A stretch of 56,813 nt of DNA from an uncultured Gammaproteobacteria bacterium (lineage in GTDB: Bacteria; Patescibacteriota; Microgenomatia; Levybacterales; GWA1-39-11). The stretch lies in the NCBI GenBank assembly GCA_964436385.1, contig CAYTCO010000001.1, positions 47,316 to 104,128 on the forward strand, given 5' to 3'. This document shows positions 1 through 56,813 of the stretch, one piece after another (the stretch's first letter is position 1; each line of letters begins with the position of its first letter). Below the pieces are notes generated by a model, which searched no databases, had not been told where the DNA came from, and was given only the letters and a program-made list of their open reading frames with translations. The position numbers and the translations under genes were made by a program.

Positions 1-3000
1 GCCGGGGAAAACTATGCCCAAAAAGAAATACTTAAGGAAAAGAATGCTTTAGGTAAAATATGGGATATTTCTAAAAGAGCTGCAGGTGTTATATCGCCAT
101 CTGAAATGATTGAGGAAGGTAGCCAGTTCGTATTTGAGAAATCGGCTGCTCATCATGCCGGTGTATTGGATTCTGAATATGACTATTCTACAAGAGGGTG
201 GTTAAATAGAGAAAACGATGGTACTTCGAAAAGTCTATTGGAAGACATGTTAACATTTGGTATTCCCCAATTGTTTAAAACTAAAGAGGGTGTAGAGTCC
301 ATGCTCTTAGGTGGATTGACTGGTGGTATAATGGAACATATAGGTGGCGGTGAACGCAAAAAGAATAAGCAAACAAAAGAAAATACAGCGCATGCCATAG
401 GTGCGTTTAACGCAAATTTGCCAACGGCTTACATGCAAGAGCATTTTAAGAGTGGTGTTCGTTCCGTCGCACAGGAACAACAACATTCTCAAGAAGTAGC
501 CAAAGGGGATATATTTAATGCTACTAATATCAGGGAAGATGGATTTTTGAACTGGGTATTGCCGCGGCTTTATTATGGCAGAAAAGATATGGCTATTGAT
601 GAATTAAAGCAATTCAAAAGTGACCAAATGAGTTTTGATGTGGCTAAAAAACAATTGGGCCTTGCTGATACCGTAACCTCTGCTGATTTAGACAAAGATA
701 TAGATGCCCAGATTGCTCAAATACACGCTATTGACAAAATGGCTACCCATGTTGAAAGCATTCGACCTATGCGTTATTTAAAGGATGGTACTTTAGACCC
801 TACTACTAAAGGCATGCTTTATAGTTTATACAAGGTAGACAGTCTTGAGAAAAGAATGGATACTTTAGCAATGGAATTGAACGATGCGGGGCTTACGGAA
901 TTGCATTTATTAACCGATCCAAAAGCACGAAAAGAAGCTGGTAAGACTTTAGAAGAAGTCCGAAATAGTTTAACTACTGAACTTCGGGCTAATCTTAAAA
1001 ACACAACCAAAGACCCTGCTACTTATTTACAAAAGCTTAATGATATCGAAAGGCTTCAAAATGCCAGGGAACGATTTGTAAATGACTATGACCAACTACG
1101 AAATGATAAGTTTTTTACTAATTCATTATTGCAAAATTATAAACTTGATGAAAATATTACATTGGATATGTATAAAAGCTATGAGGCTTCTGCAATAGAA
1201 AGTGAGCGTGTTGGTGCGTATGAGGGTAATACAGAAGCACGCAAATTAGCATCTGAGCTTTCATTAGCATTAGAATCAAAACTAAGTAATAATGTTCCAA
1301 TTACTATTAATGAAATAAATGAATTAAAACAAGTCCTTACGGATAACAAATCATATTTATTAGAAGATGATAAAAACCATATTGAGTCGCTTATTAAAAA
1401 AAGTGAAGACCTTTTAATTAAACCTGCTCAATTAGATAAAACAAAAAAGGATGCTGATTGGGCTACTCTATCAGACGCTCAGATCGATAAAATAAATAAT
1501 TATTCATATGGGGATTTGATAAACATACAAAAAACAAATGGCGATCCTAATTTAGTAGATGCTGATGTTTATTATGCAGCTCTTGGGAGATTAGCAATGC
1601 TAACATCAGCTGACGACGTTTTAAACGGATTCAATGAAATACGTGAATTACTTGAAGATGCTGAAAGGGCTACAGAACCTCAAAGTATAGATAAGAATGA
1701 AGTAAAAAGACGAATAGCTGATAAATTCACAGTACTTGCTAGTGCCGTAATCGATGCTTATGAATTAGATAAAAATGGATATGATGATTTATCAAGTGCG
1801 GAAGGATCATTAAAAATACTAGAAAACTTACGTAGAGTTTTTAATGAACGCGATGATGTGTTTGACAATAAAGGATTTCCTGAAAAAGCTGAGTATATTC
1901 AAGAATTGGATGACCAAATAGAAGCCTTAAAAAACATTGTAATTGAGACTAAGAAAAATATTGAAAATATCAGTAAGGAAGATACCGAATTTGCAAAGAA
2001 CAATCATAGTATAAAATCTAAAATAATAGGATATGACATTGATACCGATAGTGTTATATTCCCTACTATATATGATAAAATCAAAGAACTGATAGGTGAG
2101 AAAAAGTTATTGGAATTATTAGCAGAGCATAAAAAAGCAAGTAATCCTAAATTTATTTATGAATTATATCAGCATTTGCGCAATGCTTTAACTACAGTAG
2201 GCGGTTCAAAAGAAAGTTTAAATCAAATTATTGCACCATTAATTGCAGAATATCAATCTAAAACATCTTCTGCTAATAATATTCATAATATCTGGAATGG
2301 CGTATCGCCTTATGCCAATACTGATATTATGTTTACCAATCCTTATAATTATTATCATGATTTTATAAAAGCTATTTTTGGTGTAAAATCTGATATAGCC
2401 GGGATATATCATACAGGTAGAAATATAACATCGGTTATTAAATTCTTAAAAGAAAATCCTACTACAGCTACAAGTCCTTCGTCTTTAAGTGTAGCCGCAG
2501 CCATTGAGTTTTTTGAAAATAGTGAAAAGCTTAAAAACTTACATACCCTAAAAGATATAATTAATTTAGATTCTAATTTTGATTATACTAAATATTGGCA
2601 AGCTGTTGAATTATATGTAGACAAATTAAAAAGCAATGGAATGGTGCCTACCATAAGGCAGCTACAAGTAATTGAAGATTTGGTTTTAAATTATTATAAA
2701 ACGATTGACCCTACTAAAGAATTTGCAGGATGGGCTTATATGGATGGACGGATAGGTTCCGGTAAAACAAAAGTAATTGCTACAGGATTTATTTCGATTA
2801 TGCAAACCTTATTAAAAAAATCGAAAATAGAAGATGTAGCTCTATTCATAGGCGATATTGATATAGCTGGCACTAATTTAGAATTGTCATTAGGTAGTAC
2901 ACAAAATATTACTATTAATAAAAATGGTTCTGCTACTGCTGGGCAAAGCATCAATGATATGATAACTCGTTTAATTGCGGATGACCCTTTATTAAAAACT

Positions 3001-6000
3001 CATTCATTAATATTATGTGATGAGATGGCACGAGCTAATAAGCTTGAAATAGCTAAATTGGCTTCTGCCGTAGCCGAATTCAATCTTCGAAACAAAACGA
3101 ATATACGTGTTGTAGGCATGGGTGATGTTCTTCAAATGTCTTCAAACGTATCTACAAATGATAATATTATATTTCAAAATCCATCTATTGCATTAACTAC
3201 TCCTTTGTCTACTAGCTATCGTTCTCTATTATTTTCAATGAATGTAGTACAGAACATATTTGATGAGGCTATGTCTGACAATGTATTAAAAACTAAAGAT
3301 TTAAAGTTAGTTTCTAGTATGAATAAAGTTGATAAGGAATGGTATGGTGTGACTGGTGTAAAAAAAGGATTAAGCTTTAAGGATGCGGAAAGTGAAATGA
3401 TTGCAACTGTAGCTGAAAGAAGTAATACTATAATACCAAGTACCAAAGCAACACGTTCTATATTAGTAGTTGTAAATGAAGGCCAAAAAGATATAATTGA
3501 AAGTAAGTTATCTGCCCAGAAAGCCAATCTTAATAATCTAAACATATTAACCGTTAAAGAAGCACAAGGATTGACATTTGATGAAGCTTATGTTCATTTA
3601 GATCCAATGGCTGCCGAGTTTAACGGTGATATGAGTGTGTATAATAGTCATATGTATACGGCTATACGAGCACGTTTTTATGTTCATATAACTACTCTAG
3701 AGGCAGAAAACATAGAAGATGATAGTTTAGGTCTTCGCTATAGGGATGCATATGATAAAATGAAAGCTACACAATCATCGGTTAGTAATGATGTTACCGA
3801 TATACAAACTCATTTATCCAACATATTTGATGCCAAGTATGTAAAGCCTACACCTAGTAGTTCATCTACAGCCAGCACTACTCTTACACCTGCAGAAGAA
3901 GCTAAGAAAAAAGCTGAAGCTGAAGCAAAAGCAAAAGCTGCAAAAGATGCGGCTGATAAAGCTGCTGCTGAATTACTCTTGAAAGAACAAGCATTAAAAA
4001 AAGCACAAGATGATGCAGATGCTGAGGCTATAAAAAAAGCAGAAGCCGAACTAGAAAAAGCAAAAGCTGAACAATTAGAAAAAGATAAATTGGCGGCAGA
4101 AGCAAAGAAAACAGCAGATGCTTCATCCGGTCCTGTACCGATTTCTAAAACAGACCAAACCTTAGAAGTAGAAAAAGAAAGCGAATTACCTATTATCATA
4201 GATTATGAACCCGATTTGGATATGATGGTAGAAGCAAGTGGATTTGAATCTAATGGTAGTGTTACAGCACCCGGTTTGTTTATTGATAATCCTAGTAGTC
4301 AGGCATTTAAAATTCAGAATATTGGTAATAAACTAGTACATACCGAAGGTGATGCTGTTTTCATATTACCTGTACATCCTTCCGCTACATATGCAGACCA
4401 AACATCTATTAGATGGCAAGTAATGAAAAAAGTTACAGTCAATGGGCACACTTATTATCAAGAACTAGGGGTCTTATCTAATGCTACAGTAGTTAAATTA
4501 CAGTCACAAAAAAGATTACCTATCGTATCTCCTGATGCAAGGTATAAGGTGAAGTCAGTATCGGTGAATGATGGACCTGTTGATTTACGGAATGCTAAAT
4601 TATTTACATTTGACCATACTGATAAAAAAAGTGCTTCATTTAGTGAAGATTCACCTAATGTTATCAAAAGTGTTTTGAAGTCAGCAACTCAATTACATTA
4701 CAATTATGATTATGCTTTTGACCCATCTATTTCCGGTAATGAATTTAGTGATTTCGATAGGTTATTAGATACCTGGATTAAGGGTATGTTTAGAGATATT
4801 AAAGTCGATGACGATGAGATAAAAGCAATAAAAGCAAATGCTCGCGTTGTCGTATTTGGCCATGACCAATCTGATTACTTTTTAACAACTAAAAAGAAGT
4901 ATGATAGTCTAAAATCTCCTATTCCTTTTAAAGCAGGAAGGGCCTATATTGAAATCGATATGACTAAAGTTGGTGGTCGTTTCAATAAAAGCTTACCTCA
5001 ATTTATTGAGTTACAACCTAGAAGTTTGCAATTCAATGCCGGAACTTCAGCAGAAAATCCTCTTAATACTATCATCAATAAATGGTATGCAGAGCCATTA
5101 ACAGAATTTGTAAAAGCTGTTGATGATTACCATCAATTATTAATGGATATATTAAAAGCTAATAATATATCAGAAGATTTATTAAGCGATGTTGCAAAAT
5201 CCACAGCTCAGCGTTTACATAATACCAATGCTGTCATAGAAGAAGATGTAACTGATTTTAGCCATGGTAATAGTATTTACAATAAACTGATGCAGTATTG
5301 TGTCAATATGAACTATTCTTATACCAAGAATAATAATAATAAAAACAAAAATCAAAAAGCTGAGGATTTATATAATGATATTTTTAAGAGTTTGAATTTT
5401 GTACAGCGTAAAGAATTATTTAAAGCGGCTCGTTTAGTATATACCAAAGCACATGGAGAAACACCCACTTCTGTTCAATGGTTTGATGAAAAAAACAATC
5501 TAATTAAAGCATCTGATAAAACAGCTACTAGCAAAAAACGTGAACAATATATAAATCTTGATACTGGAGAAATTATATTAGATCCCCCTAATAATATGGG
5601 GCAAGAGAGTCAATTTATTTTCCCATTATTAAATCTTAATAAAACAGGTGCGGCATTAGGTACTGCCCAGGGTGCTATTAATCAATTAACTAGAGGCAAT
5701 AGACATCTTGCTGTTACTAATAGCGATGGTAGTACTACCAATATCCATTTAGGACAAATGGTAATGCATACAGACCCAAAAACTACAGAAAGGTCTTTAA
5801 GGCTAGAAGGACATAAATTGACAGCATCTAGCACTCCTAAGCTATATGATGTAACAAAAATAGGGTTTGACAATTTTTATACATGGGCACTCCATATTTT
5901 ATATCCAACAGTGACTTCATTTAAAGCTTCTATGTTTCAAGACCGATTACGCTTTAATGAAGAAGCCAAAAAAATGGACAATAGATTAAACTTTGACAAT

Positions 6001-9000
6001 CTTTTAGATACGCTAATGGGACAATCAGAAGATGAAGATGCTGATAATTATCGTTACGCTTCCAAGGAATGGTCATTGTTTTTAGAATTGACAGAAAAGG
6101 TATCAGCTGTACCTAATGCTAATGGATTTGCAAACAATATAAAAATAGGGATGAATGCCCAATCAATAAATACTCATATTTTGCAAAGCATTACGTCCGA
6201 TACAGGCACTCATCAATTTGGTCATAAAGTGTTTACAGATGCTGTAGGTATTGAACATAGAAAGCCTATAGGATTACGTATTAATGCTCCTATGTCAATG
6301 AGTGATGCTGTAGATACAAGAAATGCTATAACCTTTACATCTGGTAGAAAAAATAAAGATTCACCATTTGCACCTGCAGCTTTCAGTAAAGCAGAACGAT
6401 TTAAAAACTTCTTTACAAGTTCTTTTGTATCTGTAGATGATACCAAAGTATCAATTGCTATGCCTCCTTCAGAAGATGGCACTGCTGCTGGCAACAGTCC
6501 TAATACACAAAGTAGTAATACGGGTACTTCTTCATCTACCGTAACTCCAAACGTATTAGCAAATCACGACCCTAGTGCAAGTGACGAAATAGACGAAGAC
6601 GAAGATGAAAATGAAAACGATGTTCCTTTTTTAAAAACAAATGATGTTAAAGACATTTCTGATTTACAAGATAATACACCTATTGGTGATGCTTTAATAA
6701 TTGAAAATGAAATGTTTGATTATTTGAAAACCTTTATTCCTAATTTGACTCGTAATGAATTTCAAGTAATTAACAGTTTGCAAGCATCTACTTTATTCGG
6801 GAAAGTCAATGGAAAAGTATGGGGTGCTTTTAAAGAAGGTATTGTATATGCAGTACAAGGTAATAGCAATGATGCCATTTTTAAGCAGGTTTTAAAACAT
6901 GAAGCATTTCATAAAATATTCAGACAATATTTAAATAGTGCTGAACGTGAACGTATCATAGAAGAAGCCAGAATTGAATATGGGTTGTTTGATTTATCCC
7001 CTAAGCAAATAGAAGAATATCTAGCCGTTAATTTTCAGAAACGACCTGATATCGAAATGCCTACATCATTACTTCAACGGTTTCTTAATTTCATAAAGAG
7101 TATATATCATTTGATATTTACACATTCCCATAGTATTGAACGATTTTACAAGGATATTGAAAAAGGTAAATTCAAACAACAAGTAACGGAAAGTGAGCAA
7201 TTGGGTGATACTGCGCTATTAAACACATTGGATTTATTTGAAAATAAAGAACATTTTATACCTGTTATAAAAGGTTTATACTTGGCTAGTAAATACAATG
7301 CCGGTAAAGAAGAACAAGAACCTATACAGGCTATTTATAATGCTAAAGATAAATCAAGTCATTTAACTAATTTACCATTGAGTTCTTATGGGATTGCCCT
7401 TAAAGTTTTTAATAACTTACAAAGACGATTAAATGGTGATGCTAATGATATGAATTTACCAGGACTACGATCACGTTTTGTACAAAGTCGTAGTATTGCG
7501 TATTATGTAAAATCAGGCAAGGGCTATAAACTATTAAATAATGAAGAATTATCAGAAGCGACCCTGGCTAAACAACCTTTATATACTAAAGTACAATCCA
7601 ATTTTGTAGAAATTACAAATACGTATAAATATCCAAAACCTTTAAATGCTAAAGAGATAATGGAGATGAATGCGCTAATGCATTTATTTAGTCAACAGGC
7701 GCCAGATGGAAGTGATACAGATTGGACTGATACATCCGTATATCCTATATTTTTAAGCTTTGTAAATGAATACTACCCTCAAGATTTAAAACACATGAAG
7801 CGTTTCATGCAGTTTGGTCATACATTAAAAAATATAAATATAAATAAAGAAGCTGCTGGAGAATCCGATGCTGAGGATACATCTGAAGATGCTGCTGAAG
7901 ATGAAATAGACAATTCATATAACGATGCATTGATGCAAATCATCAAAGAAGAAAAGGATGTAGATCCATTTGCATCACTTGGCACTTCTGCTCGTACATG
8001 GTTAAATGGTTTATTTATTACAAATGAAGATGGTAGCAAATCGCCTATTAATGAAAACCAGGCAATTGCTGTTTTATATGATACTTTCAAAGCATTTCCT
8101 ACTAATGATTTAGAAACATTTAATTCATACCTATCTACCGCTTTTTCTGAATCACTTCAAACCGAGGATGTTAATATCTTTAATACCGGGTTTTTAGGAG
8201 CTATTATTAAAAAGGGTCCTAGTTCAACCAAATTTAAAGTATTGACAATGTTGTTAGGCCGTACTCCGACTAACGACGATAGGAAACAGTTAAGTGATAT
8301 TATCCGAAAAGAAGTACATAATTTAATTACAACGCTTCGTGATAAAGGTGTTACAACTGAGATTTTTAGTAATACAAATCCTATAAGTATGTGGGATTTA
8401 TATGATAACGATACGAAGACTGTGTTATTAACTAAAGTCGATAACTATATCGCTAAGTATAATAAAAAACCTACAAAGGCATCTGATGTTAAAGAAAGAG
8501 CACGTATTGTAGGCAACGCAAAACAGAAACTTGTAAAAGAGGAATATATGTTTTGGAAATCCGGTGAAACCCTTATAAGCGGAAATCAATTAAATCAGGT
8601 ATTATATAATAAACTTAAAGAATTAGCAAAACGCGCATTGCGTGAAACCATGATGGTTAAAACATTTACAGAAGGACAGGACAAGGTTGCAGATACTCCT
8701 GTAGCGTTTGAACCCGATGTATACTTCATAGATGATTATACATTTTACTACAAAGGATTAATTAAAACTGCTTTTGAAAAAGTAGATGGTAAAAAAGTAC
8801 CTTTAAATGATAGTGATTTTTATGCTAAGATCATGGCTACTTTGGTCCATTACAAATCGCCTTTGGCTCATTATGAAGTGATTAGAGAAATGTTTTATAG
8901 ACGAGAAGCTAATGCAACATTTGTAGATATCGTTGCTAATTATAATTCTTTAGTTTCTAGTAATATGACACAATACAAAGTAGTGTCAAAAGGTAAGAAA

Positions 9001-12000
9001 AAAGAATTCTCATTATTGATTACTAATGCCGATAACGAACAATTTAAAACTCAATTAAATCTACAATATGATGCACTACGTTCTATGATGTTTGAAAAAA
9101 CAGATGATAAGGGAAATGTATCTATTCGGTACAAATCGGATTCATTTAAACAGTTTCTAAAAGACTATGATGTAGCGTTTGATACCGATGATAAAATAAA
9201 TCGGAATCAATATGAAAGTGCCTATAAGGATTTTATGAATATAATGGGATTAACTATTAATGCCAATATTGATTACACTACAGATGAATTAAAAGCATTA
9301 ATGCCCAAATTGTTGAAAATTGCTAATATAGCCATTTCAGTAGTTCCAGATGAAGTTGAAAAAGATGATACTGTTGATTTAGCGGCTCTCATGGAAAAGG
9401 GAGCTAAATCAAGTTTTAGGGCACTTGCTCGCTTTAATAGAAATGGTCAAAAAAGTGCACCTACTACTACAAAAAACGTTAATGATAAACGTAGACATAA
9501 CAAAGACCGGATAACAACTGCTCATAAATTAATAAATAGAATTGTTGATTATAGTAAAGAACATTCTATAAGTAAGGAAATGCTAATAGAAGAATTTCCA
9601 CGTTTGGCAACTCCTTTTTATTCATTTAACCCTTTCAATCCTCTTGGTATATTTGGTGGCGATTTGACATTCAAAAATCAAGTACAGCGCTTAGATGGTA
9701 CTTTGAATAATAAATTTCCTATAATCTATTCAAAAGAAACTAAGAAGGATATTATCAATAGGATGTTTAATGGGTATTTCAGTACTCAATATCTGAGTCC
9801 TACAAAAGAAGGTAAGGCCAGGACTATAATGACATCACCTTATCCTATTTCTAATCGTAGCTCTACTGTTATGATAGAAACAAAACCTTTAACGTTATTA
9901 GATAATGATAAAAAATCATTAGGTAGTGTACGAGATATGATTAAAACCATGATTGTTCAACGTTTATTAATGCCTACTGAACGGAATGATTTGAAAGTGT
10001 ATAGCACATGGAAAGATTCTGCTGGTGTTTCTTTTTTATCAGGACTAACCGATGAGCATATAGAAGAGCTTCAAAAGCTACAAGGTACATTTACAGATTA
10101 TACAGACTTACAGACTAAAAACCCTAATCTTGACAAGTATATAGATGCATTAATTCGTGATACTGAACGTCAAGCACGCGCAATGGTTGACTACATAGCA
10201 AACATGAATAAAATTGCAGCTGGTGTTACAAATGGCAAATACTTTTCTGCAAAATATGCTATTCCTTTACTTCCTAATTTAGAAGCTATTTACAATATGC
10301 TTTTAGAAAATGGCTCATTGGGTTTAGAACATTTCGATATTCAAGCTGAGGATACAAGTAAATTAACAGATGCAGAAAAAGAAGCAGATGCACTTAAATT
10401 ATTTACAATGGTAGAAGGGCGATTAAAATTAAATAAATACGAACCAAAAAGTATTTCTGAAGTAGGTCGTTCTGAAGAATTCTTAATGCCATTGGCTAAA
10501 TTATTTATGGCCAATACTTATATTCAAGATTTCTTTTTAAACCAATTGACTATGGGTGACCCTGCTTATTTTAAAGATAGTATTACTATAGTCAAACGTT
10601 TGACATCGCCATGGGCTAGCTATATACCACCCATGATTGGAAAGTTTCATGCACCTTCTGTTATGCGTACAATAGCAGTTGATGATATTACAACGTATGG
10701 ATATGCCGGAACAAATCCTGATGTAGATTTAATTGATGGTAAGTTACACTATACTGAAGCTGAGTATAAAACTTTATTAGACCAATATCAAAAAAATAAT
10801 GATATCGATAAAGCTAAAAAACTAGCAACCTTATGGAAAAAAAGAGAATGGACAGATGGTGCTGGCTGGATGACTGAACGAGGTCGTGATCATATTAATA
10901 AAGGGTATGGTAGAGGTATGAAAATGGGCAATAGTGTGAAACCTGTTATGCATAATATTGAAAATAATCCTTTTAATAATAAATATGCTGCTACGGTTAT
11001 GAATGATAATATAGTAAAGCAATTTCCTCAAATGCTAGCCTTGCGATTGCAAATGGATTTTTATGGTTTAACGGGTACCGATCTAAAAAGAGCAATTGTC
11101 TTAGAAAAGAAACGATTATTTGAAACTCTTAAAGGAGAAGAAATCTTTGAGTTAAATCAATTATATGATAGTCAGTTCAATTCATTGGATACTAGTCCTA
11201 TTATACAAGCAGTACCTAAATCAAGTATCAAATATGGCAATGGGTATAATACCATTGCTTACGATTATGTAAAACAAGCTTATAATGATTTTGGAAATAC
11301 GACTGTTATAAATTCACCTATGGATTCATGGGGTCAGCAGTTAGATCCTGTAGGACCTGCCGAGCAGCGAGTATCTTTGCCAACTCAGTTATTATATTTT
11401 GCTAATGTAAATGGTATGGCTCCTGAAATTAATGAAAGATTGATTGATGCTCTTAGTAAAATGCAAGAACTTGCAACCGCTGATTTGTATGAAGAAGGTT
11501 TAACACCTGGTATGAATGTTACACCTGATAATGCATTACAAGATGTAACTAAAATAGTACTTAAATCAATACAGGATAACAATCACCATACTAATACAGC
11601 TCAGGCTTTAGCATTTAATTACAAAATGAGTAATTTACCAACCTTCAGTGGTTCAGTAGTAAGCTCTTTCAATACCTATTTTAAGAAAAACTTCTTAACT
11701 ATTAAATTTAATGGTACTGCTGGCGTTCAGGTATCGCAAGGATTGACTACTGATGCATTAGGAAAGGATTTGAAATGGGATCCTGTTAATCAGGTAGCTG
11801 AGGCTTATATGCCGTTGGTCTATCAAGATCAAATAATGCAAGCCAATACGGAATTGTATAGCAAATGGAAGAAAGAAAAAGATCCCGTAGCAAAACTAAA
11901 ATTGGAAAGAGAAATACTGGATTCATTACCATTAACTTTTTTGGGTTATCGTATTCCTTCTACAGGTATCAATTCAGCCGTTAAAATCAAAATCAAAGGA

Positions 12001-15000
12001 TTTATCAATGATAATGAAAATCGTGTCATTTTACCCAACGAGGTGACTACTAAGATGGGTTCTGACTTTGATATTGATACTTTGTATATCATACGTCCTA
12101 ATTTATTTGGAAACAAACCAAAAGACATTGCTATAGCACAGTATTTTAATAGCAATGTAGCTAAATCAATAGGTGTCAATCCTGATGAAACTTTAATTGA
12201 AGGATTTGAAGATTTATTAAATGAATTCAATACTATTTTATCATTGCCTTATACCAACCCTAAAGGTGAGACCTATAATATCACTATCACAGCAAAAGAC
12301 AAGCGCAGGCTCAAACAAAAGTATTATGAAAATGTATTCTTGTATTCATACGTTGAACTATTGTCACGCAATAGTAGTTTACAAGAAACCAATAAGTCTA
12401 TCAGTTTTGAAAGAGTAAATAGTATTTTACCTAATGCTCGATTGCAAACAGAACAAGAAATTGCAGTTAATGCACCTTTGCAGTATGATGATTCACTTTA
12501 TGTACTTTTAGCAGGGTATAAAAACGAACAATTCAAAAAAGACTATAATGCTGCTAAAGAAAGCGGTGAATTGTACACTAATTTTAAATTGCAAGAATCA
12601 TTAAATAAAAGAATGCAAAAGGAAATTGAACGTTCTTACAATCTTACTGATTTTAATGATAGAACGGAATTGCAATTGTTAAACCAAACAGGTAGTAGCA
12701 TGACAGGTGTATTTGCCAGTGTTCAAAAAACATTAGCGTATATACAAACCGCTATTGGTTTTGATTTTCAATTTGATGAAGCTTTACATTTTGACTTTAA
12801 TGGGCATAGCTATACAGGTAATCCATCTGAAGGACCTAATGGTGCAGCTCTATTTAAAGACCTTAATGGGGTGTCCATTTTTGATGAACTTCAATGGGTT
12901 GTAAATGCTGCTGTGGATAATGTCAAAGAGCAAATCTTAGCAAAATTGAATATGAATTTAGTAACATCTTCAGTTATTACAGGTGGGCTTTTGGCAGGCA
13001 TGCCTATGGAAAATACCATGACCTTACTTAATCAACCGGTTACTAAGTATTTATCAGATATAGGAGCTATCAAAAGTGATACCATTGCTTATGTGACTAA
13101 AGAAATAATGAGTTCTTTAGGGCCTGTAGATAATTTAAAACAACGTGTAAGCAATCTTCTCAATAAATATACAATAGGTATAAATAGTCAAGGTGTTATA
13201 GATATTAGTAAATTTATAGATAATCCATTATTTAGTGATGTTGATTCAATTCGACCTTATTTGGTAATAGAAGATAAGCCTGAATTAGATATTTATACGT
13301 TACGTGATTTTACATACGAAGGGCAAGTATATAAATCAGTTTATCATGCGTATACTACATGGAAAAGTGGCACTTTTAATAAAAAAGCTTATGATGGTTT
13401 CAAAGATACTGATACCAAAGATGTATCAATAAGCGGTGAACGAGGTGATATGTTAAGTGCATTGGTTACTGCAAGTATTTTACAAGCACCGAATAATTTA
13501 GCTGAGTCTTTGAATGCGTATTCTTTACTTGAATTTAAACACAATACAAATAGTAATTTTAATTTAGCTATCATAAAAGGTATTGAAGATGCACGGAAAC
13601 AACACGAACTTGCTTACCTACAAAAAAATAAAGTATTAAATACAGACAATGAACTTTTTATAGCTTCTCAATTAAAAGTATTGGAAATATTAGATAAGTT
13701 GCAAAGTATAGGTAGCGCTGTTACAGATGTTCAGCAGGTATTAAGTATCATGAAAGATAATCCTAATCAACCAGTAGATATGGTTGATTACAAGCATCGT
13801 ATCAATCGAGTATTTGATATCAAAACCATAACGTCTAATGATAGGATTTCAGTTAGAAATGTAAAAGATATAGAAGGTTTGGAGTTGCCTGATACTGTGA
13901 GCGGTCTTAAAATAAAGAAAGGGTTTCCTTTATGGGGATTAGATTTTACAAAAATTAAATTATTTAATGTTAGTTATAACAATTGGATAAAATTCCCAAA
14001 ACACTATTTGACTAACTCAATGCATATTTTACATCCCGATATTGAAAAAATGTCAGGAGTATTACAGCAAGTTTATAAGTTGAAACCTAGTGGCTTTGGA
14101 GATAGCTTTGTTAAAGATTCAGAGAAAGACATTTTTATTCGAAATGCTATTGTAAAAGCTTTGTATTCAAAATTGCATATAGCAGCGCCATCCGATGTTA
14201 AATTAGAAAATGATAATGTAATCAACGATATTATTTCTATGGATACCAGTAGTTTGGTTTATACCAAAAGAGGTGCGAAATATTATGGAAATAGAGCATT
14301 AGCTGAAGAAATTATTGATTTGCATTATGCTTCAAAAGAAAAAGAGAATTTAAATAATTACTTTTTGAGCAAAATGGTAATACAACCTTATGATACTTAT
14401 ACCGGATTCCAGGAAATTACAATGATGCGTATTAATTCATCTGACTCCAATGAAGTTTCAATCATGCGAACTTCATTCATGCAAATAGATAATGATAAAC
14501 GTCGAGAATTTCAAAATAGAAATCCTGATTTTGAAGGTTATTGGTTCTCACCATTACAGCTAAAATTAATCCAGTATGCAATCATTGAAGAAGGGTTGAC
14601 ATTTGGTAATTCTAAAATTAGTTTATTCATACCTCAAGAAATTAGATCTCAGATAGCTAATCAAATGAGTGATATATTTTCAGATATTATACAAAATGAT
14701 GGGTTTAATGCCATGACCGATTGGGTAGCTTTAAAAATAGCACTTACCAATAAAGCATGGGTACATCCAATTGAATATGGAAATATAATAGGACTAGAGG
14801 AATTGGAAGATATTAAGCTGGGTGCAATAAATGAAACAAATTTGGAAGATACTAAAGAAGCATATGTACAGATTAACAACAAAGACAAAAAAGTTATCAA
14901 AGCCAAAAGTTATAAATATGATCCAAGCTTAGGGGTTTATTACAATTTAGCGGTTTCCGTAAAAGGTGATGCTTCTAAACTGCCACCGTTTATATCATTT

Positions 15001-15693
15001 GAAACTAATTTTAATAAGTATGTATATATTCGTGTAAATACACCTTTAGATAAATTTGCTTATTATATGTTATTGCCAAATACGCAAGACCGCCAAATAA
15101 ACATACCTAACACGGTATTAAATCAAGGCTTTTCTATTGCGTCTTTGATGGATGGCAAAACACCTTTTATTCACGAAACCAGTATAGTTTCTGATAATCA
15201 GGGATTATTTGATTTATATACAAACTCCGAATTTATTGAAGGTATGCATGTCTATGGTTATGACAATAAAGTAAATGGCTATCTTCAGCAAGTTAATAAA
15301 TATAAAGTAGTAGCCAAAAATGTGAACAGTAAAGATGATGATAAGCTTAAAGAGTTAATTGCTAAAAAAGATGAAATACGTAAACTACCTATGGAGGAAC
15401 GGACTGCTAAATATGAATTGCTTAATAAAGAAATAGAGCAAGTACAAATTGCATATAAATTGCAATTGGTTGAAGAAAACAAAACAATTCAACAATATCA
15501 AAATGGTACCAATGGTAATTTAAAAGATTTATTATTAACCACATCGCAAGCAGATCCCGATAGTATTAATATCAAAAATATTATTAGTATTGATAAAAAA
15601 TATGGTAATGGTTTATTTGACCCTCAGTATTTCTCTCAAGCTGAAATCGAGGCAATGATTGATGTTGAACAACAAATTAAATGTAAAAACTAA
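1..15693 (+). CDS. Giant multidomain virion-delivered protein, 5' partial (>5,230 codons): SF1-helicase-like P-loop module + zincin HExxH motif + crAss-like single-chain RNA polymerase module
   Basis: Frame 1 has no stop between nt 1 and the listed ATG at 106, so the ORF runs off the left edge. It is uninterrupted to TAA 15691-15693. Motifs read from the translation: GRIGSGKT, LILCDE, QGLTFDEAYV, YTAIRARF, HEAFH, GYRIPSTG...MGSDFDIDTLYI. Confidence 0.85.
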   Translation, partial: AGENYAQKEILKEKNALGKIWDISKRAAGVISPSEMIEEGSQFVFEKSAAHHAGVLDSEYDYSTRGWLNRENDGTSKSLLEDMLTFGIPQLFKTKEGVESMLLGGLTGGIMEHIGGGERKKNKQTKENTAHAIGAFNANLPTAYMQEHFKSGVRSVAQEQQHSQEVAKGDIFNATNIREDGFLNWVLPRLYYGRKDMAIDELKQFKSDQMSFDVAKKQLGLADTVTSADLDKDIDAQIAQIHAIDKMATHVESIRPMRYLKDGTLDPTTKGMLYSLYKVDSLEKRMDTLAMELNDAGLTELHLLTDPKARKEAGKTLEEVRNSLTTELRANLKNTTKDPATYLQKLNDIERLQNARERFVNDYDQLRNDKFFTNSLLQNYKLDENITLDMYKSYEASAIESERVGAYEGNTEARKLASELSLALESKLSNNVPITINEINELKQVLTDNKSYLLEDDKNHIESLIKKSEDLLIKPAQLDKTKKDADWATLSDAQIDKINNYSYGDLINIQKTNGDPNLVDADVYYAALGRLAMLTSADDVLNGFNEIRELLEDAERATEPQSIDKNEVKRRIADKFTVLASAVIDAYELDKNGYDDLSSAEGSLKILENLRRVFNERDDVFDNKGFPEKAEYIQELDDQIEALKNIVIETKKNIENISKEDTEFAKNNHSIKSKIIGYDIDTDSVIFPTIYDKIKELIGEKKLLELLAEHKKASNPKFIYELYQHLRNALTTVGGSKESLNQIIAPLIAEYQSKTSSANNIHNIWNGVSPYANTDIMFTNPYNYYHDFIKAIFGVKSDIAGIYHTGRNITSVIKFLKENPTTATSPSSLSVAAAIEFFENSEKLKNLHTLKDIINLDSNFDYTKYWQAVELYVDKLKSNGMVPTIRQLQVIEDLVLNYYKTIDPTKEFAGWAYMDGRIGSGKTKVIATGFISIMQTLLKKSKIEDVALFIGDIDIAGTNLELSLGSTQNITINKNGSATAGQSINDMITRLIADDPLLKTHSLILCDEMARANKLEIAKLASAVAEFNLRNKTNIRVVGMGDVLQMSSNVSTNDNIIFQNPSIALTTPLSTSYRSLLFSMNVVQNIFDEAMSDNVLKTKDLKLVSSMNKVDKEWYGVTGVKKGLSFKDAESEMIATVAERSNTIIPSTKATRSILVVVNEGQKDIIESKLSAQKANLNNLNILTVKEAQGLTFDEAYVHLDPMAAEFNGDMSVYNSHMYTAIRARFYVHITTLEAENIEDDSLGLRYRDAYDKMKATQSSVSNDVTDIQTHLSNIFDAKYVKPTPSSSSTASTTLTPAEEAKKKAEAEAKAKAAKDAADKAAAELLLKEQALKKAQDDADAEAIKKAEAELEKAKAEQLEKDKLAAEAKKTADASSGPVPISKTDQTLEVEKESELPIIIDYEPDLDMMVEASGFESNGSVTAPGLFIDNPSSQAFKIQNIGNKLVHTEGDAVFILPVHPSATYADQTSIRWQVMKKVTVNGHTYYQELGVLSNATVVKLQSQKRLPIVSPDARYKVKSVSVNDGPVDLRNAKLFTFDHTDKKSASFSEDSPNVIKSVLKSATQLHYNYDYAFDPSISGNEFSDFDRLLDTWIKGMFRDIKVDDDEIKAIKANARVVVFGHDQSDYFLTTKKKYDSLKSPIPFKAGRAYIEIDMTKVGGRFNKSLPQFIELQPRSLQFNAGTSAENPLNTIINKWYAEPLTEFVKAVDDYHQLLMDILKANNISEDLLSDVAKSTAQRLHNTNAVIEEDVTDFSHGNSIYNKLMQYCVNMNYSYTKNNNNKNKNQKAEDLYNDIFKSLNFVQRKELFKAARLVYTKAHGETPTSVQWFDEKNNLIKASDKTATSKKREQYINLDTGEIILDPPNNMGQESQFIFPLLNLNKTGAALGTAQGAINQLTRGNRHLAVTNSDGSTTNIHLGQMVMHTDPKTTERSLRLEGHKLTASSTPKLYDVTKIGFDNFYTWALHILYPTVTSFKASMFQDRLRFNEEAKKMDNRLNFDNLLDTLMGQSEDEDADNYRYASKEWSLFLELTEKVSAVPNANGFANNIKIGMNAQSINTHILQSITSDTGTHQFGHKVFTDAVGIEHRKPIGLRINAPMSMSDAVDTRNAITFTSGRKNKDSPFAPAAFSKAERFKNFFTSSFVSVDDTKVSIAMPPSEDGTAAGNSPNTQSSNTGTSSSTVTPNVLANHDPSASDEIDEDEDENENDVPFLKTNDVKDISDLQDNTPIGDALIIENEMFDYLKTFIPNLTRNEFQVINSLQASTLFGKVNGKVWGAFKEGIVYAVQGNSNDAIFKQVLKHEAFHKIFRQYLNSAERERIIEEARIEYGLFDLSPKQIEEYLAVNFQKRPDIEMPTSLLQRFLNFIKSIYHLIFTHSHSIERFYKDIEKGKFKQQVTESEQLGDTALLNTLDLFENKEHFIPVIKGLYLASKYNAGKEEQEPIQAIYNAKDKSSHLTNLPLSSYGIALKVFNNLQRRLNGDANDMNLPGLRSRFVQSRSIAYYVKSGKGYKLLNNEELSEATLAKQPLYTKVQSNFVEITNTYKYPKPLNAKEIMEMNALMHLFSQQAPDGSDTDWTDTSVYPIFLSFVNEYYPQDLKHMKRFMQFGHTLKNININKEAAGESDAEDTSEDAAEDEIDNSYNDALMQIIKEEKDVDPFASLGTSARTWLNGLFITNEDGSKSPINENQAIAVLYDTFKAFPTNDLETFNSYLSTAFSESLQTEDVNIFNTGFLGAIIKKGPSSTKFKVLTMLLGRTPTNDDRKQLSDIIRKEVHNLITTLRDKGVTTEIFSNTNPISMWDLYDNDTKTVLLTKVDNYIAKYNKKPTKASDVKERARIVGNAKQKLVKEEYMFWKSGETLISGNQLNQVLYNKLKELAKRALRETMMVKTFTEGQDKVADTPVAFEPDVYFIDDYTFYYKGLIKTAFEKVDGKKVPLNDSDFYAKIMATLVHYKSPLAHYEVIREMFYRREANATFVDIVANYNSLVSSNMTQYKVVSKGKKKEFSLLITNADNEQFKTQLNLQYDALRSMMFEKTDDKGNVSIRYKSDSFKQFLKDYDVAFDTDDKINRNQYESAYKDFMNIMGLTINANIDYTTDELKALMPKLLKIANIAISVVPDEVEKDDTVDLAALMEKGAKSSFRALARFNRNGQKSAPTTTKNVNDKRRHNKDRITTAHKLINRIVDYSKEHSISKEMLIEEFPRLATPFYSFNPFNPLGIFGGDLTFKNQVQRLDGTLNNKFPIIYSKETKKDIINRMFNGYFSTQYLSPTKEGKARTIMTSPYPISNRSSTVMIETKPLTLLDNDKKSLGSVRDMIKTMIVQRLLMPTERNDLKVYSTWKDSAGVSFLSGLTDEHIEELQKLQGTFTDYTDLQTKNPNLDKYIDALIRDTERQARAMVDYIANMNKIAAGVTNGKYFSAKYAIPLLPNLEAIYNMLLENGSLGLEHFDIQAEDTSKLTDAEKEADALKLFTMVEGRLKLNKYEPKSISEVGRSEEFLMPLAKLFMANTYIQDFFLNQLTMGDPAYFKDSITIVKRLTSPWASYIPPMIGKFHAPSVMRTIAVDDITTYGYAGTNPDVDLIDGKLHYTEAEYKTLLDQYQKNNDIDKAKKLATLWKKREWTDGAGWMTERGRDHINKGYGRGMKMGNSVKPVMHNIENNPFNNKYAATVMNDNIVKQFPQMLALRLQMDFYGLTGTDLKRAIVLEKKRLFETLKGEEIFELNQLYDSQFNSLDTSPIIQAVPKSSIKYGNGYNTIAYDYVKQAYNDFGNTTVINSPMDSWGQQLDPVGPAEQRVSLPTQLLYFANVNGMAPEINERLIDALSKMQELATADLYEEGLTPGMNVTPDNALQDVTKIVLKSIQDNNHHTNTAQALAFNYKMSNLPTFSGSVVSSFNTYFKKNFLTIKFNGTAGVQVSQGLTTDALGKDLKWDPVNQVAEAYMPLVYQDQIMQANTELYSKWKKEKDPVAKLKLEREILDSLPLTFLGYRIPSTGINSAVKIKIKGFINDNENRVILPNEVTTKMGSDFDIDTLYIIRPNLFGNKPKDIAIAQYFNSNVAKSIGVNPDETLIEGFEDLLNEFNTILSLPYTNPKGETYNITITAKDKRRLKQKYYENVFLYSYVELLSRNSSLQETNKSISFERVNSILPNARLQTEQEIAVNAPLQYDDSLYVLLAGYKNEQFKKDYNAAKESGELYTNFKLQESLNKRMQKEIERSYNLTDFNDRTELQLLNQTGSSMTGVFASVQKTLAYIQTAIGFDFQFDEALHFDFNGHSYTGNPSEGPNGAALFKDLNGVSIFDELQWVVNAAVDNVKEQILAKLNMNLVTSSVITGGLLAGMPMENTMTLLNQPVTKYLSDIGAIKSDTIAYVTKEIMSSLGPVDNLKQRVSNLLNKYTIGINSQGVIDISKFIDNPLFSDVDSIRPYLVIEDKPELDIYTLRDFTYEGQVYKSVYHAYTTWKSGTFNKKAYDGFKDTDTKDVSISGERGDMLSALVTASILQAPNNLAESLNAYSLLEFKHNTNSNFNLAIIKGIEDARKQHELAYLQKNKVLNTDNELFIASQLKVLEILDKLQSIGSAVTDVQQVLSIMKDNPNQPVDMVDYKHRINRVFDIKTITSNDRISVRNVKDIEGLELPDTVSGLKIKKGFPLWGLDFTKIKLFNVSYNNWIKFPKHYLTNSMHILHPDIEKMSGVLQQVYKLKPSGFGDSFVKDSEKDIFIRNAIVKALYSKLHIAAPSDVKLENDNVINDIISMDTSSLVYTKRGAKYYGNRALAEEIIDLHYASKEKENLNNYFLSKMVIQPYDTYTGFQEITMMRINSSDSNEVSIMRTSFMQIDNDKRREFQNRNPDFEGYWFSPLQLKLIQYAIIEEGLTFGNSKISLFIPQEIRSQIANQMSDIFSDIIQNDGFNAMTDWVALKIALTNKAWVHPIEYGNIIGLEELEDIKLGAINETNLEDTKEAYVQINNKDKKVIKAKSYKYDPSLGVYYNLAVSVKGDASKLPPFISFETNFNKYVYIRVNTPLDKFAYYMLLPNTQDRQINIPNTVLNQGFSIASLMDGKTPFIHETSIVSDNQGLFDLYTNSEFIEGMHVYGYDNKVNGYLQQVNKYKVVAKNVNSKDDDKLKELIAKKDEIRKLPMEERTAKYELLNKEIEQVQIAYKLQLVEENKTIQQYQNGTNGNLKDLLLTTSQADPDSINIKNIISIDKKYGNGLFDPQYFSQAEIEAMIDVEQQIKCKN
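2746..3690 (+). other. SF1 (RecD/Dda/viral-helicase-like) P-loop NTPase domain inside the giant ORF
   Basis: Walker A GRIGSGKT at 2746-2769 and Walker B LILCDE (DE at 3019-3024). TVKEAQGLTFDEAYV and YTAIRARFYV resemble SF1 motifs V and VI. Confidence 0.6.
3892..4122 (+). other. Ala/Lys/Glu-rich low-complexity (coiled-coil-like) linker in the giant ORF
   Basis: Translation AEEAKKKAEAEAKAKAAKDAADKAAAELL...AEAKKTADA. This composition also creates the spurious antisense ORF 3810..4199. Confidence 0.75.
6898..6912 (+). other. HEAFH (HExxH) zincin metallopeptidase motif in the giant ORF
   Basis: VLKHEAFHKIF at about aa 2265 of the listed ORF, preceded by a Ser/Thr-rich then acidic linker (DEIDEDEDENEND, about 6480-6620). 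Confidence 0.5.
11938..12100 (+). other. RNA polymerase catalytic double-psi-beta-barrel-like segment with DxDxD metal site
   Basis: FLGYRIPSTGINSAVKIKIKGF...NRVILPNEVTTKMGSDFDIDTLYIIRP, with DFDID at 12064-12078. The pattern R-x-P ... hydrophobic strand ... DFDxD parallels the beta-prime NADFDGD region and the aspartate-triad motif described for crAss-like virion RNAP (Cellulophaga phage phi14:2 gp66 family). Confidence 0.7.
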
Positions 15694-18600
15694 TGGAATG
15701 TGTATTAGCAAAAAATGGTAGAAATTCAAGTCTCCATAACGGTTTAAAAGGGTATTTAGAGATTGCCACTGGTGATCCTAAGCTTGTAGATAACTTGGCT
15801 TTAAAGGGATGGCTACGCGGACAATCCGAATCTTTAAAAGCCGAGTATCCCAATATGCCTACTGATGAAAACAATGAAGCCATTGTGTTCTATCATAACG
15901 AAAGTGTACGGTCTGATTCCAATAATCTTACTTTGGATGTTGCTGCCGTTGCTGATAAAATAGACCAATGGAAGCCTGTTTTCTTAAAAGATTCAAATAG
16001 CATAGTACAAGCTGATAACCCCTATTTTTTAGGCTATGTACCCAATGATAATACTATTCCGGTATTTGAAGAATCTATACAGAAACTAATTGACCGTCCT
16101 GTAGCATTAGCTACCGTTCCTATAAAAGAAGGAGTGCCAGAACTATTTGAATCTAATCCTGAATTAGCAAATGCTGTATATGAAGCTTTAGGATTTAAAC
16201 AAGTTTATCATGGTAGCAAAACAACAGAAAAGTATTCTGACTATAAAATTCCTGTAAATAAAGGAGTAGATAGTTTAGGTTCTTTTTTTACAAGCGATTT
16301 AGATGGAGCATTAATGTTTACTCCTGATTTTATTGATGAAAGTCCAATAGCTAAAGATGTAAAAGAAAGAACAGGAAGAGTGACTTATAAAAAAGACCGT
16401 AGTTATGTAAAAAAAGAATATTTAAAGTTACAAAATCCTTATAGTGTAGATATTAGAAAATGGGAAGATAATTCTTGGATTAATGATTTTGTTAAAGGTG
16501 ATTTTTCAATTTATAATTTTAATGAAGTGCCTTCAGAAATTGTTGATAGAGTTAAAAAAATATTAATAGATAGAGGACATGATGGAATTTATATTGCTAA
16601 AGACTTTTATGTTGGTAATATGGAATCAAGATATGACCAATATATTGTATTTGACCCTAATAAAACATTAAAACAACAAAAACAACAAGCTTTACAACTA
16701 TACTCTCAATACCTTAATAGTATATTTCCTAATAGTAAAGTAAAAGATATTGTTTATCATGGTATCACAAGTAGGATAAAAGAGAAATTTGATAAATTTT
16801 CAAAAGAGTTTATTAAATCAGGTCAAGGTAGATATGGAGAAAATGGGTTTTTCTTTTCAGAAAATAAGGAAGAAGTAAACAAGAATTATAATAATTCTGG
16901 GTTAATTAGTGCTGTAATTAATTTGAAAAATACAAATAGTGATATTTACAAAAATACTTGGAAAGAAACTGTAGAATATTTAACAGAACCTCAAGAAATA
17001 TATGGTGGTAAAACAGATTTAGATTATTTATCAGAAGGATATAGGGCAGCAGCTTGGTATAAAGAAGGTAATTGGAAAAAACAAGTAGAAAAGTTAAAAG
17101 AAGATGGATGGAAAATAGAAGAAACTGACAACTCTTATATTAAATTAGGGAAAATATCATCTCAAGAAAAAACATATTATAGTCATTTAAAGAAAAATTT
17201 AGAAAAAGGAACTTTACCTTTTAATATAAATAATTCTGTAGAAGCTATAAGAAAATCAAAAGAACAAGGGTTAGATGGATTAGTTTATGAAAATATTTTG
17301 GAAGAATCTTCTATTAATAAACATAATCAATATGTAGTATTTGAACCAGAACAAATTCATATATTAGGTGGTAAACAAGATATAGAAGGATTTAAAAACT
17401 TTGTAAATAACCAACCAAGTCAGCCTATGTATAGTCGTAGGAATACAGGTACTGCTACAGACGAAGCCGCACTATTGACATTTGCACGGTTTCTAGCTAA
17501 CAAAACCGGCATTAATTTCAGACTGGTTACTGCAGATGAAGCATTGCGTTTAAATCCTAATTACAATGGGGAGCCGGGCTTTTTCTATAATAACGTAGGC
17601 TATCTTGTAAAAGGTGTTGCAAACAAGTCAACAGCACTACATGAAATCTTTGGGCATCCCATGGTTGAATTATTGGAACAGCAGAACTTACCATTACTAC
17701 ATGAGCTTTTTAGAGCCATTCCCCAATCCATTCTTGATGAAACCAAATTGGCATATCCTGAGCATGTATTAGAAGATGGTACATTAGATGCCATAGGTAT
17801 GAAAGAAGCCTTAATTAAAGCTATTGAATATGAAGCCACCAATCGATTAGAAGCCAAGGATAGTACGTTAAAATCATTAATTGACCGTTTATGGATGTTT
17901 ATCAGTCGGTTGTTTAATAATACTCTTGATGTTAAGAACTTGGGCCGTTTTACTACAATTAAAGAAATAGCCGATTTAGCTTTCAACACTTCTTTATTAG
18001 ATACGCCTTTAGCCAGCAACCAGGTAATGTATTTCAAATCCGCTACTCAAAGTGAAACATTACAAAAGTTTGAAGCCGCTTTTGGACATTATAGCCAAGC
18101 GCCCAATGCCGATGGTATTGATACTTATACAAGTTCAAAAAATCCGTCTTTGGTATTAAAACGATTAACAGAAGAAGTAAGTCGTATTTTTAGTAATGAT
18201 ATTTTTGGAAAAGGTATTGATGAATGGGCTGCTAACAAAGCCACTAAATATTTTCAAAATGCTAGTGCTGTATTTAAAGATAATGATCGAAGTATAGCCA
18301 GTGGTAGTATTCAATTAGCTGATGGTATTTTTTACAATTATTCCGAATTAGTAGATTTTTATATCAAAGAGCGTAACACTAGCATGCGTAAAGGAAAACT
18401 ATTACATGCTATTATGGAATGGATTTTAACCGTTGATAGTGCTGCTAAAAGCGAAATTATGAATAGGATAGATGCAATGAGAGAACCCGAAATAGTTAAT
18501 GGTAAAATTATTGCAGATGGGATTGATACTTCAATGTACCATTATTTACATACCGTACCGGGTTCTGATGAAGAAGTAGATGATTATGAAGTATTAAAAC

Positions 18601-21600
18601 ATGTTACCAATATATTACGTATTAGATTAAATGACCCTTTGACACCCGATGTATTGAAAAATGAATATATTTTAGGTAACGATGAATTAAGTATTGCAAC
18701 TCGTGCTGATACTATTGTTTTTCATGCGGATGGTTCTATTTCTGTATTTGATTACCAGGGTGGCAATTTGCATAGTGATAATGCATTTGCTAAAACGGCT
18801 ATGACTTACTTTACACAGCACGGTTCTAAAAAGCAAGTTGTAAGCAAATTAAATATAAAACAAATGGAAGTCACCATGCGTATTTTTATTGCTAAAATAG
18901 GGATACCTGATTTAAAAGTAAAACGTGCTGAGGTATTTGAAATACAAAATTTATCAAATAGTACCATTCGTGCAATAGAAGGTGAATTTGATATACAAGA
19001 ATATTTATGGGCTATTGAACGTTGGATAGAAGCTGAACATCCTGAGTTAATTGAAAAATACAGAGCATTGAATTTGTTTGACCGCGACAATTATATGACT
19101 TCGGGTATGCATGGGTATGATTATATAAAAGAAACAACTAAGCTTGTAGGTGTCGATGCCAATGAAGCTGCAAAGAAGTTAACAAAACGGCTTATAGCGG
19201 TTAGTGCAGGTATTCAAAATTTAGAAAAAGAAGGTAAAAATCTTCATATGGTACAAGGCCTTAAAGATGAAAGGTCTAAACTACTAAAGCAATGGGGTGA
19301 TTTACAACGTACTAATGTTTTAAATGTAGGTATTTGGAATCAAGTAGATGACATGGAAGGTGGGTTATTACGATTGTTCAATAATCGATATGATCTATCA
19401 CGATATCCTCAATTACAAGTGCTCGTGGATGCTTTAAGTCGTGCAGAACACCGAGCTTTAAAAAGAGCAGATGATACCCGGGCGGAACACAATGCTTTAT
19501 TAGAAGATGTTATTGAAGATTACAAATCAATAGACCCCAACATCCGAAGTAAAATTAAAGTAGGATTAGGTAATATTAAAACATTTGACTATCCTATTTA
19601 TAAAGGTGACGGTACTGGGTTTTTTGATTTTGCTTATATTAAAAAAGATTTCAATGGTAATATTCAATTAGGATGGGTTACTGAAGAAGATACCGAGCAA
19701 TGGAAAAAGTTAACACCGGCACAGAGAGCTTACATGAATTTCATTAATTCGGAAATGCGATTGGCCTATAAAACTGCCGTAATTGATACTAAGGTTACTA
19801 CTTTAAAAAGACAAAGTGGTGCACTTGTACAAAAAGAGGTAAGCAAAGCTGAAGTAATAGGAACTCCTGAACTAAGTAAGAATTTTATGCCATACGTCCC
19901 TCCTATGCATGAAGAATATGAAAATAGGGCAAATGGTTTATTTGGTTTATTTAAAGATAAATTAAAGAATTTTAGTCTGTATAGTGTAACCGAGGCTTTA
20001 AATGGTAAATTTAGTGAACATCCTGGCATGCCAATACGTTTTTTAAATGCGTCTGCTGATATTGTCGATGCCGAAGCTCATAGTTTACATGTAGAGCATA
20101 TGTTCAATACGTTTGTAAATCAATTGTACCTAGTTGAAGAATTGGAAGAAGTAGTAGCTGTATCTAAAGCATTTACCGAAGAATTAGAAGCTATGGGTAA
20201 AGATGAAAATGGTGATTACAATCTCATCAATATCATTGAAACCATGAAAGATTTAACTAAGATGCATGCTACAGGACGAACAACATCAGGTAAAGAAGTT
20301 TTAAAAATGGGTGCGATGCTGGGTCCTGAAAATCAAATCGTTGCTCTTAATATAGATAGAGCAATGGCTGGATTAAAAAACTTTACTACATATTCGTCTA
20401 TGCTTTTGTCTCCGGTCTTAGCAAGTGCGAACGCTGCAACTATTGCATTACTTAATTTTAAAACAGCGGGTGTTAATAGCATCACTGCTGCTCTTTCAAA
20501 ACAGTTAGGAATAAAAGATGATCATGTTATTGATTTTACATTAACCGATATGTTAAATGCACATAAAGATTGGGTTGAAATTCAAGCGCTTATGGCTAAA
20601 GGTGGCAGTGAAGCTGATTTGAATAAAAACAAAATGTGGCAAATGTTAAAAAGATGGCGCATTTTTCCCGATGACTATTGGTTTGCTAATAGTCGTAATA
20701 GTGATAATATAGTCAAATCCACTAAACTATTAACACCTCAAACCGGTATGTTTTTACATTTACTGGGTGAGAACTATGGTGTCATTACTACGTTTGCCGC
20801 TATGGTTAGAAAAATGGAAGTACAGAAAGGTTCTATCAAAAAGAAAGTATTTGATGCTTATGATGTTAAAGATGTAGTTACTAAATCAGGCAAAACCGTT
20901 AGTAAATTGGTTTGGAATTTTGGTGTTAGAGGTGTTGAAGTTGTAAAAGGTACTGAAAACGATGAAAATAAAACAACTAGAACCATTACCGAATTAGATA
21001 GTCGGGAAATAGATTATTTCAAAAGAGCTATCTCAAAGATACATGGTGACTATAGGAAAAGTGAAAAAGCTATTGGAGAAAAACATGCTTTATTCCAATG
21101 GTCGATTCAATTTAAAAAATATTTAATGCGTCAATTAAAAAATATTGCGGATACAAAACGATACGATTCGACATTAGGTTATTACGATCAAGTAATGGAT
21201 AAGGATGGCAAGCCTATTTTAATTAAAGTCAAAGATGAAAATGGCATTGAAACCGAAGAATCTTATATGGAATGGTCTGCTCGTGTTACAGAAGGTCGCT
21301 ATCGTACATTAATCAATATGATAATAGAATGGTTGAGTCTTGTAGATTCACCGGCACTTCAAGCTTGGATGAAACAGAAAAATCTACGACTTCCTGTAAA
21401 AGGTTCGTATGATTGGAAAAATCTATCAGATGATCAGAAAAAGAATATTGTTCATGTAGGCATGGACTTAGCATTTGTAATATTAGGTGTTTTAGGCAGA
21501 TTGGCATTTGATGATGATGATCGAAATGATAAAAATCCATGGTATGTGCAATATATAAGATTGACAGAAAACATGTCAGAGGGTGCTAATCCAATGGATA

Positions 21601-21800
21601 CGTTCAAAGCATTTAAAAATTCAATTCCGGCTATTGGTCGTTTGACTAATATTATTACATATGGCTCCGAGTTTTTATTTAGTGTTGCTACAGGTGATCG
21701 TACCCAAAATGGTGATTTAAGAGGTATGAATTCATTGCTTAATAATCTACCACTGACTAATGCTTTACGTCAAGTACAACGATTTGATAAGCAATTTTAA
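15693..21800 (+). CDS. Second giant virion/ejected polyvalent protein (2,035 aa): tandem ART/PARP-like modules, HExxH zincin motif, degenerate RecB-like segment, hydrophobic C-terminal helices
   Basis: Its ATG overlaps the upstream stop (TAATG at 15691-15695). Motifs are listed as separate features. The C-terminal third has hydrophobic stretches (LLSPVLASANAATIALL, GVITTFAAMV, MDLAFVILGVLGRLAF). Confidence 0.85.
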   Translation: MECVLAKNGRNSSLHNGLKGYLEIATGDPKLVDNLALKGWLRGQSESLKAEYPNMPTDENNEAIVFYHNESVRSDSNNLTLDVAAVADKIDQWKPVFLKDSNSIVQADNPYFLGYVPNDNTIPVFEESIQKLIDRPVALATVPIKEGVPELFESNPELANAVYEALGFKQVYHGSKTTEKYSDYKIPVNKGVDSLGSFFTSDLDGALMFTPDFIDESPIAKDVKERTGRVTYKKDRSYVKKEYLKLQNPYSVDIRKWEDNSWINDFVKGDFSIYNFNEVPSEIVDRVKKILIDRGHDGIYIAKDFYVGNMESRYDQYIVFDPNKTLKQQKQQALQLYSQYLNSIFPNSKVKDIVYHGITSRIKEKFDKFSKEFIKSGQGRYGENGFFFSENKEEVNKNYNNSGLISAVINLKNTNSDIYKNTWKETVEYLTEPQEIYGGKTDLDYLSEGYRAAAWYKEGNWKKQVEKLKEDGWKIEETDNSYIKLGKISSQEKTYYSHLKKNLEKGTLPFNINNSVEAIRKSKEQGLDGLVYENILEESSINKHNQYVVFEPEQIHILGGKQDIEGFKNFVNNQPSQPMYSRRNTGTATDEAALLTFARFLANKTGINFRLVTADEALRLNPNYNGEPGFFYNNVGYLVKGVANKSTALHEIFGHPMVELLEQQNLPLLHELFRAIPQSILDETKLAYPEHVLEDGTLDAIGMKEALIKAIEYEATNRLEAKDSTLKSLIDRLWMFISRLFNNTLDVKNLGRFTTIKEIADLAFNTSLLDTPLASNQVMYFKSATQSETLQKFEAAFGHYSQAPNADGIDTYTSSKNPSLVLKRLTEEVSRIFSNDIFGKGIDEWAANKATKYFQNASAVFKDNDRSIASGSIQLADGIFYNYSELVDFYIKERNTSMRKGKLLHAIMEWILTVDSAAKSEIMNRIDAMREPEIVNGKIIADGIDTSMYHYLHTVPGSDEEVDDYEVLKHVTNILRIRLNDPLTPDVLKNEYILGNDELSIATRADTIVFHADGSISVFDYQGGNLHSDNAFAKTAMTYFTQHGSKKQVVSKLNIKQMEVTMRIFIAKIGIPDLKVKRAEVFEIQNLSNSTIRAIEGEFDIQEYLWAIERWIEAEHPELIEKYRALNLFDRDNYMTSGMHGYDYIKETTKLVGVDANEAAKKLTKRLIAVSAGIQNLEKEGKNLHMVQGLKDERSKLLKQWGDLQRTNVLNVGIWNQVDDMEGGLLRLFNNRYDLSRYPQLQVLVDALSRAEHRALKRADDTRAEHNALLEDVIEDYKSIDPNIRSKIKVGLGNIKTFDYPIYKGDGTGFFDFAYIKKDFNGNIQLGWVTEEDTEQWKKLTPAQRAYMNFINSEMRLAYKTAVIDTKVTTLKRQSGALVQKEVSKAEVIGTPELSKNFMPYVPPMHEEYENRANGLFGLFKDKLKNFSLYSVTEALNGKFSEHPGMPIRFLNASADIVDAEAHSLHVEHMFNTFVNQLYLVEELEEVVAVSKAFTEELEAMGKDENGDYNLINIIETMKDLTKMHATGRTTSGKEVLKMGAMLGPENQIVALNIDRAMAGLKNFTTYSSMLLSPVLASANAATIALLNFKTAGVNSITAALSKQLGIKDDHVIDFTLTDMLNAHKDWVEIQALMAKGGSEADLNKNKMWQMLKRWRIFPDDYWFANSRNSDNIVKSTKLLTPQTGMFLHLLGENYGVITTFAAMVRKMEVQKGSIKKKVFDAYDVKDVVTKSGKTVSKLVWNFGVRGVEVVKGTENDENKTTRTITELDSREIDYFKRAISKIHGDYRKSEKAIGEKHALFQWSIQFKKYLMRQLKNIADTKRYDSTLGYYDQVMDKDGKPILIKVKDENGIETEESYMEWSARVTEGRYRTLINMIIEWLSLVDSPALQAWMKQKNLRLPVKGSYDWKNLSDDQKKNIVHVGMDLAFVILGVLGRLAFDDDDRNDKNPWYVQYIRLTENMSEGANPMDTFKAFKNSIPAIGRLTNIITYGSEFLFSVATGDRTQNGDLRGMNSLLNNLPLTNALRQVQRFDKQF
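16195..17365 (+). other. Two tandem ADP-ribosyltransferase (PARP/diphtheria-toxin H-Y-E class)-like modules with Gln at the catalytic Glu position
   Basis: Module 1: QVYHGS ... GSFFTSD ... HDGIYIA ... RYDQYIVFDPNK. Module 2: IVYHGIT ... GFFFSEN ... LDGLVYE ... KHNQYVVFEPEQ. For comparison, PARP has HGS / YFA / YNEYIVYD. Confidence 0.45.
17640..17657 (+). other. HEIFGH (HExxH) zincin motif in the second giant ORF
   Basis: STALHEIFGHPMVELLE at aa 650-655 of this ORF. Confidence 0.5.
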
Positions 21801-21893
21801 TAGAATATTGGGCTTATGTAACTATGCTTATATGCTTATATGATAATGTTTGAGTTTCTATCATACCTATAATAGACTTATTTTTAACCCATT

Positions 21894-22808
21894 ATGTTTG
21901 GTGTACCTCTTAAAACTTTCTTATTGCACATTATTGCAGGTACTGCAATAAGCACCAATAATTTAACAAGTAGTGTTACGTATAGCCATGAAAGACGCCC
22001 ATCTGATTATATTACAGAAATCAAAGATATTGTAACAGGAGACAATACATTAATAAGTTATGATGTCAATAAAATCATAATTGATAAATATACCATTTAC
22101 AATGCCGATACCGTAACGCATTTAATTACCGTAGAGCTAATTGACTTAAATGATCCATTGGATTTTACAGTATTAGGTACTTTTTCATTAGAAGCTGGCT
22201 ATACTCTAAACTATGATGAAGATTCAGGGTTTGTAGTTTTAGATACTTTAGGGGCCCCCATAAATGTAGCTCTGACCGATACTCAGTTAAGAGCTACACC
22301 TGTCCCTATTAGTGGTACAGTTTCAGTAACAGGAGTAGCTACTGCAGCAAATCAAACTACTGAAATAGCTAGTCTATCTAGCATTGATGGTAAACTACCT
22401 GCAGGTTTAACAGTAACAGGCGGAAAATTAGAAGTGGTGTTACCTCCAGGTGCTGGTGGACTTACTGATACAGAACTAAGAGCTAGTCCTGTACCTGTAT
22501 CAGTTTCAGGGGTAGCAACAGCTACTGAACAAGATGAGCAAACTGCTCTACTTACAACGCTAAATTCACTACTTGAAACTAACAATGCGCTCGTTCAGAT
22601 GATGTCTCAACTAATTGGTGCAATGAATAGTGGCGCACCTGCATTGAGAGTAACTCCAATAGCATCTGTGTCAACTGCGGTAACAGGTTCGGTGACAGCA
22701 GTAGTGAGTTCTTTAACTAATTTCGGCACAGGTATTCCTGCAAAGGAAATGGCTGATGATATAAACAATATGACAGTTCAATCTAACATTAACAATATAA
22801 CTTTTTAA
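21894..22808 (+). CDS. Virion fibre/spike-like protein with internal LTDT-x-LRA-x-PVP repeats
   Basis: 304-aa ORF directly after the giant ORFs. It has two copies of LTDT[QE]LRA[TS]PVP[IV]S..GVATA (nt about 22271-22345 and 22461-22530) and a Thr/Ser/Val-rich composition. Confidence 0.5.
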   Translation: MFGVPLKTFLLHIIAGTAISTNNLTSSVTYSHERRPSDYITEIKDIVTGDNTLISYDVNKIIIDKYTIYNADTVTHLITVELIDLNDPLDFTVLGTFSLEAGYTLNYDEDSGFVVLDTLGAPINVALTDTQLRATPVPISGTVSVTGVATAANQTTEIASLSSIDGKLPAGLTVTGGKLEVVLPPGAGGLTDTELRASPVPVSVSGVATATEQDEQTALLTTLNSLLETNNALVQMMSQLIGAMNSGAPALRVTPIASVSTAVTGSVTAVVSSLTNFGTGIPAKEMADDINNMTVQSNINNITF

Positions 22809-22810
22809 AA

Positions 22811-24259
22811 ATGGCAGAAACTCAAGGAAATAGAGCGATACTAAATCGTAAGGAATGGCAAACAATGATGCCACCAATAACCGCAACAGCCGCAGGCTCA
22901 TTTGTAGCTTCCGACCAAGCGGGATTGTGTAGATTCTCACTCTACATGGTAAGTGGTACAGTACACTATCTCTATGATAATGAAAATGATGATTACCTAC
23001 CTATTACAAGTGGTGCGTTTGCAGGTACTTTTGTCGCGGGTGCTTGTGGTCTATATCATCCATGGTCGGTTACCTTTACCGCAACAGGGGGGACTACAAC
23101 TACTATCAATGTCAATAGTGCGACCTCAAATATTAATGGCTTAGTAGTCGGTTCGTATGTCGAGTTTCTTAGTGGCGCAGCAGCTAACTTAGGTTTAAGA
23201 AGACGGATTACAAACATTGAAACTGTTGGCGGTACAGGTACTTTGATACTGACAATAGACGCTGCCGCAAGTGCAGTAAACAATACCGATACATTCAGAA
23301 TCAACAGTGGGTCTTTCTTTGTATTGGCAACAGGTACTCTTGCAAGTGGTTCATTTAGACGTTTTGATATTGCTACAATGGCATGGAGTACATTAAGCAT
23401 AACAGGTTTACCGGCTACATGGGGTACAGATGGGAGAATGGTTACACCTGCAATCTATGATTCTACTTATGATTCGGGTACAGCAAGTGCAGGGGCAGCA
23501 ACTACAATAACAGATGCTACAAAAGCATGGACAGCAGACCAATGGATAAACTCACAAGTAAGAATTACAGGTGGCACAGGTGTAGGACAGTCTCCCAGAA
23601 GGATAACAGATAGCGATGCAACGAGTTTAACAGTTTCAGGATGGACTACAAACCCTGATGCTACAAGCACCTATAAAATAGAAGGTGATGAGAACTCAAT
23701 ATTCCTCTTAGGGAACAATGCAGTAACTATGTACAAGTATTCTATAAGTGGTAATACATGGGCAACAGTAGCACCAACTACAGCAAGAAGTGGTGCACCA
23801 ATAGCAGGTATGAGTGCAGATTTTGTAGGAAAAACAGGCAATTCAGTTTGGGCGGATATTACGGATATAAAAGATGGAAGATATATTTATTCATTACGAG
23901 GTGGTACTTCTGTAATTGATAGATATGATATTGCAGGGGGTGCAGGTGGTGCAGGTGCATGGTTAGCGGTTACTTATAGTCCAAGTTTGCAAACATTTGC
24001 AACAGGTGATAGTGCATTTTGGGATTATGAAACTATCATAATTGCTAAGGAAGGAACGGCGGCAATACCTCAAAGATTCTACCAGTACAATGTAGTAAAC
24101 AACTCAATGAACCCTTTTAGCTCAGATTGGTATTTCGGTGGGGCGGCTTTGCTCGGGTGTAAGATTTGGGTAAAGAAACTATCATCGGCAGGAACAGTTC
24201 GTTGGCTATATTGCCTACAATCAACAGCCTTGAATTTAAGGCGAATAATGATTTACTAA
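22811..24259 (+). CDS. Gly/Thr/Ala-rich fibre or receptor-binding-like structural protein
   Basis: 482-aa ORF starting 3 nt after the previous stop. It has a repeated module of type G.G.G(Q/L)..RRIT....T.LT(V/I)...(A/W)....D(T/A)..(F/Y)(R/K)I. Confidence 0.45.
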   Translation: MAETQGNRAILNRKEWQTMMPPITATAAGSFVASDQAGLCRFSLYMVSGTVHYLYDNENDDYLPITSGAFAGTFVAGACGLYHPWSVTFTATGGTTTTINVNSATSNINGLVVGSYVEFLSGAAANLGLRRRITNIETVGGTGTLILTIDAAASAVNNTDTFRINSGSFFVLATGTLASGSFRRFDIATMAWSTLSITGLPATWGTDGRMVTPAIYDSTYDSGTASAGAATTITDATKAWTADQWINSQVRITGGTGVGQSPRRITDSDATSLTVSGWTTNPDATSTYKIEGDENSIFLLGNNAVTMYKYSISGNTWATVAPTTARSGAPIAGMSADFVGKTGNSVWADITDIKDGRYIYSLRGGTSVIDRYDIAGGAGGAGAWLAVTYSPSLQTFATGDSAFWDYETIIIAKEGTAAIPQRFYQYNVVNNSMNPFSSDWYFGGAALLGCKIWVKKLSSAGTVRWLYCLQSTALNLRRIMIY

Positions 24260-24260
24260 T

Positions 24261-24446
24261 ATGTTTATAATACAACACATAAACCCATCCTACGTTGTCT
24301 TTGCTATCCATGACAACGTGCCACAACTAACAAATGATGATAGTTTGGCATTGGAATTTGAAATACTATCAGAGGCAGAAAATGCAGTCAGTAGTATTGG
24401 TGGCTATTGGATAATTTTAGAAAAGAATAATCAAAATATAGACTAA
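24261..24446 (+). CDS. hypothetical protein (61 aa)
   Basis: Starts 2 nt after the upstream stop and is co-directional. Confidence 0.45.
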   Translation: MFIIQHINPSYVVFAIHDNVPQLTNDDSLALEFEILSEAENAVSSIGGYWIILEKNNQNID

Positions 24447-24530
24447 TGGAAAAATGCAATGAAATGGTGGAAAGAAGCATGCAGTGACATGATTGCAGCT
24501 GTAATTAAAAAAATAGAAATATAATTTAAA

Positions 24531-24923
24531 ATGGATATAAGATTATTAAGTGAGTTTAGTTCTTTAATTATTTCAACAATTAGTGGAATAGCTACGGGAA
24601 TGGTTGGAGTTTGGGGATGGTTTAAATTTAGAAAAAGGAATCAAGAAAAAACCCTATCTGAAATTAAAAAAGAAACAAAAGTCAACAATGTAGATGGCGA
24701 TACGGCATTGATTAATCAATTAGATATTTTACTAGTTAAAGTTTCTGTTATGGCTGAAATTCAAATTAAAATACAAACCGAATTAGCTATTCTACAAAAT
24801 AAAGAATTGTCCTATAAAGCAGCTTTTCATCGGATGCTTTTATTATGTGATGAAGTTTGTGAGAACTCTGAATTTTGTAAGAGTAAGATAAACGCAATAT
24901 TAACCGATTTAAAATTAAACTAA
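24531..24923 (+). CDS. Membrane protein with N-terminal TM helix and coiled-coil tail (lysis-cassette member, holin/regulator candidate)
   Basis: LIISTISGIATGMVGVWGWFKF hydrophobic segment. The stop overlaps the next start (TAATG). Confidence 0.4.
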   Translation: MDIRLLSEFSSLIISTISGIATGMVGVWGWFKFRKRNQEKTLSEIKKETKVNNVDGDTALINQLDILLVKVSVMAEIQIKIQTELAILQNKELSYKAAFHRMLLLCDEVCENSEFCKSKINAILTDLKLN

Positions 24924-25393
24924 TGTCATTTATACTAGAAGAAAAAGTAAGTAAAATAAACTCAATATTAGAGACTACTATGTTGAGATTGTCTATAATT
25001 TTGATTTCAGATGTGAGCCATACCGCTCTATTTGAATTAGGAGAAAAATTGGTATCAGAGCATTGTGACGAAATTTCTGATGGTGGTTTTTGGGTGTGGA
25101 ATCATAACACCAATGAAGTTTATTATAGCCCTAGATTTTGCACAACCTTGGGTTACAGTTATGGTGAGTTAGGAAAAGGCTTTTCGGGTTTTAATCGTGG
25201 TAATCCAGAGCAAATGAAAATGGGCATGGCGCTTATACAAAGCTTAATTGATACAAAATCCCATGATACTTTTATAAACGTAATTGAATTTACTAAAAAA
25301 GATGGAAGTACTATACTTATTGAATGTAGTGGAGCAGTATTGTTTATAGACGATATACCATTTGTTGTATTAGGAACACATAAAATTAAATAA
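24923..25393 (+). CDS. PAS-like domain protein in the lysis cassette
   Basis: GFWVWNHNTNEVYYSPRFCTTLGYSYGELG ... FTKKDGSTILIECSGAVLFIDD resembles the PAS/PAS_3 fold signature. Confidence 0.4.
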   Translation: MSFILEEKVSKINSILETTMLRLSIILISDVSHTALFELGEKLVSEHCDEISDGGFWVWNHNTNEVYYSPRFCTTLGYSYGELGKGFSGFNRGNPEQMKMGMALIQSLIDTKSHDTFINVIEFTKKDGSTILIECSGAVLFIDDIPFVVLGTHKIK

Positions 25394-25394
25394 T

Positions 25395-25610
25395 ATGAAA
25401 ACAACTATTTCTTTTAAAAACTTTGCATTGCCAAGTCCTAAGTGGTTTAAAATAACTAAGAAAGTATTATCTTGGTCTACAACTTTAACATTAGCTATTT
25501 GTATGATTTACATGCCTGAAAATAGTAAAATGTTATTAGTTTTGAAATTAATACAAAGTTCCACTATGGAATTTTTAGATTCTTTATTAGCCGAAGAACC
25601 AAATTTATAA
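25395..25610 (+). CDS. Small membrane protein (holin candidate)
   Basis: 71 aa with the hydrophobic segment VLSWSTTLTLAICMIYM. It sits upstream of the endolysin. Confidence 0.4.
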   Translation: MKTTISFKNFALPSPKWFKITKKVLSWSTTLTLAICMIYMPENSKMLLVLKLIQSSTMEFLDSLLAEEPNL

Positions 25611-25611
25611 T

Positions 25612-26199
25612 ATGAAAAACAATACTCAAAATATAATCGTAGTATTTGTACTGATTTTAGCTGTTGTGTGTGGTATCATTGGCTATAAATTAAAAAAGTG
25701 TAATATATTGATTCCTGCAACAGTAGTTAGTCACGATACTTTGTATTCTAGTTACCCTGTCTATATTGAAGCCCCATCAAAGCCAATTACAATTACGAAA
25801 ACAGAAACCAAGTATTTGACCATTACAAAGTATGATACAACTATTTTAGAAAAGACTTATTCTACATTTACATCAAGTGATACAATCACACCCGTAGAAG
25901 GATTTCATGTTGCTATCTTAGATACTGGTAATTGTTATGGCATTTTAAATAGAAATACTAAAATATTCGGCTCACTTCCTGAACGAATCATTACCAATAC
26001 CGTTACCAATACCATTGTAAAATCACAACCATTTTTAACATTGCATGCCGGTGCTTCAGCTTCCTTTAGTAACAGATGGAATGCTTTTGATGTGGGGCCC
26101 GCTGCAAGTGTAGTAATACGACAACGACATATTATCTATTATAACTATGGTATCAATACCAGTACACATAATTTTTCACTTCAAACTAAAATACGATGA
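25612..26199 (+). CDS. N-terminally membrane-anchored protein (lysis accessory/spanin-like candidate)
   Basis: [18 protein letters not shown] signal-anchor. It overlaps the endolysin start by 4 nt. Confidence 0.4.
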
Positions 26200-26660
26200 T
26201 TTCTACACAACAAGCCATTGCTAAATATGGCAAACCTAATCAAGCTGGTACTTACTTGGTAAATATTAAATTACCTTTTCCTATGAGATTGGCATGGGAT
26301 AAAACTGTTATTGTAAAAACAATGCGATGTCATAAGTTGGTAGCTGATAAACTAACAGCCATTTTTACTGAAATCCTACAAGTATATGGATTGGCTAAAA
26401 TACAAGAATTGGGGATTGATTTATTTGGGGGCTGCTTTAATTTCCGACAAATGCGTGGTGGTAGCGATTGGTCAAGACATGCTTGGGGAATAGCTGTTGA
26501 TTTAGACCCGGAACGAAATCAATTAAAAGAAACATCTAAGACTGCCCGATTTGCCCGACCTGAGTATAAACTCATGATTGACATTTTCTATAAACATGGT
26601 TTTGTAAGTCTTGGTAGAGAAAAAAACTACGATTGGATGCATTTTGAAGTAGCCGCTTAA
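26196..26660 (+). CDS. Endolysin, peptidase M15 / LAS-family (VanY-like) zinc peptidase
   Basis: [13 protein letters not shown] (H-x6-D) and C-terminal DWMHFE, typical of M15 cell-wall peptidases. A terminator follows. Confidence 0.8.
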
Positions 26661-26692
26661 CAGTTTTAAATTACTATGCCTATATGGATTTG

Positions 26693-26727
26693 AAAAAGGG
26701 AATTAGAAATAGTTCCCTTTTTTTGTT
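26693..26727 (+). terminator. Rho-independent terminator after the endolysin
   Basis: AAGGGAA (26696-26702) / TTCCCTT (26713-26719) stem followed by a T-run. Confidence 0.7.
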
Positions 26728-26729
26728 TT

Positions 26730-26737
26730 TATATTTG
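26730..26737 (+). promoter_or_regulatory. Bacteroidota-type -7 box TAnnTTTG (TATATTTG)
   Basis: TTATATTTGTAA, 46 nt upstream of the ATG at 26783. Nearly the same string recurs at 28104-28116. Confidence 0.45.
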
Positions 26738-26782
26738 TAATCACTAAAGGTTTCTCGGTATCCATAACAACCGTGTCACGAT

Positions 26783-27763
26783 ATGCAATACTTATATATC
26801 CTTGGAGGTCGCCGGACTCCTACCACAGAAGACAATAAATCTGGCTTTTCTGTAACTAAATGGCTCAAGAAAGTGTTTACCAATTGGGGTATTCCTTATA
26901 ATGACCCTTGTTGCCCCGCTACCACTATTCAACCTGTTGGTGTAACAGCTGGAGGTGTGCTTCAGATTTACGATCCTACTACAGGTACATGGTCAGCATT
27001 GGCCGAAACCGAAAACACAGATCCTGCTATTACAGCACTTGGTGTTGACGATACCGATGGCTATGCCCTTACCAAAGATTTCAATGTGATTACAGGTGGT
27101 GCCGCTAATACCGGTGTTGAATTACCTACCGCGGTAGTAGGTCGTGCAATTACAATTGCTAATTTAACGGCTTCTGCTAAAAAAGTATATGCCAATGCTT
27201 CTGATGCTATTGATGATAAAACAGCTACTACAGGATTTGTAATTTTACAACCTGAAGATGTAGTTACTTTTAGAGCATACACAGTAGCTTTATGGCAATC
27301 AGATTTTGAAGCTGATGGTACTTATAGTACTATGTTTACAGATACAATTTCTGAAAATACAGCAGGTGCGGGTGTAACAGTTGATGGTGTTTTACTTAAA
27401 GATGGTGGAGTTACTTCAGGTGGTTATACAGCTTCTTTTTATCCTTCTGGTCTCCCTAATAGTTTAACAGGTCCTGGTGCTATAACTACTACACGTTATC
27501 TTACTAATTTTACATCTACAAACCCAGGTGATGCACTTACTTTAGCTGATGGAACTGTACATGGTCAAATGAAAAAAATAGTACATGTTGCAAATGGTGG
27601 TGGCAATACAGGTGTTTTAACTCCAGATAATCTTAATAGTGGTACAACTATTGAATTTGTTGATGTTGGTCAATTTGCAATACTTCAATGGGATGGCACA
27701 GGATGGGCTGTTCTTGAATTAGGAAACAGTGTTACTCCTGGAACTTTACCTGTTTTAGCATAG
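26783..27763 (+). CDS. Gly/Thr-rich fibre-like structural protein
   Basis: 326-aa ORF with its own promoter-like box and terminator. G/T/A-rich with a C-terminal GQFAILQWDGTGWAVLE. Confidence 0.45.
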   Translation: MQYLYILGGRRTPTTEDNKSGFSVTKWLKKVFTNWGIPYNDPCCPATTIQPVGVTAGGVLQIYDPTTGTWSALAETENTDPAITALGVDDTDGYALTKDFNVITGGAANTGVELPTAVVGRAITIANLTASAKKVYANASDAIDDKTATTGFVILQPEDVVTFRAYTVALWQSDFEADGTYSTMFTDTISENTAGAGVTVDGVLLKDGGVTSGGYTASFYPSGLPNSLTGPGAITTTRYLTNFTSTNPGDALTLADGTVHGQMKKIVHVANGGGNTGVLTPDNLNSGTTIEFVDVGQFAILQWDGTGWAVLELGNSVTPGTLPVLA

Positions 27764-27786
27764 TTGTATATTTTTGTTTTGTTACT

Positions 27787-27816
27787 AAAAAAGCTCCTTT
27801 TCTAAGGAGCTTTTTT
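27787..27816. terminator. Bidirectional rho-independent terminator at the end of the + strand module
   Basis: AAAAGCTCCTT / AAGGAGCTTTT stem flanked by an A-run and a T-run. Confidence 0.7.
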
Positions 27817-27885
27817 GGTTAATGATAATTTCGATTGATTGTCAGCAACCATCTAGCGATTTCATCTAGTTTCACAGAAAAGTAT

Positions 27886-28098
27886 TTAATCCTGCTTAAG
27901 ATTTTCATTGGTTGCTTCTTTGGAAGGTACTTGGTTAACACTTTCAGTAAGTATTTGAATAGCAGCATAGATATCTGCAGATTCTTTTAATGAATAGGCC
28001 CCTCTTTTTTGAGCCATTTCAATAGCGCCAAAAACGGTATTGGATGCAATTTCTGTTTTTGTTAAAACTTTTGTGGGTTGGGATTGTAATTCTGACAT
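27886..28098 (-). CDS. hypothetical protein (70 aa, MSELQSQPTK...)
   Basis: Only the 3' 70 codons of the listed 257-aa ORF look protein-like. The ATG at 28098-28096 lies 20 nt from a -7 box. Confidence 0.5.
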   Translation of the reverse strand: MSELQSQPTKVLTKTEIASNTVFGAIEMAQKRGAYSLKESADIYAAIQILTESVNQVPSKEATNENLKQD

Positions 28099-28106
28099 AG
28101 TATTTA

Positions 28107-28114
28107 TATATTTG
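28107..28114 (+). promoter_or_regulatory. -7 box TATATTTG for the 28133 gene
   Basis: TAnnTTTG, 19 nt upstream of the ATG at 28133. Confidence 0.45.
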
Positions 28115-28117
28115 TAA

Positions 28118-28125
28118 CAAAAATA
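28118..28125 (-). promoter_or_regulatory. -7 box TATTTTTG for the 28098 gene (divergent partner)
   Basis: The reverse complement of CAAAAATA fits TAnnTTTG and lies 20 nt upstream of the minus-strand ATG. Confidence 0.4.
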
Positions 28126-28132
28126 TACAATT

Positions 28133-28645
28133 ATGTCAGAAACACAAAACAATTTGCAGAACGGCTTACCTAAGCCTCCAGTTGCTCCTTTTTTCCAACA
28201 ACCCGTTTGGGATGCCGATGCTACAATAATTGTAGATGGTAGGAATTTCGAAACCATGTATAACTTCATAAGCATGTTTGGCCCGGCGGTAGATGCTGCT
28301 AGACAGGTTTTACGTAGTAACCTTGAGAAAGGTGTCGTTAAATTGCAAAATTTAAACGAACAAGGTGAAAAAGTAAGTGATGAAGTCGTAGCACAATTCA
28401 ATGCTGAAATGTTAGCGTATCGTACAAAATTGCAAGAAAGTGTTGCTAAAATGGGTGGTACTCCTGGGCCGGCTCCTACAAGTACACCACCAGCAATGGA
28501 AGTACATAGAACTCCTACTGTATCAGAAGAGGTGTCAACACCTGAAAATGCCGTGTCACAAAGTGAAAGCGCACCTTCAGAAGTAGGCGATGTAGCACCG
28601 TCACCATCTGTATCATTAGACAATGAAATGGAATTACCATTGTAG
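28133..28645 (+). CDS. hypothetical protein with Pro/Thr/Ser-rich C-terminal tail
   Basis: 170-aa ORF with normal composition in its N-terminal 110 aa, followed by a terminator. Confidence 0.6.
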   Translation: MSETQNNLQNGLPKPPVAPFFQQPVWDADATIIVDGRNFETMYNFISMFGPAVDAARQVLRSNLEKGVVKLQNLNEQGEKVSDEVVAQFNAEMLAYRTKLQESVAKMGGTPGPAPTSTPPAMEVHRTPTVSEEVSTPENAVSQSESAPSEVGDVAPSPSVSLDNEMELPL

Positions 28646-28661
28646 TTTATAAACCACAATG

Positions 28662-28702
28662 AAAAAAATACCCTCTACTAATCAGCAGAGGGTATTTTTT
28701 TT
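28662..28702. terminator. Bidirectional terminator between convergent genes
   Basis: AAAAAATACCCTCT / AGAGGGTATTTTTT, a 14-bp stem with a 10-nt loop. Confidence 0.75.
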
Positions 28703-28935
28703 GGTTTATGGATATCCGGAACATAGTTCTGGTAGATGCAATGCAGGCTATCATAAATGGCAGTCCAGATAGCATCGGTAGTACTAATAAGGTGCATTTC
28801 TCTCAGTTTGGTTATGGGGTCTTGAAATTCCATAACTACATGAGTTGTTACAAATTGTAGAATACGACCCGGATTCTTCGTTTTGTGTAACGGTATCATA
28901 AACTCATTGTCTTCGGTATAAAGAATAGGTATCAT
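28678..28935 (-). CDS. hypothetical protein (85 aa)
   Basis: Last gene of the minus-strand block. Its stop lies within the terminator hairpin. Confidence 0.55.
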   Translation of the reverse strand: MIPILYTEDNEFMIPLHKTKNPGRILQFVTTHVVMEFQDPITKLREMHLISTTDAIWTAIYDSLHCIYQNYVPDIHKPKKIPSAD

Positions 28936-28936
28936 A

Positions 28937-30946
28937 TTAATTGAAAGTAAGTTCTAATTGTGATGGAATATTTGCAATGTGGCTTTCTGTAAACCGGTTT
29001 TTAATAGTATTGATAATGACCAAACACTGATTAATGTAAAAATCATAATTTAAGCAATAATCTGTTATTGGTACGTCTTGGATATCATTTACAATAGTAA
29101 CCCAAAAGCCTTTTTGTAAATGGGTCAGCTCATTGTTTTCTTTATCCTTACTCATTATCATTCCTTCATTGGGATTCTGCTGTGTTACAATCCATCTATT
29201 AGTTTTCTGAAGTATTGTACTTCGACCATGCTTATTTTTCAAAATGACATCAAACTTTTCGATATCCGTTCTTTGGCTTTTAATGAACATGTAGACATCT
29301 GTACAGCTTTTAATGGTTTCCTTAACATCGGTGCCAAAAACATAATAGTCATACAATGCTTTTGATATTATCGGATATTTATATCCTTTTGTCAATGCCT
29401 GCTCTACATTGAAAAAGCCTTTCAATTTCACATCACCACTTTCTGTAATAATCAGATAATTGTTAACGTCATACAACACCATCTTTTTGTAAAGCTTGTA
29501 TTCCAATTTGAATCGATACGTTTCTTCCCATTTACTACATAGTTTAAGTACTGCAGCGTATTGATCAATGGGTATCCGAATAGTCAAACCATCCGTATTA
29601 CTATACACTACCGTTGCTGAAGTATATAGTTCCAGGATTTCAATTAGTATTATTAAATACAATTCACCATTCAGGCATGTTTTCAATGTAACCAAAGGGT
29701 CATACAAAAACGAATAAATACTATTGGTTAAGCCAAAGGTACCATTGGCAACGATTTTAAGCGTATCGGCATCCGTAGCATACATTTTGTTGGTTTTTGA
29801 CAGTGCTTTAGCTGTTACCCTGGGAATGATGATTTTGTTTCTGTAAATAGAGTTGAATCTAGGTCCTATATGAGCCGGGAATAAATCCTCATTATCTATG
29901 ATTCGTGGATAATATCCTTCTACGTCAATATCCATGTAAATAAATGAATCATTGCTTTCCAATATCTCAGGATTATTATTGGAATGAATGCCGCCAATAC
30001 CTATGGTATGAAAACAGTACTTAGACTTATAGATGAATTCGAATTGTTTTTTAGTCTTTTTCTTTTCATCTTCCAGTTTGTTAGGATCTATTTTCGACTT
30101 GGCTATGTGTTCCAATAATCGCTTTCCTTCTTTGGTGTAAAGCCGCAATGTAGGGTTTATACAATCCTTTAAATAAATCATATCCCGGAACGTTCTTCCC
30201 TTTTTCAGTTTTGCAATTGGAATATTTAATTCTTCAGAAATGAACTTCAACAAAACAGCTTTTGCTATATCAGTTCGACAGCTATTCAATACATCTATAT
30301 TGTTACGTTTGGAGATATCACTTCTTAATCGGATTTCTTCGGATTGGGATTGCAATACCAATTCAGTGATATCGACATCGTTATCAAGGTATATTAACAC
30401 CTGATCAGCTTGGTTTCGGTCTAACATTAACTCATGGTGATATGGCAAATCTATAATGGTATGCCATTTCAAATTAACTGCTAATTGCTTCAGTGATACC
30501 CTTTCTATTTTGTTGAAAATAACCATTAAATCAAAAGAATCGACAAACTTCAGTTTTTTATACTTCCGTACTATTTTTGAACTTTCCGTTTTGCGATCAT
30601 GCTGACTGGCTATAGCCATATTTGCAAGCTGCTTAATCTCTCTTGTAATGGTTAAGGCATCGGCCTTTATCAATCTTTCGCGCTCGTACATCAAATAGTT
30701 AATGATGATATCATCAAATTCTTGATTATTATACCCAACTACTCGCCTAACTCTTTTTAGAAGAAAGTCAAGTAATTGGGTATATTGATTGATAAATACT
30801 TGGTGATTAGCCGGATCTGTCCAAATATAAAAGCATTCTCGCAATCGCGTTTCTGTACTTTTAAAGCCCAGTGCAAGAAGATTAGGATAGGTTTCAATAT
30901 CGTATATGAACGTTTCCTTGTTTTTACCTTTTGTTATCGTATTCAT
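28937..30946 (-). CDS. DNA polymerase, family B-like with 3'-5' exonuclease
   Basis: Exo motifs YDIETYPN, GYNNQEFDD and YLDNDVDIT. Pol motifs YMDIDVEGYYP, KIVANGTFG and YSNTDGLTI. Confidence 0.8.
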   Translation of the reverse strand: MNTITKGKNKETFIYDIETYPNLLALGFKSTETRLRECFYIWTDPANHQVFINQYTQLLDFLLKRVRRVVGYNNQEFDDIIINYLMYERERLIKADALTITREIKQLANMAIASQHDRKTESSKIVRKYKKLKFVDSFDLMVIFNKIERVSLKQLAVNLKWHTIIDLPYHHELMLDRNQADQVLIYLDNDVDITELVLQSQSEEIRLRSDISKRNNIDVLNSCRTDIAKAVLLKFISEELNIPIAKLKKGRTFRDMIYLKDCINPTLRLYTKEGKRLLEHIAKSKIDPNKLEDEKKKTKKQFEFIYKSKYCFHTIGIGGIHSNNNPEILESNDSFIYMDIDVEGYYPRIIDNEDLFPAHIGPRFNSIYRNKIIIPRVTAKALSKTNKMYATDADTLKIVANGTFGLTNSIYSFLYDPLVTLKTCLNGELYLIILIEILELYTSATVVYSNTDGLTIRIPIDQYAAVLKLCSKWEETYRFKLEYKLYKKMVLYDVNNYLIITESGDVKLKGFFNVEQALTKGYKYPIISKALYDYYVFGTDVKETIKSCTDVYMFIKSQRTDIEKFDVILKNKHGRSTILQKTNRWIVTQQNPNEGMIMSKDKENNELTHLQKGFWVTIVNDIQDVPITDYCLNYDFYINQCLVIINTIKNRFTESHIANIPSQLELTFN

Positions 30947-32048
30947 ATATTATTTGAGTTTTAAACAAATCTTCCATTCGGAATAAATTACCATTTTTTC
31001 TATATTGTAAGCGTTGTTTAAAATCATCGTTATTGGCAATCATGATATGAATTTCGTCTAATATGGGCTGCCATCCTTCTACATAGCCAACCACTCCCAT
31101 ATTGCCACCATTTCTAGCTACTACACGATCTTCCTTAGTCATTTCATACATGCTGAAGCGAGGTGATATAGACCGGTCTTTGAAAATCACTAAGAACTGA
31201 GGATTCAAGACAGTATAAATGTTATTGCCCATGTACATTTCCTCAAGTGTTGCATACATATCACCTTGGATATCATAGCGATATTTGAAGTAGTTGTATT
31301 TAAACATTTCAGGTGTTTGAGCTGTCTTGATATCAATAATCCGTATGGTTTTGGCTTTGTGATTGATTATTTTAATATCACGTTTTCCTTTGATTCCGAA
31401 TTGATCACAATAACCTTCGGACTGAAATATGACTTCAACCCAGTCAGGTCTTTTAGAAGCATGTCTTATAGCTTGAATAGTAGGCCCATAAATAGAATCG
31501 TTTTCAAGGACTTCCATGGTTTCAGCAAGCCCATTAAAAGTATCCATATCAATCATGGTTTTATCAGCACATTCTGTTAATTGTGAAAAGTATTTATTCC
31601 CTTTATCAATAACACTTTGTATTCTAGTAGGCATTTTCCAATTGGCTTGGTAATCTTCTTTGATTATCAATTCGGTTAAAATATCCTCTAATTTTAAATG
31701 CGTTAAATCCATTTGTTCTAATGGCAATCCAAAATAGTTAAGCGATTCAGGATTACAAAAATCAGACAAGCATTTTTCAAATATGATTTCAATTATGTTT
31801 TCTATTTTAGGACCTGGTTTAGTACCTGCAAATATGAAATATTTCTTAAGAAATTCATCGCGAGTCATACAGAAGTAATCATCGTATTCATTACCGGCAT
31901 TCATAGCCTTTGTAACCCTTTGATCCTCCGCTGTGATATTTTTATCTATACGGATGCGTTTATAATCTTGAGGGCTTTTTAGAAAAAGCTTGATATCACT
32001 TGGTGCATCATACGGATGCATACGGTATTCGTCTTGTAAGTCGTACAT
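30924..32048 (-). CDS. PD-(D/E)xK nuclease (RecB/Cas4/YqaJ-like exonuclease fold)
   Basis: GKRDIKII ... IRIIDIKTAQT ... YDIQGDMY pattern. Confidence 0.5.
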   Translation of the reverse strand: MYDLQDEYRMHPYDAPSDIKLFLKSPQDYKRIRIDKNITAEDQRVTKAMNAGNEYDDYFCMTRDEFLKKYFIFAGTKPGPKIENIIEIIFEKCLSDFCNPESLNYFGLPLEQMDLTHLKLEDILTELIIKEDYQANWKMPTRIQSVIDKGNKYFSQLTECADKTMIDMDTFNGLAETMEVLENDSIYGPTIQAIRHASKRPDWVEVIFQSEGYCDQFGIKGKRDIKIINHKAKTIRIIDIKTAQTPEMFKYNYFKYRYDIQGDMYATLEEMYMGNNIYTVLNPQFLVIFKDRSISPRFSMYEMTKEDRVVARNGGNMGVVGYVEGWQPILDEIHIMIANNDDFKQRLQYRKNGNLFRMEDLFKTQIIYEYDNKR

Positions 32049-32051
32049 ATC

Positions 32052-32909
32052 TTATTTCTTTTTAAATTGTTCAAATAATTCTTTTGTTGTCCAAGATGTA
32101 GAATTTCCACACACTTGAATCCATTTATTATTATGCTTAATAAAAGGATTTATAGGGTCATTTATCCATTCTATAAATTCAATTGCCTCACTATACATTC
32201 TTTCTTGTTGCCATTTAGCACCAAATTTATGTCCTGTTAAAACACCTACTTTTAAAACTTCTAAAATAGATTCCCAAGTAACTGTGCCTTGTGTAGAAGT
32301 ACCTCTTTTTTTAAACTTACTTAATGCTAATTTTTGAGCTTCTTCTAAAGACCATTTACTACAAACTTCTTCAAGTGTTTCTTGTTTATTTAACTGTTTA
32401 TAATTTGAAAATAATGGATTACTTTTTTGTGTGGCATTATCTAATTTTTGTTTTAAATCTACTAACATTTCAGTAGTGAATTGTTTAGCTTCTTCTTTTG
32501 GAATGATTATTTTGTAAATAAGCTTATCATTTACTTTACTAAAAAAGTCAACCTTATTGAGTACTTTAACTTCCTCATAACTTGGATTCTTAACAAACCA
32601 TTCTAAAAATTCATCATCAATAGCTTGTACACCATCTTTGATAAGGTCGGGATCTGTTGTTAAGATTATTTTTTTAACATCTTTATCTACTACATTTTTA
32701 GGGTACATACATTTAATCATTGTATTAGTTCCACTAAGAACATAATTTCCTTCTTTAATCTCTTCATCAGAAGTGATGTAGATGTGTTGAGGTCTAGATG
32801 TACGATAAAAACCTATTTTATCAATAAGGTAATAATTACCTGTTTCTGATAATTGTAGCTTACTTGGTTTACCTGTTGGTATTAAATGTATGTTTTTCAT
32901 TTCATTCAA
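32052..32909 (-). CDS. hypothetical protein (285 aa)
   Basis: Long ORF in the replication block, 3 nt from the next gene. Confidence 0.65.
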   Translation of the reverse strand: MNEMKNIHLIPTGKPSKLQLSETGNYYLIDKIGFYRTSRPQHIYITSDEEIKEGNYVLSGTNTMIKCMYPKNVVDKDVKKIILTTDPDLIKDGVQAIDDEFLEWFVKNPSYEEVKVLNKVDFFSKVNDKLIYKIIIPKEEAKQFTTEMLVDLKQKLDNATQKSNPLFSNYKQLNKQETLEEVCSKWSLEEAQKLALSKFKKRGTSTQGTVTWESILEVLKVGVLTGHKFGAKWQQERMYSEAIEFIEWINDPINPFIKHNNKWIQVCGNSTSWTTKELFEQFKKK

Positions 32910-33067
32910 TTTTATTGTTTAAAATAGGCACTCTGGCAGCTCCCGCCCGTCTTTTGACTTTAAGATATATGGTAAACCGTATTGCTCCGGCGAGAAACTA
33001 TCTTAAGCAAGTCAAATATGTCTAACCCAGTGGCGACGCCAACACTCAAGGGTTTATGCGTTTCTCA

Positions 33068-33622
33068 TTAAAAGGTCTTTCCAAATACTAAAAGAGCCGC
33101 ATCCCGACCATGCTCTGATGTGATACCTTTATATCCTGTACTTTTATTAAATAAATCACCTGTCCATTTCGTCATTGCCTTTTGAGGATGTACCATTTCA
33201 AATGGTATTTTATAGTCAGTTAGAAAAGCTTCCCATATAGAGCAATCTCGTTTAATAGAGCCGGCACCCTGTTGTTTACTTTCTGAATTTCCACCAAACC
33301 ATTTTCGTGCCCGGGCATCTTCAACAATTACTTTGATGTTATGATGTTTATGATAATTATGTGTCATAAATAAGGCATTATGAATAGTAATAGTTTTGAT
33401 TTGAATGAACTTTTTATCTTTAATATTCCATACGGCAAAGCCTGTTTTAGTACCAGGATCTATTCCTATGAATAAATTCAATGCACCTTCATTGTGCACA
33501 CTGGGATTAAGAATAACTAAACGGTCAATGTTACGACTTGTAGCAGGCGCTTTAAATAAGTCCGATGTTTTATTTGCAAAGGTCTCTCGAAATTCTTTAG
33601 CTGTCATTTTATCTTTCATCAT
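33068..33622 (-). CDS. RuvC-like Holliday junction resolvase
   Basis: FIGIDPGTKTGFAVW, VIVEDA and SEHGRDAALLV match the RuvC D-E-D-D arrangement. Confidence 0.65.
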   Translation of the reverse strand: MMKDKMTAKEFRETFANKTSDLFKAPATSRNIDRLVILNPSVHNEGALNLFIGIDPGTKTGFAVWNIKDKKFIQIKTITIHNALFMTHNYHKHHNIKVIVEDARARKWFGGNSESKQQGAGSIKRDCSIWEAFLTDYKIPFEMVHPQKAMTKWTGDLFNKSTGYKGITSEHGRDAALLVFGKTF

Positions 33623-33684
33623 GTGCTATATTTTTAGGTATATGTATTTCGTAATTTATATCCTTAATCATTTTTGTATATTGC

Positions 33685-33918
33685 TCATAATTTTTCTATT
33701 TCGGTTTTAACGTCAAATAAGAATGCGTTCTTTTCTTTGTAGTATTCTAAAGTTATGCCATGTAAAAATAATTCCCCATTTTGCTCTATCATCTCATTCA
33801 CACACCTAAGTGCGCACGTTTTTGCATTAACTTTTGCCCCATCTGCTTTATTAGTAAAATAAATGTGTGCAAATGTGAACTTATCTACCAATTCAATTGC
33901 TTTTTGCTTTGCGTTCAT
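33685..33918 (-). CDS. hypothetical protein (77 aa)
   Basis: Co-directional and overlaps the upstream gene by 4 nt. Confidence 0.5.
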   Translation of the reverse strand: MNAKQKAIELVDKFTFAHIYFTNKADGAKVNAKTCALRCVNEMIEQNGELFLHGITLEYYKEKNAFLFDVKTEIEKL

Positions 33919-34133
33919 TGTGCTATGTTTTTGGAGTCAATAATTATCTCATTAATTATATCATTAATGACTTTATTTGAAAGTCCTTTATTATTAAATC
34001 TTTCAGCACATTCCTTTTTCTGCTCCTCGCAAATCTCTACGAGGGCGTTGTTCAAATCCTCGTGATAATAATCAGGAAGTAGTTGGTCTATATCTATATG
34101 CTTTTCCAGTATCTCTTTTATTTTTCGATTCAT
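33915..34133 (-). CDS. hypothetical protein (72 aa)
   Basis: Co-directional and tightly packed. Confidence 0.5.
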   Translation of the reverse strand: MNRKIKEILEKHIDIDQLLPDYYHEDLNNALVEICEEQKKECAERFNNKGLSNKVINDIINEIIIDSKNIAQ

Positions 34134-34136
34134 GGT

Positions 34137-34844
34137 TTACCATTTAATGAGTTCACCTAATTTATTAGCCCTTATTATAGCATTTGCTTTTGAAAAACAA
34201 TGTACAACCCATTCCGGATTAGGATTCTTTTCGGCAGCAGCTCTGTATAAAGCCGCGGCAGGGTGTTCATCGAATAACAAAAAATGCCCATGTAAAAATA
34301 CATTAACATTCTTTAATATCAATTGGGCATCTCGGCCCCAACCAAACCACAATATCCCTCGTGTAACTTCTTCAAGTCTTGTAACTAAAAATGTGATAAA
34401 GGGCTCCCAAATGGCAGTATGACTACCAGCTGTATTTTCAACTACAGTCAATGAGCTATTTAATAGCAAACCACCCTGTTTAGTCAAATAGGTAAGGTCA
34501 TTATTTCGTGGCTGTTCTGTAGGCCCATTATCACGATGTATGGCATCATAAATCAGCTTCAAGGATTTTGGTGTAGGATTGGATGGCGATGTAGAAAAAG
34601 CCAATCCATCAGGCAATCCTTTAGCTGGATACGGGTCTTGTCCAATGATTACAAAACGCAAATCTTCTAATTTGGTTTCTGTAAAGCATCTGAAGATTTG
34701 AGATTGTTCAGGAAGTATTACTTTCCCGGCTTCTCGATCAGCTTTTAAAGCTGCTAATAATGTGTCCATTTGTGGACTTGTTGCAAAGGGCATGACTACA
34801 TCAGCCCAGGTTTGAAAAATTGCAATTACTTGTTCTCGTGTCAT
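34137..34844 (-). CDS. ung: Uracil-DNA glycosylase (family 1-like)
   Basis: VIIGQDPYPAKGLPDGLAFS (GQDPY motif) and a C-terminal EHPAAALYR segment in the position of HPSPLS. Confidence 0.7.
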   Translation of the reverse strand: MTREQVIAIFQTWADVVMPFATSPQMDTLLAALKADREAGKVILPEQSQIFRCFTETKLEDLRFVIIGQDPYPAKGLPDGLAFSTSPSNPTPKSLKLIYDAIHRDNGPTEQPRNNDLTYLTKQGGLLLNSSLTVVENTAGSHTAIWEPFITFLVTRLEEVTRGILWFGWGRDAQLILKNVNVFLHGHFLLFDEHPAAALYRAAAEKNPNPEWVVHCFSKANAIIRANKLGELIKW

Positions 34845-34849
34845 ATTAT

Positions 34850-36262
34850 TTATTTAATTAAGTTTAAAGTGTCAGTAGGTCGTGTATAAGCCACATATAA
34901 GATTTTATTACGTTCCACATGGTCTCGATTGGTATAGATATCATTTTCTACAACAATGCAATGTGTAAACGTAGAACCTTGTGATTTATGACCTGTAAGG
35001 GTGTAGGCATAGCTTACATTTGCAAAACGCTTTTGGACATTGTAAAAATAATGCCATAATTGTTTATTATATGTAGCTTTTGCGGCATTTGCAATACCCT
35101 GGACAAATGCATCATATCGTCTTTTATCATCGGGATGGATGATAGTGATTTCATGGACTTCATCCAATATGTCTTTCACCGTTGTTCTGAGGCATTTGAA
35201 ATCATCACTGCCATCAGGCTTTCTACCTTTGTCAATATCGACTCTAAAATCCAATACTGTAAATTCATCTGATGTGTTAAATACAAGTTCAAATTTGTAT
35301 GGGTCATAAGGGTATTTGATAAAAATTGGCTTATTGGCAATTAGTTTCTCATTTACTACCAAGGGTACTCGTTCAGAATTAATATTGAAAATCATATTTC
35401 GAATGACATGATTTAATTTTCTATTGGACTCATTGGTATATGAGACTATTCTTACGAAGTCGCTATTGTTAAGGTATTCTTTATCGGTAAATAACTCCTT
35501 AGTATTAGCAAGTACTTTAACTGGTTGGTTGCGATTCCAAATAGCAACAGCACCAAATGAAGTTTTTATATCGTGATAATTATAATCCAACAAATAATGA
35601 TTTATGTGCTCTCTGATATAAGTAGCCAATTGGATAATTGGAGATCCTTGGGCTTGTCTCACTACTTTCAATAAATCAAATCTTTTGATGTTGTATTTTA
35701 ATTGCGTTTCCGGCATGTCAAGAACACATTTCTTTTCATTGACAGGTGGTATTTGACAAAAATCCCCAACAAATAAAAACTTGGTTTTATGATGCTCAGC
35801 ACATTGAAGAATGGTTTCCCATAATGATTTAGACTCTTTTTCATATTTATGTTTATAGTTGGAAATCATTGAGCTTTCGTCAACTATAATAAGAAATGGA
35901 CTATTGGAGTCTGCTGAAAAATCAGGTAGAAACAATTGAGTACCATTGTCTGTTATCTTTTCTTTCAAATTCAATTGCTTGTGCACTGTAGTAAATTCAA
36001 CACCACTATCTACACCCACCTTATTGCGCAATACTTTTACAGCCTTGTTGGTTGTTGCAGTACAAGCCAATGTCAGCATTGGATGATTTTGTACAAAGTA
36101 TCGGATAAACATACTGATAATAGTAGTTTTACCACTTCCTGCAACACCGGTCATTAATGCAAAAAGGTTTGTATTATCCGTCTTTATAAAATCCAATATG
36201 AAATCAAATCCTTGTTTTTGTTCTTCTGTTAAATATTCGTATATCTTCTCTAATGTCTCCAT
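34850..36262 (-). CDS. SF1 DNA helicase (Dda/RecD-like)
   Basis: GVAGSGKTT, LIIVDESSM, VGDFCQIPPV, TGHKSQGSTF and LYVAYTRPTDTL. Confidence 0.9.
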   Translation of the reverse strand: METLEKIYEYLTEEQKQGFDFILDFIKTDNTNLFALMTGVAGSGKTTIISMFIRYFVQNHPMLTLACTATTNKAVKVLRNKVGVDSGVEFTTVHKQLNLKEKITDNGTQLFLPDFSADSNSPFLIIVDESSMISNYKHKYEKESKSLWETILQCAEHHKTKFLFVGDFCQIPPVNEKKCVLDMPETQLKYNIKRFDLLKVVRQAQGSPIIQLATYIREHINHYLLDYNYHDIKTSFGAVAIWNRNQPVKVLANTKELFTDKEYLNNSDFVRIVSYTNESNRKLNHVIRNMIFNINSERVPLVVNEKLIANKPIFIKYPYDPYKFELVFNTSDEFTVLDFRVDIDKGRKPDGSDDFKCLRTTVKDILDEVHEITIIHPDDKRRYDAFVQGIANAAKATYNKQLWHYFYNVQKRFANVSYAYTLTGHKSQGSTFTHCIVVENDIYTNRDHVERNKILYVAYTRPTDTLNLIK

Positions 36263-36264
36263 TG

Positions 36265-36597
36265 TTATTTTTTATGTTTGTTTAGCCATGTAATAAATTC
36301 AACCACTGCTGTGTAAATTGTTTTAATGTTAACTGTTATCAATGCTTTATTAAGCACTTCATTCCAATCACCGAATTCTATTATTCCAATACGTTTAGCA
36401 GTTTCTATGCTTTTTATTTTTTCAACAACGGGCATTAGCCAATTCCATGAAGTATGATATGGAATATAAGCATTATCATATATTTTTATGCCATTTTTAA
36501 ACCATGCCATATGGGAACTACCTGAAAAATCTCCTGTTTCTGATTCTTCAAGTTCCATAAATGTAGCTATTGATTTATTTTGCGTTAATGTCTCCAT
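36265..36597 (-). CDS. hypothetical protein (110 aa)
   Basis: Overlaps the primase 3' end by 13 nt. Confidence 0.55.
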   Translation of the reverse strand: METLTQNKSIATFMELEESETGDFSGSSHMAWFKNGIKIYDNAYIPYHTSWNWLMPVVEKIKSIETAKRIGIIEFGDWNEVLNKALITVNIKTIYTAVVEFITWLNKHKK

Positions 36598-37625
36598 TTA
36601 ATAATGTTTTTATATGTTTTTAATTGGTGTTGTGATGTTCTGAAATTGGCTATGAAGTCAATAACCTCATAGCATTTTTTGTAATTGATTTCCCATAGGT
36701 CCGTAATGTTTTTGGCATTATAGGAAACTGGTAAAAACATACAAGGTATTTTAAATTGCTTTCTCAATACCCAGGCGCCATGATATCCCGCTAAGTCATT
36801 GTCATAAAAACTAATAATGTAAGTACAGTGTAGTTTTAAATAATCAATTACTTCTTGTGAGTAATAATGATTTTCACCATGTATGGCTATTGCATGAATG
36901 CCAAAAGTTCTAAAAAATACAACTTCTTTCATTGCTTTTGTTAAAACCATGATACGCGGTTTTGTGTGTTCAATGTTGCATTGGTGCAAGCCTTGAATAT
37001 CTGTTTTATTATCGATCACACCTAAGAATTTATTCTTTTTATCGGGCTCTAAGGGTCTATAACATTTAATGTTTTTACTCCAAGGAAAGTAGTAATAAAA
37101 TATAGGATTATTTGCTTTGGTTTGCCATATCAGCTCTTTATTCAAAAAGATTTGCCAGGCTGAGCCAATGTAATAAATCGCCAAATAAACTGTATTTATA
37201 TCCCACGTTTTCCATACTGCAATTTCTTCAGCACTGAAGTCATTCTTTTTTACGACTTGCAGTAGTCGTTTCTTTTTCTTTTGGTTAGTACTATTTTCAA
37301 ATATCTTATCCTCAAACTGTGATGAAAACTGTGATGAAAACTTCATATACAAAAAATGGAGAATATCTGAAAATCGTTGAAGATTCTCCATTTTTCCTAC
37401 GAACTTAAATACATCACCTCCTTCCCCTGTTTTAAAATCTTTCCATAACCACCGTTCTTTATAAAAAAAGCTAAAACTTGGGTTTTTATCTTTTCTAAAA
37501 GGGCTATGGGTAATATTGCTAGGAAATGAGGAACAGTAATATTTATAAATAACATCTTCGGGTAATTCATCAAGTAAATCTTTGGCTGAGACATTGATAC
37601 GTATATGGGCTAATGTAAAATTCAT
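36585..37625 (-). CDS. DnaG-like primase (TOPRIM) with cysteine-less zinc-ribbon-like N-terminus
   Basis: HSPFRKDKNPSFSF...WKDFKTGEGGDVFKFV resembles the DnaG zinc-binding region but lacks the Cys residues. TOPRIM-like MVLTKAMKEVV ... FYDNDLAGYHGA. Confidence 0.65.
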   Translation of the reverse strand: MNFTLAHIRINVSAKDLLDELPEDVIYKYYCSSFPSNITHSPFRKDKNPSFSFFYKERWLWKDFKTGEGGDVFKFVGKMENLQRFSDILHFLYMKFSSQFSSQFEDKIFENSTNQKKKKRLLQVVKKNDFSAEEIAVWKTWDINTVYLAIYYIGSAWQIFLNKELIWQTKANNPIFYYYFPWSKNIKCYRPLEPDKKNKFLGVIDNKTDIQGLHQCNIEHTKPRIMVLTKAMKEVVFFRTFGIHAIAIHGENHYYSQEVIDYLKLHCTYIISFYDNDLAGYHGAWVLRKQFKIPCMFLPVSYNAKNITDLWEINYKKCYEVIDFIANFRTSQHQLKTYKNIIKWRH

Positions 37626-37640
37626 AAAGAGTAGGGATAA

Positions 37641-37674
37641 GAAAGCCGGGCAAACACCCGGCTTTCTTTTTTTT
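37641..37674. terminator. GC-rich hairpin with T-run on the + strand (A-run on the gene strand)
   Basis: GAAAGCCGGG / CCCGGCTTTC stem with loop CAAACA, then T8 on the + strand. Confidence 0.5.
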
Positions 37675-37687
37675 AATAATTAATAAA

Positions 37688-38491
37688 TTAGAATAAATTA
37701 GCATTTGCTAAGTTAGGTTCTGCTGAAAACGAATCTTCAGTAGGTGTACTAAAGCCATCGGCTGAGGCTCCTACATTGTAAGCCAGAAGTGATTCATCAG
37801 ATGATGGTGCTGCAGCAACGCCGGTATACTTTTTCACAAGACATTTAATGTCGTAATCAGACAATACAATTTTAGTCTTTTGACCAGGTATGTGTTGTGT
37901 GAATGCAACATTGTTAGAAGCCGGTGTACTGATAGTCAATTGACTGGTTTTATGTTTATCGGAATTGCGATATACGATTTTCATGTCAATTGGATTATTA
38001 GGCATACCATTTGCATATAAGCCTACAAATCCTTTTCCCATGGATACAAAGGCATTTTCAATAGGTACATTACAAAATGGTGTCAACTGCTCTTGGGCAG
38101 CGACATAAGTTTTACCCAAGGCTTTAATCAATTGCAGTAAGAAAATAGCTACGGCTTCATGGTCTTTAATAATTTGCTCAGATGGTGTGTTTTTACCTAT
38201 TTCTACACCTTTTTGGTATTTCTTAGCCAAAAACTTAACATCTTCAGGTACCGTAGCAGGTGCAAATACCCTTTCGTCATACTCAATCATATTTGCAGGG
38301 TCATCCTTATCGGGAATGTTAAATTTGAGAAGAATGCACTTATATGCGTTTTTCTTTTTTTCAGGATCTGCTTCCTGCTCTGTAAATTCACATCCTGCAA
38401 ATTTTACATTTTCATAAATACCGGGTTCCGTTATTCTCTTTTTTTGAACGGAATCATCGAGTTGCTTAAAGACATTTAAAAAATCAGACAT
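37688..38491 (-). CDS. hypothetical protein (267 aa), transcriptionally insulated
   Basis: Own -7 box upstream and hairpin downstream. No motif recognised. Confidence 0.7.
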   Translation of the reverse strand: MSDFLNVFKQLDDSVQKKRITEPGIYENVKFAGCEFTEQEADPEKKKNAYKCILLKFNIPDKDDPANMIEYDERVFAPATVPEDVKFLAKKYQKGVEIGKNTPSEQIIKDHEAVAIFLLQLIKALGKTYVAAQEQLTPFCNVPIENAFVSMGKGFVGLYANGMPNNPIDMKIVYRNSDKHKTSQLTISTPASNNVAFTQHIPGQKTKIVLSDYDIKCLVKKYTGVAAAPSSDESLLAYNVGASADGFSTPTEDSFSAEPNLANANLF

Positions 38492-38520
38492 TTTATATTG
38501 GTTTTAAAGTTAATAATAGA

Positions 38521-38528
38521 CAAATTTA
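38521..38528 (-). promoter_or_regulatory. -7 box TAAATTTG for the 267-aa gene
   Basis: CAAATTTA on the + strand fits TAnnTTTG on the - strand and lies 30 nt upstream of the ATG at 38491. Confidence 0.4.
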
Positions 38529-38530
38529 GT

Positions 38531-39385
38531 TTATTCTTTGTAAGGTACAATTGGCAAGTTTTGATGTGCTCTAAGTCTTGTTAACACCTCTTGTAAGTTA
38601 TTCGGAATGTAAGCTTCTTTGAACAAATCCAAGCATCTTGCCTGTGGGAATACCCTTGTGGGCTTTGTTACGAATTGGAACTGGTCTACAATACCTTCAT
38701 CATTGAATGATGTAGTAGTATAAAGCATTACGTCATAATAAGAAGCCGGTTTGAATTTCTCATTTAACATTTTACCGCCACTTGAGAATATGGAATAACT
38801 TCCTAATGTATCGATATATTCGGAGTGATATTCAGTTACGATAATAAGGTCTCTTCGTAACGTATCAGCTTTCAAAATAAATGATTGCAATGCATCAGCA
38901 GCCAATTCCCAGAATTTCTGATATGCTTCAGAACCATGCTTTTTCTCAATGAAAGTCTTTTGACTTATGATCTCAGAGATAAAATGGGTGAAATCAGGTA
39001 AAATGATGGTATGAATCCATGGCATGTACTTATCTGCAAAATCCAACCATAAGGGTAAATGTGTTAAATGCTTAAGCACTATGATATTTCCCGGTAGATT
39101 GGCACGCTTTAATGTAACGCCAGGTACATAGGTAGGCTCATTCATAATGTATTTGACTACATGACTCTGAGAAGGTAATTTTAATAGCTTTTGAGCTTGT
39201 TCCCATCCTTGTACTTTTGGAGTTTGAATGTCCAAAGGGCCTACGGTAATATTCTGTGAATTCGTAAGCCATGTTGCCTTGTTTGAAGGGGCAATAATTA
39301 ATACATTTTCCCCATCCGGTATGAATGACCGAGAAAACGATTTTCCTGTGTTTTCGGCACCTACGATGCCTAATCTAAACGCCAT
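38531..39385 (-). CDS. P-loop ATPase (RecA/Sak4-like recombination or replication ATPase)
   Basis: N-terminal LGIVGAENTGKSFS Walker A and a later hydrophobic-strand DLIIVTEYH. Confidence 0.5.
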   Translation of the reverse strand: MAFRLGIVGAENTGKSFSRSFIPDGENVLIIAPSNKATWLTNSQNITVGPLDIQTPKVQGWEQAQKLLKLPSQSHVVKYIMNEPTYVPGVTLKRANLPGNIIVLKHLTHLPLWLDFADKYMPWIHTIILPDFTHFISEIISQKTFIEKKHGSEAYQKFWELAADALQSFILKADTLRRDLIIVTEYHSEYIDTLGSYSIFSSGGKMLNEKFKPASYYDVMLYTTTSFNDEGIVDQFQFVTKPTRVFPQARCLDLFKEAYIPNNLQEVLTRLRAHQNLPIVPYKE

Positions 39386-40485
39386 TGTATTGTATTTAAT
39401 TTTTCTTGTGATAAATGATATTCTTTGACTAATGATTTTGGTATATTCCGTGTAGCATTAACCATCCAGCTTACATCCATTGTATTGCGTGCTACGATGA
39501 TATACACTGTACTGGTAACATCGTCATTGCCTTGTCTTGTAGTACGATTAACCATTTGCATAAAATCGTGCATTTTACTATTGATTTGCTGAGCAACCAT
39601 ATAGCGCAATCCCTCTAAATTGGCTCCTACTTTCATTTGATTTATAGATACTAAATCATTGATTTGATATGACTGAAAATCATCCAGTTTGCTATTCTTG
39701 CAGCCACTATAATGTACGTTTTCAGATATTTTATCAGCTATTTCTTTTGTAGTGGTAAACGTGATATTCCTTTTGTTTTCAGAGATTAAATGATTTCTGA
39801 TATAAATAGCAGCCTTAGTTTTAGTTTCTGATTTATAAATAAACCACATACGATTGTTAACATGCATGTCTTTAGTTTTGGCTGTACTGTTTTGAACATT
39901 AACACAGTGTTGAAAATAAGCATCCGATTCAGTATATAAACCTGGACGAAATGGTACTTTATACTTTTTTTCAACGGTGTCAAAATCCACATATACAATA
40001 TGAAATTCGATATTGTTAATGTTCCCATCTTCCAGTGCTTGCAAAAATGTATATTGAATTGTATTTGCCTTGAAAAAGCGGAGCCATTGCATTTTTATTA
40101 CATTGTCAGGTAATGTACCAGTCATAAATAAAATACGTGCTGAATTGCTATATCTAGCCAAAAACTTAAATAAGGGTTCGGTTATTAAATGACATTCATC
40201 TACTACAATTATTTTATAGTCATTGATTAATGCTGAAACTTTATCAAATTGATGAATTTCAAGTAAAGGGGGATGTATGTCAACTTCATTCATTTCATCC
40301 GGCCATGTTTTATCGCGGCTATTTACAGTATGTGTAAGAATTAATTTTAAATGCTCATGATCAGAATCCAATATCTTTAAAGCAGTACGTGTTTTACCCA
40401 TACCCATAGTAATAACAGCCAATACGTGACCATTGCAGGAATTATATAAATCGATTACTTTTTTAGATACTTCGTCTCTGGTCAT
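39370..40485 (-). CDS. SF2 DEAH-box helicase
   Basis: MGMGKTRTA, IIVVDECH, FMTGTL and MVNRTTRQG. Confidence 0.7.
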   Translation of the reverse strand: MTRDEVSKKVIDLYNSCNGHVLAVITMGMGKTRTALKILDSDHEHLKLILTHTVNSRDKTWPDEMNEVDIHPPLLEIHQFDKVSALINDYKIIVVDECHLITEPLFKFLARYSNSARILFMTGTLPDNVIKMQWLRFFKANTIQYTFLQALEDGNINNIEFHIVYVDFDTVEKKYKVPFRPGLYTESDAYFQHCVNVQNSTAKTKDMHVNNRMWFIYKSETKTKAAIYIRNHLISENKRNITFTTTKEIADKISENVHYSGCKNSKLDDFQSYQINDLVSINQMKVGANLEGLRYMVAQQINSKMHDFMQMVNRTTRQGNDDVTSTVYIIVARNTMDVSWMVNATRNIPKSLVKEYHLSQEKLNTIQWRLD

Positions 40486-40997
40486 TAGTTTAAAATTATT
40501 GGTGTTTTAATGGTATAAAACAAATGAGAAAAGTATATATGGTCAAGTTCTTTTGTTAAAAAGTCATCGCTAATGAAGACATTTTCTCTAGCGGTGAGAG
40601 CCTCTACTTCAATATTATATTTGTTTTCACTGATTAGCACATAGTGTTCATCTTCTGATTTTGTTACGGCGTGCTCCTCTATAAAAGTAACACTTAATGG
40701 AATCAAACAAAAGGAATTAATTACATGGGTATCAGGAGTATTCAGTTCACTGATTTTGTCTTTTATCGTTTTTCGAAACTTTATTAAACCATCTACAGAT
40801 AGTCCATGTTCATTTAAGACATCTGTTAACATGTATTGATTTTCACTCTCACTTAAGTACATGAGATAGCATAAGCCGCTTTCAATAGACTCCATTGACT
40901 GAGTTTCAATTAATTTGTCTTTGAATATCACAAGAGCTTCTCGGTCTTTAAGTGCTCGTTGTGTAAGGTATTTTGATAATAGTTTTAAATTAAGCAT
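40485..40997 (-). CDS. hypothetical protein (170 aa)
   Basis: Start/stop coupled with the helicase gene. Confidence 0.6.
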   Translation of the reverse strand: MLNLKLLSKYLTQRALKDREALVIFKDKLIETQSMESIESGLCYLMYLSESENQYMLTDVLNEHGLSVDGLIKFRKTIKDKISELNTPDTHVINSFCLIPLSVTFIEEHAVTKSEDEHYVLISENKYNIEVEALTARENVFISDDFLTKELDHIYFSHLFYTIKTPIILN

Positions 40998-41005
40998 ATT
41001 TATTT

Positions 41006-41458
41006 TTATTTTTCTAATTGGTCAATGAATACATAGTCATGAGCCCGGGCTGCGTATTCCTGTAATTCAAGAATACGAACCAGCATATCACTTTCTTCAA
41101 AAATATCTGATATGGATTCATATATGTGTTTGCCGGTAGTAGGACAGATAGTTTGACCTACATATTCCTTCAGGGCCTCGTGTAACTCTATTTTTTTATA
41201 GCCTAGGTGCTTGGCTAATTCCGAAACCATGAAAAAGTAGTATTTTTTCATTTTAGTCAGTGCATCAGGCGCCCTAACAATAACAATCTGGTATAAACCG
41301 GAATCAAGTAAGTCAAGCTGTTTATTAAATGTATTGATATCTTCGATATATGCTCGTTTCCCTTCTATTTTTACTACTTTACCTGAGATTTTCTGCATTT
41401 TAAATAATTGAGAAATGATGAGATTAATGCAATCCACGTACCCTTCTTCTTCCTGCAT
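41006..41458 (-). CDS. hypothetical protein (150 aa)
   Basis: First gene after the 473-nt non-coding gap. Confidence 0.6.
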   Translation of the reverse strand: MQEEEGYVDCINLIISQLFKMQKISGKVVKIEGKRAYIEDINTFNKQLDLLDSGLYQIVIVRAPDALTKMKKYYFFMVSELAKHLGYKKIELHEALKEYVGQTICPTTGKHIYESISDIFEESDMLVRILELQEYAARAHDYVFIDQLEK

Positions 41459-41793
41459 ACCTTTTCAAATAAGATAAATCAATATCATTGATTCTATCAT
41501 TTGATTAAATATGTTGAAATTATATACACCTATTTATTTGCTGTCGGTATATCAATGCTCTCTAGCGATTATCTGTCTTCCACAGACACATTCAGTTTTT
41601 GTAATTAGTATTTTACTAACAGCATGCAGTTACCTGTTGACAAGGGTAGGGAGTCAGAGCAGGATATTTTTGAATGTCTTAACATGAATTGTGAACCTTT
41701 GGTCAGCAATTCCTTGTCGCCTGAACCACTTTTATTTGATCTTAACAGGCTACGATCAGGATAAAAATGAGAAAAAACCTTTTTGTCTAAAAT

Positions 41794-41837
41794 AAAAAAA
41801 GAGCCCTTCATTGCTGAAGACCCTTGGCTCTTTTTTT
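41794..41837. terminator. Bidirectional terminator-like compound hairpin
   Basis: A7-GAGCC ... (CTTCA TTGC TGAAG) ... GGCTC-T7. Confidence 0.6.
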
Positions 41838-41931
41838 CTACGGGCGACAAAACCTGCAGTATCGGTAATATTAAGGGTGAATACATCATAAATCTTGAGC
41901 AAATGTAAAAATGTTAATTTGATATTCCAAA

Positions 41932-42657
41932 TTAAATTTTGATTTTTTTGAGATTTAAGGTTTCAGTATTGATATAGGCTCCAGACCAGGTTATTTCCTT
42001 TTTGGTGATAATATCCCATATCAAATTGCATGTAACCACAGCCATGTATTGGTTTACCAATATACTTTGCTCATTTAAGGATTCAGCTACTGAGCAGCTA
42101 GGTCCTTTGGTTTTTTTGTTGGATGGCCTTTTTTTGTATAAATCAATTACTGAAGGAATATTGAAATCAGTCATGATGATATTACCGGTATTTTTACCAT
42201 TTCCTGTATCAATCCAATATAATGGCTGTATTTCATGATTAACATTAGCCTTGGATTGCAATATATTCGATATGATTATTCTGCTTTTGCGCGTATCCGT
42301 ACATGTGATTACAATATGAGAGGAAATATCAGCTTTTGCTGTTGATTCCGTTACTTTATTGGTATCTGCTTCCCATCGACTACCCGAATACCGGTTTATT
42401 CGGTTTATTAGGGTAATGGCTTTATTAGCACCCATTTCAAATTCAGAAAAGCCTTGCCGAGCCGGGTTAGATTCCGATACGGTATCGAAATCAATGGCTT
42501 TAACCTGTAACTGCAATCCCTTCAATTTTTGAAGAGCATAATTAAATCGCATCAGAATTGGCAATATCAATGAGCCGGTACCACCTACTCCTATTAAGGA
42601 AATAGTGATTTTTTGGTAGGGCGGCTCTTGTATTAATTTGTTAATCGTTAGAGGCAT
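41932..42657 (-). CDS. ThiF/MoeB-family E1-like adenylyltransferase (short, PRTRC-type size)
   Basis: ISLIGVGGTGS Rossmann loop, AIDFDTVSESNPARQGF and VITCTDTRKSR. Confidence 0.7.
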   Translation of the reverse strand: MPLTINKLIQEPPYQKITISLIGVGGTGSLILPILMRFNYALQKLKGLQLQVKAIDFDTVSESNPARQGFSEFEMGANKAITLINRINRYSGSRWEADTNKVTESTAKADISSHIVITCTDTRKSRIIISNILQSKANVNHEIQPLYWIDTGNGKNTGNIIMTDFNIPSVIDLYKKRPSNKKTKGPSCSVAESLNEQSILVNQYMAVVTCNLIWDIITKKEITWSGAYINTETLNLKKIKI

Positions 42658-42889
42658 CTTCTATTTTTTTGATAGTTTTCACATCACATACATTCAAATA
42701 ACCCTCATATTTAGGCATAGGTACTGTATAATCAGATCTAATATCTGCAGTATAAGGGGGATGAGTTGCTTTTACTATAATTTGTATAGGTTTGCGTGTA
42801 TCACAAAATGTAAGTTCTACTAAATAAGTTTCTTCTTTGCAGGCACTTAGTGCCAATAGAAAAAAAGCAATGATTATTATATTTTTCAT
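42641..42889 (-). CDS. Lipoprotein (82 aa)
   Basis: MKNIIIIAFFLLALSAC lipobox. The ATG at 42889-42887 avoids overlap with the upstream gene, so the listed 116-aa form is an over-extension. Confidence 0.6.
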   Translation of the reverse strand: MKNIIIIAFFLLALSACKEETYLVELTFCDTRKPIQIIVKATHPPYTADIRSDYTVPMPKYEGYLNVCDVKTIKKIEDASND

Positions 42890-42899
42890 GATTAATTGT

Positions 42900-43286
42900 T
42901 TAAGGTAATTGTATTTCAGCCCATTGATCGCCTTCCCTGATCGGATGATAATCTTCAAAACCATTCCAAACTGGACCATATTCAGAGTCAACTATTAACT
43001 CTGAAACAATTTCTTTCAAATCTTGTTCATAAGGTTTATTATCTGCTCGTTTCAATAGAATAGAAACCTTTTCAAATGGTAAATTTATAAGTTGACCATT
43101 ACCCTTCTTCTTAACTGTTTTCCAATCAAGAACTCTTATTGTTCGGTCAGTAATAAAGAACCGACCTTTTCTGTCTTTCATTATTTCAACAGGATTAAAA
43201 TAATATATAATACCGTCACCGGTTATTGTTTTGTTTCCTGTTTCAAGGAACTCCACCACATCACGGTGTAATTTAATTTCTGTCAT
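42900..43286 (-). CDS. hypothetical protein (128 aa)
   Basis: Tightly packed and co-directional. Confidence 0.6.
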   Translation of the reverse strand: MTEIKLHRDVVEFLETGNKTITGDGIIYYFNPVEIMKDRKGRFFITDRTIRVLDWKTVKKKGNGQLINLPFEKVSILLKRADNKPYEQDLKEIVSELIVDSEYGPVWNGFEDYHPIREGDQWAEIQLP

Positions 43287-43289
43287 ATT

Positions 43290-43694
43290 TTATCGATTAT
43301 ATAGTTTTTTAAAGAGCCACCTTTCAAAATTATGGCTTAAAATGTGGCTTCGATGATTGTCAGGACCGGTCAATGTATATAAATTACTTAAAGGAATACC
43401 TAAAACTTCAATTTCGACATCTTCATACCATGAATAGTCGGCTCTTATAAATTTAACTAGTCTTCCATACCAACCAGAATCGAATCGAACATATACATTT
43501 TCAGGTAAACCATTATAAGAAAAGACATCAATAGCTCCTAAAGGTGAATATCTTTTTTTACCTAACATGTATTCAGTAGTTTGATACCGTTGCCACATGT
43601 TAAACATATTTTCAGAATTTATAAATTGGGGAAGTACTGCAAAGTCATAATTTCTACTCCAATCGATTCCTTGGTCATTACATAGATCTTCCAT
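43290..43694 (-). CDS. hypothetical protein (134 aa)
   Basis: Tightly packed and co-directional. Confidence 0.6.
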   Translation of the reverse strand: MEDLCNDQGIDWSRNYDFAVLPQFINSENMFNMWQRYQTTEYMLGKKRYSPLGAIDVFSYNGLPENVYVRFDSGWYGRLVKFIRADYSWYEDVEIEVLGIPLSNLYTLTGPDNHRSHILSHNFERWLFKKLYNR

Positions 43695-43696
43695 TA

Positions 43697-44482
43697 TTAA
43701 AGATTAAAGGGTGAGCCCGCAAAATTACGGATGGCTGTAGGTAACATTTCAAGATAGTAACTCAATCCATTACTAAAGGAATCATAGCAATAAGATTTTC
43801 CATTAATTACTAATCCGGTATTGGTTTGTTTTGAAAACATAATTTCATGAATCAAGTCACCTTTTATTCCATTTATTGTAATTGGAATAATATTTACACG
43901 ATTGGATAAATTATTATGAGGTGCTTCATAATTCCTAATTGCGGATGTACGTTTTGAAAAGTCGATGCTGATATCAGGATATTTTCTTTCGAATCCAACT
44001 AATTCTTTTAATGCAAGTGTATCTTCAGGGCTATAAATGTTTGGCACATTACCAACCCAAACATAACCTCTCCAATCACAAATGAGACTCCATTTACAAT
44101 CTTCACCTTTAATTAAATTAGGCCCTCTATGGTTTATGTGGTCACCGTCATAAAAGTAAGAACCTCTTAACTTATCAGCTAAAATATGTTCAATTTCTTT
44201 AACTCCTTTTTCAGTGAAATCTTTCTTACGAAGGAAATCTGAAAACCCAGTAGGTCGTGTCCAAGTGAGCCCTCCATAATCAGAGGACTTATAAACAAGC
44301 CAATTCATATTGGTATAATCGACATAAAAAGTATAGTGACCATCAAAGTTAATACCATCCCCTATTGGACCAGGTAAGAAATTATATTCAGTAAATTTAA
44401 AGACTGTATCTGACAGTCTATTTATGTTTCCACTGCTGGTACCTCTGCCATCATCGATAAGATATTTTCTAATATTTTTCAT
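43697..44482 (-). CDS. hypothetical protein (261 aa)
   Basis: Tightly packed. No motif recognised. Confidence 0.65.
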   Translation of the reverse strand: MKNIRKYLIDDGRGTSSGNINRLSDTVFKFTEYNFLPGPIGDGINFDGHYTFYVDYTNMNWLVYKSSDYGGLTWTRPTGFSDFLRKKDFTEKGVKEIEHILADKLRGSYFYDGDHINHRGPNLIKGEDCKWSLICDWRGYVWVGNVPNIYSPEDTLALKELVGFERKYPDISIDFSKRTSAIRNYEAPHNNLSNRVNIIPITINGIKGDLIHEIMFSKQTNTGLVINGKSYCYDSFSNGLSYYLEMLPTAIRNFAGSPFNL

Positions 44483-44485
44483 ATC

Positions 44486-44695
44486 TTATAGAGTTATATC
44501 TTTATCAACGATATGAGCAGAGAAATCATCTGATGATCCACTGAGCATTTCAAATTCACTTTCAAACTTCATTCGTGCCAGCTTTTTAAGATGATCCAAT
44601 ACATCTTCATGACTTACTGGATCAGGAAGGTCAGATGATTTAATTTCTACCTCGTAAATTCTTCTAAAACTTATAGTTGCTTTTTGTATTGGCAT
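44486..44695 (-). CDS. hypothetical small protein (69 aa), weak beta-grasp/ubiquitin-like candidate
   Basis: The SSDLPDPVSHEDVLDHL segment is reminiscent, from memory only, of prokaryotic ubiquitin-like (PRTRC protein C type) proteins. There is no C-terminal GG. Confidence 0.5.
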   Translation of the reverse strand: MPIQKATISFRRIYEVEIKSSDLPDPVSHEDVLDHLKKLARMKFESEFEMLSGSSDDFSAHIVDKDITL

Positions 44696-44697
44696 AG

Positions 44698-45039
44698 CTA
44701 TTTAGGGGTTTTGGTTAATAAAAGGATTTCAGTTACTTGAACCTCAGTAACATAGCGTTTAATACCATGGGGGTCTGTATGCTCATTGTGTTGCAGTTTA
44801 CCTTCAATAGCAATTTCAATGCCTTTTTGGACATATTGCTTAACGGTGTCAGCTACTTTTCCCAAAGCTATAAGATTATGAATTTGATATTCATCTATCT
44901 TCTCACCTTTTGAGCCTTTATGACTTTCATGGGTTACCAATGTAAATTTGGCAAGTGTCTTATCAGCTGCCAATGTTATAAATTCGGGATCGCTATCCAC
45001 TGTGCCAATTAGTTGGACTTTATTTTTTAATGCGTACAT
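44698..45039 (-). CDS. ssb: Single-stranded DNA-binding protein (OB fold)
   Basis: NKVQLIGTVDSDPEF ... IHNLIALGKVADTVKQYVQKGIEIAIEGKLQ ... YVTEVQVTEILLL. Confidence 0.85.
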   Translation of the reverse strand: MYALKNKVQLIGTVDSDPEFITLAADKTLAKFTLVTHESHKGSKGEKIDEYQIHNLIALGKVADTVKQYVQKGIEIAIEGKLQHNEHTDPHGIKRYVTEVQVTEILLLTKTPK

Positions 45040-45170
45040 GATATTGTTTTTACAAGATTATTTAATTGTTCAAGTCTTTCAGGAAATTGTTTAAAATATT
45101 CAGCCTGGGCATTTTCTTTCCAAGCTTCATGTGCTTTCATTGCATCATAGTTAAACCATTTATTACTCAT
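45033..45170 (-). CDS. possible small protein (45 aa), below the ORF-track cutoff
   Basis: Its ATG overlaps the upstream TGA (ATGA at 45170-45167) and its stop overlaps the ssb start. It fills an otherwise empty 127-nt gap. Confidence 0.35.
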
Positions 45171-45490
45171 AATCCTTCACTTGTTTGTTGTATTTCTTCC
45201 TCTTCAAAAGTTTCATTAGGAAATACAGTTTTAATAATTGAGAACCCGGAACATGGTTTATCGGCACATTTGTAATCATGAGTATGACAATGAAAATCAC
45301 CACCTTCTATTAATATTTTAGCTGCAAGGTCAGCAGCCATGATATATTGAAGTGTATGGTCTTGTTCCCATTTGAAAGCACACTCACTGCACATTTTACC
45401 ACAAGGTCCGATATCTATTCCTTTTTCTTTTGCAACTTTGACAGCTTTTTTAACTAAGTCTGACATTGTTTTTGCGTAACTTACTAGCAT
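45167..45490 (-). CDS. Cys-rich small protein with CX3CX2C motif
   Basis: GPCGKMCSECAF plus FHCHTHDYKCADKPC. Confidence 0.55.
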   Translation of the reverse strand: MLVSYAKTMSDLVKKAVKVAKEKGIDIGPCGKMCSECAFKWEQDHTLQYIMAADLAAKILIEGGDFHCHTHDYKCADKPCSGFSIIKTVFPNETFEEEEIQQTSEGL

Positions 45491-45491
45491 A

Positions 45492-46109
45492 TTAATGGAA
45501 TGTTTTACAAGTTGGACAAAGAATTTTAAAAATACCTCTCTTGAAAGCCTCTTTATTAGTTTCCCAAGTGTTAGGATGAAAATTAGGAGATTTATTACTT
45601 ACTTCTTCAGCAAAGCATACTGGAATAGCAAAACAGTTTTGTTTTAAGTGCCAGTACCATTCTTCTACCTCATCTTCATCGAACTCCATTCTATCAGTAA
45701 CCCATATAGCATTGGTAGATACTTCTCCAAGGACTTTAGAAGCTTGATGTCTTAGACATGTTCTGTGTGTACTTTTTGCACTGATTAGAAGAGGGTTCAA
45801 CCAGTCTGAAAAGCTCTGTTTCTCTTTGAGGTACACATGCTTATCTTGTACCCAGCCTACTACATCGTAGTTGAGTTGGTCTTTACCAACGTAAGCTACA
45901 GTAACTTCCTCGCCTTCATTGTTAAGGATTCTATCTCCGACCTTGATTTCTGAGGTACAGAGAAAGAGTTTTACTGGTTTGTGTGGATGCGTATGTGGCC
46001 CATGTACATGGATAGCTGTCTCTATTAGACCCGTATTTGTATGAAGGAATTTGCCTCCTTCTGTAACTTCTCCTTCAACAGGAAGATATTTTGTGAAGTA
46101 TTTTTTCAT
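45492..46109 (-). CDS. hypothetical protein (205 aa)
   Basis: Tightly packed, with a C-terminal CPTC. Confidence 0.6.
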   Translation of the reverse strand: MKKYFTKYLPVEGEVTEGGKFLHTNTGLIETAIHVHGPHTHPHKPVKLFLCTSEIKVGDRILNNEGEEVTVAYVGKDQLNYDVVGWVQDKHVYLKEKQSFSDWLNPLLISAKSTHRTCLRHQASKVLGEVSTNAIWVTDRMEFDEDEVEEWYWHLKQNCFAIPVCFAEEVSNKSPNFHPNTWETNKEAFKRGIFKILCPTCKTFH

Positions 46110-46327
46110 TATTTTAAAGTTTTGTATTCAATAATTCCATCTTCATTTTTAGTTCCAATTGTTATTTTACTTTTCACAGATTTCTTTAATCCTAAAAAAA
46201 TCAAAATTCGTTGCCATTTGTTTGGTTCTTTTTCATAAGGATCAAATCCTACTACATACTTTTCAGAAATGTCTATTTTAGATGTTTCTGATATAACTTT
46301 TGATTGTTTTATAAGTTCCATTCCCAT
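46109..46327 (-). CDS. hypothetical protein (72 aa)
   Basis: Start and stop share one nucleotide with each neighbour. Confidence 0.5.
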   Translation of the reverse strand: MGMELIKQSKVISETSKIDISEKYVVGFDPYEKEPNKWQRILIFLGLKKSVKSKITIGTKNEDGIIEYKTLK

Positions 46328-47220
46328 TATTTTTTAAGTTGTTTAAGTGACCAATTTTGTTTAAAAGTAAATCCGGAATAGACTTCCATTTCAATCATTT
46401 CATCAAGTAATTCAGGATCTGCATCAGCTCCGTTTTGCATGTCATTGAGAGAGCCGAGAATACATATTTTGCAGCTTACTCTTTCATTGCCTTTTACGTA
46501 TGCTGGATGAAATGGCCATTCTGGATTTATAAGTTTATGATAAATATATTCTACTCTAAAACAATCTAATAAATGCTTTCTCATTCCATATGTAGACCAT
46601 ACTTCATCAAGTGTAAAATTGAATATAGGGTACCAAGTCAGTATAAGCCGTTTTTTGGGGTTATAATTTTCCAAACACCATTCAACTGGTATTGGCTTAT
46701 AGACTTTCTTTCTATCGGATATTCTCGATGAATGCCAATACTTGTAATACTTACTTGAATTATCTCTGACAGTAAGGGGTTCCTTTTTTGCCCTGGCTGG
46801 ACTTTCTTCGGCTCTGATACCTTCACATGAAATAATGAAATTATGACCTGTAGAGGTAAAGAATGCATTAATGGGAGCTCTTTTGAGATCACTTGTGCAA
46901 TACCGGCTTGCTGAACTACTCCAAAACGGAATTCCTTTGCCTTGTAGCTTATGCATTCGTTTTTGCCAGTATTCCAATAGTCCTAAGCCATCGGCTCGTT
47001 TAACAACAAAAAGAGGAACATTGAGTTCCTCTGATTGTCGTTGGCACATTGATATGCTTTCTTCCCATTCTACTTTACCGAGATCAGCATGAATGAGACC
47101 TTCAATAGGAAAGCCCCATTCATGTAGCATTTTTGTCATTGCTTGACCATCTTTACCACCGGAGATAGATGAATAGATTTTGGCACCTTTTGAAAGGGCT
47201 TGTTTGATTAGTTCAATCAT
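46327..47220 (-). CDS. PP-loop ATP pyrophosphatase, PAPS-reductase/DndC-like family
   Basis: SSISGGKDGQAM (SGGKD PP-loop), RYCTSDLKRAP, GIRAEESPARA and C-terminal CKICILG. Confidence 0.7.
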   Translation of the reverse strand: MIELIKQALSKGAKIYSSISGGKDGQAMTKMLHEWGFPIEGLIHADLGKVEWEESISMCQRQSEELNVPLFVVKRADGLGLLEYWQKRMHKLQGKGIPFWSSSASRYCTSDLKRAPINAFFTSTGHNFIISCEGIRAEESPARAKKEPLTVRDNSSKYYKYWHSSRISDRKKVYKPIPVEWCLENYNPKKRLILTWYPIFNFTLDEVWSTYGMRKHLLDCFRVEYIYHKLINPEWPFHPAYVKGNERVSCKICILGSLNDMQNGADADPELLDEMIEMEVYSGFTFKQNWSLKQLKK

Positions 47221-47486
47221 AGTACATATTTATATTCTGTAAATCGTCCATATTTTACCGCATTTGTTATAATATGATGCTTTAGACTTCCTTCAGGGAT
47301 TTCTATTAATTTTCGTTCAATTGTTTTATTACAATCTTCAATATCGATGCATTCCCATATATGTCCTGTAGCAAATCCATGCAATACATCACCAACAGCT
47401 TTTACTTGTTCATCAGTTTTTCTTCTACGTAAGCACATTCGACAAACTCCTTTTTTTGCTCTTTTATTTAATCCATTAGAAGCCAT
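47217..47486 (-). CDS. hypothetical protein (89 aa, Cys-containing)
   Basis: 4-nt overlap with the PP-loop gene. Confidence 0.5.
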   Translation of the reverse strand: MASNGLNKRAKKGVCRMCLRRRKTDEQVKAVGDVLHGFATGHIWECIDIEDCNKTIERKLIEIPEGSLKHHIITNAVKYGRFTEYKYVL

Positions 47487-47552
47487 AATTAAAGTGGTTT
47501 ATCGGTTTTATAATCTAATCCTGATAGTATCTGATATTTTTCTAGTTGTAAT

Positions 47553-47879
47553 TTATGGTTTGATTTTCCATTTTTCAAGTTTTAATTTGTGATAAAGTTT
47601 AATCAGCTGCTGAGTTTCATATTCATATTCAACCTGCTCTTTTATTAGGTCATATCCTATATGCAATATAAGAGGTAAATTAGATAATGCCCATTTACAA
47701 AATTGTGAGTTTTCAGGATAAATAATTCGCGCTAAATCTATTACTTTATCACGCCAATGATAATAATAGCATTTTGCTGTTTTATATTTTTGTTGAAGTT
47801 CTTCATATTGCTCAACTGACATTCGTTGCCATCCTTTATACAGAACATATGGTTCTAAAAGACGTGAATCTATTTCCAT
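47553..47879 (-). CDS. hypothetical protein (108 aa)
   Basis: Co-directional. Confidence 0.55.
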   Translation of the reverse strand: MEIDSRLLEPYVLYKGWQRMSVEQYEELQQKYKTAKCYYYHWRDKVIDLARIIYPENSQFCKWALSNLPLILHIGYDLIKEQVEYEYETQQLIKLYHKLKLEKWKIKP

Positions 47880-47881
47880 AA

Positions 47882-48469
47882 TTATTTCTTCTTTTTAATT
47901 GGTACATTAGGTTTACGCATTCCACGTTGTGGTCTGCTAAGTGTTAGTTTTTCATACATTTGTTGTTGATGGATTTCCAATACTGCCATGTGGTCATTGA
48001 AAGCCTTTTCATGTTCTTTAAGCTGTTCATCCGATATATCTTTGTCAGCTGCTATAGCTTTATTGACTTCAGGTTGATTATGAAATATCTGTCCATTGCA
48101 GTTATCATTATGAACTTTCATAAATGATTCCAAGCCGAATATTCCTGCTGTATAAGGGGTTTCTTCAAAGTTTTTAATAAACTTTTCAGCATTTTTCTGT
48201 ACATAGATAGGCTCACCTGAAGGCCCGTAGTATTCAACTTCCATTTGTTTTACAAAGTTGTAGCCAGCTATATCAATATCTTCTATGGTAGCCATTTCAT
48301 GGCTTACCAAGTTATTATAGACCTTTTTGAACCCTTCTTTATGGGTTGCTGTGATTTTTTCGATATCGGCTTTGCAATGTGTCCACCAAAGGCTATTGGT
48401 AGAAAAATACAAATGAAATTCCTGTTTCTTAAGCAATTGTTGCTTGATTTCTTTTAATGTAATGGGCAT
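47882..48469 (-). CDS. hypothetical protein (195 aa)
   Basis: First gene downstream of the tRNA-like gene. Confidence 0.6.
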   Translation of the reverse strand: MPITLKEIKQQLLKKQEFHLYFSTNSLWWTHCKADIEKITATHKEGFKKVYNNLVSHEMATIEDIDIAGYNFVKQMEVEYYGPSGEPIYVQKNAEKFIKNFEETPYTAGIFGLESFMKVHNDNCNGQIFHNQPEVNKAIAADKDISDEQLKEHEKAFNDHMAVLEIHQQQMYEKLTLSRPQRGMRKPNVPIKKKK

Positions 48470-48483
48470 GGTTTTAAGTTTAG

Positions 48484-48563
48484 TGGGGGATGTAGGATTC
48501 GAACCTACAAGGAATTAACCATACAGCACCGCCGTACTCGTTTACCAGTTTCGCCAATCCCCC
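48484..48563 (-). tRNA. tRNA-like gene, long-variable-arm type, isotype undetermined (atypical D stem and anticodon loop)
   Basis: Minus-strand read: GGGGGAU/AUCCCCC 7-bp acceptor stem and GUAGG-UUCGAAU-CCUAC T arm, with U8, A14 and G18G19 present. The D stem has only 2-3 bp. The best anticodon stem GUACG/UGUAU encloses GCGGUGC, which lacks U33. Confidence 0.6.
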
Positions 48564-48566
48564 GAT

Positions 48567-48602
48567 AATAAATAGCAAATTAACAATTATTTGCTATTTA
48601 TT
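48567..48602 (-). terminator. Perfect 14-bp AT-rich hairpin between ORF 48621 and the tRNA-like gene
   Basis: AATAAATAGCAAAT / ATTTGCTATTTATT with an 8-nt loop. Confidence 0.4.
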
Positions 48603-48620
48603 GGATTTAATTTAGAAAAG

Positions 48621-48902
48621 TTAATAAACCTTTATAAAATGTTCAATTGAACTATTAACATAGATGATATGGGTTTTTGTTTTGAAATGATTGTATGGAT
48701 TATACCATGGATTTCTTAATTCCATAGCAGCTTGCTCTTTGTCGATAACACCAGCTTCTAAAGCTATTTTAACTACTTCTCGACGATTTGCCCGGGTATG
48801 ACCTTTCATTAGTTGTTCCCATTTTAACATTCCTATATCAACACAACTACATTCGAATTGAACACCGTTGTGCTTTGCTCGGTCGTAAATATTAATGCCC
48901 AT
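48621..48902 (-). CDS. hypothetical protein (93 aa)
   Basis: Co-directional. Confidence 0.55.
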   Translation of the reverse strand: MGINIYDRAKHNGVQFECSCVDIGMLKWEQLMKGHTRANRREVVKIALEAGVIDKEQAAMELRNPWYNPYNHFKTKTHIIYVNSSIEHFIKVY

Positions 48903-49155
48903 GATAAATCTCTTTATAGATTTGATTCATATGGTCATACCATTTTACCCAAGCACGAGGATCTTCACATTTATTAGGTTCTGTTCCGGCTTCATCTAAT
49001 ACTCGTTTTCGATAATGGTCACCACGTTCAATAGCTTCGTAAATCATTTTACATGCTTCTGCATCATCTTTAAAACCTGCTAATAACCATAATCGTTCAG
49101 CTTCTATCCAGTTACTTTCTTTTTCAGCTTTTCTTGCTTTTAGTTGTAATTCCAT
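48892..49155 (-). CDS. hypothetical protein (87 aa)
   Basis: Co-directional and overlaps its neighbour. Confidence 0.55.
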   Translation of the reverse strand: MELQLKARKAEKESNWIEAERLWLLAGFKDDAEACKMIYEAIERGDHYRKRVLDEAGTEPNKCEDPRAWVKWYDHMNQIYKEIYHGH

Positions 49156-49157
49156 AA

Positions 49158-49469
49158 TTATTCATTTAAACGGTCTTGACACATATCATGAATTTCTTCA
49201 ATTGAATCAGCATCATGTAAACTATTAATATCGGGTAGGTCATCCCATCCAACACCTACTTCTTTATCTAGCCAATCGTTAGCGATTTTTAGCTTTTCTT
49301 CATACGTGAATTCCTTGTCTATTATAGCCAGTGGATTCATTTCAATGTTTTCGTGCCAAAGGTCTTTAAACGCTTCTTGGGCTTCAGGAGTTAAATGACT
49401 CCAAAATATTTGATATTCCATTATTGAAAGTAGATTTGATAGGTCTGAGGTAATATCATCCAGCTGCAT
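49158..49469 (-). CDS. hypothetical acidic protein (103 aa)
   Basis: Co-directional. Confidence 0.55.
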   Translation of the reverse strand: MQLDDITSDLSNLLSIMEYQIFWSHLTPEAQEAFKDLWHENIEMNPLAIIDKEFTYEEKLKIANDWLDKEVGVGWDDLPDINSLHDADSIEEIHDMCQDRLNE

Positions 49470-49600
49470 TCAGACAGCTTATGAGTTGTGTTTTTGGTAA
49501 TCCATTCTTCTGTTTTTTCAGATGTTTGGGAATTTACATTTGGGATGTTGTAAATGTGCACTTCTGTTGTAGAAGCATCTAAAATTATGATTTTTTTCAT
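49421..49600 (-). CDS. possible small protein (59 aa, MKKIIILDASTTEVHIYNIP...)
   Basis: Hand-translated ORF just below the track cutoff. It fills the 132-nt gap and its 3' end overlaps the next gene by 49 nt. Confidence 0.45.
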   Translation of the reverse strand: MKKIIILDASTTEVHIYNIPNVNSQTSEKTEEWITKNTTHKLSECSWMILPQTYQIYFQ

Positions 49601-49601
49601 G

Positions 49602-49799
49602 CTATTCTAATTCTGTTTGTTCGTAAATACTACCAAATTCATCACGTATAATGAATTCTTTTAAATGAATGGATTCATCGCTTAAATCATTGCACCAATT
49701 ATGTTGTAGTAATCGATATAATTCTATTCGTAATGATTCCATTTGACGAATGCCAATTCCCGGCTTTAGGTCAATACTCAATACTATTTGATTTTGCAT
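49602..49799 (-). CDS. hypothetical protein (65 aa)
   Basis: Co-directional. Confidence 0.5.
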   Translation of the reverse strand: MQNQIVLSIDLKPGIGIRQMESLRIELYRLLQHNWCNDLSDESIHLKEFIIRDEFGSIYEQTELE

Positions 49800-49957
49800 T
49801 TTGATGGATTTTTAAGTTTTAAAATCTCTCGTTGTACCCGGTAATAGCAAACATGCAAACTTTTGGCGATATCCATTACTGGCTTACCTCGGTTTACCAT
49901 GATTGCTATATACATTTGTTCGGGCTTTGAGAATTCTTTTTTAAGATGATGGTTCAT
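49784..49957 (-). CDS. possible small HTH protein (57 aa; sigma-70 region 4 / LuxR-like helix-turn-helix)
   Basis: Hand-translated: MNHHLKKEFSKPEQMYIAIMVNRGKPVMDIAKSLHVCYYRVQREILKLKNPSKCKIK. It overlaps both neighbours by 16-17 nt and fills the apparent gap. Confidence 0.4.
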   Translation of the reverse strand: MNHHLKKEFSKPEQMYIAIMVNRGKPVMDIAKSLHVCYYRVQREILKLKNPSKCKIK

Positions 49958-50537
49958 GTTCAAATGATTTAGGAAATGAAGTTACACGTATTTCATGTTC
50001 TGAATCGGTTTCATCAGGAATGTCTGTAACATCTACACTATCGGTAGTAAATACTGTTAGCACATGAGTTGCAAACAATTCAGCTACATTAAGCATTTCG
50101 CCAAATACTCTACTTGTACGATAATCAAAGACATTAAACATTCCGTTCCACTTGGGTAGAACCTCTCGTATTTTCTTTGCATAGTCGCAAGGATAGGCTG
50201 TGTCGATTTTCGACTGCTCTTCCTTTGTCATACAGATGTTCATTAGTTCCCGGGTAGAACGCATATTGATATTCAGCAATTGGTTAATCAACATAGCTTT
50301 TTCATCGCTAATATAACCTTCATTTAGGTTTTCCCGAAGCTGCCTTATGGCATATGATTCATTTGCTTTGGCTTTATCCCTTGCCAAAAATCCTTTTGTA
50401 TATACATCCAGATCACTGTGATTTGGAAAAAGTTGGTCATCGCCTTCTTTTTCGAAATATAATTCTGCTAATTTTTCACGATTTTTCATTTTCAGTTGTT
50501 TTAATGATTTGAAATGAGTCAAAAATGTTATTATCAC
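49941..50537 (-). CDS. hypothetical protein (198 aa; the internal ATG at 50489 gives 182 aa with less overlap)
   Basis: Co-directional. Confidence 0.6.
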   Translation of the reverse strand: MIITFLTHFKSLKQLKMKNREKLAELYFEKEGDDQLFPNHSDLDVYTKGFLARDKAKANESYAIRQLRENLNEGYISDEKAMLINQLLNINMRSTRELMNICMTKEEQSKIDTAYPCDYAKKIREVLPKWNGMFNVFDYRTSRVFGEMLNVAELFATHVLTVFTTDSVDVTDIPDETDSEHEIRVTSFPKSFEHEPSS

Positions 50538-50757
50538 CTTCGGGTATTAGTACCGGTTCATAGGCTGCTACATTCATGTAGTAATCAGAGCCCATCCATT
50601 CTTTTTTAGTGTGATGGTATAGGCTTATAGCTGCTCGTTTGCTACGTGTTATAAATTTTATAACATACGTGCTATAATGACGGTGGTGGTTACATTCAAA
50701 TACAATATATAAGGGATTCATATTAAATGGGTTTTGTGGGTGCTGTTGTTTCGTCAA
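50476..50757 (-). CDS. hypothetical protein (93 aa)
   Basis: Co-directional. Confidence 0.5.
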   Translation of the reverse strand: MTKQQHPQNPFNMNPLYIVFECNHHRHYSTYVIKFITRSKRAAISLYHHTKKEWMGSDYYMNVAAYEPVLIPEGDNNIFDSFQIIKTTENEKS

Positions 50758-50920
50758 TAAGTAGATATAGCTGTTTATGAGTAAGATGACTTACCAATTC
50801 AGAATCGTTTATTAATAACCAAGTTTTGACTTGCTGTAAACGATCATATCTACTCCATACTATGGCTTTTGCCAAATGCCAGTATTCAGTGATTTTGTTT
50901 TCTAAAAGTGTTTTATCCAT
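50723..50920 (-). CDS. hypothetical protein (65 aa)
   Basis: Co-directional. Confidence 0.45.
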   Translation of the reverse strand: MDKTLLENKITEYWHLAKAIVWSRYDRLQQVKTWLLINDSELVSHLTHKQLYLLIDETTAPTKPI

Positions 50921-50925
50921 TGTGA

Positions 50926-51168
50926 TTAAGTTAAATATAGAGTACCTTTTGTAATGGCTTTTCCAATGTTAGATTCAGTAAATAGTTCCTGTTCAGTAAG
51001 TTCTTGTTCAGAATCATCAATAAAATTGAATACTTCAAATATTTCTTCATCTGAATGAAATTCAATAGTTTTTGAACTTCTAACGCCCCCATTCAATTGA
51101 ATAAAGAAATCCTGACTTTCATCCATACATGCTTCTTTAAGCTGCTGTATTGTTTTTATTTGTATCAT
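50926..51168 (-). CDS. hypothetical protein (80 aa)
   Basis: Co-directional. Confidence 0.5.
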   Translation of the reverse strand: MIQIKTIQQLKEACMDESQDFFIQLNGGVRSSKTIEFHSDEEIFEVFNFIDDSEQELTEQELFTESNIGKAITKGTLYLT

Positions 51169-51182
51169 CTTTATTTATTTAT

Positions 51183-51533
51183 TTATTCTAAATCATCCCA
51201 TCCTTGATTTGGGCACATTTCTGGAGCTTTATTTATCCATGTCCATTCTTTTTTTCTTGTTAAATTAGGACTTATATAAGGTTTCTTTGAAAACACTAAA
51301 TTGATGCCTATATGTCTATCTTCGTTGGAATTGCCTGTTAATCCTTCACAGTTATTCATTTCTGCTACTAATTGAAAGAAGTCTTTACCCCCAAAATTGC
51401 CATAACCGTCATATCCTGATTCTTCCCAAACATTGCCTTTGTTGTCGTGCATAAATGCAGTAGAACGTAAATCGGTTACATTATTTCTGATGCTTGTGTG
51501 ATCATCTTGTGTGATCCATGAAAATTTGCCCAT
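51183..51533 (-). CDS. hypothetical protein (116 aa)
   Basis: Co-directional. Confidence 0.55.
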   Translation of the reverse strand: MGKFSWITQDDHTSIRNNVTDLRSTAFMHDNKGNVWEESGYDGYGNFGGKDFFQLVAEMNNCEGLTGNSNEDRHIGINLVFSKKPYISPNLTRKKEWTWINKAPEMCPNQGWDDLE

Positions 51534-51572
51534 GATAGAGCTGACTGTAAAGTAGTCTTACTTTTTAGTTTT

Positions 51573-52133
51573 TTATATTAATCCTTCGTCACGGAATGAA
51601 AAGAAGTTGTTATTTACGGTACCAGCTACAATGATATGGTCTGTTACTTCTATATCTAAAATCTTACCGGCTTGCACTATTCTTTCTGTTAATCTTTTAT
51701 CAGTTTCTGATGGATTAACATTGCCAGATGGGTGATTATGACATAAAACGATTCTTGTACATTTTTTTGTTTCAAGAGCCATTGAAAATATAATTCGTTG
51801 GTCTACTACAGTTCCTGTAATGCCACCACTTGATACTTTTTCGGTTTTAATAACCACTCCATTGTGTTTCATAAAAATGACATAAAAATGCTCAACATCT
51901 TCCCATTTCATAAACTGCAAAATATCGTAAGCATCTTTGGATGTATGAATTTGTTTAAGTTCACTATTAGCATATCGGCTTTTTATTTCCTCACATATTG
52001 CAAGATGTTTGTTAATTGGAAAATCAGCCAGGCTCTTTTTATAACCTAAGCAAGCATATAGTTCTTCAGTACTGTATTTGCTTGCATTCAGGTTATCGAA
52101 ATCACGGATGTTTTTTACTATTTGTGTTGTCAT
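51573..52133 (-). CDS. radC: RadC-like JAB/MPN (JAMM) domain protein
   Basis: IVLCHNHPSGNVNPSETD (H-x-H-P-x-G ... S-x-x-D JAMM motif). Confidence 0.85.
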   Translation of the reverse strand: MTTQIVKNIRDFDNLNASKYSTEELYACLGYKKSLADFPINKHLAICEEIKSRYANSELKQIHTSKDAYDILQFMKWEDVEHFYVIFMKHNGVVIKTEKVSSGGITGTVVDQRIIFSMALETKKCTRIVLCHNHPSGNVNPSETDKRLTERIVQAGKILDIEVTDHIIVAGTVNNNFFSFRDEGLI

Positions 52134-52143
52134 GATTTAAGAT

Positions 52144-52374
52144 TTAAGTATGAAAATCAGAATAAACTAGCCGATATAATCCTTCACCTGCCATCGTACC
52201 TATAAGTACAAAAGTCATTATACTACCACTTTGTGATTCATCGTTTTCAAAAATAAGTACATTTCGACCTACGATATAACCACCTATATCGGTTATTGAA
52301 GGGCTAGCCATAATTTCTTTTACGGCTTCTACAAGTATTGAATACCTATAGGGTTTAAACATTTGTAATTTCAT
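52144..52374 (-). CDS. hypothetical protein (76 aa)
   Basis: Co-directional. Confidence 0.5.
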   Translation of the reverse strand: MKLQMFKPYRYSILVEAVKEIMASPSITDIGGYIVGRNVLIFENDESQSGSIMTFVLIGTMAGEGLYRLVYSDFHT

Positions 52375-52377
52375 AAT

Positions 52378-52617
52378 TTAAAAGTTTTTATCAAATTGAT
52401 TACGAGCTCTTTTTTTAGCATAACTCATATTAGTGGAATTAATGACTAATCGTTCATGGCCAGTATTATTTCGGAGCTTACCTTCAAACCAATAGTCACC
52501 GTAATTACACCATATATCAGCATAGATTTTACCTGTGTTTAAATTAGCTAAATCTATCCATGCTCTAGGGGAGCCATCGGCTTTTGTGTTAATGATTATT
52601 TGTGCTTTGATTTCCAT
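52378..52617 (-). CDS. hypothetical protein (79 aa)
   Basis: Co-directional. Confidence 0.5.
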   Translation of the reverse strand: MEIKAQIIINTKADGSPRAWIDLANLNTGKIYADIWCNYGDYWFEGKLRNNTGHERLVINSTNMSYAKKRARNQFDKNF

Positions 52618-52618
52618 G

Positions 52619-53056
52619 TTAAAAGTGTGGTGGCGGTATGTTGCCTGGTTTTACAGATTTATAAAACTCATCGGCTTCTTTTTCGATTTTTTCTAGTTCC
52701 TCTTGTTCTTTTTTCTGATTTTCATTAAACCCATTCAATAGTTCTTGAACTTCTAAATATCCAACACCTGTAAATGGTAATTTATTAGGATCTTCTTCAT
52801 CTGCAGTCCAATTATATTGAAATCGGATACCCATTTTTCCAGAATTACGCAATATAAAATGATTAAATTCTCGAAATCCTTTGATGCATTGTTTTAGAAA
52901 ATCTTCACACTTTTTAAAAGCTTCTAAATCTTCAGGAGTCCATTTTGATTTATCAGGATAATCATAACCTTTATTTTGATATGTAAGGTTTGGATGTTCA
53001 GCTTGAACTTTCATTAGCATGTCGTATTCATGCTGTTCTATAAGAGTTATTCTCAT
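52619..53056 (-). CDS. hypothetical protein (145 aa)
   Basis: Co-directional. Confidence 0.55.
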   Translation of the reverse strand: MRITLIEQHEYDMLMKVQAEHPNLTYQNKGYDYPDKSKWTPEDLEAFKKCEDFLKQCIKGFREFNHFILRNSGKMGIRFQYNWTADEEDPNKLPFTGVGYLEVQELLNGFNENQKKEQEELEKIEKEADEFYKSVKPGNIPPPHF

Positions 53057-53062
53057 AAGTTA

Positions 53063-53332
53063 TTAAATTTTACAAACCCATACATCTGGCTTTGCGTTGT
53101 GAAAAAATACTGACCTTGTTTTAGGGTTTCCATCGGCATCCATAGTCCATAAGGTATCATCATTACTTTTTAGTATATATGAGAATTGACCTAGTGATAC
53201 AGCAATATAAAATAACTGTAAATGGATTCTTTCGACAGGGTAGTGGAAAGTAAGGAATACTTCACTTACTTCCACTGAGCCTGGGCGTTGTTTTTTGGGC
53301 TGTTCTTGACTAATGTATTGTTCGAATTTCAT
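53063..53332 (-). CDS. hypothetical protein (89 aa)
   Basis: Co-directional. Confidence 0.5.
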   Translation of the reverse strand: MKFEQYISQEQPKKQRPGSVEVSEVFLTFHYPVERIHLQLFYIAVSLGQFSYILKSNDDTLWTMDADGNPKTRSVFFHNAKPDVWVCKI

Positions 53333-53334
53333 AA

Positions 53335-53547
53335 CTATTTTTTAAGTTCTGAAAAAACACACTTATATACGTAACCGTCCATATCATAATCCCAAAGTAT
53401 AAAACTAATTGTTACATCTCTTGGTCCTTTTAATACAATGAAGTGTTGACCGGTTAATTTAGTTCCATATTCAAGCATGGTGTATTCTTCACGAACATTA
53501 ACGAAATCCTCAATTTCAGCATAAGGATAGTTTTTATTTGTTTTCAT
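53335..53547 (-). CDS. hypothetical protein (70 aa)
   Basis: Co-directional. Confidence 0.5.
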   Translation of the reverse strand: MKTNKNYPYAEIEDFVNVREEYTMLEYGTKLTGQHFIVLKGPRDVTISFILWDYDMDGYVYKCVFSELKK

Positions 53548-53548
53548 G

Positions 53549-53818
53549 TTACTTGTTTAGAATTGTCCAATCAGTTACCTCATGATTTACAGCACTTGTG
53601 ATAGTATATCCTTCAGCACGCATTCTATTTGCTACTTCAGGCATAATGGCATATTCTTCTCTACTCCAACCAAAAGCCGGTGCACAAGAAGCTGTCATAA
53701 ATGTTGTTGAGAGATTATTGCCTAATCTTTGTTTAAACATGGCAATCATGTCTTGGATATATTTTTCTTTTACTGATAATTCAGGTTTGGTAGTTTTTAC
53801 CGAATTTGCTGTGTCCAT
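53549..53818 (-). CDS. hypothetical protein (89 aa)
   Basis: Co-directional. Confidence 0.5.
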   Translation of the reverse strand: MDTANSVKTTKPELSVKEKYIQDMIAMFKQRLGNNLSTTFMTASCAPAFGWSREEYAIMPEVANRMRAEGYTITSAVNHEVTDWTILNK

Positions 53819-53829
53819 TTTATTTATTT

Positions 53830-54249
53830 TTATCTATCTTCTTTTGTGAATCCAGCTGAATCTATTTTAGGTCCATTATCAATGATGATTTCTTCAACAA
53901 TCTTTCCATCGATTAACCTTGATATAGAGCAAAATTCTACATCTTCTTTATTTAATAAATGTTGTAGTAATTCTGCATGTTCTGATTCTGTTTCTAATGA
54001 ACCACATTCTGTAGCTATTGAATTAAGGCCTTTTATTCTAAAAGCACCATAGGGATTTACTAATTCAGTATATTCCCAATCTTCTTCAGTAAGCTCAGTT
54101 AATAGCTTATCTCTGTTTTTAATGGTAGCTGATCTATTATAGCCACAATTATTACAAGAAATCCATTCTTCGCCTGTTTTATAATTAAGTTCATCCCAGG
54201 CTTCTTGTCCACAATTAGGACAGTCTATTGTATTTCCAATGCTTCCCAT
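53830..54249 (-). CDS. Zinc-ribbon protein (139 aa)
   Basis: CPNCGQ ... CNNCGY four-Cys ribbon near the N-terminus. Confidence 0.55.
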   Translation of the reverse strand: MGSIGNTIDCPNCGQEAWDELNYKTGEEWISCNNCGYNRSATIKNRDKLLTELTEEDWEYTELVNPYGAFRIKGLNSIATECGSLETESEHAELLQHLLNKEDVEFCSISRLIDGKIVEEIIIDNGPKIDSAGFTKEDR

Positions 54250-54250
54250 A

Positions 54251-54487
54251 TTATTGACAGGTTGTGGTGGTTATAACTTTAACATTTCCACTTATGGCAG
54301 TATTTGTACCGGCTTTCATAAATGCTTCTTTTTCTTTTTTGGTACCGCAAAATTCGGTCATGACATAAGTGACTTGACCACTTACTTGTGGTGCAATAAT
54401 CGTATGCTGTGAGTACTTGCATTGGTAGCAACGTTGACAGCTGGATAGCCCAATAAGAAGGGCAAGCACTATAATTGATTTTTTCAT
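54251..54487 (-). CDS. Lipoprotein (78 aa, Cys-rich mature part)
   Basis: MKKSIIVLALLIGLSSC lipobox. Confidence 0.6.
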   Translation of the reverse strand: MKKSIIVLALLIGLSSCQRCYQCKYSQHTIIAPQVSGQVTYVMTEFCGTKKEKEAFMKAGTNTAISGNVKVITTTTCQ

Positions 54488-54738
54488 CTTGTTATAATTA
54501 AATATTCATTGTTTTTAGAGAATAATGTAAACGTTTGACGAGGCTTGTTATGGATATCTGTAGATTGAACATTATAAAATTCAAGAGCCGTTAATACAGG
54601 ATGTCTTAAATCAGCTTTTTTTATTAATTCGGCTTTTGTTAGATTCTCTATTTTTGAAATCCGGTCTGTTTGTACATATCCATTAGCTAATTTATAAAAA
54701 GTTACTTTCATATCTTTTAGATTTAATGTGATTCCCAT
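54484..54738 (-). CDS. hypothetical protein (84 aa)
   Basis: 4-nt overlap with its neighbour. Confidence 0.5.
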   Translation of the reverse strand: MGITLNLKDMKVTFYKLANGYVQTDRISKIENLTKAELIKKADLRHPVLTALEFYNVQSTDIHNKPRQTFTLFSKNNEYLIITR

Positions 54739-54986
54739 TGAACAATCATTGGGATTTCAGGAATTTGGTGAAAGTAAATAGGCTCTATATAATCAGGATC
54801 CCATATGTATTGATACTGGCCATCTCTTTTAATAAAACGTCCATCCTTTTCTCTTATGAGATTAAAAGCTTCTTCTTGAGAATTTGCTTTTACTGTAATG
54901 CGGGTAGCATCAAATGTTATCTGATATAGATTCATCTTTTTTAGGTGGTTTTTTAGTGGATTTTGAATTGAAATATCCTTCTGCAA
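54723..54986 (-). CDS. hypothetical protein (87 aa; the internal ATG at 54935 is the likelier start)
   Basis: Co-directional. Confidence 0.5.
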   Translation of the reverse strand: MQKDISIQNPLKNHLKKMNLYQITFDATRITVKANSQEEAFNLIREKDGRFIKRDGQYQYIWDPDYIEPIYFHQIPEIPMIVQWESH

Positions 54987-55176
54987 AATGTGGATTTAAC
55001 TTTTTGATAGTCATTATGCAGTATCTTCTTTGGGTTGCAAATTTAGATGTTGCTAAAACCGTATTTAAATAGGTTATCAACACAAATATGTATAATAACT
55101 GGTCATGTGTTGATTTGCTTTTTTCATGCTCTTTTGCGATTTCGTCAATGAAGTCAAATATTTTCTCGAATGCCAT
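54910..55176 (-). CDS. hypothetical protein (88 aa), first gene downstream of the hairpin-site array
   Basis: Its ATG lies 25 nt downstream (minus strand) of the GTTAAAA end of site 55202-55261. Confidence 0.5.
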   Translation of the reverse strand: MAFEKIFDFIDEIAKEHEKSKSTHDQLLYIFVLITYLNTVLATSKFATQRRYCIMTIKKLNPHFAEGYFNSKSTKKPPKKDESISDNI

Positions 55177-55201
55177 AATATTGTTTTTTAATAATTAATA
55201 A

Positions 55202-55261
55202 TTTTAACGTGCGATAAGCGCAAGCTCCGAAGCGAAGCCAGCGCCTATCGGAACGTTAGGC
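55202..55261 (-). repeat. attC-like imperfect hairpin site C (60 bp)
   Basis: + strand: TTTTAAC-gtg-CGATAAGCGC-aa-GCTCCgaagcGAAGC-ca-GCGCCTATCG-gaac-GTTAGGC. It starts 6 nt after the stop of ORF 55268. Confidence 0.55.
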
Positions 55262-55267
55262 AACATA

Positions 55268-55477
55268 TTAGCCAAGCCTATCTTTGATAATAGCGTTTAT
55301 TTTCTCGATGAAAATATTTCGCATATAGTCATAATCACAAGTTTCTCCTGCAAATATATCGGGGTCTTCGATTTTTACGAGTTTATCCAAGTGCCAATAT
55401 TTTTCAGCCCATTCAATAAACTCTTGTCCTACCGTTTCTTTTTCTTTAATTTCTGTTCCTGCTTCTAAAATACTCAT
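55268..55477 (-). CDS. Cassette ORF C, hypothetical protein (69 aa from ATG 55477)
   Basis: The listed 76-aa form starts at a TTG inside the 7-mer site. The ATG at 55477-55475 lies 12 nt downstream of the site. Confidence 0.55.
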   Translation of the reverse strand: MSILEAGTEIKEKETVGQEFIEWAEKYWHLDKLVKIEDPDIFAGETCDYDYMRNIFIEKINAIIKDRLG

Positions 55478-55489
55478 AATAAATACGTT

Positions 55490-55613
55490 GCCTAACAAAG
55501 TGTATAAGCAATAGCCGTTAGGCGTTTTAAACTATTGCAGTTGTTAATATCAAATTTTATCATTCTAATCAAGTTCTGTGTTCGGCTACTGCTCATACAC
55601 TCGACCGTTACCT
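55490..55613 (-). repeat. attC-like imperfect hairpin site B (124 bp)
   Basis: + strand: GCCTAAC-aa-AGTGTATAAGCAATAGCCG (55499-55517) ... 65-nt loop ... CGGCTACTGCTCATACACT (55583-55601)-cgacc-GTTACCT. 17 of 19 stem positions pair, and both mismatches are G-T on the minus strand. Confidence 0.55.
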
Positions 55614-55619
55614 GCAAGG

Positions 55620-56075
55620 CTACCTTGACACTTCCACATCAGCATCAGGGTATTCATAACAAGCATTTAAGTAATTCTCTACAAACTTGACAAGTCCATC
55701 ATAAGAACCCCATCCGTTTTCAGGATTAAACTTCTTGTATCTTTCAGGTTCGCTTTTCAAATTATGCAATCCTTGTCTTAATGGTTCAATCAATTCTTTT
55801 GCCTTTGTAATTTTAATTTCATCTGGTCGCCACAAATGCTCATAAATACCTGCTTCACCTGCCATAGTATTTAAGTTATGGGTAATGTTTGCAGAATAAA
55901 CTTCGTTTGTTTCGGTTTCTTCTTGCTCAAACTTAACAGGTTTGCTATTTGGATTTTTTGCGTTCCATTCTTCTTGTGTAATCTCTTTTGTTTGTCCATT
56001 TTCACGAACAAAAATTCCTGATGAAGCCTTTTTAATTTGTGGCTCTTTAGTAATTAAATAAACATCTAAACTCAT
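55620..56075 (-). CDS. Cassette ORF B, hypothetical protein (151 aa, MSLDVYLITKEPQ...)
   Basis: The N-terminal 68 codons of the listed 219-aa ORF read through the GC-rich hairpin site and look non-coding. The ATG at 56075-56073 was chosen. Confidence 0.6.
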   Translation of the reverse strand: MSLDVYLITKEPQIKKASSGIFVRENGQTKEITQEEWNAKNPNSKPVKFEQEETETNEVYSANITHNLNTMAGEAGIYEHLWRPDEIKITKAKELIEPLRQGLHNLKSEPERYKKFNPENGWGSYDGLVKFVENYLNACYEYPDADVEVSR

Positions 56076-56114
56076 TTTGTTTCTTTTAAAGTTCCTACTG
56101 ATAAGCCGCCCAGC

Positions 56115-56209
56115 AGGTAACAGCGGTTTGGCAAAAGCTGCCATTGAAATTCCGTGCGAAAATTGAGCATCCGTTAGGCAGCCTTCGCCAAGCCGCCCGA
56201 ACGTTATAT
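56115..56209 (-). repeat. attC-like imperfect hairpin site A (95 bp)
   Basis: + strand: AGGTAAC-a-GCGGTTTGGCAAAAGCTGCC (56123-56142) ... 34-nt loop ... GGCAGCCTTCGCCAAGCCGC (56177-56196)-ccgaac-GTTATAT. 17 of 20 stem positions pair. Confidence 0.55.
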
Positions 56210-56278
56210 GAAATGCCTTGCTGACGTGTTCCAATTGAAGTTCCGTGAAGGAAAAACAAAAAGAAAAAAGCCACCGCA

Positions 56279-56713
56279 CTATTTTTTACGTTTATATTTT
56301 TCAAACCAAGTTCCATCAAATCTTTTGTCAGTTCCGTTAATCCCCCATTTATCCCAAAAGTCTTTACACCATTTTGAATTACTTCTTTCTGGAGCATCTT
56401 TAAACCTTCTCGGTTCTGTTCCTCTTATTTCTTCTGTAAACTTTCCGTTTTCATCTGCAAAATTCCAATACACCGTTCCGAATCCAAGTGCATAAATAAC
56501 ATCTCGTATATCCCAACAAGGTTCATACGGATAAGGCATTATGTTTTTAATATAAATCTCAATGCTATTATCATAATCATCAGAGCCAATTGAAAAATCC
56601 AATTTATCGTAATTATCGGGTTCGTATTTTTCAAATGCTTCCATTATTATTTCTTCAACTTGCCCTTGCACCCTATAAGAATCGTGTAGTCTTTCTGCTA
56701 TTGTTTTTTCCAT
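56279..56713 (-). CDS. Cassette ORF A, hypothetical protein (144 aa)
   Basis: Clean ORF flanked by a 21-23-nt polypurine/polypyrimidine inverted repeat and by the GTTATATGAA / TTCATATAAC junctions. Confidence 0.65.
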   Translation of the reverse strand: MEKTIAERLHDSYRVQGQVEEIIMEAFEKYEPDNYDKLDFSIGSDDYDNSIEIYIKNIMPYPYEPCWDIRDVIYALGFGTVYWNFADENGKFTEEIRGTEPRRFKDAPERSNSKWCKDFWDKWGINGTDKRFDGTWFEKYKRKK

Positions 56714-56783
56714 CGCTTTTTTTTCTTTTTGTTTTTCTGTTTAGTGTTCCAATTGGGCTTTATCGTAAATAAGTCGGCACTTC

Positions 56784-56813
56784 ATATAACAGCACCTAAC
56801 CAAAAGCGGCAAG
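56784..56813 (-). repeat. Left end of a fourth hairpin site (truncated by the window)
   Basis: ATATAAC-agcacctaaccaaaagcggcaag. The 7-mer is the exact complement of GTTATAT at 56203-56209. Confidence 0.4.

Follow-up and report, generated by a model that had tools for sequence, protein, structure and literature searches.

In bacterial integrons, the canonical attC site is made up of R and L boxes with an unpaired central spacer, and on the bottom strand, which is the one recombined, two extrahelical bases stand on the 3′ arm. A literature search for phage integrons with a recombinase of their own turned up only the study of Qi et al. (2023), which predicted CALINs in 17 phages and found that IntI1 recombined five of the six phage sites tested (PMC9892861). 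The DNA analysed here, 56.8 kb of a crAss-like phage (56,813 nt; hereafter the window), carries at its right end a group of small genes separated by hairpin sites, at positions 55202–56813. Judged on sequence, this region is very likely the visible part of a mobile gene cassette array, with integron-like site-specific recombination at a GTT/AAC core. Its features are listed below, with an arrow marking the crossover or break point.

Site A, 55202–55261, minus strand: hairpin site of 60 nt, at the end of the array that adjoins the backbone; plus-strand ends TTTTAAC...GTTAGGC.
Cassette 1, 55256–55607, minus strand: 352 nt from G↓TT to G↓TT, comprising TTAGGCAAC..., ORF1, ...GTTGCCTAAC and hairpin B; chain pair GTTAGGCAAC / GTTGCCTAAC.
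ORF1, 55268–55477, minus strand: 69 aa, no Pfam family; homolog at 699–905 of viral contig L135.
Site B, 55490–55613, minus strand: 124-nt hairpin site of the "B family"; plus-strand ends GCCTAAC...GTTACCT.
Cassette 2, 55608–56203, minus strand: 596 nt, comprising TTACCTGCAAGGCTAC..., ORF2, a leader, AGGTAAC and hairpin C.
ORF2, 55620–56075, minus strand: 151 aa, no Pfam family.
Site C, 56115–56209, minus strand: 95-nt hairpin site of the "C family"; plus-strand ends AGGTAAC...GTTATAT.
Cassette 3, 56204–56813, minus strand, ending at the window edge: TTATATGAA..., ORF3, ...TTCATATAAC and the start of hairpin D; chain pair GTTATATGAA / TTCATATAAC.
ORF3, 56279–56713, minus strand: 144 aa, no Pfam family.
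Site D, 56784–56813, minus strand: plus-strand start ATATAAC; only the 3′ end (ORF sense) lies inside the window, ...GGTGCTGTTATAT.

Direct reading of the sequence bore out the initial annotation of this DNA in the positions of all four sites, the ends of sites A, B and C and the start of site D. The chain rule it had described, under which reverse-complementing the right 7-mer of one site gives the left 7-mer of the following site, holds at all three junctions and extends over 11 of 12, 9 of 9 and 13 of 14 nt. Chain pairs were defined as GTTA plus 5 nt followed within 3 kb by the reverse complement of those 5 nt plus TAAC; five exact 9-mer pairs were found in the whole window, against one in a reversed-flank control. 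The array's consecutive junctions account for three of the five pairs, and another lies at 17867–18430. The pair at 24735–25489 was rejected as an array junction because it falls within an ordinary coding region and appears to be coincidental. In the window sites, AAC and GTT do not vary; GTTAGGC/GCCTAAC matches RYYYAAC/GTTRRRY, GTTACCT and GTTATAT miss RRRY, and comparison within families shows that the fourth base after GTT changes with the cassette that follows. Extra copies of GTTAGGC, previously placed in sites B and A, are actually in B and C.

Each ORF stop lies 6, 6 or 69 nt from the downstream site and each ATG 12, 39 or 70 nt from the upstream site, the same gaps as claimed earlier (6, 6 and 69 nt; 12–70 nt for the ATG). 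The cassette sizes given there (290, 625 and 670) are distances from one left end to the next; core to core, cassettes 1 and 2 measure 352 and 596 nt. Site A, which reads GCCTAAC-G...CACGTTAAAA on the ORF-sense strand, is a full hairpin adjoining the backbone genes; no chain partner was found to its left, and neither an attI-like consensus nor a recombinase adjoins it in the window. Site C is accompanied by a second small hairpin and a leader (56076–56121) reaching the ATG of ORF2, and site D carries the T(-19), A(-11) and T(-5) of a consensus of 154 sites. A search of the full 56.8 kb found no tyrosine recombinase, and no attI-like motif adjoins the array, which confirmed the absence of both noted before.

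When DNA parameters were used, the minus (ORF-sense) strand folded better than the plus strand at sites A, B and C (-17.4/-14.7/-18.0 vs -14.3/-10.9/-15.8 kcal/mol), and its folds contained 3, 4 and 2 G·T pairs, respectively, compared with 0, 1 and 1 on the plus strand. The ORF-sense strand likewise gave the better fold in 138 of 153 sites. The G·T asymmetry had been raised as a caveat against an integron reading; the conflict disappears if plus is regarded as the top strand, since cleavage at the 5′ AAC would then fall on the better-folding minus strand, which is the arrangement in integrons. The folded strand has a bulge of ~5 nt on its 5′ arm, and the wobble positions are kept in the site consensus (T-5 in 96% and T-19 in 97%). 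For the C family, 17 of 20 pairs of the consensus structure covary and one G·T wobble is retained in 47 of 49 sites; the small hairpin of site C also covaries (cctactg/cagcagg vs agtgctg/cagcaca). A 5′ bulge with conserved G·T wobbles is found where the canonical attC geometry, as generally described, has two extrahelical bases.

Wobbles that are strictly conserved in the transcribed sense and compatible with G·U would also fit a function in the transcript, as would hairpins directly 5′ of ORFs with a conserved leader up to the ATG. On a purely RNA-level explanation, the hairpins process, stabilise or terminate a polycistronic early transcript and have no role in DNA recombination. The sites had no match in Rfam, either at gathering thresholds or at E <= 1, and no T-run was seen by eye after the hairpins of sites A–C. 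RNA-level elements would moreover leave unexplained why the two flanks of an ORF are complementary, why homology breaks off at a 3-nt core, why cassettes are present or absent in near-identical phages and why recombinase and attI-like site form a fixed end, all described below, and we regard this explanation as extremely unlikely. An additional RNA role of hairpins that serve recombination is possible.

Exact words of sites B and C were found in 43 IMG/VR contigs and 8 Flavobacteriales-type MAGs. An exact 20-mer of site B occurs in 19 IMG/VR stretches, in which homology stops at GTT on the right, and an exact 24-mer of site C in 24 IMG/VR contigs and 8 MAG contigs. Site B shares ~82% identity with an intergenic site of Cellulophaga phage phi18:3, and site C shares 85% with a site of phage LR756502 (642 kb). 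The phages for which a shared system is proposed below range from ~40-kb siphoviruses to contigs >300 kb and crAss-like phages. Generic scans for TAAC...GTTA hairpins (by MFE or arm alignment) were rejected as a detector because shuffled sequence gave as many matches; the chain-pair test and family words were used instead. An exact partner across a small ORF, 190–510 nt away, was present for 38 of 50 B- and C-family sites, against 2 of 50 on the control side, and 508 kb contained 186 chain pairs against 50 in the control. Single loci hold runs of ~10–13 mostly consecutive chain-linked units. The complementarity of a cassette start to its own inverse core, with the G↓TT crossover logic that the initial annotation attached to it, thus holds at three of three places in the window and in hundreds of related cassettes.

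Read in gene sense, the usual unit starts at TAA↓C-G and continues through a hairpin, 48–125 nt long across the class, GTTA plus 5–13 nt and a short leader to the ORF, after which it ends in the reverse complement of the same 5–13 nt, closing in TAA↓. As the two ends are complementary, a circularised unit would join them as one continuous stem. Each hairpin had earlier been assigned to the ORF upstream of it; family comparisons mostly tie it instead to the ORF whose ATG follows. One site family can accompany unrelated ORFs, with 19 ORF families among 24 C-family cassettes.

No relatives of the window contig were found in IMG/VR and no exact matches in metagenome and genome collections, and protein look-ups aimed at extending it to the right gave only contigs of 0.6–1.1 kb; the exact ORF3 protein was matched by just two short ENA contigs, L003 with all of it and L004 with a part. 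Individual cassettes do recur. Cassette 2 is ~96% identical, with mismatched alignment columns counted by eye, to positions 5736–6333 of another viral contig, L012, where both neighbours are different and the breaks fall at the GTT cores. Homologs of ORF2 were identified by tblastn in L012, L006, L019 and L128, and clustering adds an ORF of L013; those of L006, L012 and L019 are C-family cassettes, and that of L128 (4593–4994) lies ~2 kb upstream of the L128 recombinase. The ORF1 unit protein is 88% identical to that of a unit in the recombinase-linked array of L135. What the two loci have in common stops at the cores of this unit, and the hairpins beyond differ on either side, which counts against the cassette model, as a single crossover point per hairpin does not predict such sharing.

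A unit shared without either hairpin would be easier to reconcile with small transposable units, either MITE- or IS-like with terminal inverted repeats of 9–14 bp or moving as single strands via hairpins as IS200/IS605 do. The inverted repeats GTTAnnnnn / nnnnnTAAC around each ORF and a hairpin strand bias like that of IS200/IS605 point the same way. However, no transposase is linked to the arrays (the sole IS seen, identified by eye as IS607-like, is in L032 and unrelated), the units stand in tandem at one fixed locus beside a tyrosine recombinase, and hairpin and leader are conserved along with the cassette ends. The chance that transposition of this kind built the arrays therefore appears very slight.

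The recombinase linked to the arrays of relatives is a protein of ~266 aa, a tyrosine recombinase of the Xer/IntI clade without the IntI-specific insertion, in which Pfam recognises SAM_4 and Phage_integrase domains. Its best solved relative is XerA (PDB 4a8e) and its best NCBIfam match XerA_Arch, with scores of 146–209 bits against a cut-off of 220; XerC and XerD scores are far below their cut-offs, and TIGR02249 (IntI) gives 97–204 bits against a cut-off of 265. The alignment to VchIntIA (2a3v) consists of two stretches that skip IntI residues ~218–265. The presumed R-K-H-R-H-Y catalytic residues, assigned by eye, are among the invariant alignment columns. A conserved non-hairpin, attI-like site, TAAC↓TATTATATATAAA, lies at one fixed array end, 40–90 nt upstream of the recombinase start. 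Across 80 loci, 308 cassette pairs were counted upstream of the recombinase (28 in the control) and 32 downstream of it (36 in the control). In 308 of 349 units, the recombinase gene and the longest ORF between the cores share a strand, the one that folds better; in the window, all three ORFs lie on the better-folding strand. Bacterial genomes contain homologs of the small recombinase (35–53% identity) that lack upstream arrays (23 vs 11 in the control), which argues against a phage layout merely taken over from host chromosomes.

Another point against the cassette model is that the integrase adjoining the array of phi18:3-like phages is of a different family. The phi18:3 protein gp037 was considered as the array recombinase and rejected: its family is a large one of ordinary Bacteroidota integrases, its 51%-identical homolog on contig L060 has no array, and the protein is absent from other array loci. 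On these grounds it is probably a lysogeny integrase that merely neighbours the array. The small recombinase has itself been read as a lysogeny integrase by the isolators of Freya and Ingeline (PMC8776804), and a dual role in lysogeny and cassette movement is conceivable.

These results bear on whether the window simply holds a canonical integron fragment, with ordinary attC sites and a host IntI, captured cassettes being merely carried by the phage. With at least four sites and no recombinase in 56.8 kb the window fits the description of a CALIN; its cores are AAC/GTT, one of them the textbook GTTAGGC, its chain rule is the integron cassette rule, and CALINs in phages have the precedent cited above. 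Yet the recombinase adjoining related arrays has no IntI insertion and scores under the IntI model cut-off, the ORFs lie on the folded strand of sites with the bulge and wobble geometry, and complete integrons are nearly absent from Bacteroidetes. In the earlier study, P12002L_attC1, whose loop TCGTTTTAATG is that of the 48-nt class and which is the only tested site of this class, is the sole one of six on which IntI1 failed (PMC9892861). A canonical fragment is accordingly considered very unlikely. What survives of the integron-type interpretation in the initial annotation is a set of modular cassettes made by crossover at the GTT/AAC core; canonical membership is unsupported, given the recombinase, the ORF orientation, the site geometry and the refractory P12002L site.

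That annotation had also called for a comparison of related phages for presence/absence polymorphisms with breaks at G↓TT, and these were found in three groups. Core breakpoints are seen in four phi18:3-like phages and in contigs L061–L063, and also in three Polaribacter phage isolates, Freya_1, 6 and 10, which differ in entire blocks of cassettes inserted precisely at the AAC core. In the latter, flanks 100% and 99.8% identical enclose ~4.9 kb of ORFs, present in Freya_10 only, between ...ACAAC↓ and ↓ACCCCTATAAC. Shuffling of the PeSL type, in which promoter and stem-loop repeats flank small ORFs and recombine by homology, has precedent in T4-like phages (PMC2839356, PMC4122927) and would suit a plastic early region with repeated, conserved intergenic motifs around small ORFs; members of the B and C families are 82–100% identical over ~100 nt, enough for homologous exchange. 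The breaks nevertheless fall at the AAC/GTT core even between partners that are otherwise unlike, such as the attI-like site and hairpins or the Freya junctions. Homologous exchange does not yield flanks that pair with each other across an ORF, and the arrays have a dedicated tyrosine recombinase linked to them, which leaves this explanation very unlikely.

If the arrays arise by site-specific recombination at the core, the recombinase would bind the hairpin of single-stranded ORF-sense DNA. The G·T wobbles would become A·C mismatches on the other strand and, together with the 5′ bulge, would leave only one strand competent. Cleavage would take place within the 5′ AAC, the choice of strand and position being our proposal; cassettes would leave as circles, the presumed intermediate, and integrate into either the attI-like site or a different hairpin site. 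Because no recombinase was found in 56.8 kb, the window array would either be a fixed remnant or be served in trans, for example by a phage infecting the same cell or by a gene that lies elsewhere in the genome, outside the window.

The commonest Pfam family in the longer ORFs that lie between paired cores is that of DNA methyltransferases, at roughly one-seventh of the ORFs scanned, and the Pfam scan also identified RNA ligases and an ADP-ribosyltransferase domain. This cargo suggests a shuffled store of counter-defence and accessory genes. On balance, we favour the view that Bacteroidota phages share a virus-borne, integron-like gene-capture system of their own, with a minimal Xer-like recombinase devoid of the IntI domain, a dedicated attI-like site and hairpins whose G·T wobbles select the coding strand. 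Such a system would trade counter-defence genes (DNA methyltransferases, RNA-repair enzymes and many small unknown proteins) between unrelated phages. It would stand beside bacterial integrons as a counterpart that arose independently or diverged early, with the window array as a recombinase-less client.

If confirmed, this would mean that phages own integron-like machinery with which accessory genes are collected and exchanged, beyond carrying stray pieces of bacterial integrons, and it would provide a mechanism for the hyperplastic small-ORF regions of Bacteroidota phages. The "integrase" genes of such phages, now taken as markers of a temperate lifestyle (PMC8776804), would need rereading, and the arrays would offer a concentrated and easily recognised catalogue of candidate anti-defence genes. 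There would also be a second, simpler form of strand-selective recombination of folded single-stranded DNA that does without the IntI-specific domain, and its solution to strand selection would bear on the evolution of integrons from Xer-type recombinases. The same site and leader on many unrelated ORFs pose anew the unsolved question of cassette origin. Experiments on the system are within reach, as phage–host pairs such as those of Freya, Danklef, Leef and Ingeline are in culture.

Compared with known systems, the arrays resemble the PeSL cassettes of T4-type phages in their small ORFs of unknown function, hyperplastic regions, bracketing stem-loop motifs and modular shuffling (PMC2839356, PMC4122927). 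PeSLs, however, are promoter–terminator motifs thought to recombine by homology, whereas here there are breaks at a 3-nt core, complementarity across ORFs and a tyrosine recombinase with a dedicated site. The phage CALINs of Qi et al. are also attC-like clusters without an integrase, found in virulent phages and containing DNA methyltransferase cassettes, and attC1 of the Flavobacteriaceae phage P12002L (Polaribacter) matches the 48-nt class in its ends, TAACG...TGTTA, and its loop. In that study the sites are treated as components of bacterial integrons and assayed with IntI1, and its available text reports no dedicated non-IntI recombinase, attI-like site, or site families and their spread (PMC9892861). 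Among Xer systems, archaeal XerA is most similar to the phage recombinase and of about the same size; Xer recombinases act on a short double-stranded dif of ~28 bp, in contrast to the long, strand-asymmetric hairpins of these cassette arrays, and the phage proteins score below the XerA, XerC and XerD cut-offs.

Integrons differ from the phage arrays in several respects. The phage recombinase, of ~266 aa, lacks the IntI insertion and falls below the IntI cut-off, and its sites have the ~5-nt 5′ bulge and G·T wobbles rather than two extrahelical bases. In the phages, the folded strand bears the cassette ORFs, which run towards the recombinase gene, whereas integron ORFs lie on the top strand, are expressed from Pc and diverge from intI; the phage hairpin usually travels 5′ of its own ORF with a conserved leader, and the elements occur in phages of Bacteroidota hosts, in which canonical integrons are nearly absent. 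The likeness to integrons and CALINs lies in the layout of relatives' arrays, in which a tyrosine recombinase of the same clade stands beside a simple attI-like site followed by a cassette array, and in imperfect hairpin sites of ~50–125 nt with invariant AAC/GTT cores, at which crossover leaves the cassette start complementary to its own inverse core. In both, one strand folds better and carries the 5′ AAC at the crossover side. The VCRs of Vibrio, finally, form a site family common to unrelated ORFs, as is seen here.

Direct reading of the sequence bore out what the initial annotation had proposed for the right end of the window, namely the hairpin sites A-D, their NNNTAAC/GTTANNN ends and the chain complementarity, in which reverse-complementing the right end of one site yields the left end of the following site. 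The three ORFs between the sites (ORF1-3, in cassettes 1-3) all lie on the minus strand.

Sites and ORFs of the cassette array
55202-55261, plus strand as read, site A, NNNTAAC...GTTANNN, from sequence
55268-55477, minus strand, ORF1, 69 aa
55490-55613, plus strand as read, site B, NNNTAAC...GTTANNN, from sequence
55620-56075, minus strand, ORF2, 151 aa
56115-56209, plus strand as read, site C, NNNTAAC...GTTANNN, from sequence
56279-56713, minus strand, ORF3, 144 aa
56784 onward, plus strand as read, start of site D, opening with NNNTAAC, from sequence

Complementarity across the intervening minus-strand ORF is 11 of 12 nt at junction A/B (GTTAGGCAACAT / ACGTTGCCTAAC), 9 of 9 nt at B/C (GTTACCTGC / GCAGGTAAC) and 13 of 14 nt at C/D (GTTATATGAAATGC / GCACTTCATATAAC). 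Exact 9-mer chain pairs number 5 in the 56.8-kb window, whereas the reversed-flank control has 1. The consecutive junctions of the array account for three of the window pairs, and one other falls within ordinary coding sequence. The minus (ORF-sense) strand is the better fold in all three complete sites because of G·T pairs, of which sites A, B and C have 3, 4 and 2 on the minus strand and 0, 1 and 1 on the plus strand. Internal copies of GTTAGGC at 55517-55523 and 56173-56179 (GCCTAACGG on the ORF-sense strand) lie within loops of the B- and C-family sites, are kept in all copies (relative loci L005-L047), and could pair with the R' end GTTAGGC in an alternative structure or serve as a second core.

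The DNA that carries the array is that of a phage, with ORFs of 5195 and 2035 aa and a replication module of DNA polymerase, Dda-like helicase and primase; the nearest relatives of the polymerase are in the Crassvirales, at ∼28% identity. Products of the minus-strand genes to the left of the array include RadC-like JAB, weak Lar-like zinc-ribbon, ThiF-family, PAPS-reductase-like and UDG-superfamily proteins (51573-52133, 53830-54249, 41932-42657, 46327-47220 and 34137-34844), and RadC homologs near arrays were also seen in two relative loci (L035 and L060). A 60-nt TAAC...GTTA hairpin within the RadC-like gene (52039-52098) is probably due to chance because it has neither chain partners nor the consensus marks of the sites.

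When the array region was compared with GenBank phages by sensitive BLAST, the hairpin sites were the only matches, site B to an intergenic site of Cellulophaga phage phi18:3 and site C to the 642-kb uncultured phage LR756502. An exact 24-mer of site C occurs in 24 IMG/VR contigs and 8 MAG contigs (6 of the 8 assigned to Flavobacteriales, Flavobacterium, Chitinophagales or Bacteroidia, and 1 binned as Bacillota), and an exact 20-mer of site B occurs in 19 IMG/VR stretches. In stacked family copies, the right border on the plus strand always falls immediately after GTT, with base four already variable, and homology on the left extends through NNNTAAC. In the C family it continues for ∼45 nt to the ATG of the minus-strand ORF, and within this leader is another small hairpin, whose arms covary (cctactg/cagcagg versus agtgctg/cagcaca). 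The other end of C-family cassettes is also common, GTTA(CC/TG)TGCAAGGCTAC; the conserved leader, hairpin and 17-nt end would therefore adjoin one another if the cassette were a circle.

The chain rule is general and delimits cassettes, which are modular units with AAC/GTT core borders and complementary ends. An exact partner (GTTA plus the reverse complement of the 5 nt) lies 190-510 nt leftward of 38 of 50 B- and C-family sites, versus 2 of 50 on the control side, and 508 kb of fetched loci contain 186 chain pairs versus 50 in the control; L008, L016, L019 and L024 are among the loci with about 10-13 mostly consecutive chain-linked units. The ORFs bracketed by a given site family are unrelated (the 24 C cassettes hold 19 ORF families and the 14 B cassettes hold 13) and always lie on the strand whose ATG looks toward the inverse-core side. 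Cassette 2 of the window (55608-56203) is about 96% identical, as read off the alignment, to positions 5736-6333 of relative locus L012; this homology ends at the GTT cores, and the neighbors are unlike on both sides. Homologs of ORF1 and ORF2 are found in L135 (88% protein identity) and in L128 (50% identity, ∼2 kb upstream of that locus's recombinase). Linkage of hairpin and ORF is not absolute, the ORF1 unit being shared with L135 only from core to core. In one array of phage LR756502, each of two different junctions holds a copy of the same 70-nt core-bounded unit, which has no ORF and resembles an empty cassette in behavior (L002 3735-3808 and 4131-4204).

No recombinase was seen in the 56.8-kb window, so the array either depends on a recombinase supplied in trans or is fixed. 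Clustering of all ORFs from the array-bearing loci identified a tyrosine recombinase in six of these loci, directly at the same array end in five of the six. This small recombinase (∼266 aa) has Phage_int_SAM_4 and Phage_integrase domains. Its best NCBIfam scores, 146-209 bits against XerA_Arch (cut-off 220) and 97-204 bits against integron integrase TIGR02249 (cut-off 265), exceed those for the XerC and XerD models. Among solved structures, Pyrococcus abyssi XerA (4a8e) is the best match and aligns in a single stretch, whereas VchIntIA (2a3v) aligns in two, skipping IntI residues ∼218-265, the IntI-specific insertion. The putative catalytic residues R-K-H-R-H-Y, with positions as read from alignment A3, are among its invariant columns. 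Homologs at E ≤ 1e-15 number more than 7000 and are mainly metagenomic. Within 5 kb of the gene in 80 fetched viral loci, 308 chain pairs lie upstream (control 28) and 32 downstream (control 36). The last upstream pair typically ends 50-90 nt ahead of the start codon, and the interval contains a conserved non-hairpin motif, nnnnnTAAC directly followed by TAtTATATATAAA, which is referred to as the attI-like site. In one 266-kb phage contig (L032 3752-5497), a pair identified by eye alone as IS607-like (serine-recombinase TnpA, 188 aa, and TnpB-like protein, 392 aa) lies ∼1.2 kb from the array recombinase.

Upstream arrays are absent at bacterial-genome homologs of the recombinase (35-53% identity). 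In a few bacterial cases, one of them a Desulfitobacterium chromosome, arrays lie on the opposite side of the recombinase gene. On the chromosome of Desulfitobacterium sp. Sab5 (NZ_CP172056; L189 6969-12091), six cassettes parted by 70-nt attC-like hairpins (TAACA...GGGACGTTA) lie downstream of the homolog on the same strand, and a 492-aa version of the recombinase with an N-terminal extension of ∼215 aa (L054 4975-6453) likewise has its array downstream. Bacteria, Firmicutes among them, may therefore have integron-like arrays of a non-IntI type as well.

In the phages, recombinase and attI-like site stand at one array end, and it is whole units, with borders at the core, that distinguish related phages. 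Presence/absence polymorphism with breaks at the core, which the initial annotation had suggested looking for, was found in three sets of phage relatives. In the first, four phi18:3-like Cellulophaga phages, the sequence is the same through ...TTAGTTATATAACATTGTT and then wholly unlike, continuing with GGCACAAT, CCTGCAAT, GAGTGCAT or GTGCGTAAT. Loci L061-L063 diverge exactly between nnnnTAAC and TAATCGC. In the cultured Polaribacter phages Freya_1 and Freya_10, the flanks are 100 and 99.8% identical; between them, Freya_10 has an extra block of ∼4.9 kb with about a dozen small ORFs, which is bounded by ...GTTTACAAC (break after it) and ACCCCTATAACAACAATAAG (break before it) and lies ∼45 nt ahead of the ATG of the "integrase" (QQV91304 in Freya_10). 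A different unit, ending ...CTACCAAC, is present there in Freya_6. The near-identical cultured Freya_1, 6, 8 and 10 (L144-L149; MT732463, MT732468, MT732470 and MT732472) have genomes of 44.0-48.9 kb, and in Freya_1/Freya_10, the sole pair compared across the junction, the length gap is essentially all due to the small-ORF block at the AAC core. Because of this block difference, the isolates offer a ready model for experiments. Sites in Freya and Ingeline appear unlike TAAC...GTTA hairpins, reading AAC-G and then GGTATGG..., and the authors of these genomes took the small recombinase gene as a marker of temperate lifestyle (PMC8776804). In phi18:3 (L001 2236-3822) and L056-L059, the array terminates at a mini-site, ATATAAC-ATT-GTT, adjoining gp036 and an integrase of another family (PF13102 and PF00589), not the small Xer-like recombinase.

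Site anatomy was derived from 154 unique sites in recombinase-linked arrays, which fall into length classes of about 48, 85 and 122 nt. Their consensus, read on the ORF-sense strand, opens with TAAC-G (96%), followed by a bulge of ∼5 nt and the stem; ahead of GTTA, position −19 is T in 97% of sites, −11 is A in 98% and −5 is T in 96%. Window sites B, C and D carry all three marks, and site A has C at −5. The ORF-sense strand is the better fold in 138 of 153 sites, and in 308 of 349 units the recombinase strand carries the longest ORF between cores. For the 85-nt class, RNAalifold of 49 sites, window site C among them, gave 20 pairs, 17 with compensatory changes, and one consensus pair is G·U(T) in 47 of the 49. 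The 48-nt class has a conserved loop, TCGTTTTAATG, that is the same in P12002L_attC1, the sole one of six phage sites that IntI1 failed to recombine in Qi et al. 2023 (PMC9892861).

We propose that the Xer-like recombinase would act on the ORF-sense strand in its folded form, whose 5' AAC would recombine with another hairpin or the attI-like site, a geometry that fits the integron bottom strand. Strand choice in integrons is set by the IntI domain and extrahelical bases; here it might come from the bulge and the wobbles, the latter being A·C mismatches on the opposite strand. Cargo was scanned with Pfam for 148 of the longer ORFs (95 aa or more) between core pairs, a few of which are probably chance pairs outside arrays. 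Twenty are DNA methyltransferases, and others are ADP-ribosyltransferase (ART-PolyVal), RNA ligases, Thg1 and NUDIX; most of the rest had no Pfam match. Such cargo is consistent with counter-defense and accessory functions. One 10-kb viral contig (L016 1-10231) is essentially a single cassette array, in which at least six cassettes resemble DNA methyltransferases of several classes.

The bare idea of phage cassette arrays is not new because attC-like clusters in phages were already reported by Qi et al. 2023 (PMC9892861). The literature searched yielded no description of a dedicated non-IntI recombinase, its attI-like site or of the families of sites and how widely they occur. Bacteroidetes have almost no canonical integrons. 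The closest known system is the integron, with which the phage arrays have in common the cassette rule and the layout of recombinase, attI and array; however, their recombinase lacks the IntI domain, they depart from integrons in ORF polarity and in the fine structure of attC, and the arrays are therefore classed neither as integrons nor as IntI-dependent CALINs.
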